Positions 1 to 64,000 of a DNA stretch of 64,000 bases are shown here, in pieces (position 1 is the stretch's first letter; every line of letters starts with the position of its first letter). The notes under the pieces are model-generated. The model had not been told where the DNA came from. It saw nothing but the letters and a program-made list of their open reading frames with translations, and searched no databases. A program made the position numbers and the translations under genes. This DNA is from an uncultured bacterium (GTDB lineage Bacteria; Chlamydiota; Chlamydiia; Chlamydiales; FEN-1388). The stretch is from NCBI GenBank assembly GCA_964577935.1, contig CAZOAJ010000007.1, forward strand, positions 20,273 to 84,272, read 5' to 3'.

Positions 1-2
1 AT

Positions 3-929
3 ATGCTTGCCGAATGCCTTCGTGAGCTTGAGGAGAAAAATCTAATTATTGTCTCTGAAGGGGCAAAATGTCTATTTGTTGAAGGGTCTGATCTTCCGTT
101 AATGATGCAAAAATCAGATGGAGGATTTACGTACGATACCACAGATATGGCGGCGCTTCTTCATAGGATTCGTGATGAAAAGGCTAATTGGATCATTTAT
201 GTCGTTGATATGGGGCAATCGCTCCATTTTGATCTCGTTTTTAAAGCTTCAGAGAAGGCAGGCGTTCTAGATCAATCCAAGGTGAGAGTTGATCATGTTC
301 CTTTCGGGCTTGTTTTGGGTGCTGATGGGAAGAAGTTTAGAACTCGATCGGGTGAGACTGAAAAGCTCGTTGATCTTCTCCAGGAGGCCATTAAAAAGGC
401 TCAAGAGATTTTAGAAGCACGCAATCCGGAATGGTCATCTCAAGATCGACTCAGAACAGCTTCAATTTTAGGTCTTGGTGCTGTTAAGTACGCAGATCTT
501 TCCTGTCACCGTATAAGCGACTACACATTCAGTTATGAACGTATGCTTCGTTTTGAAGGGAATACAGCTGCGTTTATCATGTATTCCTATGTCAGAACAC
601 AAAGTATCAAAAGAAAAATAGCAGAAAAAAAGAACTATGACTTTTCTCTCATTGAGATAAAAGGGCTTAACACGGCAAGTGAGTGTGCTTTAGCACTTCT
701 TATTGATCAGTTTTCTGAAGTTATGGAGTCGGTAGTTCAAGAACTCCTTCCAAACAGATTAACTGAGTATCTTTATGCACTTTCAGAACAATTCAATCTC
801 TTTTTTAGAGACTGTCGTGTTGAGGGGGATGTTCATGAGGGAGAACGGCTTGCACTCGTTGATCTAACCGGCCGTGTCCTTAAACAGGGACTTGAACTCC
901 TTGGGATTGAGGTCCCAGAAAAAATGTAG
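3..929 (+). CDS. argS: Arginyl-tRNA synthetase, C-terminal ~308 aa (5' end lies outside the window)
   Basis: The ORF runs from the window edge. It has the class I ArgRS catalytic-core block SDGGFTYDTTDMAA and a DALR-type anticodon-binding C-terminus ending in M. At 308 aa it is far too short for a full ArgRS. Confidence 0.9.
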   Translation: MLAECLRELEEKNLIIVSEGAKCLFVEGSDLPLMMQKSDGGFTYDTTDMAALLHRIRDEKANWIIYVVDMGQSLHFDLVFKASEKAGVLDQSKVRVDHVPFGLVLGADGKKFRTRSGETEKLVDLLQEAIKKAQEILEARNPEWSSQDRLRTASILGLGAVKYADLSCHRISDYTFSYERMLRFEGNTAAFIMYSYVRTQSIKRKIAEKKNYDFSLIEIKGLNTASECALALLIDQFSEVMESVVQELLPNRLTEYLYALSEQFNLFFRDCRVEGDVHEGERLALVDLTGRVLKQGLELLGIEVPEKM

Positions 930-935
930 TGGTTG

Positions 936-2378
936 TTAGGGGAGAAACTTAATATCGCCTTCCACATTACATTCAATCGAAAGAGTTTTATATTCAGGCC
1001 TAGATAAAACTATTTCTCGGATGACCTCGAAATTGAGCATATCGATAGGAGGTCTTCTGATTCCTTTACTCGTTTCAATATTGAGGGAATATTGTGGGGT
1101 ATTTTTCGCCTTATTTGGATATTCTTCAATCAATAGGGTGTCTTCGGGAAGATTGATTTCCGTAAGGACCTCAGTTTTAATCGTGATAGTGCAACATAGT
1201 TCATCAATAAGTGCTTCGTGATTTGAAATAGACTCTCCTATTTGATGGGAGTGTTTTAACTGTTCTGCGATGCTAGTTACAAGCTTATGGATCAATTTAT
1301 GTTCAGGAGATGAGTAAAATTTTGGGTTTTTGGGGAAAGTAAACGCCTCGTTAAAAATTGAGCTTAGTTCAAATAAATCAGTGTCGAAGGTGAAAACAAC
1401 AAGTACTGTTGGCACGTTTTGAGTAAAGATTGTCTTGTCCATTTCGCCGGAAGCAATCCTCTCAATAAACGCACGGAGCTCTTCATCTTCATTTCTTAAA
1501 TCGAGCCTTTTGACGCTATCCCATTGAAAGCCTGAGAAATTGGAGCCATGAGGAATGAAAAGAAAGCTGTAGCTCTTATTATTTTCAACCCCAGCTTGGC
1601 TGGGTAAAAGGCGGAGCCCTGCCACTTTCTGATCCAGAATGTTATAGACCCCAATTTGTTTATTGCTTTGAATTGCATTCAGAAGAAATATTTCATTTAA
1701 TAATGGCCCTACGAAATAAGTTAGAGGTCTTGGTATCCCAGTAATCTCATGAAATCGATTTCGTGTAGACGTGTACTTAAGTAAAATATTTTTTTCTATG
1801 TAGCACGTCCTATTCCTAATGAGTTCTCTATTGCTTGAACACATGTTTGATTTGAGAAACCTTAAGTCTTGCAGGATGTGTGCAGATTCAATACAGGTGC
1901 TATAAAGCCCAGCTGATAATCCATCGACAAGAGTAGACGAGGAGACATACAGGGGTGTAGGCAGTGATTCAAAGCACCCGAAATTAATTTCATAAAATAG
2001 ATTATATATGTGTTTCGTAAGACAGGAGGTGCTTTCATAGGCTCTATGTTCACGAGCTCTTAGTCGACCTTCTCGAATAGTCGATATGATCTGGAATTTC
2101 TTCTGTTCTCTAATACCTGAAAGATTCAAGCAAAGGTTGGGATCATCGAGTATGTGCTTGTAAAAAACCTTGCATACCAACATGACAGGGTGGATTTCTG
2201 AGAGGGTCCCACAGTTTATATAAGAGAAAATATGGGTTAAAAGCTCTTCAGGGAGGTCTTTAACCGATATCTTCTCGCTTGTTTTATGGGAGAGCTCAGT
2301 ATTGGCCGTATTTAGGGCTGTATAGTAGTATGAATTTGGTCCTTGTAAACAGGCTTCTGGAACACAATGTATTGACAA
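936..2378 (-). CDS. F-box domain protein (putative secreted effector)
   Basis: 480-aa ORF. Residues ~39-85, DLPEELLTHIFSYINCGTLSEIHPVMLVCKVFYKHIL, fit the eukaryotic F-box consensus. I recognise no domain in the rest. Confidence 0.7.
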   Translation of the reverse strand: MSIHCVPEACLQGPNSYYYTALNTANTELSHKTSEKISVKDLPEELLTHIFSYINCGTLSEIHPVMLVCKVFYKHILDDPNLCLNLSGIREQKKFQIISTIREGRLRAREHRAYESTSCLTKHIYNLFYEINFGCFESLPTPLYVSSSTLVDGLSAGLYSTCIESAHILQDLRFLKSNMCSSNRELIRNRTCYIEKNILLKYTSTRNRFHEITGIPRPLTYFVGPLLNEIFLLNAIQSNKQIGVYNILDQKVAGLRLLPSQAGVENNKSYSFLFIPHGSNFSGFQWDSVKRLDLRNEDEELRAFIERIASGEMDKTIFTQNVPTVLVVFTFDTDLFELSSIFNEAFTFPKNPKFYSSPEHKLIHKLVTSIAEQLKHSHQIGESISNHEALIDELCCTITIKTEVLTEINLPEDTLLIEEYPNKAKNTPQYSLNIETSKGIRRPPIDMLNFEVIREIVLSRPEYKTLSIECNVEGDIKFLP

Positions 2379-2396
2379 GATGCCTCCAAATATGAC

Positions 2397-3437
2397 TCAT
2401 GAAATGCTCTGGATAGGAGTTTTTGATCTTTTTCCAGGAATTTCTTGAACATACTGAGGAACGGCATATCCAGGAAGTGTTTTTCTTAACTCCTCTATCA
2501 GGTGTAGTCCGTAAGATGGATCTACTTCAAAATGAGCAGTTCCTTGAACTCGGTCTAATTGATGGAGATAGTAGGGAAGTATTCCATGGGTGATGAGGGC
2601 ATAATTCAATTGATAAAGAGCTTCAACAGTATCGTTGATCCCTTTGAGGAGTACTGATTGGTTTAAAATAGGAATTCCTATTCTTTGCAGAAATTGTAAA
2701 GAAGTGAAGACCTCATCATCAAGCTCGCGAACGTGATTCACGTGGATCACAAAAATAATTTGTTTTTTTTGGTTGAGGACATTTTCCAGGGCATTTAAGA
2801 GGTCTTTTGTGATTCGTTCAGGGATGCCGATAGGAAATCTTGTATGAACTCGAATGATTTCTAAGTGTTTGATCTCAATGAGCTCCTCAAGCAGATCCCG
2901 TAACTTGTGTGTAGATAATGAGAGGGGGTCTCCTCCGCTCAAAATAACTTCGGAAATAGAGCTGTTTTTTCTGAGGATATCGAGTTCTTTCTCGAAATGA
3001 GCGCTTTTCGACTGATAGTCAAAATTTTGCCTAAAACAATATCTGCAGTGCATAGCACATACGCCTGTCGAAACTAAGAGTGCTCGCCCTGTGTATTTTT
3101 GTAATAAAGTTCCTCCTTGCGAAAAGAGAAAGTCTTGAACTGGTTCATCACAAAACCCTTCCTTCGTTTCTTTTTCTTCTTTGAGAGGGATGAATTGCCG
3201 CAGAATCGGATCGTGAGGATTGTTTTTTTGAATCTTATGAGCCAGGCGAAGAGGAATATTGATTGTGAATTTCGGATTTGGAAGAAAGTTCTTGAGTTCT
3301 TCTTCATTCCATTCAAGAAAGGTAGTTAAAGAGCCATAAGAACGAATATTATTTCGCAGTATTGAACGCCAATGAGAGTCTGTATCAGTGCAGTGGGGGT
3401 TATTTGATTTTGTAGAATTTGGGTCAGAAATAGACAT
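2397..3437 (-). CDS. KamA-family radical SAM enzyme (EpmB-like lysine 2,3-aminomutase)
   Basis: CAMHCRYCFRQNF (CxxxCxxC radical-SAM cluster) and SGGDPL motifs are present, and the size is EpmB-like. The ORF track starts at a TTG at 3482; the first ATG is at 3437. Confidence 0.8.
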   Translation of the reverse strand: MSISDPNSTKSNNPHCTDTDSHWRSILRNNIRSYGSLTTFLEWNEEELKNFLPNPKFTINIPLRLAHKIQKNNPHDPILRQFIPLKEEKETKEGFCDEPVQDFLFSQGGTLLQKYTGRALLVSTGVCAMHCRYCFRQNFDYQSKSAHFEKELDILRKNSSISEVILSGGDPLSLSTHKLRDLLEELIEIKHLEIIRVHTRFPIGIPERITKDLLNALENVLNQKKQIIFVIHVNHVRELDDEVFTSLQFLQRIGIPILNQSVLLKGINDTVEALYQLNYALITHGILPYYLHQLDRVQGTAHFEVDPSYGLHLIEELRKTLPGYAVPQYVQEIPGKRSKTPIQSIS

Positions 3438-3610
3438 GATTGCAGCAATATATACGGTATTTGATGAGCTCAAGCTCGACAAAAGAGCTGGATTCTAGGC
3501 AACTGAAGTTTAAGTGAATCGTTCTTTATGCAAATTCAAAATAAACAACAGTTTTATAGAACCTGAGTATTTGTAAATTAAGGACAATTATCGCATTGTC
3601 CTTAATTTTA

Positions 3611-5056
3611 TCAAACCAGAACCGCAGCTTTCTTTGCTGTAGAGACCTTGATCGTTTCTTTAATTGCTTCTTTCGCCTTTTCAATAGGGGACGATGGTTG
3701 TTCGATCCCTATCCTCGAGACCTCTGCGCCAAGACCTTGCATTTTCTCGACGACATTTTCATATCCTCGGTCAAGAAAAGAAACACCAGAAAGTCTTGTT
3801 TCGCCCTCAGCAATCAAAGCAGCAAGGACGTATGCAAATCCGGCTCTAAGATCAGGGATCGCAATCGACTTGCCGATCAGTGGGGTTGGGCCACGCACAA
3901 CTGCACTATGATAATTAGCGCAGGAATTAAATCGGCACTGCTTTCCGCCCAAGCACTGTTTGAAAAGAGAGACGTTAGCGCCCATTTCATTCAAAGTTTC
4001 GGTGAATCCGAGCCTGTTTTCATAGACAGTCTCATGCAGTATTGAAGTTCCTGTAGCTTGCGTTAGCATTACCACGAATGGCGGTTGCCAGTCAGTCATG
4101 AAGCCTGGATGTACATCTGTCTCTAGGTGAAGTCCTCCTTGGAGAGGTCCGTCATAGAAAAATTCAATTCCATCTTGCTTGATGCTAAATCCACCACCGA
4201 GTTCACGAAGTTTATTAAGGAAGGTGATCATGTGGATATGCTGGGCACCTTTGACCATTACCTTGCCCTTAGTGAGGATGGCTGCCATGCCCCATGATGC
4301 TGCTTCGTTGCGATCGGCTAAAATGTTATGTTCTGCTTCATAAAAATGGCGGGTCCCTACAATTTTGATAGTTCTATCTACATCGAGGGTGATGTTGACA
4401 CCTATTTTTTGAAGGAAAAGAATAAGGTCAACGATTTCAGGTTCCACAGCTGCATTTTGAATAATCGTTGTTCCTTTAGCGCCAACGGCGGCTAAGATCG
4501 TATTTTCAGTTGCTCCGACAGATGGATAGGGAAGGCTAATCAGGCTGCCATTGAGTCCATTATGTGCCTTTGCAAGATATGCGCATTCTTTTTTCATCTC
4601 GCGTAGTTCAATATGAGCCCCGAGTTGTAAAAGGGCTTCGATATGAAAATCGATCGATCGTCTTCCGATCTTGCAACCGCCAACTGTTGGAACAATTACA
4701 TCCTCTCCTGATCTCGCAAGGAGAGCTCCAATCATAAGAATCGGTATCCTGTTTGATCCGCAAAATCTCTGAGGGATATACGAAGTGCGTATTTCTTTAG
4801 TCTGACAGCGTAGGATGCCTTTTTCTTTGTTCCAGTCAACTTCCATTCCAAGCTCTTGGCAGAGCTCAACTGTAATTCGAACATCGCCAATGTCTGGCAC
4901 ATTGGTAAAAGTGCATGGCTTGGGGGATAAAAGTGAAGCAACGAGGAGTTTTGTGATAGCGTTTTTGGCTCCAGCGACTCGTACTTCTCCATTTAATGGA
5001 ATACCGCCACTGATTTTTAACTCTTCTTTTTTTATATCCGGTTTTGAATCAAGCAC
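3611..5056 (-). CDS. murA: UDP-N-acetylglucosamine 1-carboxyvinyltransferase
   Basis: Full-length MurA-like sequence (AGAKNAITKLL ... GGCKIGRRSIDFHI ... DLRAGFAYVLAAL). The active-site Cys is retained (codon 4673-4675). Confidence 0.93.
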   Translation of the reverse strand: MLDSKPDIKKEELKISGGIPLNGEVRVAGAKNAITKLLVASLLSPKPCTFTNVPDIGDVRITVELCQELGMEVDWNKEKGILRCQTKEIRTSYIPQRFCGSNRIPILMIGALLARSGEDVIVPTVGGCKIGRRSIDFHIEALLQLGAHIELREMKKECAYLAKAHNGLNGSLISLPYPSVGATENTILAAVGAKGTTIIQNAAVEPEIVDLILFLQKIGVNITLDVDRTIKIVGTRHFYEAEHNILADRNEAASWGMAAILTKGKVMVKGAQHIHMITFLNKLRELGGGFSIKQDGIEFFYDGPLQGGLHLETDVHPGFMTDWQPPFVVMLTQATGTSILHETVYENRLGFTETLNEMGANVSLFKQCLGGKQCRFNSCANYHSAVVRGPTPLIGKSIAIPDLRAGFAYVLAALIAEGETRLSGVSFLDRGYENVVEKMQGLGAEVSRIGIEQPSSPIEKAKEAIKETIKVSTAKKAAVLV

Positions 5057-5487
5057 AATAAAGCCCCTTCCTCTGCATTAATGGGTTTTATACTAGTCGA
5101 ATGCAAAAACGCAAATTCATTTTTTCTATTTTGTAAGTCACTGATTGTAAGTTGGTTAAGGATGATTTTGTGTGAGGAGGGTAATGGTCGTCTGATTAAA
5201 TTACTCGTTTTGAAAATAGTTTATAATAACGGGATTATTATCCATGTTGTATCAACTGAAGGTATGTGACGGGGTTCAGATTGCATTAAATCTATTTTTA
5301 TGAAGGACTACGGTGAGTGAGATCGCATTAATTTTTATTTAATTTATTTAATATTTGCCTTGCGTGTAAGTTTATCGATCTATTCTGATTGTGCCAGAAT
5401 ATGTATCTGTCCTAGATCAGTCTTCCTTGTGAGATCGATTAAGTGTTGTCCACAATAATTTGCAATTTTTTGAGAGTGAGTTTGGGA

Positions 5488-6567
5488 ATGGCCGCTAATT
5501 TAAATCTGTCTTGTCGATTTTTTTGCCTACTTACTTTGCTGCTTATGATGTCGAATCCGCTAGTGGCTGCATTAAAAATTAACGTCTTTAGCGTTCAAAA
5601 TGGCAAAGGACTTGAACTTGATAGATGCATTATCAATGAGGCGCTTACAGATCTGGGCTGCGAGGTGTATAGCCGTGATTTATTTACAAAGCTCGATGAG
5701 CAAGCGGGTTCTGTAGATATCAACATCTTCTTTGAGCATTTGAGCCCTAGCTGGTTTCCTAAGGCAAAAGTAAATTGGTTTATTCCAAATCCCGAATTTT
5801 ACGTTCAAGATCGTGCTCTTCTTGATCAGATCGATCTTGTTTTATGTCGTACAAGATTTGTTGAAAAAATCTTTTCAAGTTTGAATAAAAATACCTATTT
5901 CATAGGCTTTACAAGCACTGATTGTTATAATCCAGATATCAAAAAAGCCTCTACACGCTGTTTGCATCTTGCTGGAGGAAGTCCTTTTAAGGGGACACAA
6001 GCAGTGATAGGTGCGTGGGCTTCTTTTCGAAAAAGTCCATTCCTCATCGCCGTCAGGCATAATGTGAAAAGTCCGTTTTTTGATCGGAATGTACAATGGA
6101 TCTCAAAAAAAATTCCGTTAAGTAGGTTGAGAACCCTTCAAAACAGATGCGGAATTCATCTGTGTCCAAGTCAAGCAGAAGGATTTGGTCATTATATTAT
6201 GGAGGCAATGTCTACAAAAGCGGTTGTAATTACCACCGATGCGCCTCCCATGAATGAGTTTATTACTGATCGAAGGTGCCTCGTTCCGTGCAAATTAGCT
6301 CAGTCTTCTAATTTGGCGTATCGATTTTTTGTTGATTCTCAGGATCTTCAGAAAACAGTTCAAAAAGTTATGTCTCTCTCCCCCAGAGAACGGCAACGAA
6401 TTGGAAAGAGAAATAGAGCTCAATATCGGAAAATCACACGGGAGTTTTATAGAAATATACGAAAGCTTATTCAGAAAACCTCAAAAAAATTAGCGGTTGA
6501 GAGCACTCCAGTCGAGATTATCCAGGTGCAAGATATGAATATTCAAGATATGAACATTTCTGTATAG
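5488..6567 (+). CDS. Glycosyltransferase (GT-B, group 1-like) with N-terminal signal/anchor
   Basis: Has the E-x7-E block SQAEGFGHYIMEAM. The hydrophobic N-terminus is MAANLNLSCRFFCLLTLLLMM. ATG at 5488 is preferred over the GTG at 5443. The C-terminus contains a tandem QDMNI-QDMNI repeat. Confidence 0.65.
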   Translation: MAANLNLSCRFFCLLTLLLMMSNPLVAALKINVFSVQNGKGLELDRCIINEALTDLGCEVYSRDLFTKLDEQAGSVDINIFFEHLSPSWFPKAKVNWFIPNPEFYVQDRALLDQIDLVLCRTRFVEKIFSSLNKNTYFIGFTSTDCYNPDIKKASTRCLHLAGGSPFKGTQAVIGAWASFRKSPFLIAVRHNVKSPFFDRNVQWISKKIPLSRLRTLQNRCGIHLCPSQAEGFGHYIMEAMSTKAVVITTDAPPMNEFITDRRCLVPCKLAQSSNLAYRFFVDSQDLQKTVQKVMSLSPRERQRIGKRNRAQYRKITREFYRNIRKLIQKTSKKLAVESTPVEIIQVQDMNIQDMNISV

Positions 6568-6576
6568 CCTGAGCTG

Positions 6577-6618
6577 TCAAGCAGTCATGTTGTCATTCAA
6601 TTCAACATGACTGCTTGA
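6577..6618. terminator. Perfect 16-bp stem / 10-nt loop hairpin between convergent genes
   Basis: tcaagcagtcatgttg (6577-6592) pairs exactly with caacatgactgcttga (6603-6618). It lies between the stop codons of the two glycosyltransferase genes. Confidence 0.6.
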
Positions 6619-6628
6619 TGTCGATTGT

Positions 6629-7861
6629 CTATTCAGGAACTATCAAGTGTTCAATTTCAGATAAACTTGGACTGTTATCAAATTCGAAATGAGCAACATT
6701 CGATTCAAAATAATTTCTGAGTTGCGAGTTTTTAAGAAGCTGCTTTAGTCCAAGAGCTACATCTTTCACGTTGCCTTTGACTATAAGACCGTTTCGTCCG
6801 TGTTCGACTTGTTCGTGTGCTGCTTTGAAGTCTGTTACAAGAATTGGTTTCCCAAGTATTTTAGCCTCAGTAAGTACGAGTCCAAAACCTTCAGATTCAG
6901 AAGTAAATCCGAAAATATCTGCCTGCTTTATGTAGGGATAGGGGTTGGAGCGTTCTCCTAGAAGAATAAAAGAGTGTTTAAGTCCAAGTTTGTTTATTAA
7001 TGACTGCAGGGCTTGCTTCTCTTTTCCGTCTCCGATCACATACCATTTAAAATCGATATTTCGATCTTTTAGATATTTATGGGCTCGAATTGCTAAGTCG
7101 ATTCGTTTTTCTTTCGTGAGTCTAGCAATAGTTATAACAGTAGGAAAAGCACCTCTATCTAGTGTTTCTGATATTGGCTCCAAAGAAGCGTTTCGGATGG
7201 CTTCATTATCGATTATGTTCATCACTAATCGAGCTTTGTTTGCAACTTTTGGGAAGAGTTTTGCAAGGTTTGATCTCGCTTGCTTTGAAACGCAGATGTA
7301 GTGATCTATTTTGTGTCGTGCTGAAATGATTTTTTTAAAGTATTTAAATGTGGCATCAAATTTTACATCAGAATGAATCCATTGAATTCTATTTTTTGCG
7401 GAGATGGTTGGAATCCAGAGAGACGGATCAATCCATTGGGCGTACGAGATGACAGTGTCGTATTGATTTTTTTCTGCGGTATGTAGGGGGATGATTTTAA
7501 GTGATTTTGGAAGAAGCTTCTCAAAAGCGCCGCCTCTTTTGAGGATGCATACGTCTACTTGTGTAAGAGGTATAGGCAAGTTGTTTACCATGCTGATAAA
7601 AGCTCTTTCCATTCCTCCTGCGATAAGCCATGGGACTATAAATAATACTTTTGAATTCTTTGATGTTTGATGGCTTTTTTGAAGCATCCTGACGGGCAAG
7701 CTGGGAACGGATCTCGGATTGTACGCAGATAGTTCTTGAGATGTTGAAAAATGTGTTTGACAGTTGAAAGGGGCTAGAACGAGTAATGAGAGCGCAAGGG
7801 ATGCTATTTGATTCTTGATCCGATGTGCAAGCGAGCTAAGAGCAAAAAGAGAATAGTGCAT
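6629..7861 (-). CDS. Glycosyltransferase family 4 (GT-B)
   Basis: SESEGFGLVLTEAKILGKPILVTD ... GRNGLIV is a typical GT4 C-terminal domain. An N-terminal hydrophobic segment is present. The start codon is uncertain. Confidence 0.75.
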   Translation of the reverse strand: MHYSLFALSSLAHRIKNQIASLALSLLVLAPFNCQTHFSTSQELSAYNPRSVPSLPVRMLQKSHQTSKNSKVLFIVPWLIAGGMERAFISMVNNLPIPLTQVDVCILKRGGAFEKLLPKSLKIIPLHTAEKNQYDTVISYAQWIDPSLWIPTISAKNRIQWIHSDVKFDATFKYFKKIISARHKIDHYICVSKQARSNLAKLFPKVANKARLVMNIIDNEAIRNASLEPISETLDRGAFPTVITIARLTKEKRIDLAIRAHKYLKDRNIDFKWYVIGDGKEKQALQSLINKLGLKHSFILLGERSNPYPYIKQADIFGFTSESEGFGLVLTEAKILGKPILVTDFKAAHEQVEHGRNGLIVKGNVKDVALGLKQLLKNSQLRNYFESNVAHFEFDNSPSLSEIEHLIVPE

Positions 7862-8144
7862 AAAAGTAACTTGATATATGAAATTTAATTCAAGAGAGTG
7901 GATACTATGAGGGGAGCTAGTTAATGGCCAGCTGAATTTTAATGAGTATTCTTTCCATTTGAGTAGTTTTTACTATTTCTCTAGTAGTATTTGATGCTCT
8001 CATGCGGGATTTTAAGTATTCTCTTATCGTCATTTTCGGTCTGATTCTTTTACTTGAAATTTTTTCGTAACTCGCTGTATTCTGGTAAGCTTCATTTTCT
8101 ATTTCGCGGAAATCCGTGCAACGTGAGTGAATGTTAGAGGTATT

Positions 8145-9656
8145 ATGTCACAAGATGTGAAACGGGAGTTTGGTAAATGGCGTGCCTTTTTTTGGCCTGT
8201 CCATGCCTATGAACTTAAAAAAATTCTTCCCATGTTTTTCATGTTCTTCTTTATTTCTTTCAATTATACGATATTGAGAGATACGAAGGACGCGTTAATT
8301 GTTACTTCTGCTGGTGCAGAAGCCATTCCATTCTTGAAAGTATGGGGTGTTGTTCCTGGTGCTATTATTTTTACTCTGCTCTACGCAAAGTTGAGCAACG
8401 TGTTGAGTAAAGAAAATTTATTCTATGCATCTCTTATTCCATTTTTGGTCTTCTTCGGTTTGTTTGCTGGAGTTATCTATCCTATTAAGGATTCTCTTCA
8501 GTTGAACACTCTCGCTGATTGGCTTGCAGCTCACCTTCCTGCAGGGATGTCCGGGCTTGTCGAATCGATCAGAAACTGGTTCTATTCGATATTTTACATT
8601 CTTGCAGAACTCTGGGGCTCTGCAGCGCTTTCCCTTCTTTTCTGGGGTTTTGCGAACGATATCACAAAGATCTCAGAAGCTAAACGTTTTTATGCTCTCT
8701 TTGGTTTGGGCGCAAACTTGGCGCTTCTTTTCTCGGGTCCAGCGATCGTGTATGTTTCTGACATTCGTGATCAGCTTCCGCCAGATGTAGATGCATGGCA
8801 AGTTTCTTTGAACTATTTGATGACCATGGTCGTGATAGCAGGCTTCGGCGCTGTTGCTCTCTACTACTGGATGAATCGAGCAGTATTAACTGATCCGCGA
8901 TTCTATGATCCAACTGAGATCAAGGGCAAGAAGTCAAAGCCTAAGATGTCAATTAAAGAAAGCTTTCTGTTCTTGGGTCGATCAAAGTACATCATGTGCA
9001 TTGCTCTTCTCGTTATTGCGTATGGTATCTCCATTAACCTCGTTGAAGTTACATGGAAAAACCAGCTGAAATTGCAATATCCAAATCCAAATGATTACAG
9101 CAAGTTCATGGGATACTTCTCAACTGTAACTGGCGCTGTAACAATTTTGATGATGCTTTTTGTTGGCGGAAATGCTCTTCGAAAAGGCTGGGGTTTTGCT
9201 GCGATGATCACTCCTGTTGTTCTTTTGGTAACAGGAACTGCTTTCTTTGCATTCGTTCTCTTCCGTGGATCGCTTTCAGATATGATTGCGGCTATGGGGA
9301 CAACTCCTCTCTTCTTGGCTGTTATATTCGGTGCAGCTCAGAACATTATGAGTAAATCTGCTAAGTACTCTCTCTTTGATCCGACCAAGGAAATGGCATA
9401 CATTCCTCTTGATCCAGAATCAAAAGTTAAGGGTAAGGCAGCTATCGATGTTATCGGTGCACGTCTTGGTAAATCTGGTGGATCATTCGTTCAGCAAGCT
9501 TTGCTTGTTATGTTCGGATCGATCTCGGCAATTACCCCATATGTTGCAATCATCTTGTTTGTAATTATTGGTGTTTGGATTGTTGCTGTACGTTCTTTGA
9601 ACCGACAGTTTACGCAGCTTACTCAAGAAAAAGCAGAAGTTAAGGCTTCAGCTTAA
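8145..9656 (+). CDS. ntt: ATP/ADP translocase (nucleotide transporter, TLC/NTT family)
   Basis: Polytopic membrane protein whose N-terminus, FFWPVHAYELKKILPMFFMFFFISFNYTILRDTKDALIV, and FWGFANDI block are characteristic of chlamydial/rickettsial NTTs. ATG at 8145 is preferred over the GTG at 8127. Confidence 0.9.
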   Translation: MSQDVKREFGKWRAFFWPVHAYELKKILPMFFMFFFISFNYTILRDTKDALIVTSAGAEAIPFLKVWGVVPGAIIFTLLYAKLSNVLSKENLFYASLIPFLVFFGLFAGVIYPIKDSLQLNTLADWLAAHLPAGMSGLVESIRNWFYSIFYILAELWGSAALSLLFWGFANDITKISEAKRFYALFGLGANLALLFSGPAIVYVSDIRDQLPPDVDAWQVSLNYLMTMVVIAGFGAVALYYWMNRAVLTDPRFYDPTEIKGKKSKPKMSIKESFLFLGRSKYIMCIALLVIAYGISINLVEVTWKNQLKLQYPNPNDYSKFMGYFSTVTGAVTILMMLFVGGNALRKGWGFAAMITPVVLLVTGTAFFAFVLFRGSLSDMIAAMGTTPLFLAVIFGAAQNIMSKSAKYSLFDPTKEMAYIPLDPESKVKGKAAIDVIGARLGKSGGSFVQQALLVMFGSISAITPYVAIILFVIIGVWIVAVRSLNRQFTQLTQEKAEVKASA

Positions 9657-9710
9657 CAAAAATAAATGGCCAAAAAAGTTTAATAAATTTTTGAAGCTAA
9701 ATATTTTTTG

Positions 9711-9738
9711 ACAACAAGCCAAGGTCTTGGCTTGTTGT
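9711..9738 (+). terminator. Stem-loop (13-bp arms) just downstream of ntt
   Basis: acaacaagccaag / cttggcttgttgt form an inverted repeat. There is no clear T-tract. Confidence 0.4.
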
Positions 9739-9746
9739 GGTACAAA

Positions 9747-9787
9747 ACCTAGCTTGGAGAAAAAATCTCTAAGCTAGGTTTTTTTTG
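9747..9787 (+). terminator. Rho-independent terminator of ntt
   Basis: A 14-bp stem (acctagcttggaga / tctctaagctaggt, one G-U pair) with a 5-nt loop, followed by a run of 8 T. Confidence 0.7.
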
Positions 9788-10163
9788 TTTGTTTAATCTC
9801 AAGAAGGCATCTTACAACGATTATAGACAAGATCTTTTGACAGTGTCGATTGACAATCTTGTATGTAGGATGAGCATTCAAAAAAATCAAATCCAATCAA
9901 GCCACTCACTTCTTGTCAGAATGAGTCCTACTTTGCTAGGCTGTTCCGGTCGCATAGGCTAATGAAATGAGGAGGTCCTCGTTCATTATAGAAACTATAG
10001 TCGCGACTAAATGTGTTGAAAATGAGATAAGAATGTTTTTTAAGGTCTTTGGGTGGGAGATTTTGTTGCGAAGTCTCTTCCGTCAAAGCTTTTTAAGGCC
10101 TTTTTAAGGTTCTCAATATTTTTCAGCTCATCAACTCATACAACCCTAAAAAGTTGAGATCGA

Positions 10164-13100
10164 ATGGAAAAGCAAAAGCGCTGGCAGTTATTCGTCATTA
10201 TTGGCGTCTTGCTCCTTACTCTCTACAATATACTTCCTACAGTTATTTTCTATAGCAAGCCGCTTTCACAACCTCTTACACAAAAGCAAGCGATTGAAAC
10301 AGCAGAGCAGATTGCAACGCGTGTCAATCAGCTTGAGGAAGATGCTGTTGCATGGGTTAAGGCACTTTGCAAAAACATTAACCTAGAGCCCCAATCTATA
10401 ACAATAGACCCTAAGGATCCTCAGGTCGTTATCACGGTCTTTAAAAAGCCTGAAGACGCTCGCTTCTTTAGAGGTGTGTTGCCAAGAGCTGGAGCAATGG
10501 TTCCATTTGGTCCAAGTCAATTGTCTCTGTTTGAAAGTCGAGACGATAGTCATGTTGAGGGCTCTACAACTGTCCATGTCTTGCGACATCTAGGCGTGCA
10601 TTTGAACACGGATGATCTCAAGAGTGTTTTTCAATTTCATCAGAAGCAAGAAAATGGCCTCATAACGCCTGAGTATGCAGCTCTTGTAATGCCGCGATTT
10701 GCCGAGATTGTTGATGCGACTTGTGGCGATTCCTACCTATCTTCAGCTGTATCTCAAGCTATTCAGTCTAAAAATGCTGATGCTATTCAGTTTCTAGCGG
10801 AAGAGATTATTCGTACAGATGATATCTTTGAAGCCGGAAGTCAAATTCGACAACGCACTTTTAAATCGCTCAGTCAGTCACAAGAAATTCAAAAAGAAGC
10901 AGGAAATCTTGCTCAGAAACTGATCGCTCTCTTTTCTGACCGTCTGAGAAGTTTAGATAGCGAAATCAAAGCTATTTCCTCTAAAGGCGATGATGCGACA
11001 GATCTTCAAAAATCAGAGCTCGCGCAGCTTTTAGTTGCAAAAACCATGTTGCATCGTGCAGAGGCGATAGTTCAGAAAGAAGAATCTGTTATTAATTCGA
11101 ATATTAAGCCATGGACCTTTGCATCGGCACTTGCTTGGGCTTCAAAGCAGCGAAGTCAGAATCCGTCAAGTACTGCTCTTTGGAACTTGGTAGTAGGTGA
11201 TAGAGATCCATTCATTTCGGAAGTTGTTCTTGATTGGGGCAACGATGTCATATCGCTTAGACTTCATCCAGAAGTTTTATCTATCATGCAATCTCAGTCG
11301 AAAAATGAGGTTGAGGCAAGAAAGAAAGAAGAAACCTCAAGAAGGCTTTCTCTTGAAGTTGCACGCATTTGTCGCCTCAGCGGTGAAGACATTAAGAATG
11401 ACGGAGTTTCTTTCAGGGTTTCTCTTAGCAAACTCTCTGGTTCCACAAGTTTTATTACACTTGATCTTCAGGCTATTGGGACGACAATGGCTCAGCAGGT
11501 GGCTCATCAGATTTCAAATGATTGGAATACGCAATCTCCCGACTTGTCAAAAGACACTTTAAAAATCTTTGATTCGAAAGGGTATCAGAACGCCTCGATC
11601 GAAGAGAGAAGGCTTTCGCTCGTTGTCTTTGTTCCTGATGCGCAGTTTGCAAGCCAGAATGGAATGAAAACAACGTCTTTATATGTTGTTGGCAAAGGAT
11701 TTAAACAGCTCTTGGACGGGAAAGAAGAAAGAGCTATTAAAGACATTCAAAATTTAGCAGAGATGTTGCAAGCTCGAGGGTTTGTAGCATATCTTGGAGA
11801 TACCCTGACCGTTACAGATAATTTCAACGGAGATGTTATCTTTGAGCTAGATGGATATGCTAGCCCTTTACTTCAAGCTACCCGTGAGCAGTTTGTTACC
11901 TATTCAGGCGTTCCTTATGCGATTCTTGAATGTACCGATTACGAGCAAAGATTGCTTTCTCAAAATCGAATTGATAATGCAATTCAAGAGGATCTTGTTC
12001 GCTGGAAAGAGGCTTGGCAGTCAGCTCAAGTGGATGTAACTCCTGGTGCTAAATTTTACGTGCCGAAGCCCACCTCAAGTGCATTTATTTCTAATATAAA
12101 ACGTGCAGCACGTCTCTATGTCCGTGGAGATGATAGCAAAGTTTTGAGATGGGGTCTTGATCTCTCTGGTGGTAAAACTGTAAAACTTGGTCTTGTTGAT
12201 CAAAATGGTCGGCAAGTCACAAAAACAGCCGAATTACAGCAAGCAGCTTCTGAACTATATACCCGCTTGAATAAAATGGGTGTGTCAGAACGAATTGTTC
12301 GAATTGAAAATGATAATATTTCAATCGACTTTCCAGGTGTACAAGGTGTATCAGCTCAAGAATTACTTCAAGCTTCTGCCATGTTTTTCCACATGGAAAA
12401 TGAACAGTTTGGGCCGCGCAATCAAGCTCTTGCAAAAGATGTGAATGATTTTCTTCAAGAGGTATGGAGCGAGGCTGTTGTTTCGTCTAGGAAAGATATC
12501 GAAAGTATCAACGAAATCGCGTATCAGAAACTCGAGCGAGCCCGTTCTCAAAAGGGAGCGTCTCTTGTTGGCAACGCTGCTTCAAGACTTATCGATCAAG
12601 GGCTGATTTTAAAAAATCCTCAAAATGAAATATCAACTGTTGATTTTGATGATAGAATATCGCAGGTAGCTCGATATCGGGGAGATGATCCAGCTGAATG
12701 GCATGGATTAACGCATCCTCTGCTCTTTGTCTTTAAGAATTTTGCTTTGGAAGGATCGTCATTAGACAATGTTCATGCATCCTACGATACAATCAAAGGA
12801 AATATCTTAGTTTTTAATGTCAAAAGTTCTTCCACTACGGGCCGCGCTGAAAGTCCTCGTGATGAATTTTACCAGTGGACCTCTCAATTCGCTGAAGATA
12901 AGATTATCGGCACAGCTCGTGAAGCCTATACCCAAGGTCAAGGCTGGAGAATGGCTGTTATCTTAAATGGTGAAGTCATTTCAGATCCTTCTCTATCCAC
13001 TCCGCTACGTGATGGTGGAATGATTAGCGGTAGCTTTTCGCAGAGCGAAGTGCATCGTTTGGCAACAGATCTTAGGGCTGGTTCGTTGAGCTTTACTCCA

Positions 13101-14648
13101 AAGATCTTGCTTGAACAAAACGTAAGTCCTGAGCTTGGCAAATCCGAAAGGATTGCCGGAATTAGCGCTTCACTTCTTGGCGTTATTGCGGTTGTCGCTT
13201 TGATGGTCACCTACTATCATTTTGCGGGAGTTGTTGCATCAATTGCGGTGATTTTCAATATCATTATAGTTTGGGCTGTAATGCAGAATATTGGAGCTGC
13301 GATCACTTTGCCAGTACTAGCGGGCCTTGTTTTGACTGTTGGTATGGCTGTCGATGCAAACGTTCTCGTTTTTGAAAGAATCCGTGAAGAATATCTTCTT
13401 ACAAAGAGGATAGCTTCAGCTATTTCAATAGGGTATAAAAAAGCATTTTCAGCAATTGTAGATTCAAACGTTACAACTATACTTGCTGCCTTAATCTTGA
13501 TTCAATTTGATTCAGGACCTATTAAGGGCTTTGCTTTGGCGTTGATCATCGGTATTATTTCATCGATGTTTACGTCGCTTTTTGTCACGAAGTACTATTT
13601 TGCAGGCTGGGTTCAAAATCCAGCGAACACCGAACTGAAAATGTCAAAATGGATTCCAGATACCTCTTTTGATTTTCTTAAGTTCAAGAAGCTTGCACTT
13701 GTCATCACTGTAGTGATTGCGGCTCTCGGGATAGCTTCAACGGCTATTTCATGGAGATCTCTTTTGGGGATGGACTTTACCGGTGGCTATTGTTTAACAG
13801 TAGAAGTAGAGCCTTCCAAAGACTCTGTGTCGCCTCGAGTTGCAGCACAAAACGCTTTGCTTGCATCAGGGTTAGACGCTCGTGAGTTTCAAGTTCGCGA
13901 GTTAGGACGGCCTGATTTGCTGAGATTTCAATTAAGCCTTTCCCTAGAGCAGCCAGGGCAGCCTTTTTATCAAATGCCAGAGGCATTGAACGGAACATTT
14001 GCCTATGAATATCAATCTAATCCAAGAATTGATTGGCTTGTTTCAGCTCTAGAGGGACATGATGTAAAAATTCGTCCGAGCTCAAAGCCAGAACTGCTTC
14101 AGTACTGGACAACTATGAGTGGTCAATTTTCATCTGCAATGAGAAATAACGCAATTATTGCGTTAACATTGTCCCTAATCGGTGTTTTAGTCTATATCGC
14201 TGTACGGTTCGAATGGAGCTATGCTGTTTCGTCCGTTGCGGCGCTAGCACATAACTTGCTTATGACGCTTTCGATTATGGCAATTGCCAATATCATCGGA
14301 GCTCCGCTTCAATTGAACCTAGAAGTGGTTGGTGCTTTGATGACAATCATCGGGTACTCCCTCAATGATACGATAATTGTATTTGATCGAGTCCGTGAGG
14401 ATGCACAACTCTTTAGAAAGAAGCGTTTTGCAGATATCGTAAACTTTGCGTTGAATAAAACCTTGTCGCGAACAGCTATGACTTCGGGGACAACGCTTGC
14501 TGTTTTGATCTGCTTAGTTCTTTTTGGAGGAAGCTCGATCTTTGCTTTTTCATTCGTGATGTTGACAGGGGTATTTGTTGGTACTTTGTCAACGATGTTC
14601 ATTGCATCACCTCTTCTCGTTGCTTTGCATGAGAAAGGTGAGGATTAG
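10164..14648 (+). CDS. secDF: Fused protein-export membrane protein SecD/SecF
   Basis: 1494-aa ORF with a long periplasmic N-terminal region followed by two SecD/SecF-type 6-TM modules (e.g. LAGLVLTVGMAVDANVLVFERIREE and IGYSLNDTIIVFDRVRED). This fusion architecture is typical of Chlamydiae. Confidence 0.93.
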   Translation: MEKQKRWQLFVIIGVLLLTLYNILPTVIFYSKPLSQPLTQKQAIETAEQIATRVNQLEEDAVAWVKALCKNINLEPQSITIDPKDPQVVITVFKKPEDARFFRGVLPRAGAMVPFGPSQLSLFESRDDSHVEGSTTVHVLRHLGVHLNTDDLKSVFQFHQKQENGLITPEYAALVMPRFAEIVDATCGDSYLSSAVSQAIQSKNADAIQFLAEEIIRTDDIFEAGSQIRQRTFKSLSQSQEIQKEAGNLAQKLIALFSDRLRSLDSEIKAISSKGDDATDLQKSELAQLLVAKTMLHRAEAIVQKEESVINSNIKPWTFASALAWASKQRSQNPSSTALWNLVVGDRDPFISEVVLDWGNDVISLRLHPEVLSIMQSQSKNEVEARKKEETSRRLSLEVARICRLSGEDIKNDGVSFRVSLSKLSGSTSFITLDLQAIGTTMAQQVAHQISNDWNTQSPDLSKDTLKIFDSKGYQNASIEERRLSLVVFVPDAQFASQNGMKTTSLYVVGKGFKQLLDGKEERAIKDIQNLAEMLQARGFVAYLGDTLTVTDNFNGDVIFELDGYASPLLQATREQFVTYSGVPYAILECTDYEQRLLSQNRIDNAIQEDLVRWKEAWQSAQVDVTPGAKFYVPKPTSSAFISNIKRAARLYVRGDDSKVLRWGLDLSGGKTVKLGLVDQNGRQVTKTAELQQAASELYTRLNKMGVSERIVRIENDNISIDFPGVQGVSAQELLQASAMFFHMENEQFGPRNQALAKDVNDFLQEVWSEAVVSSRKDIESINEIAYQKLERARSQKGASLVGNAASRLIDQGLILKNPQNEISTVDFDDRISQVARYRGDDPAEWHGLTHPLLFVFKNFALEGSSLDNVHASYDTIKGNILVFNVKSSSTTGRAESPRDEFYQWTSQFAEDKIIGTAREAYTQGQGWRMAVILNGEVISDPSLSTPLRDGGMISGSFSQSEVHRLATDLRAGSLSFTPKILLEQNVSPELGKSERIAGISASLLGVIAVVALMVTYYHFAGVVASIAVIFNIIIVWAVMQNIGAAITLPVLAGLVLTVGMAVDANVLVFERIREEYLLTKRIASAISIGYKKAFSAIVDSNVTTILAALILIQFDSGPIKGFALALIIGIISSMFTSLFVTKYYFAGWVQNPANTELKMSKWIPDTSFDFLKFKKLALVITVVIAALGIASTAISWRSLLGMDFTGGYCLTVEVEPSKDSVSPRVAAQNALLASGLDAREFQVRELGRPDLLRFQLSLSLEQPGQPFYQMPEALNGTFAYEYQSNPRIDWLVSALEGHDVKIRPSSKPELLQYWTTMSGQFSSAMRNNAIIALTLSLIGVLVYIAVRFEWSYAVSSVAALAHNLLMTLSIMAIANIIGAPLQLNLEVVGALMTIIGYSLNDTIIVFDRVREDAQLFRKKRFADIVNFALNKTLSRTAMTSGTTLAVLICLVLFGGSSIFAFSFVMLTGVFVGTLSTMFIASPLLVALHEKGED

Positions 14649-14650
14649 TA

Positions 14651-16438
14651 ATGAATTTTGAGACAAGAGGTGGCTTTGAGGCCGAAGAACGTATCAGTCC
14701 TAAAGGACGATTAGAGTCTGCATTAGAGTCACCTACTTTAGTCTGGGTCTACCCAAAAGTAGATCCAGCTATAGTTGATAAAATCGAATCTGAATTTCAC
14801 CTCCCCCCGATTTTGGCCAAGATATTGGCCAATCGGGGAATTGTATCATCAGAACAGTTACATCGACATCTCTACGGAAAATTACCTGACCTATACGACC
14901 CTTTTCTCTTTAAAGAGATGCCTCAAGCCGTCGAACGTATTCGTAAAGCCATACGAGATCAAGAGACTATCCTTATTTATGGGGATAATGATGTTGACGG
15001 AATGACGGGGACAGCTCTGCTAGCCGAGTTTTTAGGTTTTATAGGTGCTAAGGTTATTCCATATGTTTCGAATCGATCTGCACTTCTCAGACAAAGCATG
15101 ATATTAGATGCGCTAGAATATGCGCTTCGAAATCACTGTACGCTCTTAATTACTGTCGATTGTGGGATTACAGCAGCAGAACAGATTGAAGAGGTTATTC
15201 GGCACAAGATTGATGTGATCGTAACCGATCATCATGAGCCAACGGATAAAATACCTCTTTGTATCGCGACTTTAAATCCAAAGCTTGTAACAAGTGAATA
15301 CCCTAATCGCGATTTGACGGGAGTGGGAGTTGCATTTAAACTTGCTCATGCTCTGACAGAATATTTAGAGGATGAAGGCGATCTTTCTCCAAAAAAAGTT
15401 GACCTTAAGCGCTATCTTGACCTTGTCGCAATTGGAACAGTTTCTGATATGGGCGTCTTGACGGGGGAAAACAGAATTTTAGTAAGCTATGGTCTTCAGC
15501 AGTTAAGAAAGAATAAACGAATAGGCCTATCAAAGATTTTATCTATCTGTGAAGCAGATCCTGCCCTCACAACGACAACGACTATTGCTTCAAAAATTGC
15601 TCCTAGGCTGAATAGTTTAGGAAGAATTGCGGAACCAGAGCATGGAGTGAAGCTTCTTCTGACTCGCAATAGCTTGACAGCAGAAAAGATGGCTATTGAG
15701 CTTAATCTCTATAATATCGAGCGCCAAAAAATCGAAAGAATGATGTCAAAGGATATTGCTCGCATTCTCGAAGAGCAGCCATCGATATTGAAGAATAAAG
15801 CTATTGTTATCTCATCTAGAAAATGGCATCCGGGAATTATTGCGATTCTCTCTATGCGTTTGGCAAAGCTTTACAACCGCCCAACAGTGGTCATTGCGTT
15901 GGAAGGGCAAGTTGGTAAAGGTTCGATCCGATCAATTCCTGAATTTCCTGTTCTTGGAGTACTTAAGCAGGTTTCTTCTCTCCTCCTTAATTTTGGAGGA
16001 CACGATGTTGCTGCAGGTCTTACTATCCGCGAACAACATGTAGAAGAGTTTACAAGGCAATTTATTGAGATAGCAAATAATCAGCTTTCTGACCACAACA
16101 TTGCCCATAAACTTGAGCTCGACGGGCAACTCTCGTTTAATGAGATAGATCATGATTTGATGGATTCTTTGAAGCTTTTAGAGCCGTATGGCCATGGGAA
16201 TCCTGCCCCGACCCTCTATACTGAAGCAGTTCAAATTCAAGAGCCTAAGATTGTTGGCAGACATCACTTAAAACTTTTCTTAGAACAGAACGGACGCATG
16301 CTTGAAGGTATTATGATTGGTCAAGGTCATAGAGCTCATCAATTGCAAGGTTCTCCGAAGAACTTGAAGCTTGCATTTACTCCTCAGACAAGCGGTTCGA
16401 GTATACAGCTCAACATCCGTGATTTTCAGATTATTTAG
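14651..16438 (+). CDS. recJ: Single-stranded-DNA-specific exonuclease RecJ
   Basis: DHH-family motifs are present: IYGDNDVDGMTG, DCGI, VTDHHEP. The gene starts 2 nt after the secDF stop. Confidence 0.9.
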   Translation: MNFETRGGFEAEERISPKGRLESALESPTLVWVYPKVDPAIVDKIESEFHLPPILAKILANRGIVSSEQLHRHLYGKLPDLYDPFLFKEMPQAVERIRKAIRDQETILIYGDNDVDGMTGTALLAEFLGFIGAKVIPYVSNRSALLRQSMILDALEYALRNHCTLLITVDCGITAAEQIEEVIRHKIDVIVTDHHEPTDKIPLCIATLNPKLVTSEYPNRDLTGVGVAFKLAHALTEYLEDEGDLSPKKVDLKRYLDLVAIGTVSDMGVLTGENRILVSYGLQQLRKNKRIGLSKILSICEADPALTTTTTIASKIAPRLNSLGRIAEPEHGVKLLLTRNSLTAEKMAIELNLYNIERQKIERMMSKDIARILEEQPSILKNKAIVISSRKWHPGIIAILSMRLAKLYNRPTVVIALEGQVGKGSIRSIPEFPVLGVLKQVSSLLLNFGGHDVAAGLTIREQHVEEFTRQFIEIANNQLSDHNIAHKLELDGQLSFNEIDHDLMDSLKLLEPYGHGNPAPTLYTEAVQIQEPKIVGRHHLKLFLEQNGRMLEGIMIGQGHRAHQLQGSPKNLKLAFTPQTSGSSIQLNIRDFQII

Positions 16439-16453
16439 TGGAATGTGTCTTGA

Positions 16454-17815
16454 ATGTTAGTAGTTGGTCATAGATTTGAAGCGACGATTGAAGAGGTTGT
16501 CTATGGTGGATATGGCTTAGTCCGTCATCAGGGCTGGGTTATTTTGATAGAGAGCCCACACGGCTGTATTGCCGGTGAAAAAGTCCTTCTTGCGATCACG
16601 AAAAAACAATCTAACTATTACTGGGCTCAAGTGGAGGCTCGATTGACGGCAAGCCCTTTACGGATCGCTCCTGTTTGCCCTCATTTTGGTGTCTGCGGAG
16701 GATGTAAGCTCCAGCATGTATCCTCGAATACGCAGCAGGCACTTAAAAAAGGATGGCTTGTAGACCAACTTGAACGATCGCTTGGGCGAAAGTATGAGCT
16801 TCCAGCAATTGAGATGGTTGAGCCAAATCAGCATTGGAATTGGCGCAAGCGAATATTTCTCCATGCCCGGGTTGTTCCAGCTCCGAGTGCGCAGCAGCAA
16901 CATTCCTTTAAAAAGCTATCCAAGGTAGGCGATAGGACTATCCCAAAATTACGATGGGAAATAGGCTATTTTTCGAGCAATGAGCGTTTTCTTGTCTATC
17001 CAACAACGTGTCCTATATTCACAGACAAAGCGGAACTCCTTGAGAGAGTAAGAAATTATATAGAGACTATATCTCCAAGAAGGGGCTCTTCAATAGAAAT
17101 TTGTATTGGAAAAATCTCTGAATACGAATTTGGGGTGGTCTTTCATGTCACTGGTAATTTGGGAAAAGATTTTGTTCATGCAGTTGAGTTTTTAAAGCCA
17201 TTATTTTCCTCTATTGCTATCAAGGGAAGAGATACTCAAATTGAGTATGGGCCGCAGTTATTTACAACATCAATTGAAGGGCTAGAAATCTCATATAGTC
17301 TTTCAGCTTTTATACAAAATCATCCCGAAGCATATAAGCTATTATTAAGTTCTTTCTTGAATGACCTTGAAGCAAAACCTCCATCGCTTATTTGGGATCT
17401 TTATTCAGGAGTGGGGGTTTTTTCGAATATTCTCCTTAATAAGGGATATCGAATTGAGTCTGTTGAATTTAATAAGCAGGCGGTTGATTGCGCTAAAAAA
17501 TCGATACGAAAGAATGGTTTAGAGGAAAACGCTCGCCTTATTTGTGGTAAAGTTGAAGATGTTAGCATGAGTCTTTCACCTGATGCGGCCTGTTGGATCG
17601 TGAATCCTCCGAGAGAGGGGATGGCTAAAGAATTTAGGGTTATAGCCGCTGAGCGACTTCCCAAAGAAGTTGTCTACATATCATGTCATCTTTCGACAAT
17701 GATCCGAGATATTGAACCGCTTTTAGCTGGGGGAATGAAAATTGAAAGGATACGCGGCTTTGATTTCTTTCCGCAGACGACACATATGGAGGTCATCTGT
17801 CATCTGAAAAGATGA
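16454..17815 (+). CDS. 23S rRNA (uracil-C5)-methyltransferase, RlmD/RumA type
   Basis: N-terminal TRAM-like region, Fe-S cysteines CPHFGVCGGCKLQH, SAM motif DLYSGVGVFS, and a catalytic Cys block YISCHLSTMIRD. Confidence 0.85.
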   Translation: MLVVGHRFEATIEEVVYGGYGLVRHQGWVILIESPHGCIAGEKVLLAITKKQSNYYWAQVEARLTASPLRIAPVCPHFGVCGGCKLQHVSSNTQQALKKGWLVDQLERSLGRKYELPAIEMVEPNQHWNWRKRIFLHARVVPAPSAQQQHSFKKLSKVGDRTIPKLRWEIGYFSSNERFLVYPTTCPIFTDKAELLERVRNYIETISPRRGSSIEICIGKISEYEFGVVFHVTGNLGKDFVHAVEFLKPLFSSIAIKGRDTQIEYGPQLFTTSIEGLEISYSLSAFIQNHPEAYKLLLSSFLNDLEAKPPSLIWDLYSGVGVFSNILLNKGYRIESVEFNKQAVDCAKKSIRKNGLEENARLICGKVEDVSMSLSPDAACWIVNPPREGMAKEFRVIAAERLPKEVVYISCHLSTMIRDIEPLLAGGMKIERIRGFDFFPQTTHMEVICHLKR

Positions 17816-17888
17816 TAAAGTGTGGAAAAACGCGAGCCGCCTAGGAAGGCAACTCGCATATGAGCTTGAGATCTAACTTTAAGTTCTC

Positions 17889-18320
17889 TTAGACGGCTCT
17901 TTTTTTGCGTGTATGCAAGAAAGCGTCTTTATATGATTTAAGATCATTTTCATGAATGATCCAAGCAGCGCCTCTGCGTGTGGCTTTTAGATAGCCAGAT
18001 CGAGTAGCATAATAAATCTTTTGAGCTGGGACGTTCAATATTTTCGCAACTTGGTTGATAGAAAAATAACCTTTTGTGTTGTCGAAGAGCAGCTCGCCCT
18101 GATACAAAGATTTTGTTCTCGAGTAACGATTTTTTCGATACTCTTGGAGATCATCAAGGTTGATCATCCAACGGCTTTCGTCTTTGATTGCTCGGAGTTT
18201 TTTCAATTTAATAGCCACATATATGGCTTGGCGAGTGACTTTATGCATTTTAGCTGCTTCGGTAATCGAAACAATTTTCTTCTGTTCTGCAGAAGTTTGG
18301 TTAGTTTTTGCAGACTCCAT
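17889..18320 (-). CDS. DNA-binding protein with two tandem excisionase/MerR-type HTH modules
   Basis: Two repeats are visible: VSITEAAKMHKVTRQAIYVAIKLKKL and FSINQVAKILNVPAQKIYYATRSGYL. ATG at 18320 is preferred over the upstream start at 18368. Confidence 0.6.
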   Translation of the reverse strand: MESAKTNQTSAEQKKIVSITEAAKMHKVTRQAIYVAIKLKKLRAIKDESRWMINLDDLQEYRKNRYSRTKSLYQGELLFDNTKGYFSINQVAKILNVPAQKIYYATRSGYLKATRRGAAWIIHENDLKSYKDAFLHTRKKRAV

Positions 18321-18422
18321 TTTAGTTTCCCTAAATATAAATTTTCTTCTTTGAAGATAGATTATCAAGTAAAGAATGAATATATATCAACAATTTTTGG
18401 AACAAATTTAAAACTTTCGTCT

Positions 18423-20432
18423 TTGTTCCTTGTAATTTTTATTTCTTTATTTTCAATTCTCGAAGGAAAACCAGCAGAATTACAATATAAAGATATCCCT
18501 GTTCGATCAGAAGAAATTTTGAAGTGGCATGCGAATTATAAAGTTTTTAATGAGGATTTAGCTGCCCGAACTATTAATATGTATGTAGAAGAACTCGATC
18601 CGTCTAAATCATATTTTACAGAAGACGATTTGCGAGAGATTCGCGCATCGAATATCGATAAGAAAAATGCAGTTCAAATTGATCCTGTTTTTTTAAATCA
18701 GGTAGTTAAAGACTATCGGGTGTCAAAATTCCCTTATTTTGAAGAGCTTTTTGATCGTATGCAAAAAGCAATTCTTCGAAGAAGAAAACTGGAAAACGAA
18801 ATTAAAAACGACGATCTTCCCCACAGTGTACAATCCAAAGATCTGAAGAATTTGAGATGGGCAAAAGATGAATCGGAGCTGTTTGATAGATTAAAAAAGA
18901 TTCGAGCAATTCAATTAGAAGTTGCTCATAAGATTGATCCTGATCAAGAAGCAAAAACACTTCTTTTGATCGACAAAAGGCGGAAAACCCACGAAGATGA
19001 GCTTTTGACTAAAGATCAAAAACTTCGAGAACAGCTGATATCAACAGCTTTTATGAAAGCAATTGCATCAGCTATGGATTCGCAAACCGCCTTTTTTACC
19101 CCGACAGAAGCTAAGCAGTTTTTAATTGGTGTTCAGCAGCGCCTGTTTGGAATAGGGGTGTTAATGAGAGATGATATCGATGGTTTTTCTATCATCAAAA
19201 TTGTTGAGGGAGGGCCAGCAGAGAAGTCGGGAGCCTTGCATCTCAAGGATAAAATTATTGCTGTAGATGAGGAGCCTGTAGTTGGGCTTGATGTAGGAGA
19301 AGTTGTTGAGAAGATTAGAGGTCCTGAAGGAACGGATGTTGTTCTTACTGTGCTTCGTGAAACGGCAACGGATCTGCCTGAAAAAGAAATAAATAAACTT
19401 GATATTACGATTGAGCGAGCTGAAGTTGTTATCAAAGAATCGCGCTATGATATCAAGACCGAAGCTTATGGGAATGGAGTATTGGTCACTCTTGTGCTTC
19501 ACTCCTTTTATCAAGACCAGGAAAGCTCTTCGACAAGCGATTTAACTTCAGCATTAAAGAAGGTTCTTCGGGAGAATAAAGTGATGGGAGTGCTTTTAGA
19601 TCTCAGGTCGAATCCCGGTGGTCTGTTAAGCGAGGCGGTATCTGTCGCTGGGCTCTTTATCAAAAAAGGGATTGTTGTTTCTATAAAGGACGAACGCGGA
19701 AATGTTCAACATCTCCGAAATTTAGAGACTTCCCAATTATGGAGCGGACCTTTGGTCGTATTAGTAAATCGAGCGAGTGCTTCAGCGGCAGAAATCGTTG
19801 CTCAGACGTTGCAGGATTATGGTCGAGCAATTGTTGTTGGTGATGCGACATCATTTGGAAAAGGTTCGTTTCAAATATTTACGGTCAATCCATCGCAAGA
19901 TGATAGGGTAAATCCTAAGGGCGAGTTTAAAGTGACTCGAGGATGTTACTATACGCCGTCTGGTCAAACACCTCAATTAAGAGGAGTTGTTTCTGATATA
20001 CTTATCCCTGGACCTTTAGCCGATGCGGAAATCGGTGAGCGCTATGCTGAATATCCGCTCCAAGCAAACTCGATTCCTCCATCTTTTGTCGATACTCTTT
20101 CTGATGTTCCTTTCTTCCAGCGAGGGGAGATAAGAAAGCTCTATCTTTTTGATCTTGAGCAGCCCACAGATGGATGGAAGAAATATATATATGCCTTGAA
20201 AAAGAACAGCGATCAAAGGCGTTTAGCGAATAAAGAGTACACCCACTTTCTTGAGCAAGCCAAGCAAGCATCTGAAGATGTAAGTATCGCTGAGTCTCTT
20301 CTTAAAGAGCCTGATTATCAAGGACAAGAGGCCATGAGTCTCCTCAAAGACCTTGTCTATTTTGTTGATCTGACACAAAAAGAAGAATCTCCGCAGGACG
20401 AAAACACCGTTACTGGAAAGCTTGCTGCTTAG
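18423..20432 (+). CDS. tsp: Tail-specific (C-terminal processing) protease, S41 family
   Basis: A PDZ segment (GIGVLMRDDIDGFSIIKIVEGGPAEKSG) plus S41 motifs LDLRSNPGGLL, NRASASAAEIVA and FGKGSF. The true start is uncertain. The 5' 400 nt of the ORF track entry overlaps the opposite-strand HTH gene, and there is no in-frame ATG near the signal-peptide-like LKLSSLFLVIFISLFSILEG. A TTG lies at 18423. Confidence 0.85.
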   Translation: MFLVIFISLFSILEGKPAELQYKDIPVRSEEILKWHANYKVFNEDLAARTINMYVEELDPSKSYFTEDDLREIRASNIDKKNAVQIDPVFLNQVVKDYRVSKFPYFEELFDRMQKAILRRRKLENEIKNDDLPHSVQSKDLKNLRWAKDESELFDRLKKIRAIQLEVAHKIDPDQEAKTLLLIDKRRKTHEDELLTKDQKLREQLISTAFMKAIASAMDSQTAFFTPTEAKQFLIGVQQRLFGIGVLMRDDIDGFSIIKIVEGGPAEKSGALHLKDKIIAVDEEPVVGLDVGEVVEKIRGPEGTDVVLTVLRETATDLPEKEINKLDITIERAEVVIKESRYDIKTEAYGNGVLVTLVLHSFYQDQESSSTSDLTSALKKVLRENKVMGVLLDLRSNPGGLLSEAVSVAGLFIKKGIVVSIKDERGNVQHLRNLETSQLWSGPLVVLVNRASASAAEIVAQTLQDYGRAIVVGDATSFGKGSFQIFTVNPSQDDRVNPKGEFKVTRGCYYTPSGQTPQLRGVVSDILIPGPLADAEIGERYAEYPLQANSIPPSFVDTLSDVPFFQRGEIRKLYLFDLEQPTDGWKKYIYALKKNSDQRRLANKEYTHFLEQAKQASEDVSIAESLLKEPDYQGQEAMSLLKDLVYFVDLTQKEESPQDENTVTGKLAA

Positions 20433-20534
20433 GCGGCGAGCATTTCCTTCAGCGATCGTTTTTTTATTGTGTATGGAGTTTGTTTTGTATTCTGTTATAT
20501 CTTCCAACGACTTTTCTAGATAATTTCGCTCAAT

Positions 20535-39588: not shown

Positions 39589-40486
39589 CTGAATTCTCCT
39601 TAAGGCTTTTCTCATCAGCTTCTTGCAGCCTTAATTCGCATGAAAATGCTTCGGCAATAGCATCAAGAGATGTGAAATAGCTTTGACTGTAGGGCTCAAG
39701 TTCGACAGTGTTTAATTTGAGCTTTTCGGCAATGCGAAGAGCTGCTCGGCTTGGATATTCTTTTTGGGTAAAAATGGTGTGGGCATGAGCTTTTTCAATT
39801 GTCGTGAAGACATTTTCAAATTGCTTTGCAGATGGCTCTCGGCCCTCATGTTCAAGTGGAAACTGATGAATAGAAGGATAGGGTCTGAGCAAATATCCAT
39901 AAGCCGGATGAGAGACTATTAACGTTCCATGTTTTGAATAGAGGAATTCATGTATTTTTTTGTCTAATGCAGTCAATAACTGCAGCACTTTTTTCTCTCC
40001 CATGCGAATGGTAGCTTCTTCCTCAGGAAATGTTTGGATAAGTGCTGAGCATATTGTCGAAACTTGAGTTATCATCATCTGCGGATCCATCCATATATGT
40101 GGATCGAAATCGCTATCATGATCGTGATTATGGTGATGGCAACATCCGCAGCTTCCATTGATAAGATGAAGCCCTTTTCGAAGATCAACGATGAGAGGTT
40201 TTTGATTTTGGCCTTTAAAACTATGGATAGCTTTTTGTTCAAAAGGTTCTCCGATAATAAACCAGATCGAAGCCTCTCTTAGTTCAGTCAGCTGTTTAGG
40301 AGTTGCTTCAAAGGTATGAGAACTTGATCCTGCAGGAACAACTAAATGGACTTGGATATTTTCGCCAGCAAGTTCTTTCACGACTTCGAGATAGGGGGCA
40401 ACAGATATCGCCACTGACTTGCCAACGAGTGCTTCTGGAGATAAGAAACTTATCAGATAAATACTTATAAGAAGAAAAAAATGCAT
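39575..40486 (-). CDS. znuA: Zinc ABC transporter substrate-binding protein with His-rich loop
   Basis: Signal peptide, cluster-9 SBP blocks (SSHTFE, DPHIWMDP, SHPAYGY), and a His/Asp/Cys-rich insert CGCCHHHNHDHDSDFDPH typical of ZnuA. Confidence 0.85.
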   Translation of the reverse strand: MHFFLLISIYLISFLSPEALVGKSVAISVAPYLEVVKELAGENIQVHLVVPAGSSSHTFEATPKQLTELREASIWFIIGEPFEQKAIHSFKGQNQKPLIVDLRKGLHLINGSCGCCHHHNHDHDSDFDPHIWMDPQMMITQVSTICSALIQTFPEEEATIRMGEKKVLQLLTALDKKIHEFLYSKHGTLIVSHPAYGYLLRPYPSIHQFPLEHEGREPSAKQFENVFTTIEKAHAHTIFTQKEYPSRAALRIAEKLKLNTVELEPYSQSYFTSLDAIAEAFSCELRLQEADEKSLKENSDGES

Positions 40487-40629
40487 AGAGTCGTTATTTC
40501 CTAACTAGTTTATCCACGAAATTGTAGAGCGTTTGATGAAATTTTCCTATAAAGATTCATTTTATCTCTCCTCTTAAAAGGATTTGGGTGCTAGACTATC
40601 TGAAATCTTTAGCCGACATCTTTAGTTGT

Positions 40630-40716
40630 GGAGGGGTGTCCGAGCGGCTGAAGGAGCGCGCTTGGAAAGCGCGTATACGTGAGAACGTATCGTGGGTTCG
40701 AATCCCACCCCCTCCG
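40630..40716 (+). tRNA. tRNA-Ser (anticodon GGA)
   Basis: Hand-folded: acceptor GGAGGGG/CCCCTCC, anticodon stem CGCGC/GCGCG with loop TTGGAAA, long variable arm, T-arm GTGGG-TTCGAAT-CCCAC. No encoded CCA. Confidence 0.9.
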
Positions 40717-40758
40717 TCATTTTTCTTGCTCTTCTGGTCAATAAAGTCGTTATCTCGC

Positions 40759-41670
40759 TCAATTCAGTGATAAATCACCAATAGTCTCTGTCAACTGTCT
40801 AAAATATCTTGTGTCACAGTCATCTTCTAAAGCCCAAATCCATGAAAGGACAGCTTTCAGTAGGCACCAATCAAGAATCTTTTGAGAAGGTACTCCAAAG
40901 ATTTCAGCAAAATAGATGATGCGATTGCTCATAATAATTTTTGCAGTGTTCAAAGAAAATAGTTCCGGAATTGGATTACATATAAAAGCTGCTGCCTCAT
41001 AAGCGGGTTCGCCTACTACGCCTTTTGGGTCAATTACTATCCACGAGCCATCATTTTGTAGGATATTTTCATGATGTAGGTCTCCATGAAGTAATATCTC
41101 CTTTGTGGGCATTTGAAGGAGTCGATCGCGAACTTGTCTGGCTTGATGAAGATAGTGCTGTTCTATCTCCCAATCTTTGTCTAAGCAACTAAGCAAGTCT
41201 TTGATATGAGGAAAGGTATGCTTTAAAGGAATTGGTGCTAGGTGTAGCTGTTTCATTACACTCGAAGCGATTTCCATAGACTCGGTATCATTTTTTGGAA
41301 AATAGGGGCTTAAAGAGGTTCCAGGAATAGCTTGCTCTAGGAGAAGCATTCCCTTTTCTAGTGCAATAATCTCAACTGCTCCGAATTTTCTAAACGCTTT
41401 GAGTGCCTCGGCTTCCTGGCTTAATCCATCAATATCTAGTCCAAGCTTCAAGACAATAGGTCGAACGCCTTGAAAACCCGACATCAGAAAGTGATAGTTT
41501 TGATTTAAAACTGGGGCAAGATTATCCAAGCCATACATTGCCGAGATCCTGCGTACAATTTTAGGTAGGTTTTGAAGCCACTCTTTACCCTGTTTGCCAT
41601 AGGCCATGAGGATGTATGAGGTGAAGTTCAACTGGTAATCTCCAAGATTATTATGGCGTTGTCTTTGCAT
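40759..41670 (-). CDS. Aminoglycoside phosphotransferase family kinase, APH(6)/StrB-like
   Basis: LLHGDLHHENILQNDGSWIVIDPKGVVGEPAYEAA closely resembles the catalytic/Mg-binding segment of APH(6) streptomycin kinases (HGDLHHEN ... IDP.G). Confidence 0.75.
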   Translation of the reverse strand: MQRQRHNNLGDYQLNFTSYILMAYGKQGKEWLQNLPKIVRRISAMYGLDNLAPVLNQNYHFLMSGFQGVRPIVLKLGLDIDGLSQEAEALKAFRKFGAVEIIALEKGMLLLEQAIPGTSLSPYFPKNDTESMEIASSVMKQLHLAPIPLKHTFPHIKDLLSCLDKDWEIEQHYLHQARQVRDRLLQMPTKEILLHGDLHHENILQNDGSWIVIDPKGVVGEPAYEAAAFICNPIPELFSLNTAKIIMSNRIIYFAEIFGVPSQKILDWCLLKAVLSWIWALEDDCDTRYFRQLTETIGDLSLN

Positions 41671-41729
41671 AAATTGAAGGCTTTATTATGCAGACATAGT
41701 GGCGATCTTGAAAGCTGTAACATATTCCG

Positions 41730-41766
41730 TTGATTATTAGTAAACTCGCATATAATATACATGTAT
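41730..41766 (+). promoter_or_regulatory. Candidate promoter plus palindrome upstream of the SRPBCC-marR operon
   Basis: TTGATT (41730-35), a 15-nt spacer, TATAAT (41751-56), immediately followed by the perfect 10-bp palindrome ATACATGTAT (41757-66). An AAAGGA RBS precedes the ATG at 41782. Confidence 0.3.
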
Positions 41767-41781
41767 TTATAAAGGATATGT

Positions 41782-42207
41782 ATGTGGACCAAATCATTTA
41801 GCAAAACTTATCAAGGCGTAAAAAAAGAAGATGTCTGGGCGCTGTGGAAAGATATTAATAATTGGCCACAATGGCATGGCGATCTCGAGAGTTGTAAATT
41901 AGAGGGGGACTTCATTGTAGGGAATCATTTTTTCTTACAACCGAAAGGGATGAAGCCTATAAAGATTTCGCTTACCGAAATCGAAGAAGGAACAAAGTTT
42001 ACTGACTGCACAACCTTTTTCGGGGCTAAAATGTATGATACACATGCTATGGAAGAGACTCCAGAGGGATTAAAGCTTACAAATACTCTTGTAGTAACGG
42101 GTCCGCTTAAATGGCTATGGATTAAGCTTGTTGCTCAAAATGTTGCCGATACGGTTCCGAATGAGATGGATTCTCTTGTCAATCTTGCGAGGAAAATTCA
42201 TGTCTAA
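41782..42207 (+). CDS. SRPBCC (START/polyketide-cyclase-like) ligand-binding protein
   Basis: 141 aa. The N-terminus V.KEDVWALWKDINNWPQWHGDLESC and overall pattern are typical of SRPBCC small-molecule-binding proteins. Confidence 0.7.
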   Translation: MWTKSFSKTYQGVKKEDVWALWKDINNWPQWHGDLESCKLEGDFIVGNHFFLQPKGMKPIKISLTEIEEGTKFTDCTTFFGAKMYDTHAMEETPEGLKLTNTLVVTGPLKWLWIKLVAQNVADTVPNEMDSLVNLARKIHV

Positions 42208-42649
42208 TCTCCCATTTGGTTTTGACAGGCCAGAAGACAGCCCAGGCTTTTTATTATGGCAAACAACCATGATATGGCAACGGCGTATTAGGAAGGCCCT
42301 CGATGCTCATGGGATCTCTCACGCTCAATTCGTGATTATGGCCAGTTTGTTATGGTTTGAAGCTCATAAATATGATCCGACGCAAATCCTTATCGTGAAC
42401 TTGACGAAACTAGATAAAATGACGGTCTCTAAGTCGCTGAAAAAACTCGCAGCTTTGGGGCTTGTTCATCGGATAGAGCACGAAAGAGATACGCGCGCTA
42501 AAAGTGTATCTCTCTCAGATAATGGCAAAAATTTGGTGCGTTTACTGGTTCCTTTGATTGAACAAATTGATAGCAATTTTTTCGGCAAGGTTCACCAGAT
42601 AGATCAAATCCGGCTTATTCAGATTCTGGGAAAATTAACCATAGATTGA
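42200..42649 (+). CDS. MarR-family transcriptional regulator
   Basis: wHTH region LTKLDKMTVSKSLKKLAALGLVHRIEHERDTRAKSVSLSDNG. The ATG at 42200 overlaps the SRPBCC stop by 8 nt. Confidence 0.8.
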   Translation: MSNLPFGFDRPEDSPGFLLWQTTMIWQRRIRKALDAHGISHAQFVIMASLLWFEAHKYDPTQILIVNLTKLDKMTVSKSLKKLAALGLVHRIEHERDTRAKSVSLSDNGKNLVRLLVPLIEQIDSNFFGKVHQIDQIRLIQILGKLTID

Positions 42650-42804
42650 GTTTTTAAATTGAGTCATTATTTTTCTAGCAAAATGAGTACGGTCGGATTG
42701 AAAGGCATGTGTAATATTTTTTCTTTGTCCATTTCAGTGTGAATAGTCTGACATGGCTCTCCACAAGTGCTCTAAGAATTCCTCGTTTGAATGGTTACAT
42801 TCTA

Positions 42805-42852
42805 TTGTTCAATCTGTTCAATATTTATTGAACAGTGTATTATAATGAACAG
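42805..42852 (+). promoter_or_regulatory. Nested inverted-repeat operator overlapping a TATAAT box, upstream of the wHTH/NTase pair
   Basis: TGTTCA occurs twice (42806-11, 42815-20) and TGAACA twice (42829-34, 42846-51). The inner pair is part of a perfect 10+10 palindrome, CTGTTCAATA-TT-TATTGAACAG (42814-42835). TATAAT lies at 42841-46, and the ATG at 42865. Confidence 0.45.
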
Positions 42853-42864
42853 TAGGGGTTTTTT

Positions 42865-43593
42865 ATGAAAGGTCAGTTTCTCCTAGGTTCCAATGAAAAA
42901 TCTGCTGAAGGCAATATCTACTCTAATAAATCCTCTCTTATTCTCGAATGGCTGCTAAGAGAGGGCGTGAATAACCAATCATTGTCCTTAAGAAAAGTAG
43001 CCAATGAGATAAGTGTAAGTCTTGGATTAGTACAACGCGTTTTTGAAATTCTAGTTTTGAAGGGAATTTTGCAAACAGAAGGAGTTAGAACTGCCAAAAA
43101 GTTTTTTCTTAAGAACCCAAAACTCCTTCTTGAAAGCTGGTTAAACCAGTATAGCATCGTCAAAAAATGTAAAATGAGAACTTATCATTCTGGATTTCAA
43201 GATAAAGTAGAGCTTTTAGAAGCGCTGAAAAAATCAAATCTCATTCAAAAAGTCGCGTTAGCTCTCCATTCAGCAGCTGACGCGTATGGATGCAAAAACA
43301 CTAATTTAAACACTCTTGAATTATATCTACTTGATCCCTTGGTTAGACCACAAATTGAGAAAAAGTTGTTATTAGAGCCCCAAGAAAAAGGATATGAAGT
43401 CTTGCTAATTGAGCCTTACTATGAAAGTTTGCTCAAAGCTGCTTGCAATACAAGCCAAGATATTAGTGCTTCTCTGCCGATTTTGACTTTTTTGGATTTA
43501 TACCATTTCCCCTTGCGTGGGCAAGAGCAGGCAGAATTTATGGCTGCACGTCTTCCTGAACTTAAGCGAATCTATAAGCGCGATAAATCATAA
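42865..43593 (+). CDS. wHTH protein, AbiEi-like (putative type IV antitoxin / autorepressor)
   Basis: N-terminal wHTH (LSLRKVANEISVSLGLVQRVFEILVLKGIL) followed by a ~150-aa C-terminal domain. The stop overlaps the next start (TAATG). Confidence 0.55.
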   Translation: MKGQFLLGSNEKSAEGNIYSNKSSLILEWLLREGVNNQSLSLRKVANEISVSLGLVQRVFEILVLKGILQTEGVRTAKKFFLKNPKLLLESWLNQYSIVKKCKMRTYHSGFQDKVELLEALKKSNLIQKVALALHSAADAYGCKNTNLNTLELYLLDPLVRPQIEKKLLLEPQEKGYEVLLIEPYYESLLKAACNTSQDISASLPILTFLDLYHFPLRGQEQAEFMAARLPELKRIYKRDKS

Positions 43594-44372
43594 TGATATC
43601 CAATCAAGAAGACAAAATCATTTCAGAATTTTTAGATTCGATTGGCCCCTGGCGGGATTTGATTGTCATTGGAGGTGGTTTTGCGCTTTTTATCTACAAA
43701 CTTTATTTGGCAGATCAAAAATTGAAGAACCTACCAATAGGAACAAGAGATATCGATTCACTTATTCCTCGGAAGATTCCAGAATTATCACAAAAGAACA
43801 TTCAAAATTATCTTCGAGAAGCTGGTTTCAGTCATGTTTTTAAAGATGTAAGTCATCCGGCAACGGAAGCTTATGTCAAGGAAATTGCGGGCTCGGAAGT
43901 TGAAATCGAATTTTTGACCGACGATTCAGTTAGGAAGGACAAAACTAAAAATGTCGTCATTGCTGGAGTAGTTGCTCAACCGCTTAGCTATTTAACCTTA
44001 AGTTTGCAGACAACCATAAAATTTCATACCTACTCAAATGTCACAGGAAATGTGGTTACACCTGGAGCTTGGATATTCCATAAGGGTCTTACATTTACGA
44101 AACGCAAAAACGCTTTAAAGAGCCTTAAGGATCTCTACGGCATTTGGTACGTAACCTCTCAGTTGGGCGATTTTTCTGAAAGTGCTCTAGATGAATTCAG
44201 CGCACTTGCAAAACAGCATTCAAAATGGTTTAAAACTTTTCAGAAAAATTTACAAACTTGGCTTAACAATGCATCTCCGAGTGATTGGTCTAAGTTAGAA
44301 TTGCAAGACCCTTCTGGCAGATTACGCAAACTTAATTTTGAACAAATTATGAAAAAGCTTAGGACAGCCTAA
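43593..44372 (+). CDS. Nucleotidyltransferase-fold protein, AbiEii/DUF1814-like (putative toxin)
   Basis: Pol-beta NTase signature GGGFALFIY ... GTRDIDSL, then EVEIEFLTD (third acidic residue), and a late K..KDLYGIWY block resembling AbiEii motifs. Confidence 0.6.
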   Translation: MISNQEDKIISEFLDSIGPWRDLIVIGGGFALFIYKLYLADQKLKNLPIGTRDIDSLIPRKIPELSQKNIQNYLREAGFSHVFKDVSHPATEAYVKEIAGSEVEIEFLTDDSVRKDKTKNVVIAGVVAQPLSYLTLSLQTTIKFHTYSNVTGNVVTPGAWIFHKGLTFTKRKNALKSLKDLYGIWYVTSQLGDFSESALDEFSALAKQHSKWFKTFQKNLQTWLNNASPSDWSKLELQDPSGRLRKLNFEQIMKKLRTA

Positions 44373-44480
44373 TTCCTCAAAAAGAAGAGGTGCAAACTAT
44401 GACATTCTCGAGCCCTTTTCAACTCTTGGCTGCGTAACATGAGTGAGTTAATGGGCTGTACAACTTATTCCTGTATGGCT

Positions 44481-45737
44481 CTAATCATCAAGAAGTTTGT
44501 TTTTCTTCAAGCGTAGCCTTGTAAAATATTCAAGACGTTTTTTTAATTCTCGCTCAAAGCCTCTTTCTACGGGATGATACATCTCTTCAGGCTTCATCTC
44601 TTCTGGGAAGTAGTTTTGACCAGAAAAGGCATCTTCAAGATCGTGATCCCATACGTACCCTTTACCAAAACCTTCTTTCTTCATCCAGGAGGTTTCAGCG
44701 TTGATGATAGTTTTTGGAGGAAGAAAATGCGCTGTCTTTTTAGCTCTCTCCCGTGCTTGAGAAAAAGCTGTGTATCCTGAAGCACTCTTAGGGCTTAAAG
44801 CGAGATAGATTACGGTTTGAGCTAGAGCCAAATCACCTTCTGGACTACCCATGACTTCATAAGCTTTTTGTGCTGAAAGAGCAACATGGAGGGCTTGAGG
44901 GTCTGCAAGTCCTATATCTTCAACTGCCATTCGTATAAGTCTTCTTGAGATGTATAGAGGGTCTTCGCCTCCTTCAAGAAGTCTTGCAAGCCAATAGAGG
45001 GCTGCGTCTACGTCTGATCCTCTTACCGATTTATGGAGAGCTGAGATGTAAATGTATCTTCCTTCGCCAAATACGGATGAACGATAATCTAAAAGATCTT
45101 TGAGGTTTGATTCATCGAAATCAGGAATTTCTCGAATTTGTTCGATTTTGTTTAAGAGTTTCCTAGCATCTCCTTGAACGGATTCAGCAAGCATTGCCTT
45201 TGAAGCATCTGAAAGATGAATCGGTCCTATTTTGGCCTCTATTCTGTCGATTAAGGCAAGAAGCTCTTCTTGAGAGAGCGATTTTAATGTGAGAACAAAT
45301 AGGCGTGAAAGAAGAGCAGGAGATAGCTCAAATGATGGATTTTCTGTTGTTGCACCTACAAGCACTATTAAGCCAGTTTCTATTCCGTGAAGGAGGAGAT
45401 CTTGCTGGGGTCTCAAAAGTCTATGTATTTCATCAATCCAAAGGATCGTTGGGCGAAAGAGGGGCTCATTTCTACTTCTCTCAAGAACCTGTTTAATGTC
45501 ACTTGAAGAGGCTTGAGATGGGATAAGAGAGCTTATTGGTTGCGAGAATGACTTAAGATAGAGTTTCGCGATTGTTGTTTTTCCCGAGCCTGGTGGACCA
45601 TAAAGGAGGATATTTTTAGGTTTCTTGGATTGGATAGAGCGAAGAATTTGTCCATCGGTCGAAAGAATGTGAGATTGACCAACAATGGAATCCCATGAGG
45701 ACGGACGAAGTTGTTCGCTTAAAGGCAGGTGCGACAT
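44481..45737 (-). CDS. rarA: Replication-associated recombination protein A (AAA+ ATPase)
   Basis: Walker A GPPGSGKTT, Walker B ILWIDEIH, and the MgsA C-terminal block ISALHKSVRGSDVDAALYWLARLLEGGEDPLYISRRL. Confidence 0.9.
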   Translation of the reverse strand: MSHLPLSEQLRPSSWDSIVGQSHILSTDGQILRSIQSKKPKNILLYGPPGSGKTTIAKLYLKSFSQPISSLIPSQASSSDIKQVLERSRNEPLFRPTILWIDEIHRLLRPQQDLLLHGIETGLIVLVGATTENPSFELSPALLSRLFVLTLKSLSQEELLALIDRIEAKIGPIHLSDASKAMLAESVQGDARKLLNKIEQIREIPDFDESNLKDLLDYRSSVFGEGRYIYISALHKSVRGSDVDAALYWLARLLEGGEDPLYISRRLIRMAVEDIGLADPQALHVALSAQKAYEVMGSPEGDLALAQTVIYLALSPKSASGYTAFSQARERAKKTAHFLPPKTIINAETSWMKKEGFGKGYVWDHDLEDAFSGQNYFPEEMKPEEMYHPVERGFERELKKRLEYFTRLRLKKNKLLDD

Positions 45738-45822
45738 CTACTTTCACTTTGAGTATCTGGGTGTATTCGGTGTAGGATTATATCATTTAATTTTCAATTA
45801 AATCGCGATATTATTTGATATA

Positions 45823-46452
45823 TTATTTTGTTTTAATCGGACATCCATACGGAATTGTTTCAGATGTATAGATATACTTACCCTTAAGAAGATTGTCGAT
45901 GGCCTCTCGCACCAATTGTCTATTGATCGGATTCACTACATCTTCTGGGTCGGTGCTTGGGATTGTATCTATAGCTCCTCTATAGGCAATCGTTCCATCT
46001 GGGCCAATAATTACAAATTCCGGGGTTTTGGTGACTCCATACATACGAGCTATAGAACCGCTGTCATCAATCAGCATGGCGGACGGTTTTGCATCCCACC
46101 TATGAAGAATTTCCTTCCATTCTTCAGGAGTTTTATGCCCCTCTTGTCCTGGGCCTTGAGAGCATATGAGAAACCAAACTACATTTGGATTTTTTGTAAA
46201 TTCCGCCTGCATATTCGGAATATTTTTTGAACCTAGGTAGTGTTTCCGAACGTAGGAACATTCTGGATTTGTCCATTCTAAAACGATGACTTTTCCTTCA
46301 TTCTCGGAAATGGACTGAGGAATGCTATTAATATCTGTCTTTGTAAACTTAGGGGCTTCACTTCCAGACGATGGATATGCAAAAAGAGCTACTGAACAGC
46401 ATGTAATTACTGAAAATATTAGATAGCGTGCATATAAAAGCAGGGTATTCAT
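45823..46452 (-). CDS. Secreted thioredoxin-fold (redoxin/TlpA-like) protein
   Basis: Signal peptide, then WTNPECSYV at the position of the CxxC motif (only a single Cys), and GVTKTPEFVIIGPDGTIAYRG, typical of redoxin-fold proteins. Confidence 0.6.
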   Translation of the reverse strand: MNTLLLYARYLIFSVITCCSVALFAYPSSGSEAPKFTKTDINSIPQSISENEGKVIVLEWTNPECSYVRKHYLGSKNIPNMQAEFTKNPNVVWFLICSQGPGQEGHKTPEEWKEILHRWDAKPSAMLIDDSGSIARMYGVTKTPEFVIIGPDGTIAYRGAIDTIPSTDPEDVVNPINRQLVREAIDNLLKGKYIYTSETIPYGCPIKTK

Positions 46453-46620
46453 TCTATATACGTTCTCTTCTCTCTAATTCGTATAACAAAAAATTTATTT
46501 CTTGCCATATTCGTGCTTCATCTCTTCTCTTAACACATATCTTTTATTAATCAGAATCAAAATAGATTGGTGATCTTTTGCAAAAGATTGGATATAGGTT
46601 TATTCATACGGAGGTTTGAT

Positions 46621-46872
46621 ATGAGTGCAAAAAAAATCAATGTGATTATTTTAATTTTTCTTTGTAGCAGTTCTGTTTTGATGGCGATTACGCAAGACGA
46701 GATAATTCGTGAAGATCAGTTGCGTCAAGATCGTATTGCAAGTGAGCGTAATGAAGATATTCAACGTCAAGCTCGTTTAGACGAAGATCGGGCGCAGTAT
46801 GACAGAAATCAAGCCATTCGTGATCAAGAAGTTCGTGATCAACAGAGAAGAATGGAAGAGGCTCGACTATAG
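46621..46872 (+). CDS. Small secreted D/E/R/Q-rich protein (83 aa)
   Basis: GGAGG RBS before the ATG at 46621, signal peptide MSAKKINVIILIFLCSSSVLMA, then a highly charged low-complexity helix-like region (RQDRIASERNEDIQRQARLDEDRAQYDRNQAIRDQEVRDQQRR). Confidence 0.45.
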   Translation: MSAKKINVIILIFLCSSSVLMAITQDEIIREDQLRQDRIASERNEDIQRQARLDEDRAQYDRNQAIRDQEVRDQQRRMEEARL

Positions 46873-46884
46873 GTGATTTCTTCT

Positions 46885-46910
46885 AAAAGCTATCAGAAAT
46901 GATAGCTTTT
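46885..46910. terminator. Hairpin between convergent genes (overlaps the putA stop codon)
   Basis: aaaagctatca / tgatagctttt form an 11-bp perfect stem with loop gaaa, and A/T runs lie on both sides. Confidence 0.55.
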
Positions 46911-49900
46911 ATTTCGACATTTGAGGGTCTTCTTCATGGCTTATTTCTCCTACAGCCTCCTCTCGTCCTTGCAAGTTGCCAAATCGATGATAGTCAAACG
47001 ATATTGAAATCTCTTTAAGGAAGTGAATAAGCTCTACACGTCCATTATGAGATGGAGGAATAATTTCAATTGATTGGGCATATTGAGAGAGGCTTTTTAT
47101 AAGTTCAGTAGGCCCTTTTCTAAAAGCTCTAAAACGAGGGAATGGGTGTTGCTTGAAAGCCTCTAAAAACTCTCCTTGGCTATCATACCAGTACCAGCTC
47201 TTATTCAAACAAAATGCTTTCAGGTCACGCATGCTACATGTTGATGAAATATCTAAATTTTCTCCTGTAATATGAAGAGTACACCCTAAGAGAGCTGCGA
47301 TCGAGCAAATACACCAGATATCTTGAAACTGATCCAAAGGATCAATATGAATGAAAAAAGCATCATGGGGCTCGTAACGAATGAAATTCTCTTGTCCTAA
47401 GATATTCTGCATTTGCTTTGGCTTTGCAAAAAAATTCTCATATGCCGATGCATATTCACGGCTTATATCTACAAGTGTTTGATTGGACTCAATCGGAAGA
47501 AGTGAGCATGTTAAGTGGAGTTGTTGGTGGTTGCTGAGGCTTATCGCACGTTTTTCGGCTTCTCGTCCTGTTATCAGCTGAACAAGATATGATGGACCCC
47601 CAGCCTTCATTCCCGTTCCAAATGAGCTTGCTTTTATTCCTCCAAATGGCTGTCTGCCTACTATAGCTCCTGTTATGCTTCTGTTGACATATCGGTTTCC
47701 TGATTGAATTTCTTGGAGAAAATAGGCCTGTTCAGCCGGATCTAAAGACATAAGGCCTGCCGTTAATCCGTATTGAGTTTGATTTGCAAATTGAACAGCA
47801 CAAGTAAAGGATTCGGCTTCAATAACGCTTAAGATTGGCCCAAAGAGCTCTTTTTGGTGACTAAAAGAACCGCAGGTTACACCAATTTTTATGCCAGGTG
47901 AGAACAATTGAGGGTTAATCGGGTCCATAAACGGCTTTAAAAGCCATTTCTCATCGTTTTCAAGTGATGAAAATGCTTTCATAAAGTCATTTGAAGGGTC
48001 TTTTGCTAATGGGGTTACTTTCGACCTTAAATCCCAAGCAGAGCCAACAGGCAAAGATGAAGCCGCATCTTTCAGTTTATCAAGAAAGTCTGAATTGTCC
48101 AGTAGGGCCTTTTCAACAATAAGCAGGCTGCAAGCGCTACACTTTTGACCAGAGTATCCAAAGCTCGACGCGATAATTTCCTTAACAGCAAGATCTAGAT
48201 CAGCTGATTGAGTGACAATAATTGCATTTTTTCCGCCAGTTTCAGCAAAAAGTCGTCGCTGAGGACATTTTTTTAAAAAAAGCCTGCCGGTCTCAGTTGA
48301 TCCTGTTAAAAAAAGAAACTGAATTCTTGTATCTTGAAGCAGTATGTGCCCTTCTGGATCATCTCTTGTTGGGATAAATTGAAGATAGGTATGAGGAACT
48401 CCTGCCTCCCACAGGCAATTAACGACTTCCCATCCAGTTCCAATAGCTTCTGGGGCTGGTTTAAAAAGTACAGCCTTATTTGTTGCAAGTGAAGCTATAA
48501 TCCCATTTATGGGTATCGATACAGGAAAGTTCCAAGGGGAGCAGATAAGAGATACTGCATTGTGTTCACTTGACTCTGGGGTCGAGAACAGCATTTCATC
48601 TTGCGTAAGTTGGGATGCATAATATCTACAGAAATCAATAGCTTCTGACACTTCGCTATCTGCTTCCCATATCGGCTTTGCAACCTCTTGGATCATTGAT
48701 CCAATAAGACGAGATCTATTTTCTTCAAGCTTTGCAGCAATCGATATAAGAAGATGGGCCTTTCCTGCTGCTGTGGATTGAGTTATTTCTTCGGCAGATC
48801 GTAATGCTGTTTGGATTGCTTTTTCAATATTGCTTGGACCTGCTAATTGATGCTCATGAATGATATATCCAGGTCTTGACGGATCTTGGCGTATTGCCGA
48901 GGTAATACCTGAACAAAAGTCCCCGCCAATTTGCAGAGGTATTCGTCTTGATGGTCTGCTCTGCCATTCTTTTATTATATTTTGAGCCCATTTTCTGTTT
49001 TGAGGAAGGCTCCAATCGGTATCAGGGCTGTTTGAAAATGTTTTTTTTGAAATTAATGGGGTCTCTTCTAATCTATTCTGTACTCGTCTGTTGCCTCTAT
49101 GAATAGATGTTCTATTCAAAATAGCTTTTTCAAAGCTTTCTTGTTGTTTTTGCCATAATCGATCTTCCGGAAGAAGGGATTCAGATGCGCCTTTTCTTCG
49201 GGTTTTGTCTTTCTCCTCATCATCGAGAGCGAGAAATGCAAGAAAATTTTCTCTGGAAGTATTTTCATCAAGGCGACGGGTTAGGTAGGCCAAGGCGGTG
49301 TGAAATTCATCATTTGCCACGAGAGGGCAATAAAGAACAGAGTGAGGAACAAGACGTGCAAGTGTTTGAGATATTGATGGAGCCATTCCTGAAAGCGTTT
49401 CAAGAGATATATTATTCAGAATATTGTTAGATGCAGCGATCACTGCTGCATAGCAGAGATCAAAAACATTATGACTGCCGACCGCAATATGCAGAGCTTT
49501 TTGTGCATCTTTCTTAACAAGTCGATGAAGCATGTACATAAAATGGGCGTCAGTCTCCTCTTTTTTTGTATAAGGAGCCTGAGGCCATCCTTTAAGGCTT
49601 GCTTCAACTTTTTCCATAGGGAGATTTGCCCCCTTTACCAGGCGAACTCGGACTTTTTCCTTCCCTTCTTCAACTCGAGAAAGAGACCATTGAATGAGAT
49701 CTTCTAAGATGGTCGATGAGTAGGGGATATAGGCTTGAAGAGCGATTCCAATTTTGGCCCGGCTCATCTCTTGATCATTTAACGTTTCTTTGAGAAGAGC
49801 ATAGGTTAAATCCAGATCCTTCCATTCCTCCATGTCAAGCATAATCCAGCCATTGTTTTTTGATGCGGCAGAGGCTAAGGCTTTGAGCCTTTCCTTGAGC

Positions 49901-50547
49901 ACTAATAGAGTATCATCAAAAGCAAGAAGATTAATTTGAGAAAAAATGCTCGAGATTTTCACAGAGACCATTGATACGCTTGGATGATCAAAGTCGAGGA
50001 TATATTTTCTTAGTCTTTTGATAGCCTCTTCTTCACCAAGTATTGCTTCTCCCAAGTGATTTAGGTTTGCCTCTATATTTTCAAATTTTAAAGTGCGGAT
50101 AAGTGATTCAATATGCGACGGCTTCTCGTTAGTTATGAGCTCATCAGTTTGACGTCGAATAATGAATGAAATGACTCCACGAATGAAATTAGGGATGATT
50201 TTTCCGAAGTAACAAGCGATTTTAAAAAAAGTGAATTCTCCCTTCGATAGATAAGATGGTTTATTTTGATTTGCCATTTCATCAAGAAGCTTGATTGAAC
50301 GCCTAGGGTCTGAGGGGCGAAAGAATCGATCAGTGAAATTGAGAATAAACAGTTTATCCTGGGGATGGCGAATTAAATTTGCAATTCGCGCCATTCTTCT
50401 ATGCTGTGAAGAAGTTTCTAGGGAATGTGATATTTGGAGAATTTCTTCAGCTAATTCGGTTGCCGTTCGAATTGCTTTTTCATCCGTAAGATCTTCATTG
50501 ATGATGTTTTCAAGAAGAGCTTTTGCTTGCTGTAATAAACGATGCAT
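46909..50547 (-). CDS. putA: Bifunctional proline dehydrogenase / L-glutamate-gamma-semialdehyde dehydrogenase
   Basis: 1212 aa. An N-terminal PRODH barrel region is followed by an ALDH domain with the catalytic Cys block GYSGQKCSACS and ETGGKNAIIV. Confidence 0.9.
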   Translation of the reverse strand: MHRLLQQAKALLENIINEDLTDEKAIRTATELAEEILQISHSLETSSQHRRMARIANLIRHPQDKLFILNFTDRFFRPSDPRRSIKLLDEMANQNKPSYLSKGEFTFFKIACYFGKIIPNFIRGVISFIIRRQTDELITNEKPSHIESLIRTLKFENIEANLNHLGEAILGEEEAIKRLRKYILDFDHPSVSMVSVKISSIFSQINLLAFDDTLLVLKERLKALASAASKNNGWIMLDMEEWKDLDLTYALLKETLNDQEMSRAKIGIALQAYIPYSSTILEDLIQWSLSRVEEGKEKVRVRLVKGANLPMEKVEASLKGWPQAPYTKKEETDAHFMYMLHRLVKKDAQKALHIAVGSHNVFDLCYAAVIAASNNILNNISLETLSGMAPSISQTLARLVPHSVLYCPLVANDEFHTALAYLTRRLDENTSRENFLAFLALDDEEKDKTRRKGASESLLPEDRLWQKQQESFEKAILNRTSIHRGNRRVQNRLEETPLISKKTFSNSPDTDWSLPQNRKWAQNIIKEWQSRPSRRIPLQIGGDFCSGITSAIRQDPSRPGYIIHEHQLAGPSNIEKAIQTALRSAEEITQSTAAGKAHLLISIAAKLEENRSRLIGSMIQEVAKPIWEADSEVSEAIDFCRYYASQLTQDEMLFSTPESSEHNAVSLICSPWNFPVSIPINGIIASLATNKAVLFKPAPEAIGTGWEVVNCLWEAGVPHTYLQFIPTRDDPEGHILLQDTRIQFLFLTGSTETGRLFLKKCPQRRLFAETGGKNAIIVTQSADLDLAVKEIIASSFGYSGQKCSACSLLIVEKALLDNSDFLDKLKDAASSLPVGSAWDLRSKVTPLAKDPSNDFMKAFSSLENDEKWLLKPFMDPINPQLFSPGIKIGVTCGSFSHQKELFGPILSVIEAESFTCAVQFANQTQYGLTAGLMSLDPAEQAYFLQEIQSGNRYVNRSITGAIVGRQPFGGIKASSFGTGMKAGGPSYLVQLITGREAEKRAISLSNHQQLHLTCSLLPIESNQTLVDISREYASAYENFFAKPKQMQNILGQENFIRYEPHDAFFIHIDPLDQFQDIWCICSIAALLGCTLHITGENLDISSTCSMRDLKAFCLNKSWYWYDSQGEFLEAFKQHPFPRFRAFRKGPTELIKSLSQYAQSIEIIPPSHNGRVELIHFLKEISISFDYHRFGNLQGREEAVGEISHEEDPQMSK

Positions 50548-51019
50548 ATTCCATGAATTTTTTCACATCTTTCAGCAATACTCTGTTTTCTCTTTTCTCT
50601 GAAGTATTCTATTTTTTTTCTCTTTTTCAAGTCGAAATAAACGAGGAGTATATAAGTGGGGGCTGTCGGACTTTCAAAGAGAAAGAGCAGTTGTGAATGC
50701 AGCCGTGTTCGATTCAAGAGCTGCGACTATTCAAGAAGTTGTACTTTTCCAAAAATCGCAGACAAACCAAACATTTATCGCTTTTCCATACGTCAAAAAA
50801 ATCACAGGTTCTTGAAGCCTTTAAGCATCAAAAACTGGATGGGCTTTAATTGGATTGTGTTTCACAAGAAAGCATATTTCCCTCATTAGAGGCTCTTATT
50901 ATGCGCCAAGTGATTGACGAATTTATCGAGGGCAACGCCTCTCTTTTGTTCGATTTCTTTTTCTAAGGTAGCTCTTTTTATAATTTACAAGATGCTTTTC
51001 CGAAATAAACATAATGGGC

Positions 51020-51913
51020 TTACTGTTTTTTCATTTCTTCTGAAACAGTCTCTCGAAAAGACTTATCTAGGAACAGCTCAGCTAATACAATTTGAGCGCG
51101 TTTGTATTTTTCTCTGATCATTTCGGAGTCTCCGCCGTGACGACATACATAAAATGGCAGCGATATGAGGTAGGGAGGTTTTGCTTGCCTTTCTTGATGT
51201 AGGTCCCACTCAACTTGTCGTATCCAGTCCCACTCCGCTTCTAGTGAGTTAAATCCGGGGCCTGGTTCAATCTCCTTTTTTACCGCTGGAATTATAATTT
51301 TCTTAGATTCATTATGCCAATGCCAACCTATAAAGCTCCCTCTAAAAAAAGGAAGCGGCGCTTCAAAGGGGATCCTTCTCAAATGTATCCCAACTTGCGC
51401 TCGTCGGCAGAAATACTCTGAATTGGCATCTCCATACCCAAGAACCAATCCTATGTAATAAGGGTCGTATAGAAAAAGTTGAAAAAGAGTGATTTTTGGA
51501 TCTTCTAATCGCTTAAAAAACTCAGCCCGATTCGTATATTTTGTTTCTATGAAGTGCTGAAGAGCATGATTTTCAGAGATAAGATTTTCTATGGATTTCT
51601 TATTGATCAGTTCAACTCTGTAAAAACAGTTACTTTCACAAAATATTTTCAGAACAAAATTCTTTGAACCGTTACCTGCTTTTTCAAGTGAATTCAGAAA
51701 TGTGCGTAGACCTTCTTGATCGGTAAAAAGGTACTCATAATCGAGTTCATCTATCGAAGCAGATTTTGCTCCTATAAGAGTATACCCAAATTCTTTGGAA
51801 AAGAGGCTGATATAGGCACTTTCAATTTCCCGATCAACCGAATAACTAAGAAGCGGTGAAATCAAGGAAATCAAAAGCGCTAAAGAACTACTTATTTTGT
51901 TCTTTGTGATCAT
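51020..51913 (-). CDS. Hypothetical secreted protein (297 aa)
   Basis: Signal peptide MITKNKISSSLALLISLISPLLSYS. No recognised domain. It lies 9 nt downstream of the preceding gene, so probably in the same operon. Confidence 0.5.
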   Translation of the reverse strand: MITKNKISSSLALLISLISPLLSYSVDREIESAYISLFSKEFGYTLIGAKSASIDELDYEYLFTDQEGLRTFLNSLEKAGNGSKNFVLKIFCESNCFYRVELINKKSIENLISENHALQHFIETKYTNRAEFFKRLEDPKITLFQLFLYDPYYIGLVLGYGDANSEYFCRRAQVGIHLRRIPFEAPLPFFRGSFIGWHWHNESKKIIIPAVKKEIEPGPGFNSLEAEWDWIRQVEWDLHQERQAKPPYLISLPFYVCRHGGDSEMIREKYKRAQIVLAELFLDKSFRETVSEEMKKQ

Positions 51914-51922
51914 CGTTAATCT

Positions 51923-52276
51923 TTAATCCCTCAAAGGACATGTATTATATTTATGATAATTACGGGCGGATTCAGACTTAAACATTTTATAGCATCTGTC
52001 ACAAGTATAAAAAACTTTTGCAACAACTTTACCATTCAACCTTAATGGCAATTCTCGTTCAAATACAAAAATTCCCTTTTCATCAGACCTTAACAACTTG
52101 AGGTTAACAGGACCTTTCTCGGTATTGAGTGTAATAGATTTTTTATTCAATGTTATAGCTTGCTCATTCAAATAGATCTTTTTTTGAGAAGGCTTTTTGT
52201 CTTCTGCTCGAACGCTGGAACAGACTATTGAACCAATAAGCAATGACACTATACTAAGATAACTTCGTATTTTCAT
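51923..52276 (-). CDS. Small secreted protein with a C-terminal C2HC zinc-finger-like motif
   Basis: Signal peptide MKIRSYLSIVSLLIGSIVCSSVRA. The C-terminus is FYTCDRCYKMFKSESARNYHKYNTCP. Confidence 0.5.
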   Translation of the reverse strand: MKIRSYLSIVSLLIGSIVCSSVRAEDKKPSQKKIYLNEQAITLNKKSITLNTEKGPVNLKLLRSDEKGIFVFERELPLRLNGKVVAKVFYTCDRCYKMFKSESARNYHKYNTCPLRD

Positions 52277-52715
52277 GACTGATGCCCTCGAATTTGCTCT
52301 TTTAACAAAAATTCCAGGAGTAATACATCTTTTGAAGGCATTATCTCAATTATTTTTACTGATAACCGAAAATTGGACAGCATAGAGCTCTTCAAGCCTC
52401 TTAACGGCATGTTTGAATGAGATCGTCGATCCAAAGTCCTCAACGATTCGAAAAAGTAGTCTAGAAAATCTTCAACTGTATATCAATATTTTTGAATGAA
52501 AGACGAATTCATCCTTTAACTTAGCCTTGTTAAACATCTCTTGCAGACAGCGTGGAATATTTGGCGTGGATATTTGGATAGTGTTGTAGTTTTTGTGCAA
52601 ATTCTAGACCTTTACCATTCAATGCAGCTATAAGCAGTACTCTTCAACGGGTGGTACATATGTGGATCAATCATTTGCTCCATAGATTCTCAGAGATTCC
52701 AACTTTTAGTCCCAA

Positions 52716-53249
52716 CTAACCGGGGAAAAGTAGTCTGCCTAGACGTACTGTCGATTCGACAAGAAGATGAATTCTGTTGATGACATCTTGATTTGAAACA
52801 GCGCCATTTTCTGAAAAATCATTCTTATCGGCCATGACAATCTTTGGAACTATATGACAACGGAAATCATAAATAAGGCTTGTCATAAAGCTTGAAAGAG
52901 AGAGGTAGCTAACGGGGCTTCCAGCTGTGCAGATAAATCCAATTACTTTGTCAAAAAGTGATTGGTATACAAGCTCTATTACATTTTTAGCAGAAGCGCT
53001 CACCGAGTAGTTATAGATGGGAACGATAAATAATATCGCCTTAGCTTGATCCATTTTTTCCTTGATGAGAGCGACAGAACGATGATTGAAGCTTTCAGTT
53101 CCATCGCACAAAGGAAGTTCGAAATTTTGTAGGTCGATCAAGTCACAGGTAAAGCCGTTCTCTTGAGCTATTGAGTGTGTATGCTCAGCTAAGACCTTTC
53201 CTTTTGAAGAGGGGTTTAAGCTGCAGCTGATAATCAAAAGATCAGTCAT
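52716..53249 (-). CDS. NAD(P)H-dependent FMN reductase family protein
   Basis: Flavodoxin-like fold pattern LLIISCSLNPSSKG ... ILFIVPIYNYSVSASAKNVIE. Confidence 0.75.
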   Translation of the reverse strand: MTDLLIISCSLNPSSKGKVLAEHTHSIAQENGFTCDLIDLQNFELPLCDGTESFNHRSVALIKEKMDQAKAILFIVPIYNYSVSASAKNVIELVYQSLFDKVIGFICTAGSPVSYLSLSSFMTSLIYDFRCHIVPKIVMADKNDFSENGAVSNQDVINRIHLLVESTVRLGRLLFPG

Positions 53250-53263
53250 AGGTAAAATATTTT

Positions 53264-54598
53264 TTATCTTGATATGTCCTGTATTCGGTCTGAAATTCCC
53301 TTGGATTGAGACTCAAGAGGTCTTGAAATGATTTGGACATTTCTTCTTCCTGTGAAGAAGAGGAAAATCCATTTGGTGATTACAATGAGTCTGTTTTCAA
53401 ATCCGATCAGATAGAATATATGTATAAGTGACCATATAAGCCAAGCGATAAGCCCTGAAAGTGATCTTCCTCCTACAATGCCTACGGCCTTTCCGCGTCC
53501 GATTGTAGCTATCGACCCTTTGTCGCAATAGGTGAATACAGGACGGGTACTTTGAGTTGAACGAGCGTTTTTTGCAAGTTCCTCTTTAATCAGTTTTGCA
53601 ATAAACGCTCCCTGCTGTTTTGCAACAGGAGCAAGGCCTGGCAGCGCTTTTCCATTTCCGTTAATGAAACAAGCTGCGTCACCAAGAACAAAAATATTGG
53701 AATGATCAGGAATAGAGAGATCTTTTTCGACAATAACTCTTCCGTTTTTATCAAGAGGTACTCCGAGAGTTTTAAGAAGAGGTGATGCTTGGTTTCCTGC
53801 TGCCCAAATTACACAATGAGATGGAATGAAGAGAGGGCCTGCAAGGACTCCTTCTCCATCTATCTTGGTGACGATGGTGCTTTTTAAGACTTCAACTCCT
53901 AATTTTTTGAGAGCGGTTTCTGCTTTAAGAGCTAATGATTCGGGAAATCCAGGAAGAATTTGACTCGCTCCTTCAATTAAATAAACCTTTGCTTCAGAGG
54001 TGTTTATCTTTCTAAAGTCGTGGATAAGAGTTTTAAAGGCGATTTCCGCTATCGCTCCTGCCATTTCGACACCGGTTGGTCCTCCTCCCACAATCACAAA
54101 ATTTAAATAGGATTGTATTGATTTCGGGCTTTCAGCTCGTTCTGCTCTTTCAAAAGAGGAGAGGATAGTTTCCCGGATGTTAATAGCGTCTTGGATCGTT
54201 TTTAATCCTGGAGCGAGTGGTTCCCACTCATCCTTCCCCCAGTATGAATGACGACTTCCTGGAGCTAAAATAAGATAATCAAAGGCGTGTTCCGTCCCAT
54301 CATTGAGAATAATGACATTTCGTTCCGTGTCTACTTTATCAACGGTGGCCATCAAGACTCTGCAATTTTTTTGCTCATGGAGGATCTCTCTTATGGGTTC
54401 GGCGATATCCCCTGGGGAAAGAGCTGCTGTTGCCACCTGATAGAGAAGAGGTTGGAAAAGGTGGTGGTTGACTCTATCAATAATAAGTAGGTCGCAGTCA
54501 ACTCCTTTGAGTTGTTTTGCAGCTTCGAGTCCTGCAAATCCTGCACCAACAATAATAATCCGGGTCATAGAAGTCCTTTTATCCAAGCTTTTCATCAT
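53264..54598 (-). CDS. ndh: Type II NADH dehydrogenase (NDH-2)
   Basis: Two dinucleotide-binding motifs IIIVGAGFAGL and FVIVGGGPTGVE, plus a C-terminal membrane-anchoring segment. The start is ATG 54598 or 54568. Confidence 0.88.
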   Translation of the reverse strand: MMKSLDKRTSMTRIIIVGAGFAGLEAAKQLKGVDCDLLIIDRVNHHLFQPLLYQVATAALSPGDIAEPIREILHEQKNCRVLMATVDKVDTERNVIILNDGTEHAFDYLILAPGSRHSYWGKDEWEPLAPGLKTIQDAINIRETILSSFERAERAESPKSIQSYLNFVIVGGGPTGVEMAGAIAEIAFKTLIHDFRKINTSEAKVYLIEGASQILPGFPESLALKAETALKKLGVEVLKSTIVTKIDGEGVLAGPLFIPSHCVIWAAGNQASPLLKTLGVPLDKNGRVIVEKDLSIPDHSNIFVLGDAACFINGNGKALPGLAPVAKQQGAFIAKLIKEELAKNARSTQSTRPVFTYCDKGSIATIGRGKAVGIVGGRSLSGLIAWLIWSLIHIFYLIGFENRLIVITKWIFLFFTGRRNVQIISRPLESQSKGISDRIQDISR

Positions 54599-54736
54599 CT
54601 TAGATTCAATTAATGCATAGATTTAGTCAAACCAACACTAAGACAACACCGTTGCCTGTTGTATACATCGAATCGTGATCCCTTTCGTTATTTTAAAAAA
54701 AATATTAGAATTCAAGAAGACACATAGGGTAGGAAA

Positions 54737-57700
54737 ATGGATCCGAGTACTGCAAGTGGAGGATTTTCCTCTTATTCTCCCATAAATGAATCTCCCACTA
54801 AATCTGCATCAAAAATGCATGGGGGAGAGAGTGCAAATGGAGCCTTTCCGCTTCAAGCAGATAAAAAAGCAAGGCAACAGGCTCAATCAAAAAATGTGGC
54901 TCGAGCTGCAGCTCCACTTATTCATTATCGGGGAGGCAAGAAATCTGCCCAGGCAGCTTATAAAACTTTGTCGAAAGAAGCTAGGGAAGAGCAAAAAACA
55001 AGTTTTTATCAGCAGCGTGCACGTCAGCAGGAAAGTAGAAAACTTGTAGATTCTATTGAAATGGAAGCTCGAGCAGTTGTCGAGGATATGCTTTCTAGTA
55101 TCATGTCTCCGGAAGACCATGAAGAGGGTGTCGAAAGCGATAAAAATAAAACGGATGAAGAAAAGAACAAGGATGAAGGTCTTTCGGGAGAAGGGGCTGT
55201 AAAGTCCCCTCTCTCCAAAATACAGGAGAAAGAATCTTTTAACGAAGGTGGAGGAAAGCAAGAATATGAAGGTGAACACTCCCTTTACGTTGAGCAAAGG
55301 AGAGATAGTTTATTCGAAGGATTGAGCAATACTCAAATGATTGCGGCTTCATCTGAGCAGATAAAAGGGATTGATCATCCTCTACCTTCATTGTCGCCCG
55401 ATATTTCTATTTCTGCGACACGCACCCAATTGCCTGTCCATTCTGTCTCATCGGATGCCATCAAATCACCCGATGATCCCCTGGCTCTACTCAAAGAAAA
55501 GGTTATAAGTTGCCCATCTCATGAGCTAGACAGTTTTATATCGAATCTTAGCAGCGATGAATCTAAAAAACTTTTTCAATTAAGCAAGCAGCAAGACTTT
55601 GTCAAATCGTACCCCGCAGTTTTTGAAGCCATGGACGCTAAGCTTTTAGCGATAACACAAGGCTTTACAGATGATATAGGGTCAAGTGCTGCACGCCTTC
55701 AAGGCGAGCCTAAATCAGTTCTTCTTTACCTTGATAAGAAGTTGGAGATGAAAAAAGATTCTTTATCTCCAGAAGAAAAAAGGTCTGTGGATATTTTAAA
55801 AGCATATGCGAGTGTTCCTCTTATATCGAAACTTTCAGGAAAAGTCGTTTTGCCTCCACAAGAAAAAAAAGAGCTGTCTCAAAAGCTCTGCCGTTCTTTG
55901 TGTGCTCTCCAGTCACCCGCAAAGTTCTTTCATCAAGGACGTTGCTGTCTTGATGCCTATGCAAAAGCTTCCGATTACAAAGCTGTAAAGGAATTTGCTC
56001 AGTTTGCTCTCGATTGGAGTAAAAAAAATCATGATACACGCCTCTATCCACGAGAGGAGTTGATCGCTATAGCTCATAGGCTATCTGAAATTGATGGAAA
56101 TACCTCCGAGATAGATGAAATCAAACAACTTGCAGCTGATCTTCAGAAAGAAGCTACAGAGAAGGTAAAAACTGAATTCAAAGAAGTTCCTGTTGGTGCA
56201 AAATCTTTTTCAAATTTTATGAATGACCTGAAAAAAGGTGGGAGAGCTGACCAAGCTTCCTATCATAAAAGTGTCGAAGGGCTCTCTCGTGATTTGCTTG
56301 TGCTGCAACGCCATGTCTATCAACAGCTGACTCCTGATGGGCTTATTTCTGCAGTGACAGCTAAAAATGCTGAAGATAAGCAGGATCTTGCTCTTTCAAC
56401 CACGATTGTGAATGGATTGAATAAGCTTGTTGCTCAAAGCCTTGTAGAGGCCGGTAGCCCAGATGAACGCGCATTCCTTGTCTCGTTTTATGGAGATGTC
56501 GCCGACAAGTGTATGAAACATGGCGATTACTTTTCTGCTTCCATTCTCTTTTCAGGGCTTGGCTCATCACCTGTGTATAGATTGTCTCCAATTGAGGAGG
56601 TAGGACAAATATCGAGAATAGAAAACGAAGAAGAATTCAAGCGGGAAGTAGCCTCCCTTAAAGATGAGGGATTAAAGAGAGCTGCATCGACTTGGCGGAA
56701 CTTTCGAAAAAAAGAAGCAGGAAATTTGCGTGAAATGCGAAAAGATCGGGCAGATTTACTTACAAATTCGAGTGCCCCTCCATTTTTTTTCCCTGTCCAA
56801 CGAATTGCAACTGACCTCACCTTCATGAACGATGGTAATCCTGAGGTAGTAGATTTAGAACTTAATTCAAAAAGACTAAACTTTTTTGACAAAGACCTTC
56901 ATGAAGTCGAAGCGATGGTTGGACGAGTCGATCTCTCGTCGAAGAAAGAGGCTTTGAGTCCCACGACCGATCTTTTTAAGGCAATAGAAGCAAGTAATGC
57001 GATATCTGATGGGGATCTATATGATATATCTCTAGCGGTTCAGCCTCGTAATAAGCTTGTGGAGATTCTCCCTCGACAATCATTTGAAGATCGTATGAAG
57101 TATCACGCCCAGTCCCTGCCTGTGCATCGAGTTCATGATTATTTTAAGGAGCATGCTTTGGATGAACAGGTCGTGAAGGGCTCTATAGACAATGCGATAT
57201 ATAAATATTTTGAGCAGAAAGCAAAAAATCAAGGAGTTGACCCTAAGAAATTTATCAAGGACCACGCAAAAGATGTTCAGGTTTTGCAAAATAGTGTGAG
57301 GCTTGATGTGTATAAAAAATTGCAGTCTGAACTTCGAAATAAGGACTTTAACCCTGAATTGGGCTTATCCAAATCAACGTTACTGGAAGCTGTAAAAACT
57401 TCTTTTGAAGGATCTGTAGAGGCAGATATTCAGTCTATTTCGAATCAAAGCATTCTTAAGTCATTTAGCCTTTCGAATTTGAAGAGGAATAAATTTGCGG
57501 TGATTGACTTTATTAAGAATTGTTTAAAACTTCCCTATGCGATCAAGTCCCGCCTTTGTTTTCCTGAGGCTCATTCTTTTTTTGAAAATCCTAAGCATGA
57601 AATTGGAAGGGGTCTACAGGCATCTATAAAGAAAGGTGCTGATTTGGAGGCTGCAAAAATTTGCTTTCGTGGAGATCAAAATAAATTAAAAAAATATGAA

Positions 57701-64000: not shown

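Follow-up and report, generated by a model that had tools for sequence, protein, structure and literature searches.

The window analysed here, a 64-kb (64,000-nt) stretch of DNA from an uncultured bacterium whose chlamydia-like character, proposed in the initial annotation, is supported by hallmark genes, holds a self-contained cassette of 1.6 kb consisting of an operator and two coupled genes. The first gene encodes a wHTH protein of 242 aa and the second a nucleotidyltransferase (NTase) of 259 aa, and both ORFs and their TAATG overlap lie as first described. The features are:

42800..44373, + strand: whole cassette (operator/promoter and two genes), the sole stretch with DNA similarity to 67 related loci
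Upstream of both ORFs: cluster of TGTTCA/TGAACA half-sites (sequence repeats), overlapping TATAAT
42806..42811, + strand: outer left half-site TGTTCA, off-register (9 nt before the inner site; 17 nt in the family)
42814..42835, no strand: inner palindrome CTGTTCAATA-TT-TATTGAACAG, half-sites 2 and 3, a perfect inverted repeat and the predicted core operator
42841..42846, + strand: TATAAT, a -10-like box between half-sites 3 and 4, read from the sequence
42846..42852, + strand: half-site 4, TGAACAG, 17 nt after half-site 3, conserved across loci
42854..42858, + strand: Shine-Dalgarno-like AGGGG, 6 nt before the ATG, read from the sequence (family consensus aaGGaG)
42865-43593, + strand: wHTH protein ORF, 242 aa, with its ATG at 42865
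43590..43595, + strand: TAATG stop/start overlap (1 nt), read from the sequence
43593-44372, + strand: NTase ORF, 259 aa, downstream of the wHTH gene

When positions 41001-46000 of the window were compared with the related loci by blastn, all matches began at 42800-42815 and finished at 44310-44373, and the shared DNA similarity thus runs from the operator to the NTase stop codon. None of the 7 genes flanking the window cassette is present in any of the 67 related loci, and for this lack of flanking synteny the conserved metabolic operon that had been considered at the outset was rejected. The wHTH and NTase genes are adjacent in 65 of the 65 loci with the upstream region present, and they overlap in 35 of 45 intact loci, in which the junction is a 4-nt ATGA overlap (31 loci), a 1-nt overlap (4 loci) or, for the remainder, within +/-11 nt. 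The TAATG junction in the window suggests translational coupling. The GC content of the cassette is only slightly low (36.9% vs 40.4%).

The 259-aa protein matches NTP_transf_8 (PF12281, the NCBI "GSU2403 family") at 45.9 bits (cutoff 26.3, E 9e-12), and the motifs first read from it, GGGFALFIY, GTRDIDS, EVEIEFLTD and KSLKDLYGIWY, are all present. Its key residues (G27-G29, T51-R52-D53-I54-D55, E104/E106, K164...R171 and K179-D180) are 100% conserved in 46 chlamydial sequences; across 83 NTase sequences down to 30% identity G28, G29, T51, D53, E104, E106, K164, R171, K179 and D180 are invariant and D55 is conserved in at least 90%. By the published definitions of the DUF1814 motifs I (hG[GS]), II (DhD), III (K-x6-R) and IV (+DxxD) (PMC3985639), G27-G29 make up motif I, D53-I-D55, directly after T51 and R52, forms motif II, and motif III is K164-GLTFTK-R171 with the aromatic F168, while motif IV is half present as K179-D180-L-Y-G, with the second Asp absent. 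A match to the AbiEii profile PF08843, which the initial annotation had proposed to look for, was not obtained even at E <= 10; PF08843 is matched as a second family by 10 of 45 distant family members. The initial assignment to an AbiE-type or related module is borne out for the AbiE/MenAT (DUF1814) superfamily, but the cassette belongs to a sister branch, PF09952+PF12281, and not to the AbiEii branch.

A structure model of the NTase built from an alignment that included distant GSU2403-family sequences reached a pLDDT of 91.9 and a pTM of 0.90, and replaced an earlier, poor model from a shallow chlamydial alignment (pLDDT 62, disordered catalytic core). Foldseek placed its fold nearest the MenT/DUF1814 superfamily, with Pb27 (5uvd, E 1e-5) and MenT1 (8an4, 8an5 and 8rr5; probability 1.0) as top matches and TM1012 (2EWR/2FCL) as a further one, at moderate TM-scores of 0.41-0.53; PDB sequence searches with chlamydial-clade and whole-family profiles gave no meaningful match. 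MenT1 (Rv0078A), from MenAT1 of Mycobacterium tuberculosis, is a type VII toxin-antitoxin (TA) toxin and a tRNA 3'-end NTase, and at only ~11-12% sequence identity it has a conserved-residue pattern in common with the cassette NTase, in which T51, D53, K164 and D180 fit T39, D41, K137 and D152 of MenT1 at similar spacing (PMC11375011). The T51-x-D53 arrangement, a Ser/Thr two residues before the catalytic Asp, is invariant in the 83 sequences and in 46/46 chlamydial copies, and T51 sits in the alpha3-beta2 loop of the model, the loop in which the MenT phosphoacceptors are located (bioRxiv 10.64898/2026.01.19.700257). The putative equivalence of T51 and MenT1 T39 is judged from pattern and topology, not from superposition. 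The two systems also differ: MenA1 is a small non-wHTH antitoxin, encoded differently from the cassette partner, and the cassette NTase is longer (259 aa vs ~190 aa for MenT1), with an extra helical C-terminal region.

The best structural match, Pb27, is a Paracoccidioides NTase-like antigen and not a toxin, and the DUF1814 superfamily also includes ANT(2'')-Ia (bioRxiv 10.64898/2026.01.19.700257). These relatives lend some weight to an alternative in which the cassette is no TA system but a repressor-controlled enzyme, whose NTase would modify a small molecule (for example an antibiotic, the kind of substrate of ANT(2'')-Ia) or a specific cellular substrate, and whose wHTH protein would be a ligand-responsive regulator or a structural subunit of the NTase. 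Against it, the invariant T-x-D, K and D fit the pattern of the toxin MenT1. Pb27 and TM1012 are both stand-alone proteins that have neither the wHTH partner nor the operator of the cassette.

The first protein was initially described as a wHTH protein with an extra C-terminal domain, and this description holds: HTH matches at residues 25-75 are weak, and residues 83-226 match Pfam AbiEi_2 (PF09952 = COG4861) at 23.8 bits (cutoff 21, E 6e-5), a family for which most of its close homologues have a precomputed match. No other AbiEi-type Pfam family was matched at E <= 10, and no match to HEPN was found. The protein also aligns at 25% identity (E 3e-14) with residues 136-345 of an AbiEi_2 protein, 356 aa long, whose partner is a distant GSU2403-family NTase. 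That the C-terminal domain of the partner is the AbiEi_2 antitoxin domain is a further point against the enzyme alternative. On the evidence of sequence and model we predict that the 242-aa protein is an autorepressor and antitoxin and the 259-aa NTase the toxin. Our preferred reading, to which we give a probability of about 63%, is that the cassette is a mobile, autorepressed TA-type module of the AbiE/MenAT (DUF1814) superfamily, in its PF09952+PF12281 branch.

The same pairing of PF09952 and PF12281 also occurs in distant Desulfobacterota-type contigs (L069, L070 and L072), and the COG4861-COG4849 gene pairing was noted bioinformatically by Dy et al. 2014 (PMC3985639), with COG4849 putatively corresponding to PF12281. 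Like the cassette, these COG4861 (PF09952) - COG4849-type NTase pairs have both Pfam families above cutoff and the same gene order, a regulator followed by an overlapping NTase. The chlamydial NTase clade is 30-35% identical to the NTases of the distant pairs, and the chlamydial partner, at 242 aa vs ~356-360 aa, is without ~130 N-terminal residues; unlike the distant pairs, the chlamydial cassette has its own conserved TGTTCA operator. NCBI already names the homologues "type IV TA system AbiEi family antitoxin" and "GSU2403 family nucleotidyltransferase fold protein". With these names and the pairing noted by Dy et al., the initial suggestion of a possible new family falls away: the branch is already annotated and the cassette is not a new kind of system. 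A literature search found no experiment on PF12281 members or on PF09952+PF12281 pairs, and these identifiers turned up in just 3 papers. Natural single-chain fusions of the two proteins (P0245, P0247 and P0258) argue for their physical interaction, and they would also suit an enzyme with its subunit or regulator.

Among characterized systems, the cassette can be compared with AbiE of Streptococcus agalactiae and Lactococcus (COG5340 + COG2253/DUF1814 PF08843). Both are bicistronic, with a wHTH antitoxin or antitoxin-like gene preceding a pol-beta NTase gene, both first proteins consist of a wHTH and a C-terminal domain, both promoters carry inverted repeats (IR1/IR2 of AbiE being TGTTGCTTTTA-N27-TAAAAGCAACA), and motifs I-III are common to the two NTases, as is a Thr that precedes the first catalytic Asp by two residues (T65/D67 in AbiEii, T51/D53 here). 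Unlike AbiE, the cassette has a motif IV without the second Asp, a longer G-to-D spacing (~24 residues) and an operator of four short half-sites (17/14/17 spacing) in place of two 23-bp repeats. By its Pfam matches the cassette lies outside AbiE sensu stricto: the NTase is without PF08843 and the partner is of PF09952 and not of the COG5340 type. The MNT-HEPN type VII TA systems likewise join a small pol-beta NTase gene to one other gene in a TA-like cassette, but there the NTase is the antitoxin and HEPN the toxin, whereas the cassette partner is wHTH/AbiEi_2; an MNT-HEPN identity was ruled out because a Pfam search found no HEPN partner gene.

The nested TGTTCA/TGAACA repeats reported upstream are real. 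TGTTCAAT is present twice in direct orientation (42806 and 42815), 42814-42823 and 42826-42835 form a perfect inverted repeat with 10+10-nt arms 2 nt apart, and TATTGAACAGT (42826) and TAATGAACAGT (42843) form a direct repeat. The inner palindrome overlaps the likely -35 region and spacer, and its type is unique in the 64-kb window except for one loose-pattern match. The two strands of the window together contain 51 copies of TGTTCA, or ~0.037 expected per 46 bp, and the Poisson estimate for four TGTTCA in 46 bp anywhere in the window is ~0.005, with the orientation pattern not yet considered. Decisive against chance is that the same layout, with the consensus CTGTTCA-N10-CTGTTCA-N8-TGAACAG-N10-TGAACAG, precedes the gene pair in ~50 other loci. 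TGTTCA-N8-TGAACA is exact in 49/54 loci. Half-site 4, which coincides in part with the -10 box, at its end, and with the expected start of transcription, is exact in 49/54 loci and present in variant form in all 54, and lies 12-14 nt before the ATG in 47/54. The family consensus site 1 at -17 is exact in 40/54 loci (47/54 with variants). The four-site operator first proposed for the window is in register for sites 2-4 but not for the outer left site, which lies at 9 instead of 17 nt: the canonical site-1 position (42798-42803) is a degenerate CATTCT, and a local duplication of 9 bp, CTGTTCAAT, seems to account for the TGTTCA at 42806. Most loci retain an A/T-rich TAnnnT hexamer at the TATAAT position, for which a promoter scan made no call because the -35 is weak.

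The repeats could instead act as nucleic-acid structure, either by terminating transcription of the upstream MarR gene or by forming a hairpin in the 5' UTR: a consensus scan flags 42814-42835 as terminator-like, and the region 42795-42870 folds as a nested hairpin (-20.3 kcal/mol, z = -4.3). Yet the repeats travel with the cassette and with no upstream gene, the stem is A/T-rich, and the -10-like box between sites 3 and 4 implies that most of the repeats are probably not transcribed. Arm variation across 49 loci is almost all one-sided (7 non-paired vs 1 compensated cells for the inner arms, 35 vs 2 for the outer arms), and such non-compensatory variation favours protein binding over a hairpin. 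Moreover, the half-site shifts together with the protein in the fusion clade, where it becomes TGTTTAC as the recognition helix diverges; recognition-helix covariation between TGTTCC and TGTTCA operator loci amounted to a weak, non-discriminating L55S trend only. We consider a purely structural role very improbable, and the repeats are better read as the operator of the TA-type module. Rfam returned tRNA as its sole match.

The cassette recurs in at least 67 further species representatives of environmental chlamydiae, which belong to several families. Conservation of the proteins is unusually high (55-89% across chlamydial families, with synonymous sites saturated), as one would sooner expect of a domesticated gene than of a defence or TA module that evolves fast. 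Purifying selection is strong on both genes, with dN/dS of ~0.10 for the wHTH gene and ~0.09 for the NTase gene. The high conservation and low dN/dS would also suit the enzyme alternative. So would the locus L036, in which an intact NTase stands beside a badly disrupted partner gene, although this locus comes from a long-read MAG. Decay otherwise is toxin-biased, with ~7 loci having a broken NTase and an intact partner (in L060 the NTase is interrupted by a DDE transposase). Next to the window cassette are an APH-like kinase, an SRPBCC protein and a MarR regulator, which would fit the enzyme alternative, but this neighbourhood is common to none of the 67 loci. TA logic accounts well for the close coupling of the genes, their autoregulatory design, the patchy and mobile distribution and the decay biased towards the toxin, and we judge the enzyme alternative to be quite unlikely.

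Mobility of the TA-type module is supported by a subset of cassettes in related loci that adjoins tyrosine integrases, tRNA-Met fragments and genes for patatin and the YhcG nuclease. Homologues of the integrase and of the phosphoesterase are both missing from the 64-kb window itself, a search of it for att-like repeats of the neighbouring tRNA-Ser(GGA) was negative, and an empty-site search with the neighbouring RarA against metagenome contigs gave best relatives that are <=54% identical and not syntenic. The same neighbourhoods bear on whether these parts were selected for abortive-infection phage defence, as an Abi system proper, in which infection by a chlamydial phage or another invader would free the NTase or switch it on, as in lactococcal and streptococcal AbiE. 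Membership of the AbiE superfamily points in this direction, as do defence-island neighbours at some loci (patatin, YhcG/DUF1016 PDDEXK nuclease, a weak HEPN-like protein and integrase) and the suggestion of the DefenseFinder authors that chlamydiae may carry currently unknown defence systems (PMC9090908). However, the neighbours in the window are housekeeping or unrelated, and strong purifying selection with slow protein evolution is unlike the usual arms-race pattern. The PADLOC check first suggested also went against it, with no valid match to either protein: no PADLOC-DB v2.0.0 family matched the first, and the NTase gave only a spurious GajA match (E 0.026). PHROGs and NCBIfam libraries gave no usable match for either protein, and no cassette relative was found among PLSDB plasmids, INPHARED phages and IMG/VR contigs; absence from the phage and viral collections is neutral for defence and gives no hint of phage interplay. 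Given the integrase-bearing islands, addiction or stabilization of mobile DNA is at least as likely as phage pressure. We judge phage defence proper to be an unlikely reading, and for the TA-type module the pay-off may be either phage defence or mobile-DNA stabilization.

In the preferred reading of a TA-type module, the wHTH protein would bind the TGTTCA half-sites over the -35 and -10 elements and silence its own promoter, and the two genes would be translated as a coupled pair. The NTase would be an active pol-beta-fold enzyme that, when unrestrained, adds nucleotides to tRNA 3' ends and halts translation, an action proposed by analogy with MenT1, MenT3 and AbiEii. The C-terminal domain of the wHTH protein would bind and neutralize the NTase, probably by inducing the NTase to phosphorylate itself at the invariant Thr51, which precedes the catalytic Asp53 by two residues, so that by analogy with MenT the mechanism is possibly type VII (phospho-T51).

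In 7 related loci the cassette has a linked gene for an orthologous calcineurin-like metallophosphoesterase, which in four (L018, L024, L026 and L034) is fused into the operon, 16-19 nt downstream of the NTase, and lies in a divergent DUF1398-phosphoesterase operon, with an operator region common with the cassette, in the other three (L008, L009 and L052). One example is:

L018:6799-7347: metallophosphoesterase linked to the cassette

From these arrangements we advance, as a decidedly speculative extension, that the two cassette genes might form the core of a phospho-switch that has no kinase and accepts a dedicated third component. If so, dephosphorylation of phospho-Thr51 by the metallophosphoesterase would arm the NTase toxin again on a signal; if the enzyme instead trims the RNA product of the toxin, the toxin effect would be undone. 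In both cases the cassette would work as a growth switch that is complete in itself and can be reversed. Such a switch would be common among obligate intracellular chlamydiae and escape the current defence finders, and it might tie to persistence or to competition within amoebae.

Chlamydiae are said to have almost no known defence systems (PMC9090908), and TA systems have been called rare in them (PMC10880633), in agreement with the initial remark that such modules are not a recognized part of chlamydial biology. Here, an AbiE/MenAT-superfamily cassette is present in at least 67 chlamydial species representatives and is undetected by PADLOC models. The cassette is a clean and compact test case for the uncharacterized PF09952+PF12281 branch, offering a minimal 242-aa partner, a candidate phosphoacceptor in T51, a four-site operator with natural variants and fusion proteins, and it would allow the hypothesis that antitoxin-induced autophosphorylation is widespread to be tested outside the DUF1814 family proper.

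The two overlapping genes of the chlamydial cassette, together with their operator, probably form an autorepressed toxin-antitoxin-type module of the AbiE/MenAT superfamily, a reading to which we assign a probability of about 0.63. As the initial annotation had described, the ORFs encode 242 and 259 aa and share one base within TAATG. The cassette and its upstream surroundings in the window are laid out as follows.

Features of the cassette and its upstream flank (window coordinates)
40629-40718: tRNA-Ser(GGA)
40759-41670, reverse strand: APH(6)/hydroxyurea-kinase-like gene
41782-42207: SRPBCC/polyketide-cyclase-like gene
about 42200-42649: MarR-type regulator
42841-42846: TATAAT
42854-42858: AGGGG, Shine-Dalgarno-like
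42865: ATG of the first gene
42865-43593, forward strand: first ORF, 242 aa
43593-44372, forward strand: second ORF, 259 aa

In Pfam, the 242-aa protein matches PF09952 AbiEi_2 over residues 83-226 (23.8 bits, cutoff 21), with weak HTH matches at residues 25-75, and the 259-aa protein matches PF12281 NTP_transf_8 (45.9 bits, cutoff 26.3). The AbiEii profile PF08843, suggested initially, did not match the 259-aa protein even at E <= 10. AbiE sensu stricto has a PF08843 toxin and a COG5340-type antitoxin; since the chlamydial pair fails both tests, it is not AbiE itself, which narrows the earlier assignment to an AbiE-type or related module. PADLOC, the sole defence-system library tested, left the cassette undetected, with no match to the 242-aa protein and only a spurious one, to GajA (E 0.026), for the 259-aa protein. 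The former had no significant PHROGs match and only sub-threshold regulator matches in NCBIfam; the latter had no match in either. The proposal of a possible new family does not hold: close homologues are named by NCBI as "type IV toxin-antitoxin system AbiEi family antitoxin" and "GSU2403 family nucleotidyltransferase fold protein", so the pair is already recognisable by annotation, and COG4861-COG4849 pairs, COG4861 being PF09952 (PMC7251935), were listed as AbiE relatives by Dy et al. 2014 (PMC3985639). In a full-text literature search PF12281, PF09952, GSU2403 or AbiEi_2 came up in only three papers, none with an experimental characterisation of a member. Within the annotated, so far only computationally described PF09952+PF12281 branch, the cassette represents a clearly delimited chlamydial clade.

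Chlamydial sequences alone, in a shallow alignment, gave only a poor structural model of the NTase. Enlarging the alignment with 30-35% identical GSU2403-family sequences (representative and profile searches) gave a confident model (pLDDT 91.9, pTM 0.90), for which the top Foldseek PDB match was Pb27 (5uvd, E 1e-5), followed by MenT1 (8an5, 8an4, 8rr5; E about 1e-3, probability 1.0, TM 0.41-0.53) and TM1012; CD-NTases and CCA-adding enzymes ranked far lower. Pb27 and MenT1, the latter a toxin and tRNA 3'-end NTase, belong to the DUF1814 superfamily (bioRxiv 10.64898/2026.01.19.700257; PMC11375011). Because these are the nearest structures and 10/45 diverse family members also match PF08843 (best E-value 3.6e-6), PF12281 is a sister of DUF1814. 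By published motif definitions (PMC3985639), the NTase contains motif I (G27-G29), motif II (T51-R52-D53-I54-D55), motif III (K164-GLTFTK-R171) and half of motif IV (+DxxD), K179-D180-L-Y-G. T51, D53, K164 and D180 are invariant in 83 sequences down to 30% identity and in 46/46 intact chlamydial copies. They show the same pattern as T39, D41, K137 and D152, the "highly conserved NTase fold residues" of MenT1, whose phosphoacceptor is T39, at a site that is strictly Ser or Thr (PMC11375011). In the model, T51 lies in the alpha3-beta2 loop, the described place of MenT and AbiEii phosphoacceptors. Judged by pattern and topology, the two sets of residues are probably equivalent.

In the wider family, a profile search of 1.84 billion representative proteins yielded only 418 relatives at E <= 1e-3. 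Those that are distant but full-length derive from MAGs of Desulfobacterota type and others, and in 3/3 distant contigs examined a PF09952 gene of 356-360 aa lies directly upstream of the NTase; residues 136-345 of one such protein align with the chlamydial 242-aa protein at 25% identity (E 3e-14). In three related proteins of 479-486 aa (P0245, P0247, P0258), the wHTH/AbiEi_2 part and the NTase are naturally fused in a single polypeptide, as confirmed on their own contigs for both that were looked up, P0245 (L073:4001-5461) and P0258 (L074:809-2248). These fusions are Rosetta-stone evidence for the two proteins acting as a complex.

Surveying the pair with one genome per species, we found 67 loci, every one of which lies in a Chlamydiota MAG or can be assigned to one (including Parachlamydiaceae, Simkaniaceae, Rhabdochlamydiaceae, Waddliaceae, Anoxychlamydiales and Algichlamydia), with NTase identities of 55% to 86%. 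The AbiEi_2 gene lies directly upstream of the NTase wherever the upstream region is present. In every locus, DNA similarity runs from 42800-42815 to 44310-44373; the unit is therefore the operator plus two genes, about 1.57 kb. Purifying selection acts strongly on both genes (median dN/dS 0.10 for the first gene and 0.09 for the NTase), and synonymous divergence is about 0.8-1.3 even against the nearest relatives. Both are intact in 45/67 loci, many broken copies coming from long-read MAGs, in which sequencing errors may explain some frameshifts; among the intact loci, the junction is an ATGA overlap in 31/45 and a 1-nt overlap in 4/45. A broken NTase accompanies an intact partner in about 7 loci, such as L060:3990-5816, where a 608-aa DDE transposase (PF01609) splits the NTase gene at about residue 115. 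The reverse occurs only in L036:5250-6780, where the AbiEi_2 gene is full of stops and frameshifts and the adjacent NTase keeps all catalytic motifs; this pattern is the opposite of the lethal-toxin prediction, in a long-read assembly with possible sequencing errors. In L062 the NTase has an internal deletion, and in L010 and L011 its frame extends about 135 codons beyond the usual stop. A fixed metabolic operon, the alternative named by the initial annotation, is ruled out by the pairing, boundary, selection, junction and decay pattern, and none of seven window neighbours (ZnuA-like, APH-like kinase, SRPBCC, MarR, RarA, redoxin, PutA) occurs within +/-6 kb in any of the 67 loci. The cassette is consistent with a module that is mobile, selfish or accessory.

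Upstream of the first gene, a repeat search recovered the nested inverted repeats noticed earlier, which overlap the TATAAT and include the perfect 10+10 palindrome at 42814-42835. It found two direct copies of TGTTCAAT, at 42806 and 42815, the inverted repeat 42814-42823 / 42826-42835 (CTGTTCAATA-tt-TATTGAACAG), and TATTGAACAGT at 42826 with TAATGAACAGT at 42843. Four copies of TGTTCA in 46 bp are not compositional (Poisson estimate about 0.005 anywhere in the window), since both strands of the window hold 51 against 43 expected. The -35 region is weak (TTCAAT/TCAATA), and a simple promoter scan did not call the cassette promoter. An alignment of the 100 nt preceding the first gene in 54 loci gave the consensus aaCTGTTCaaTATTTtt..CTGTTCAATATATAtTGAACAGTgTAttaTAaTGAACAGaaGGaG...ATG.

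Operator conservation in 54 loci
Inner palindrome (sites 2 and 3): exact in 49/54
Site 4, 17 nt after site 3: exact in 49/54, variant form in 54/54
Site 1, 17 nt before site 2: exact in 40/54, variant in 47/54
Site 4 placed 12-14 nt before the ATG: 47/54

The half-sites are retained among loci whose proteins have diverged to 52-84% identity, which speaks strongly for their being functional. The repeats could instead be a hairpin or terminator: the region, if transcribed, would fold well (-20.3 kcal/mol, z = -4.3), and a terminator scan flags the inner palindrome. However, arm variation over 49 loci is one-sided, with 7 unpaired cells against 1 compensated in the inner arms and 35 against 2 in the outer arms. 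These uncompensated changes favour predicted sequence-specific protein binding at the half-sites over a hairpin. Across the chlamydial clade, the predicted recognition helix, S-L-G-L/S-V-Q-R-V-F, hardly varies; in a divergent fusion clade the helix differs, the operator layout is kept and the half-site is changed (CTGTTTAC-N6-GTAAACAG plus a third GTAAACA, directly before the ATG in L073). The conserved half-site core is CTGTTC, because position 6 varies freely. One subgroup (L002-L006, L032, L055) has TGTTCC/GGAACA at some half-sites and also has in common a weakly HEPN-like gene of 180 aa, located on the opposite strand about 840 bp upstream. Site 1 of the window departs from the family pattern, with CATTCT at the canonical position and a TGTTCA 9 nt before site 2 that looks like a duplication of CTGTTCAAT. 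In locus L008, a second, orphan operator (L008:4353-4400; inner palindrome, site 4 and ATG) precedes the real cassette by about 870 bp, with an opposite-strand gene of 249 aa between the two; this arrangement points to an insertion in which the promoter region was duplicated.

The chlamydial origin of the window is confirmed by an NTP/NDP exchange transporter (689 bits), a CT441-type Tsp protease, a PRK06321-type DnaB and a fused SecDF (PRK12911) typical of chlamydiae. The cassette lies 2.1 kb from tRNA-Ser(GGA), and the small stretch that begins with this tRNA (40629-42649) is accessory-looking; the 64-kb window contains no integrase, att-like repeat or second cassette copy. The RarA/MgsA gene (44481-45737) had no relative above 54% identity in a metagenome-contig scan, against many at 80-89% for the cassette proteins in searches on different collections; this is no more than a hint of better conservation, or greater mobility, of the cassette relative to host housekeeping genes. 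In other loci mobile or defence-type genes adjoin it: up to 17 loci have a tyrosine integrase 1-3 kb downstream (for example, L011:3594-4736 and L021:7718-8854), alongside three conserved small unknown genes (about 240, 97 and 350 aa), and patatin, YhcG/DUF1016 nuclease and weak HEPN-like genes occur near some copies. Upstream, 68-nt tRNA-Met-like fragments lie at about 300 nt (L021:4904-4971, L024:336-403) or about 1.3 kb (L014:3864-3931), and in part of the phylum the cassette appears to be carried at the margin of a tRNA-Met integrative element. Searches of PLSDB plasmids, INPHARED phages and IMG/VR contigs yielded no relatives.

In some loci the cassette is accompanied by an orthologous calcineurin-like metallophosphoesterase (PF00149), placed in one of two arrangements whose versions are 62-67% identical; the 64-kb window has no homologue.

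Metallophosphoesterase loci
Downstream, third gene 16-19 nt past the NTase stop: L018:6799-7347, L024:2232-2672, L026:2721-3227, L034:750-1256
Divergent, in a DUF1398-phosphoesterase operon starting about 50-100 nt from the cassette operator: L008:3335-3874, L009:4197-4649, L052:4196-4621

It could be a phosphatase for a phospho-toxin or an RNA-end repair enzyme.

Whereas the family, fold, key residues, pairing, cassette limits, selection and conservation of the operator are observed here, we infer DNA binding, NTase toxicity, its target and phosphorylation as parts of one scheme. The wHTH protein would bind TGTTCA half-sites over the -35/-10 region and repress the operon, and coupled translation would yield both proteins. 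The NTase, as a MenT/AbiEii-like enzyme, would extend tRNA 3' ends and block translation, and the AbiEi_2 domain of the partner would bind and neutralise it, probably via induced autophosphorylation of T51. The model for this last step is the antitoxin-induced autophosphorylation shown for MenT1, MenT3 and AbiEii (PMC11375011; bioRxiv 10.64898/2026.01.19.700257); we regard the specific tRNA and phospho-T51 steps as tentative.

Known defence systems have been reported to be in "quasi absence" from chlamydiae (PMC9090908), where TA systems, too, are regarded as rare (PMC10880633). Given this scarcity, the PADLOC miss and its value as a test case for autophosphorylation, the cassette is moderately interesting. 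The chlamydial clade is a compact system in which to test the generality of antitoxin-induced autophosphorylation, and the recurrent metallophosphoesterase linkage in two gene arrangements is the lead with the most novelty.
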